A stretch of DNA of 5,188 nucleotides from a virus (lineage: Duplodnaviria > Heunggongvirae > Uroviricota > Caudoviricetes). Every line of letters begins with the position of its first letter. Position 1 is the first letter of the stretch. Both the position numbers and the translations under genes were made by a program. Where the stretch lies: IMG/VR virus record IMGVR_UViG_2734482594_000011. One strand, given 5' to 3'. Positions 1 to 5,188 of this stretch are shown here, one piece after another. The notes beneath the pieces are model-generated. The model was not told where the DNA came from. It was given only the letters and a program-made list of their open reading frames with translations, and made no database searches.

Positions 1-1091
1 GGTCGGTCCTGCACGAATGTCAGCGTCTGCCCGTTCCATACCGGCATACAGCGCATCGCCGAGCAGAAATCACTGAGCACATCCCACGCCTTGCGCTGTG
101 TGGTCAGGTACGCATTACAGGTGATGCGCGGCTCCGTGCCGCCAAAGCCGTCCGGCACTGACTGGTCGCAGTACTGGCCGATGACATACAGCGCCCATTT
201 GTCCACATCCGCCGCACCAAGACGTTTCCCCATGCCATAGCGCGGGTGGGTCAGCATATCCCACAGACACCAGGCCATGTTGTTGCTGTATGCTGGCTTA
301 AACGTTCCGTCCCAGATACCGCTGTATTGCCGCGTCTGCGGGTTATAGTTCGACGGCACCTGCAGAATGCGCCCGCGAAGATGATAATTACGACTCACCT
401 GCTGGCTGCCGAACTGCTCCGAGTCCACCTGTACGCCGACCAGTGCAGTGTTCGGGTAGCACTGTTTCACATCGATGATTTCGGTGTATGACGACCAGAG
501 CGTTTTGTTCTGCAGCTGGTCTGTGGTGCTGTCCGGTGTCATCCTGCGCATCCGGATACTGAACGGGCGCGGAGGCAGGTTATCCACCACCACCGAGACC
601 AGATACTGCGAGGTGGTTTTGCCCTTAATGGTGATGTCTTTTTCCGTCACCCAGCCACCATTACGCTGTATCTGAACCAGCAGGCGGACCTCCGACGGAT
701 TCCGATCCCCTTTTGAGGTGGTTTCCACCAGTGCCTGCACACCGAAGGTAAAGCGCAGACGGTCGATGTTTGCCGACGTGATGGTGCGGGTGATCGGCGT
801 GTCATATTTCACTTCCGTACCCAGCACCGTCTCGGAGCCGGAGGATTCAAACCCCTCCGGCGGTGTCTGCTCCTGCTCACCTGCCCGGAACACCACCGTG
901 ACACCGGAGATATTGGTATTCCCCTCACTGTCCAGCACCGGCGTACTGTTCAGCAGCACGCTTTTTAACCCATCCACCGGACCTTCAATCGGCCCTTCGC
1001 TGATGACATCGATCACACTCAGCAACTGCGTGGATTTCAGGTTGTCCTTCGCTTCACGCGGGGTATGCCCCTTACTGCTGCCTTTACCCAT
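1..1091 (-). CDS. J: Tail tip central fibre / host-specificity protein J, N-terminal ~363 codons; the gene continues past the window start
   Basis: ATG at 1091..1089 (minus) preceded by GGAG/GAGGA Shine-Dalgarno-like sequence. The minus-strand reading frame stays open to position 1. Hand translation gives MAWCLWDMLTHPRYGM at 280..233 and MPVWNGQTLTFVQDRP at 47..1, both of which I recognise as lambda gpJ. Sits immediately downstream of I, as in lambda. Confidence 0.9.
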   Translation of the reverse strand, partial: MGKGSSKGHTPREAKDNLKSTQLLSVIDVISEGPIEGPVDGLKSVLLNSTPVLDSEGNTNISGVTVVFRAGEQEQTPPEGFESSGSETVLGTEVKYDTPITRTITSANIDRLRFTFGVQALVETTSKGDRNPSEVRLLVQIQRNGGWVTEKDITIKGKTTSQYLVSVVVDNLPPRPFSIRMRRMTPDSTTDQLQNKTLWSSYTEIIDVKQCYPNTALVGVQVDSEQFGSQQVSRNYHLRGRILQVPSNYNPQTRQYSGIWDGTFKPAYSNNMAWCLWDMLTHPRYGMGKRLGAADVDKWALYVIGQYCDQSVPDGFGGTEPRITCNAYLTTQRKAWDVLSDFCSAMRCMPVWNGQTLTFVQDR

Positions 1092-1113
1092 TCCTCATGC
1101 TCCATAAACGACA

Positions 1114-1133
1114 AAACCGCCCGCAGGCGGTTT
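1114..1133 (-). terminator. Candidate stem-loop in the I-J intergenic spacer: perfect 8-bp stem, 4-nt loop, followed on the coding strand by a U-rich tract; possible weak intrinsic terminator, attenuator or RNA-processing/stability element
   Basis: Plus strand 1114..1121 aaaccgcc, loop 1122..1125 cgca, 1126..1133 ggcggttt, an exact reverse complement. On the minus (mRNA) strand the stem is followed by UGUCGUUUAU. Function is not demonstrable from sequence alone. Confidence 0.3.
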
Positions 1134-1151
1134 CACATAAAACATGTTCCA

Positions 1152-1823
1152 TCAGCGACCAATCACCACGATTTCACCACCATCACCTTCATCAGCTGTA
1201 CTGATTTCCTGAGATGCCACACGTGACCCCACGCGCATTTCACCGTACAGAACGGGCAGAACATTGCCCTGGGCAACCATGTTATCCAGTGAGGAGAAAT
1301 AGGTGTTCTGCTTACCGTTATCCGTGCTGGTCGCTGTGGGCGTCCGGGCTTTCGGTGCCAGCATCTGCGCCACACCACCGAGCACCATACTGGCACCGAG
1401 AGAAAACAGGATGCCGGTCATACCACCGGCCCCAATGGCTGCTCCCCATGCTGCAAGGGTGGCTCCGGCGGTAAAGAATGATCCGGCAATGGCGGCTGCT
1501 CCCAGGACAATCTGGAATACACCTCCGGGCTTGGCCCCGGCGACTCTGGGAACAATATGAATCACAGCGCCATCAGGCAGAGCCTCATGTAACTGCGCCG
1601 TTAATCCGGACGTGCTGACATCCCGCCCGGCAATCCGTACCTGATACCAGCCGTCGCTCAGTTTCTGACGAAACGCCGGGAGCTGCGTGGCCAGCGCCCG
1701 GATGGCTTCAGCCCCTGTTTTCACACGAAGATCGATGCGGCGGCCAAATCGTTGTAAATCCCCGTAAAGGCAGATGCGTGCCATGCCCGGTGACGCCAGA
1801 GGGAGTGTGTGCGTCGCTGCCAT
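1152..1823 (-). CDS. I: Tail assembly protein I (223 aa): ubiquitin-like N-terminal region plus Gly/Ala-rich hydrophobic C-terminal region
   Basis: Complete 223-aa ORF, ATG at 1823..1821, TGA at 1154..1152. Translation MAATHTLPLASPGMARICLYGDLQRF... is recognised as lambda gpI. Length and position between K and J match lambda. Start overlaps the 3' end of K by 103 nt. Confidence 0.92.
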   Translation of the reverse strand: MAATHTLPLASPGMARICLYGDLQRFGRRIDLRVKTGAEAIRALATQLPAFRQKLSDGWYQVRIAGRDVSTSGLTAQLHEALPDGAVIHIVPRVAGAKPGGVFQIVLGAAAIAGSFFTAGATLAAWGAAIGAGGMTGILFSLGASMVLGGVAQMLAPKARTPTATSTDNGKQNTYFSSLDNMVAQGNVLPVLYGEMRVGSRVASQEISTADEGDGGEIVVIGR

Positions 1824-2464
1824 TTGTCGGTATACCTCTCTCGTTTGCTCAGTTGTTCAGGAATATGGTGCAGCAGCTCGCCGTCGCCGCAGTAAATAGC
1901 GGCATGATTCGGCACCGATGAACCAAAACAGCACAGCAGCACATCGCCCGGCTGCGCCGCTGACAACGGCACCTGATACAGCCCTGTGGCCTCCAGATTA
2001 TCAAGATAGAGATTCTGGCCGTTACGCCACCAGTCATCCTCACGATAAAAGTCCGGCATCTCAATCCCCGCCAGATGGTAAGCGTCCCGGAACAGCGTGT
2101 AACAGTCCGTCACCCCGTGCTCAAAGCGCCGCCCGGTGAGATGCGGCACACAGCGGAACTTGTGAATCGCCCCCCGGCAGACCAGCCACCACGGCAAATC
2201 ACTCTGCACCTGCAGCCGCCGGTCGGCCTCACTCAGCCAGGGCAGACCACCGGGATGACTGTGGACCAGCGCCACAATCTCACCCTGCATTTCTGCCTGC
2301 AGCCAGTCCTCCGGCGACATCCGGAAATAATCCTCCGGCTCACCGGAGATATTCACGCAGGGAAAATATCTTTCCCCCTCCGGCGTTCTCACCACGAAGC
2401 CGCACGACTCCGCTGGCGCACATCGCCGGGCGTGCGCCAGAATCGCTGATTCTGTCTCTGTCAT
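1721..2464 (-). CDS. K: Tail assembly protein K, a two-domain JAB/MPN (JAMM) metallopeptidase-like plus NlpC/P60 cysteine peptidase-like protein; 247 aa if started at MTETES (2464), 199 aa if started at MSPEDW (2320, the classical annotation)
   Basis: ORF is open from 2539 to stop at 1723..1721. ATG at 2464..2462 lies 4 nt after the L stop. An in-frame ATG at 2320..2318 has a GGAGGA Shine-Dalgarno about 10 nt upstream. JAMM-like motif HSHPGGLPWLSEAD (HxH-x7-S-x2-D) is present. NlpC/P60-like signature: Cys in GVTDCYTLF, His in NHAAIY, then LLHH. Recognised as lambda gpK. Confidence 0.85.
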   Translation of the reverse strand: MTETESAILAHARRCAPAESCGFVVRTPEGERYFPCVNISGEPEDYFRMSPEDWLQAEMQGEIVALVHSHPGGLPWLSEADRRLQVQSDLPWWLVCRGAIHKFRCVPHLTGRRFEHGVTDCYTLFRDAYHLAGIEMPDFYREDDWWRNGQNLYLDNLEATGLYQVPLSAAQPGDVLLCCFGSSVPNHAAIYCGDGELLHHIPEQLSKRERYTDKWQRRTHSLWRHRAWHASAFTGIYNDLAAASIFV

Positions 2465-2468
2465 GGGA

Positions 2469-3167
2469 TTACTGCGAAAGTTTGTTAATGGAAAGGAAGC
2501 CGCCAAAGTTGCCGACGTTATTGCGGAACTTACAGCCACTCAGGCATTTGCTGCATTTATCCTTCGTGATATCGGACGTCGGCTGGTCATATTCATCCGC
2601 GACCGCCGGACCGCTATAACCGCACTCATCACCGCGATAGGTCCAGGTGCAGGTGTTGGCCAGCATGATGCGCCCCGGAAAAACAGCACCATCCGTTTCC
2701 GTCGGCGTGGACAACACAAAGGAGGCACTGACCGCGCTCAGTTCGCTGCACTGCTCGACGCGCCAGCGGCTGATCACCTCCTGCTCCGGATCGGCATCAC
2801 TGTTTCCGTTGACGAAATTCACCGCATCCAGAAAACGGGCGTAAACCTTACGCCTGACCACCGTTCCGCCGACCAGACTCTGCAGATCTTCCACCATCCC
2901 GGTGACCATACCGTACAGGTTAGAAACCGTCAGCGTGGGGCGCGTACTGGTGCCTTTGCCATTCAGTTCAAAACCGCTCCCCTGAATGGGATACGCCTGA
3001 TACTGTCGCCCCTGCCAGGTGACCGGCTCACCTTTTTCGTTCTGCTCATTACAGAAAAAATAACGTTCTCCACCGACCTCTGTCAGATCGATTTCCCAGA
3101 GCACCACGCTGGCCGACTGCTCCGCACGGGTGCATTCATTCAGTGTTTCCTGTTGGATATCCTGCAT
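2469..3167 (-). CDS. L: Tail tip protein L (232 aa), with a C-terminal cysteine cluster consistent with an iron-sulfur-binding region
   Basis: Complete 232-aa ORF, ATG at 3167..3165 overlapping the M stop (TGATG), TAA at 2471..2469. AGGTGGTG Shine-Dalgarno-like sequence upstream. Translation MQDIQQETLNECTRAEQSASVVLWEIDLTEVGG... is recognised as lambda gpL. C-terminal cysteines occur in NTCTW, DECGY and DKCSKCLSGC. Confidence 0.92.
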   Translation of the reverse strand: MQDIQQETLNECTRAEQSASVVLWEIDLTEVGGERYFFCNEQNEKGEPVTWQGRQYQAYPIQGSGFELNGKGTSTRPTLTVSNLYGMVTGMVEDLQSLVGGTVVRRKVYARFLDAVNFVNGNSDADPEQEVISRWRVEQCSELSAVSASFVLSTPTETDGAVFPGRIMLANTCTWTYRGDECGYSGPAVADEYDQPTSDITKDKCSKCLSGCKFRNNVGNFGGFLSINKLSQ

Positions 3168-3496
3168 CAGTTCACCACCTGTTCAAACTCTGCGCTGAAC
3201 TCAACACGCAGCATACTGACCCGCGACGACCATTTTGCGCAGGTCACCTTTATCTGCCGCCACTCATAAGGCGGCGTCCACAGAAAGGCTTTCCAGCCCC
3301 CGTGCTCAGCCAGAAACGACTCCAGCGCTGTGGCCTCCCAACGGGGAACAGAAAGCGTCACGCTGTACGTTTTCAGGTCAGCGTTCAGCCCGGCAGGCGC
3401 TCGCTGGGAATAGCCATCACCAAAGCGCACCTTTCTTACGGAAGGGGCCGAAGCCACATCCATACCGGGTTTCACTTTCCAGCGGAAGGTTTTCAT
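3167..3496 (-). CDS. M: Tail tip protein M (109 aa)
   Basis: Complete 109-aa ORF, ATG at 3496..3494 overlapping the H stop (ATGA), GGAGGTGG Shine-Dalgarno 5-7 nt upstream. Translation MKTFRWKVKPGMDVAS...EFSAEFEQVVN is recognised as lambda gpM. Length and order (H-M-L) match lambda. Confidence 0.92.
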   Translation of the reverse strand: MKTFRWKVKPGMDVASAPSVRKVRFGDGYSQRAPAGLNADLKTYSVTLSVPRWEATALESFLAEHGGWKAFLWTPPYEWRQIKVTCAKWSSRVSMLRVEFSAEFEQVVN

Positions 3497-5188
3497 CGTC
3501 CACCTCCGGAGAACAGACCACCATCGCGCATCTGCCCGGTCACAACATCCATTGCCGCCTTACGGGCTACGTCATAAACAGCCTTCAGTGCCTGTGGCCC
3601 TATCTGACCGTTCGTGCCGTCGTTGTTAATCACCACATGGTTATTCTGCTCAAACGTCCCGGACGCCTGCGACCGGCTGTCTGCCATGCTGCCCGGTGTA
3701 CCGACATAACCGCCGGTGGCATAGCCGCGCATCAGCCGGTAGAGATTCCCCACGCCAATCCGGCTGGTTGCCTCCTTCGTGAAGACAAACTCACCACGGT
3801 GAACAATCCCCGCTGGCTCATATTTGCCGCCGGTTCCCGTAAATCCCCCGGTCGCAAAATGGAATTTCGCCGCAGCGGCCTGAATGGCTGTACCACCTGA
3901 CGCTGATGCGCCACCACTGGCAGCACCGCCAATGGCGCTGCCGATACTCCCGACAATCCCCACCATTGCCTGCTTAAGCAGAATTTCTGTCATCATGGAC
4001 AGCACGGAGCGGGTGAAGCTGCGCCAGTTCTGTTCACTGCCGGTCAGCATCGCCGCCATATTCTGTGCAATACCATCAAAGGTCTGCGTGGCTGCACTTT
4101 TAACCTGTGACATACTGTCCGTGGCGCTCTCTTCCCACTCACTCCAGCCGGACTTCAGGCCTGCCATCCAGCTCCCGCGAAGCTGGTCTTCAGCCGCCCA
4201 GGTCTTTTTCTGCTCTGACATGACGTTATTCAGCGCCAGCGGATTATCGCCATACTGTTCCTTCAGACGCTGTTCCGTGGCTTCCCGCGCTGCCTGCCGG
4301 TCAGTCAGCCCCCGGCTTTTCGCATCAATGGCGGCCCGTTTTGCCCGTTGCTGCTGTGCGAATTTATCCGCCTGCTGCGCCAGCGCATTCAGGTGCTCCT
4401 GATACGTGACCTTATCGCCAAGTGCAGCCAGCTGGCGCTTGTACTCCAGCGTCTCGTCTTTATGCGCCAGCAGGGATTTCTCCTGTGCAGACAGCTGGCG
4501 ACGTTGCGCCGCCTCCTCCAGTACCGCGAACTGATTCTCCGCCTTCCACAAATCCCGGCGCTGCTGGCTGATTTTCTCATTCGCTCCGGCATGCTTCTCC
4601 AGCGTCCGGAGTTCTGCCTGAAGCGTCAGCAGGGCAGCATGAGCACTGTCTTCCTGACGATCGCCCGCAGACACCTTCACGCCGGACTGCTTCGGCTTTT
4701 TCAGCGTAGCTTCATAATCCTTTTTCGCTGCCGCCATCAGCGTGTTGTAATCTGCCTGCAGGATTTTCCCGTCTTTCAGTNNNNNNNNNNNNNNNNNNNN
4801 NNNNNNNNNNNNNNNNNNNNNNNNNNNNNNNNNNNNNNNNNNNNNNNNNNNNNNNNNNNNNNNNNNNNNNNNNNNNNNNNNNNNNNNNNNNNNNNNNNNN
4901 NNNNNNNNNNNNNNNNNNNNNNNNNNNNNNNNNNNNNNNNNNNNNNNNNNNNNNNNNNNNNNNNNNNNNNNNNNNNNNNNNNNNNNNNNNNNNNNNNNNN
5001 NNNNNNNNNNNNTGTCGTCTGCTTTCTTAAACGCAGCCTCTGCCTTAATCAGCATCTCCTGAGCGGTATCAGGACGACCAATATCCAGCACCGCATCCCA
5101 CATGGATTTGAATGCCCGTGCTGTCCTGTCTGCCCAGGTCTCCAGCGTGCCCATGTTCTCTTTCAGGCGGCGGGTCTGGTCATCAAAC
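3493..5188 (-). CDS. H: Tail tape measure protein H, 3' portion; the 5' end lies beyond the window end and the ORF passes through the N-masked segment
   Basis: Minus-strand frame is open from 5188 to TGA at 3495..3493. Codons upstream of the listed Met read FDDQTRRLKEN-MGTLETW, so the Met at 5154 is internal. Coiled-coil-like, charge-rich middle (AQEKSLLAHKDETLEYKRQLAALGDK...), Gly-rich hydrophobic segment (VGIVGSIGSAIGGAASGGASASGG) and C-terminus ...MRDGGLFSGGGR are recognised as lambda gpH. Confidence 0.9.
   Translation of the reverse strand, partial: FDDQTRRLKENMGTLETWADRTARAFKSMWDAVLDIGRPDTAQEMLIKAEAAFKKADDXXXXXXXXXXXXXXXXXXXXXXXXXXXXXXXXXXXXXXXXXXXXXXXXXXXXXXXXXXXXXXXXXXXXXXXXXXXXXXLKDGKILQADYNTLMAAAKKDYEATLKKPKQSGVKVSAGDRQEDSAHAALLTLQAELRTLEKHAGANEKISQQRRDLWKAENQFAVLEEAAQRRQLSAQEKSLLAHKDETLEYKRQLAALGDKVTYQEHLNALAQQADKFAQQQRAKRAAIDAKSRGLTDRQAAREATEQRLKEQYGDNPLALNNVMSEQKKTWAAEDQLRGSWMAGLKSGWSEWEESATDSMSQVKSAATQTFDGIAQNMAAMLTGSEQNWRSFTRSVLSMMTEILLKQAMVGIVGSIGSAIGGAASGGASASGGTAIQAAAAKFHFATGGFTGTGGKYEPAGIVHRGEFVFTKEATSRIGVGNLYRLMRGYATGGYVGTPGSMADSRSQASGTFEQNNHVVINNDGTNGQIGPQALKAVYDVARKAAMDVVTGQMRDGGLFSGGGR
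4781..5012. other. Run of 232 ambiguous bases (N): assembly gap or deliberate mask inside the H coding region
   Basis: Directly visible. Spans H codons translated as X (about 78 codons). The flanking real sequence is in the same reading frame on both sides. Confidence 0.99.

Follow-up and report, generated by a model that had tools for sequence, protein, structure and literature searches.

Among phages with long non-contractile tails, bacteriophage lambda serves as the reference organism. [quoted passage not shown] According to this literature, the JAB domain would strip the N-terminal ubiquitin-like domain off the I product during tail-tip assembly, and K would not be retained in the virion. 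Known systems close to the first domain are stand-alone prokaryotic JAMM/MPN+ enzymes, including Pyrococcus furiosus JAMM1 (5LD9/5LDA), the Haloferax desampylase HvJAMM1 and Archaeoglobus AfJAMM; the JAMM motif, EXnH(S/T)HX7SXXD, and the role of its Glu were defined by Ambroggio et al. (PMC300881). Comparators for the second domain are NlpC/P60 peptidases such as MepS/Spr of E. coli and LytE of B. subtilis. Lambda gpK itself (TIPK_LAMBD/P03729, NP_040598, AAA96551) has 199 residues in its reference entries.

On its minus strand, the DNA analyzed here (the window, 5,188 nucleotides) carries a tail-tip cluster of lambda type in the gene order H, M, L, K, I. A sequence-only reading had taken the window for lambda, but it belongs to a relative that shares 95.4% identity with the lambda reference over the region. 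Gene L (positions 2469..3167, 232 aa in the open reading frame list) is syntenic with lambda L at 13429-14127, and its TAA stop (2471-2469) forms part of the junction with K. Gene I (1152..1823, 223 aa) encodes a ubiquitin-like domain (PF06805, residues 14-97) followed by a C-terminal structural domain. Between them lies the full-length K coding sequence (1721..2464, 247 aa plus stop), identified from reading-frame, domain, homologue, substitution and structure evidence and assigned to PHROG phrog_30, 'minor tail protein' (E = 1.4e-162). Its exact protein occurs on 279 contigs in public collections under the name 'C40 family peptidase'. Lambda gpK is an orthologue: like the window gene, it has L and I as its neighbors in an identical H-M-L-K-I order, with the same 103-nt K/I overlap, and is 96.8% identical to the window protein once a missing G (discussed below) is restored. 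The L-K spacer is 5 nt in lambda, compared with 4 nt here.

Direct reading of the minus strand bears out most of what had been said about the K frame. The frame stays open over 272 codons between 2539 and its stop codon (1723-1721). The most upstream candidate start had been called an ATG; the codon at 2539-2537 is GTG, although its overlap with L (71 nt) and its lack of a Shine-Dalgarno (SD) sequence stand. ATG 2464-2462 follows the L stop by 4 nt (TCCC) and yields 247 aa (N-terminal stretch MTETESAILAHAR...), and ATG 2320-2318 yields 199 aa and is preceded by GGAGGA (2336-2331) with a 10-nt spacer. In the JAMM-type motif, HSHPGGLPWLSEAD, the first residue of HSH is number 68 in the 247-aa form and number 20 in the 199-aa form. 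The K-frame stretch between these two ATGs is open in the window but closed in the lambda reference. An open frame is in itself weak evidence, since the chance of 48 codons staying open is ~0.18 at this composition; the weight therefore rests on domain, conservation and substitution tests.

The argument that the 199-aa form truncates the JAB domain was borne out by a profile comparison of the two forms. The Prok-JAB model (PF14464, gathering score 25) matches the 247-aa form with 52.7 bits over residues 4-98, covering profile positions 4-103 of 114. The 199-aa form retains only profile positions 63-103, scores 22.9 bits and fails the threshold. The Glu predicted to lie upstream of the HxH is Glu19 (GAG, 2408..2410), within a P-x-E-x-C-G motif upstream of Met49; it is the predicted JAMM general acid-base residue and is missing from the 199-aa form. 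With it, the motif E-Xn-H-(S/T)-H-X7-S-X2-D is complete (E19, H68, S69, H70, S78, D81). Glu19 is invariant in 39/39 and in 9/9 aligned homologues. The same tally found the four residues of the predicted zinc-binding part, H68-S-H70-x7-S78-x2-D81 (2222..2263), invariant in 39/39, and the alignment column of S69 is invariant as well. An NCBIfam desampylase model also matches residues 3-114 of the 247-aa form, at a score (28.4) far under the model cut-off of 130, and this match is lost in the 199-aa form. In a homologue profile search, the JAB proteins 2kks, 2kcq and 5lda from the PDB align from profile position 4.

Structure prediction points the same way. The AlphaFold model of the 247-aa form (pLDDT 92.4, pTM 0.87) is predicted to place JAB-fold elements within the first 48 residues: one helix (3-15) and two strands (21-27, 30-36), with pLDDT values of about 90-96. 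Foldseek aligns this model with JAMM1 (5lda/5ld9) at probability 1.00, with a target TM-score of 0.62 and an rmsd of 3.0 Å over 109-112 columns, and its JAB domain also superposes on Rpn11 and CSN5. A prediction for the 199-aa form gave a pLDDT of 36.5, but it was run without an alignment; it is uninformative, cannot be set beside the 247-aa model built from an alignment, and was not counted as evidence. From the profile and Foldseek matches, residues 1-110 (approximately; 2135..2464) are predicted to be a complete JAB/MPN+ (JAMM) zinc metalloprotease domain. K shares the complete E-Xn-H-S-H-X7-S-X2-D motif with JAMM1, HvJAMM1 and AfJAMM, and the N-termini of these stand-alone enzymes align with that of K. 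K differs in being fused to NlpC/P60, and according to the conference report the ubiquitin-like domain that it cuts off belongs to a linear fusion, gpI, and not to an isopeptide conjugate.

The NlpC/P60-like Cys/His signature that had been noticed in the C-terminal half is likewise present, as Cys121, His187 and His199. PF00877 (cut-off 23 bits) scores 48.3 bits over its full profile (positions 1-105 of 105), the Cys-His-His triad is invariant in 39/39 homologues, and Foldseek matches this part of the model to MepS/Spr, LytE and Acd autolysins. Residues 111-224 (1793..2134) are thus predicted to be an NlpC/P60 (C40) cysteine peptidase domain. K shares the whole-profile Pfam match, the triad and the fold with MepS/Spr and LytE but lacks both a signal peptide and a module for cell-wall binding. 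The architecture matches the published JAB plus NlpC/P60 fusion proposed to act with the ubiquitin-like I, to which the sequence-only reading had alluded; judged by the available text of Iyer et al. 2006, nothing substantive separates the window protein from the TAPK family in domain architecture or I neighborhood. Natural split versions of K also occur (PHROGs 2635 and 2552), in which the two domains can act as separate proteins.

We also examined how codons 2-48 evolve, as protein-level conservation had been named as a check on the longer form. Homologues are about as similar to the window protein over residues 2-48 (56% identity) as over residues 49-110 (57%), and E19, C21, G22, N38 and F47 are invariant in 39/39. 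A tblastn search with the 247-aa query matched 1745 phage records, 1720 of them with at least 80% query coverage, and among the 60 matches listed, with identities as low as 27%, the alignment always begins within residues 1-8. Synonymous-biased substitution was found: variable sites in codons 2-48 are distributed 11/7/22 over the three codon positions (chi-square p = 0.011), and pooled pN/pS is 0.27, somewhat above the 0.16 of the remaining gene. In a comparison with a prophage copy at 88% identity, codons 2-48 have a dN/dS of 0.11 and the remaining codons one of 0.10, and the synonymous excess in codons 2-48 is significant (Fisher p = 2.9e-6). By this pattern of substitution, codons 2-48 evolve as coding sequence under purifying selection. 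Many database clusters contain 247-aa proteins and several contain 199-aa proteins; these lengths were not counted as evidence for either start because gene callers set them.

Domain content, Glu19, the substitution pattern and the structural model all agree with the earlier proposal that the functional start is at or near 2464. In every close relative an ATG is aligned with Met1. The claim that K is translationally coupled to L held in its sequence features. ATG 2464 has no SD (anti-SD duplex +0.7 kcal/mol), and it stands 4 nt from the L stop in the junction TAA-TCCC-ATG (2462..2471), the proposed termination-reinitiation site; both the short spacer and the missing independent SD are as expected of a coupled gene pair. 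The K start after L has no SD across the lambda group, and the distance from L stop to K start is -4 to +11 nt in 26/31 distinct junctions of relatives. The coupling step itself is one that we infer: most likely, ribosomes ending L would reinitiate at ATG 2464, 4 nt past the stop, and this would tie K synthesis to L.

Could translation begin farther upstream, or between the two ATGs? The candidates are GTG 2539 (2537..2539, 272 aa), TTG 2506 (261 aa) and GTG 2395/2392 (224/223 aa). The frame in the window is open up to 2539, but the extension is in frame only with a 4-nt L-K spacer. In relatives, the length of open frame upstream of Met1 varies with the L-K spacer (7, 25 or ~90 codons), and it is just 7 codons in lambda, phage 434 and most relatives. 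Neither GTG 2539 nor TTG 2506 has an SD; GTG 2539 was rejected on this ground (duplex +1.2 kcal/mol) and because the upstream extension is unconserved in relatives. As for the intermediate starts, RefSeq NC_049955 annotates a 223-aa product, and a weak SD-like match (-6.1 kcal/mol) accompanies GTG 2395/2392. However, the 223/224-aa forms begin past Glu19 and are without helix 1 and the P-x-E-x-C-G motif, and homologue alignments start at Met1. We regard use of any of these starts as highly improbable. Very probably, then, gene K of this lambda-type phage or prophage encodes one 247-residue two-domain peptidase that begins at ATG 2464, and the 199-residue K is an annotation artefact.

The origin of the 199-aa call had been framed as a question of start choice. 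Several candidate starts do exist, but it was a single-base omission that forced the 199-aa start in lambda. At the site homologous to lambda 14266 (2330..2331), the window reads GGAGGATTATTTCC, in frame, and J02459 lacks one G (GGAGGC[G]TATTTCC). J02459/NC_001416 reads GGAGGCTATTTCC here; five independent lambda-derived records read GGAGGCGTATTTCC, each with a 247-aa ORF. Whole-genome comparison of LC730321 with J02459 gave the same additional G, and 14266 C>CG is listed for the MutaMouse lambda-gt10 transgene (PMC6760142). We also found 20 de novo contaminant contigs spanning the site in assemblies of unrelated organisms; all contain the G, with 0-2 mismatches to the lambda reference (none in 14). 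Two non-reference GenBank records, OR974322 and OR474059, carry the version without it. Addition of G at 14266 restores the 247-aa ORF in lambda. Its omission shifts the first 44 residues into another frame, and the K frame is then closed at a point 18 nt before the internal ATG. The 199-aa call arose because the 1982 sequence, without the G, left the original annotators only the next ATG, which by chance follows a GGAGG made by Pro-Glu codons. On these sequence comparisons, the absence of G at 14266 in J02459/NC_001416 is very probably a reference error behind the 199-aa K. A programmed -1 frameshift or a two-piece, split JAB in lambda was also considered, prompted by the stop after the post-L ATG in NC_001416; this idea was dropped because every independent lambda sequence examined has the extra G.

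These data also bear on the classical view, in which translation from ATG 2320 gives the sole functional K, of 199 aa, and 2464-2321 is an untranslated spacer. That view has the RefSeq and Swiss-Prot annotation of lambda behind it, together with the strong SD at ATG 2320 and the closed upstream frame of the lambda reference. The closure, however, is due to the missing G, which every independent lambda sequence examined carries. Moreover, the supposed spacer is under purifying selection and holds invariant JAB residues, the JAB model falls under the Pfam threshold without it, and distant homologues have no Met at position 49. The classical view is therefore scarcely tenable.

A related proposal is that K is made as two isoforms, the 247-aa protein and a 199-aa product (NlpC/P60 plus a JAB remnant) that has its own role and starts at ATG 2320. 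The internal site (2318..2336) has an SD duplex of -9.5 kcal/mol 10 nt before the ATG, compared with none at ATG 2464, and both the ATG and GGAGG are found in the window, lambda and phage 434. Nested products are known elsewhere in lambda, as in C/Nu3 and S105/S107, which provide a precedent. Several observations argue against this proposal. Met49 is kept in only 9/39 homologues and is Ile (21), Leu (7), Phe or Thr in the other 30; it is replaced even in prophage copies from E. coli that share 88% identity with the window. The GGAGG consists of codons of the conserved Pro43-Glu44, and the 199-aa product would hold ~60 residues of an incomplete JAB fold and no catalytic Glu. Finally, the SD and ATG lie inside a GC-rich hairpin (2296..2349) with a minimum free energy of -28.1 kcal/mol (z -3.49; 0/200 shuffles equally stable). 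We consider two isoforms unlikely; in the window, the GGAGGA-ATG most likely just encodes Glu-Pro-Glu-Asp...Met49.

The hairpin was also assessed as a possible conserved RNA element. The region folds at -19 to -28 kcal/mol in relatives, but the structures differ and have no consistent pairing; therefore, no functional RNA is claimed. By analogy with the other nested gene pairs of lambda, translating ribosomes might open the hairpin and expose ATG 2320 as a working second start, which would give a regulated mixture of full-length K and a 199-aa isoform with only the NlpC/P60 domain. We hold this to be a long shot. The single 247-residue product remains our reading of the gene.

The 247-aa K is correct but largely known in practice, and is already the standard PGAP call: PGAP annotates K as 744-nt genes in E. 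coli genomes, and 247 aa is annotated in the phage 434 record OL657226 and the lambda record PV340536. The records of Feiss et al. 2022 give 199 aa for the K of lambda imm434 and 247 aa for that of phage 434, and the paper mentions just '9 differences' from the published sequence. RefSeq lambda (NP_040598) and UniProt TIPK_LAMBD still list 199 aa. Our literature search found no paper that explicitly links the G at 14266 to a longer K, and the truncated lambda reference entry is not discussed in the available text of Iyer et al. 2006. The main addition made here is the cause of the 199-aa call, the missing G at 14266. NC_001416 alone is misleading on this point: its frameshift in the disputed segment mimics non-coding sequence, yet is a reference error.

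What follows in practice is a request to correct J02459/NC_001416 and P03729; the finding does not amount to a new biological system. Copies of NP_040598 and TIPK_LAMBD enter annotation pipelines, interaction maps, cloning designs and structure predictions, and the reference K entries lack the catalytic glutamate and ~40% of the protease domain. Expressing or modeling the 199-aa entry would give a misfolded or inactive JAB domain. The correction is timely, as the removal of the gpI ubiquitin-like domain by gpK is now being worked out.

On the minus strand of the window lie the tail-tip genes of a late operon of lambda type: H, of which the 3' part is present (3493-5154), M (3167-3496), L (2469-3167), the K reading frame (2539 to 1721) and I (1152-1823). 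A masked stretch of 232 N at 4781-5012 breaks the tape-measure gene H and is unrelated to the K finding. The window belongs to a relative of lambda, not to lambda. Identity over the K region is 95.4% with the lambda reference (J02459/NC_001416) and up to 99.3% with prophages and phage-plasmids of E. coli. The stop of one gene and the start of the next sit close together all along H-M-L-K: the H-M overlap is 4 nt (3493-3496) and the M-L stop/start overlap a single base (3167). Such spacing fits translational coupling among the tail-tip genes.

Direct reading of the minus strand bore out a K frame open for 272 codons and two of the three starts proposed for it in a sequence-only reading. The 247-aa form begins at ATG 2464, which the four bases TCCC separate from the L stop TAA (2471-2469). 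ATG 2320, which is Met49 of that form, yields the classical 199-aa K, in which the JAMM HSH begins 20 residues from the start; GGAGGA lies upstream of this ATG at 2336-2331, leaving a 10-nt spacer. The codon at 2539, described as ATG, is GTG. At this composition, 48 extra open codons would arise by chance with a probability of about 0.18; the open frame is thus unremarkable alone, and the case rests on domain, coding and start tests.

The sequence-only reading had claimed that the 199-aa form truncates the JAB (JAMM/MPN+ metalloprotease) domain, and profile searches agree. The Pfam Prok-JAB model (114 positions, cut-off 25 bits) aligned positions 4-103 with residues 4-98 of the 247-aa form at 52.7 bits; without the first 48 residues only positions 63-103 were matched and the score fell under the cut-off, to 22.9 bits. 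A weak match to the NCBIfam archaeal desampylase (residues 3-114) was likewise lost in the short form. A profile built from 39 homologues, which share 29% to 97% identity with window K, matched the stand-alone JAB structures 2kks and 2kcq and JAMM1 (5lda) from profile position 4, so the N-terminus of the 247-aa form corresponds to that of complete JAB domains. In the JAMM motif, E-Xn-H-(S/T)-H-X7-S-X2-D, Glu is the general acid-base catalyst, and its mutation abolishes Csn5 activity (PMC300881). The counterparts of the motif in K are E19, H68-S-H70, S78 and D81, and window K encodes every catalytic residue of both the JAB and the NlpC/P60 domains. E19, the conserved Glu expected before the HxH, lies upstream of Met49 and is invariant in the 39 homologues, as are C21, G22, N38 and F47.

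An AlphaFold model of the 247-aa form, built from the 39-homologue alignment (mean pLDDT 92.4, pTM 0.87), places a helix at residues 3-15 and strands at 21-27 and 30-36. With block pLDDT values of 95, 91, 96 and 89 over the first 48 residues, the JAB helix and two strands are confidently predicted within this segment. Foldseek aligned JAMM1 over 109-112 columns (rmsd 3.0, target TM-score 0.62) and also matched Rpn11 and CSN5, with separate matches to MepS/Spr and LytE. We assign the first three to the N-terminal domain and the matches to MepS/Spr and LytE to the C-terminal one.

Conservation of the N-terminal 48 codons at the protein level, suggested as a check, was found both in the invariant residues and in a synonymous bias. 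Identity to window K is 56% at residues 2-48 versus 57% at residues 49-110. In a set of 20 distinct alleles of 247 codons, the variable sites of codons 2-48 number 11, 7 and 22 at the first, second and third codon positions (chi-square p = 0.011), and pooled pN/pS is 0.27 there versus 0.16 in the remaining gene. Comparison with an 88%-identical prophage copy gave 15 synonymous and 7 non-synonymous changes in codons 2-48 (Fisher p = 2.9e-6), with dN/dS of 0.11 in these codons and 0.10 in the remainder. Of 50,697 phage records searched by tblastn, 1745 matched the 247-aa K, over at least 80% of the query in 1720; in the 60 records listed, which include T1-like, HK022-like, Burkholderia, Ralstonia, Vibrio and Rhizobium phages, the match starts at residue 1-8. 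Judged from this conservation, the phage matches and the patterns of substitution, the 2464-2321 segment is coding.

An ATG aligned with Met1 is found in all close relatives. Upstream of it, the length of open frame varies with the L-K spacer: 7 codons for a spacer of 5 nt, 25 for 4 nt and about 90 for 10 nt. GTG 2539 is therefore no conserved option. The 223-aa start (RefSeq NC_049955) lies downstream of E19. ATG 2464 lacks a Shine-Dalgarno (SD) sequence (anti-SD duplex +0.7 kcal/mol). Of 31 distinct L-K junctions in relatives, 26 place the K start at -4 to +11 nt relative to the L stop, in the form of TGATG, ATGA overlaps or short spacers. From this anatomy we infer that K is probably translated via reinitiation by ribosomes terminating on L. 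The only uncertainty left about the start concerns a minor 199-aa isoform made besides the 247-aa K, which we consider very improbable. ATG 2320 has a strong SD (-9.5 kcal/mol); that SD consists of conserved Pro-Glu codons, and Met49 is kept in just 9 of 39 homologues (Ile in 21, Leu in 7). The internal SD and ATG 2320 are also enclosed in a hairpin at 2296-2349 on the minus strand (-28.1 kcal/mol, z = -3.49). This GC-rich hairpin is made of repeated CCGGAGG/CTCCGG elements; the folds of relatives are stable but different, and support no conserved RNA element here.

The same hairpin coincides with the position of a G missing from the lambda reference. J02459/NC_001416 reads GGAGGCTATTTCC, and relatives are one base longer there in the alignment. 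Translation from the post-L ATG of the reference runs into a stop codon: ATG 14133, at the JAB N-terminus, is in a different frame from K, and the K frame is shut by a TGA 18 nt upstream of ATG 14276. An 86-nt query with this reference version had just four exact matches in the phage collection (J02459, NC_001416, OR474059 and OR974322). By contrast, GGAGGCGTATTTCC and an unbroken 247-codon gene occur in five independent lambda-derived genomes: PV340536, lambda imm434 OM418626, KT232076, lambda DE3 EU078592 and LC730321. The MutaMouse lambda-gt10 transgene carries 14266 C>CG (PMC6760142). Between the whole genomes of LC730321 and J02459, the additional G at the K site is one of 15 differences; another is a G deletion at 138, which MutaMouse lambda-gt10 shares. 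A further one is a +C at 20832, within the orf-401 region that holds the known side-tail-fibre frameshift of laboratory lambda.

The additional G is also present in 20 contigs spanning the K site in assemblies of unrelated organisms (Pseudomonas, Shewanella, Bradyrhizobium, Paenibacillus, Enterococcus, MAGs and others), with 0-2 mismatches to the lambda reference and none in 14. Such contigs have low coverage, and some are 48.4-48.5 kb. They evidently stem from contaminating lambda DNA that was assembled de novo, and amount to independent resequencing of the K site. The simplest reading is that one base was omitted from the 1982 sequence, which would be the origin of the 199-aa K; gel compression would be expected in such a GC-rich, hairpin-forming stretch. 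A naive comparison with NC_001416 would falsely refute the longer K, since the frameshift lies within the disputed segment.

The facts behind the long K are already present in databases. The exact sequence of the 247-aa lambda K occurs in at least 1000 contigs of public collections, under the names 'C40 family peptidase' or 'PAD1/JAB1 superfamily' protease; the NCBI pipeline PGAP calls a 744-nt gene in E. coli genomes, phage 434 and PV340536 have the long K, and the HK022 homologue is annotated straight after that of L. The 199-aa version is kept in NC_001416, J02459, lambda DE3, lambda imm434 and Swiss-Prot TIPK_LAMBD. Near-identical sequences (among NC_049955, OM418626 and KT232076) have K annotated as 199, 211, 223 or 247 aa, and one batch from the same submitters gives 199 aa for lambda imm434 and 247 aa for phage 434. 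Our literature search found no published link of the missing G to the short K. Apart from the identity of one codon, the sequence-only reading was right, including its interpretation.

The start problem of gene I, the ubiquitin-like neighbour, runs opposite to that of K. A PGAP-style call from GTG 1724, over the K stop, gives 190 aa covering only positions 26-83 of Pfam Lambda_tail_I, and thus truncates the ubiquitin-like domain. The classical start, ATG 1823 (minus strand, 223 aa, SD -9.3 kcal/mol), and the alternative ATG 1784 (minus strand, 210 aa) both retain positions 2-83 of 83. Three PHROGs are K fragments, namely phrog_7305 (76 positions), phrog_2635 (135 positions, K residues 1-132) and phrog_2552 (142 positions, K residues 108-246), indicating that many phage records have a split or truncated K. 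Such cases may be genuine genes for the JAB or the NlpC/P60 domain alone, or else artefacts of frameshifts.

K is not found in the virion (PMC10721106). In a 2006 paper, its JAB domain is predicted to free the ubiquitin-like domain of the gene I product (PMC1779556), and a 2025 conference report on Davidson-lab work states that gpK removes this domain from gpI after gpI joins the tail-tip complex (PMC12908700). The K start is a matter of annotation legacy, not new biology. [quoted passage not shown]

Follow-up and report, generated by a model that had tools for sequence, protein, structure and literature searches.

Gene I and its neighbours in the tail-tip block

The window analysed in this work is a stretch of 5,188 nucleotides from a Caudoviricetes virus (IMG/VR record IMGVR_UViG_2734482594_000011). 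It carries a tail-tip block on the minus strand in the order H-M-L-K-I-J, the same order as in lambda (NC_001416). [quoted passage not shown] The genes of the block are the following.

3493-5154, minus strand: gene H, tape measure (from coordinates)
3167-3496, minus strand: gene M (Pfam Phage_min_tail, above the curated cut-off)
2469-3167, minus strand: gene L (Pfam Phage_tail_L, above the curated cut-off)
1721-2464, minus strand: gene K, 247 residues, with JAB/MPN+ (PF14464) and NlpC/P60 (PF00877) domains
1152-1823, minus strand: gene I, tail tip assembly/plug protein, 223 residues plus stop (reading-frame list and identity to lambda gpI)
3-1091, minus strand: 5' part of gene J, central tail fibre/hub (Pfam FNIII-A_GpJ, 144 bits, above the curated cut-off)

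Gene I starts with an ATG at 1823 and ends with a TGA at 1152-1154. Residue M14 was considered as the true start and rejected, as M1 is preceded at 11 nt by a GAGAGG Shine-Dalgarno sequence and the protein has 223 residues in both the PDB and RefSeq. Lambda gpI (PDB 8iyk_I) aligns with protein I from residues 1-223 to 1-223 with about 97% identity (E = 1.6e-136). The end-to-end alignment is obtained with the gpI of PDB entries 8IYK, 8IYL, 8K35 and 8XCG, and the 90-residue chains of 9E7M correspond to residues 133-222. The two proteins share their length, 97% identity throughout, the position between K and J and a 103-nt overlap with K. They differ by about seven substitutions, including S99P in the linker (AKPGG instead of AKSGG) and TAT instead of RIQ at residues 162-164, none of them at a family-invariant position. 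Lambda-like phages show 95% DNA identity to the gene I stretch, and the H-M-L-K-I-J block is present in 4,539 of 5,426 complete E. coli genomes, at a median of three places per genome. Gene I is therefore an ordinary gene copy from a lambdoid E. coli prophage, encoding the ortholog of lambda gpI.

Several observations were made on the flanking genes. The J translation begins with MGKGSSKGHTPREAK, from a start at 1091, and the gene exits through the left edge of the window. A stable RNA hairpin is predicted in the stretch that separates I from J (1096-1146, minus strand; -24 kcal/mol, z = -3.8, no shuffled sequence folding as well), with a GC-rich stem AAACCGCC...GGGCGGTTTT within a longer stem. 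The 3' arm of the hairpin covers the GGAG that precedes the start codon of J. A simple terminator scan did not flag this hairpin, which could affect mRNA stability or J translation. Terminator-like matches inside I and K were treated as chance because they lie within coding sequence. Five cysteines (173, 182, 205, 208 and 212) are found in residues 173-232 of L (2472-2651, minus strand), the region where a [4Fe-4S] cluster has been reported for lambda gpL and F-pyocin PA0638, with four coordinating cysteines in PA0638. Gene H is not completely readable because of a run of 222 N at 4791-5012, presumably masking in the source collection. In the C-terminal region of H (3893-3946, minus strand), a Gly/Ala/Ser-rich stretch, GSIGSAIGGAASGGASASGG, is located upstream of the gpI-binding C-terminal helix. 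Cleavage of gpH to gpH* by an unknown protease has been reported in the glycine-rich region holding this stretch.

The K gene and its junction with I comprise the following features.

2171-2455, minus strand: K JAB/MPN+ metalloprotease domain, residues 4-98 (PF14464 Prok-JAB, 52.7 bits)
1793-2134, minus strand: K NlpC/P60 cysteine peptidase domain, residues 111-224 (PF00877, 48.3 bits)
1721-1823, minus strand: out-of-frame overlap of 103 nt between the 3' end of K and the 5' end of I (from coordinates; identical length in lambda NC_001416, 14773-14875)
1785-1823, minus strand: N-terminal 13-residue extension of I, MAATHTLPLASPG, present in lambda-like members only and entirely within the K/I overlap

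The preliminary description, which gave no strand for gene I, had named the neighbouring K a JAB/NlpC-P60 protein. Both Pfam domains indeed score above threshold, with an intact JAMM site (E19, H68-S-H70-x7-S78-x2-D81) and the NlpC/P60 triad present (C121, H187, H199). In the RefSeq lambda record (NC_001416.1, 14276-14875), K is annotated as a 'C40 family peptidase' of 199 residues starting at the equivalent of M49. The reading frame found here extends 48 codons further upstream (2321-2464, minus strand), starting with an ATG 4 nt beyond the stop codon of L. Since these 48 codons hold E19 and the first third of Prok-JAB, the RefSeq lambda annotation truncates the JAB domain, and automated annotation of the protease-substrate pair could be misled by this. 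[quoted passage not shown] The I protein of Acba_11, for which the tblastn match covers residues 139-204 only, keeps a weak PF06805 N-domain next to a K that has the JAB domain; it was considered as a possible case of I without the ubiquitin-like domain beside K without JAB, and does not represent one.

The K/I overlap encodes the 13-residue extension of I and the first strand of its ubiquitin-like domain. It is only 1-17 nt long in three divergent phages, as compared to 103 nt in lambda-like members, so the long overlap is a feature of the lambda lineage. Most divergent I homologs begin at the M14 equivalent, and in the structural model described below the mean pLDDT is 56 for residues 1-10 and 84-94 for residues 11-90.

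The ubiquitin-like domain and its tail motif

Protein I belongs to a large family. With clustering at 50%, an exhaustive search gave at least 3,000 representatives, of which 1,377 have E < 1e-10. By tblastn, the protein occurs in 1,733 phage records, which include phages of Escherichia, Klebsiella, Ralstonia, Pseudomonas and Burkholderia as well as cyanophages. Conservation was analyzed on 50 full-length divergent representatives with 31-53% identity. Their alignment shows a three-part layout, i.e. a ubiquitin-like domain, a Gly-rich hydrophobic segment and a conserved C-terminal domain, and residues G21, P92, G108, G143, G150 and G194 are invariant. The parts of protein I are located as follows.

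1533-1784, minus strand: ThiS/MoaD-type ubiquitin-like beta-grasp domain, residues 14-97 (PF06805, AF2, Foldseek)
1533-1550, minus strand: tail motif P92-R-V-A-G96-A97, equivalent to the PPVxGG/LRGG tail (conservation, profile alignment, pLDDT drop)
1521-1526, minus strand: G100-G101, the Gly-Gly flagged earlier, in a short basic/Gly linker (poorly conserved)
1356-1520, minus strand: uncharged Gly/Ala-rich hydrophobic hairpin, residues 102-156 (hydropathy, composition, conservation, closed-tip helices H1/H2)
1155-1355, minus strand: C-terminal structural domain, residues 157-223 (9e7m chains, PMC10721106, conservation)

Some database entries depart from this layout. Among P0261 (1,824 aa), P0263 (580 aa) and P0010/P0013/P0015 (344-389 aa, with PF00877 and PF06805), I is fused either to a J-sized protein or to the NlpC/P60 domain of K. 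Such fusions were noted by Iyer et al. (PMC1779556), and several of those seen here may be frameshifted or mis-called prophage genes resulting from the K/I overlap. The predicted protein P0167 (2,783 aa) contains 23 stretches resembling gpI residues 10-63 (about 41% identity) and is highly repetitive, e.g. LRFCTFGDFENLSRRMDLKVFADAIRASIREQL. It was considered as a poly-ubiquitin-like protein and rejected as a low-complexity repeat, probably a translated repeat array.

A ThiS/MoaD-like ubiquitin domain was identified in tail assembly protein I by Iyer, Burroughs and Aravind in 2006, together with a conserved C-terminal glycine, a glycine-rich region, a TAPI-C domain and an adjacent K with JAB and NlpC/P60 domains (PMC1779556). 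In agreement with this, PF06805 (Lambda_tail_I/TAPI) matches residues 14-97 of protein I with 98.7 bits for a cut-off of 23.8. The preliminary description had likened the N-terminal ~95 residues to a ubiquitin-like beta-grasp domain and proposed structure prediction of I alone as a check. The full-length AF2 model built with 30 close homologs was unusable (pLDDT 40.8), and a model of residues 1-105 based on 56 diverse sequences was used instead (pLDDT 81.6, pTM 0.69). It shows a beta-grasp with strands at 13-19, 29-34, 59-64 and 87-93 and helices at 37-47 and 49-57, the pLDDT falling below 50 from residue 98 on. The best Foldseek matches in the PDB are SAMP1, MoaD, CysO, Urm1 and ThiS (E = 1e-4 to 1e-2), followed by SUMO and ubiquitin. 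The target-normalised TM score is 0.68-0.76 for SAMP1, MoaD and CysO, and 0.59-0.76 when Urm1 and ThiS are included. Sequence and profile searches of the N-domain against the PDB returned gpI homologs and noise only, with no MoaD, ThiS or ubiquitin relative, so the link to the beta-grasp is made through structure. With a confident model and these matches, the claim holds, and the N-terminus of protein I is a predicted ubiquitin-like beta-grasp domain.

Residues 89-101 of protein I read HIVPRVAGAKPGG, and the preliminary description had placed a Gly-Gly tail at G100-G101. This is misplaced: the glycine that the family conserves where the domain ends is another one. Among the 50 divergent homologs P92 is present in all, G96 in 48 and A97 in 42, with Ser in five more and Gly in two, so that the residue following G96 is Ala, Ser or Gly in 49/50. 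G100 is kept in 22 and G101 in 38. From the comparison of G96 (48/50) with G100 (22/50), the conserved glycine of Iyer et al. is G96, within a P-x-V-x-G-A motif. Local profile alignments with E. coli MoaD, H. volcanii SAMP1 and ubiquitin, which give weak scores, place the penultimate glycines of these proteins (G80, G86 and G75, respectively) on G96; by the same weak alignments, their terminal glycines correspond to A97. This weak profile alignment agrees with the structural match and with the pLDDT boundary, from which we infer that the scissile bond, i.e. the predicted JAB site, would be the one between A97 and K98. Such a position fits the closed-state lambda model, which starts at residue 101. 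No published cleavage site for gpI was found in the literature searched.

Compared to the ThiS, MoaD, SAMP, CysO and Urm1 proteins and their JAMM proteases (HvJAMM1, Mec+, Rpn11), the I/K pair shows three likenesses: the predicted fold (target-normalised TM about 0.7), an hhP-x-V-x-G-small motif closing the last strand, and the genetic pairing with a JAB/MPN+ protease whose motif is intact. In contrast to these modifiers, which are free proteins, the ubiquitin-like domain of I is the N-terminal part of a structural protein, its tail is G-A and not G-G, it has no E1 partner among the window proteins scanned, and its role appears to be that of a removable assembly block rather than conjugation or sulfur transfer. 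It could still be asked if the domain is a true modifier, with the released C-terminus being activated and then conjugated to a tail protein or used in sulfur transfer. Its closest structural matches, SAMP1, MoaD and CysO, are activated at a C-terminal Gly-Gly, and Iyer et al. raised thiolation or similar interactions (PMC1779556). However, the window contains H, M, L, K, I and J only, and none of the five proteins scanned by Pfam (M, L, K, I and the J fragment) has an E1/ThiF/MoeB or E2 domain. Moreover, the conserved tail is G-A (or G-S) and internal instead of a free G-G, and none of the lambda tail structures has a reported conjugate. We regard a modifier function as extremely unlikely. 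A muralytic activity of the N-terminal domain, given as a possibility in PMC11101478, has in our opinion a negligible chance of being correct. The structural matches of this small beta-grasp are ubiquitin-like modifiers without exception, and its only invariant or near-invariant residues (G21, L23, G27, L44, P92 and G96) do not constitute a catalytic set. Besides, the domain appears to be removed before virion maturation, and it is K, a protein undetected by mass spectrometry of virions, that carries the peptidase-like NlpC/P60 domain.

The hydrophobic segment and the C-terminal plug domain

The long Gly/Ala-rich hydrophobic stretch reported earlier immediately after the N-domain corresponds to residues 102-153 and is confirmed here. 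Residues 101-153 hold no charged residue and 53% Gly/Ala/Ser, with 19-residue Kyte-Doolittle means of 1.1-1.8 throughout. In the 50 divergent homologs the segment is 41-64 residues long, uncharged in 33 and with a median Gly/Ala/Ser fraction of 0.46. Such a segment is thus conserved as a property of the family rather than being there by chance. Its length varies strongly at residues 129-134, and G143-L155 are nearly fixed. Taking the variable stretch as the split, the two helices H1 and H2 would span approximately residues 102-131 and 135-156.

The same preliminary description had reported a repeated small-xxx-small spacing, which does not exceed what the composition gives: 15 such pairs are found where shuffles that keep the composition give 13.4 +/- 1.9 (P = 0.29), and strict GxxxG motifs number only two. 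What is conserved is a different spacing. Positions 101, 108, 115, 119, 122, 143, 145, 149, 150 and 152 are occupied by a small residue in at least 80% of the divergent homologs. Five pairs of these are spaced i+7 for 1.2 expected (P ~0.001, or ~0.01 allowing for the number of spacings examined), and for the i+4 spacing there is no enrichment (P = 0.42). A heptad spacing of small residues is suited to the packing of left-handed helix bundles. The pattern fits helices around the tape-measure coiled coil better than a GxxxG zipper, and may mark a helical bundle around the C-terminus of the tape measure instead of a membrane zipper.

The structural literature gives a role to this segment, which had been described as not obvious, a view that is now outdated. 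In the closed state, Ge and Wang resolved lambda gpI from residue 101 on: the hydrophobic helices H1 and H2 lie in the tip lumen, residues 159-175 form a plug, and beta-strands are also present (PMC11101478). After LamB binding, gpI is visible only from residue 167 on, and the helices are released upon receptor binding; their insertion into the outer membrane was proposed (PMC11101478). The Ur-lambda work agrees with this description of gpI. The homologous helices of the F-pyocin encircle the tape-measure coiled coil, and two hydrophobic helices are likewise predicted in a preprint on the F7 pyocin. The proposed entry of H1/H2 into the outer membrane is deduced from their disappearance and from TMHMM predictions. 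The loss of H1/H2 on receptor binding, as well as the docking and the plug function of gpI, has been shown for lambda.

Alternatively, the region could be a glycine zipper (GxxxGxxxG) forming a pore or inserting into a membrane, in line with the preliminary description. With 53% Gly/Ala/Ser and no charge it is long enough for two membrane spans, and TMHMM predictions and proposals of outer-membrane insertion exist in the literature (PMC11101478; F7 pyocin preprint). The absence of enrichment of small-xxx-small pairs (P = 0.29, only two GxxxG) and the i+7 (P ~0.001) rather than i+4 (P = 0.42) spacing of the conserved small positions argue against it. In the virion, furthermore, these helices belong to a soluble complex and pack around the coiled coil of gpH inside the lumen. 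A zipper is in our view rather unlikely, and helices packed on the tape measure would account better for the conserved positions.

The C-terminal domain is well conserved: G194 is invariant in the 50 divergent homologs, and F176, N181, G186, P190, G199 and S204 are nearly so. In the cryo-EM structure of the lambda tail, a gpI trimer (residues 135-223) forms a tripod plug that holds the C-terminal coiled coil of gpH, and strands of gpI insert into gpJ by beta-augmentation (PMC10721106). In the present block, gene J encodes the protein that receives the C-terminal strands of protein I. Two other tip plugs can be compared. The plug domain of T5 pb3 has the same lumenal position, is also a trimeric tripod closing the tube and was also proposed to interact with the outer membrane (PMC10721106). 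It differs in being an insertion inside the hub protein, whereas I is a separate gene, and a ubiquitin-like domain or JAB partner is unmentioned in PMC10721106. The F-type pyocin tip plug (THIP, PA0640, PyoF9; PDB 25vf chain 9 and 9l9p chain A) is closer. It has the three-part architecture and a P-x-x-x-G-S-K tail motif, its N-terminal domain is missing in mature particles, and its C-terminal part plugs the tip and holds the C-terminus of the tape measure. However, it is a tailocin protein and not a phage one, its sequence is distant (E = 4e-17 to 5e-20), and the protease has not been identified experimentally.

Probable processing of protein I by K

The preliminary description had suggested a processing or conjugation-like step involving K. 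The processing part is supported by the literature: release of the ubiquitin-like domain from I by the JAB protease was predicted in 2006 (PMC1779556), and reports have followed. [quoted passage not shown] For the F-pyocin, N-terminal peptides of PA0640 were found in stalled tips and were absent from mature particles, and deletion of PA0639, the gpK homolog, resulted in tip-less tubes (both bioRxiv 10.64898/2026.02.24.707460). The conjugation-like part is not supported, as the genes of the window include none of E1/E2 type.

Mass spectrometry of lambda virions detected gpI and not gpK (PMC10721106). The corresponding table lists one gpI peptide with 9.87% coverage and a low score. As 22/223 equals 9.87% and the sole 22-residue tryptic peptide of gpI is 202-223, no peptide of the ubiquitin-like domain was detected, even though this domain holds several good tryptic peptides. 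This absence of N-terminal peptides is a weak indication because it relies on a single low-score peptide from a protein present in three copies, and the lambda data are, at that level, consistent with removal of the domain. Residues 1-100 are resolved in no structure in the lambda and Ur-lambda cryo-EM literature.

This could also mean that the ubiquitin-like domain is not removed at all and stays on virion gpI, invisible by cryo-EM because of a flexible tether. The PDB SEQRES records do list all 223 residues, and the coverage of the lambda mass spectrometry is too thin for exclusion. On the other hand, direct cleavage by gpK has been reported (PMC12908700), the F-pyocin N-terminal peptides disappear between stalled tips and mature particles (bioRxiv 10.64898/2026.02.24.707460), the only lambda virion peptide is C-terminal despite the good tryptic peptides of the domain, and both the tail motif and the adjacent JAB are conserved. 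We therefore hold an uncleaved virion protein to be very unlikely.

The whole reading that we favour, an assembly checkpoint relying on the processing of I by K, is highly probable. Full-length I would first join the J/L tip initiator via its C-terminal strands, a docking seen in the lambda structures. The K JAB domain would then cut off the ubiquitin-like domain, as reported for lambda and in line with the N-terminal loss shown for the F-pyocin homolog, and the cut would fall between A97 and K98. Removal of the domain would be the checkpoint admitting the tape measure, gpM and the tube. K and the released domain would leave the particle, in which gpK is not detected by mass spectrometry and the domain is presumably absent. 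The C-terminal ~125 residues would remain, in three copies, in the tip lumen of the virion, where they hold the C-terminal coiled coil of gpH and close the channel, as shown for lambda. Upon LamB binding, the plug would open and H1/H2 would exit the lumen, probably into the outer membrane as proposed. A further function of the K JAB domain can be envisaged, although we judge it quite unlikely: it could also be an anti-defence deubiquitinase that strips host Bil-type ubiquitin-like conjugates from J, and the ubiquitin-like domain of I on the J/L initiator might then also act as a decoy or shield against such conjugation. The deubiquitinase half of this idea was speculated earlier by Hör et al.

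The pairing of the ubiquitin-like domain with JAB, the processing and the plug function of gpI are already in the literature, and gene I is a textbook phage gene carried by most E. coli genomes. It has little value as a discovery, and its residual value is in the details. The G96-A97 tail provides a precise and testable candidate cleavage site, and the heptad pattern gives specific residues for testing the packing of H1/H2 on the tape measure and their later entry into the outer membrane. The K/I pair constitutes a simple bacterial-virus model of the processing of ubiquitin-like proteins.
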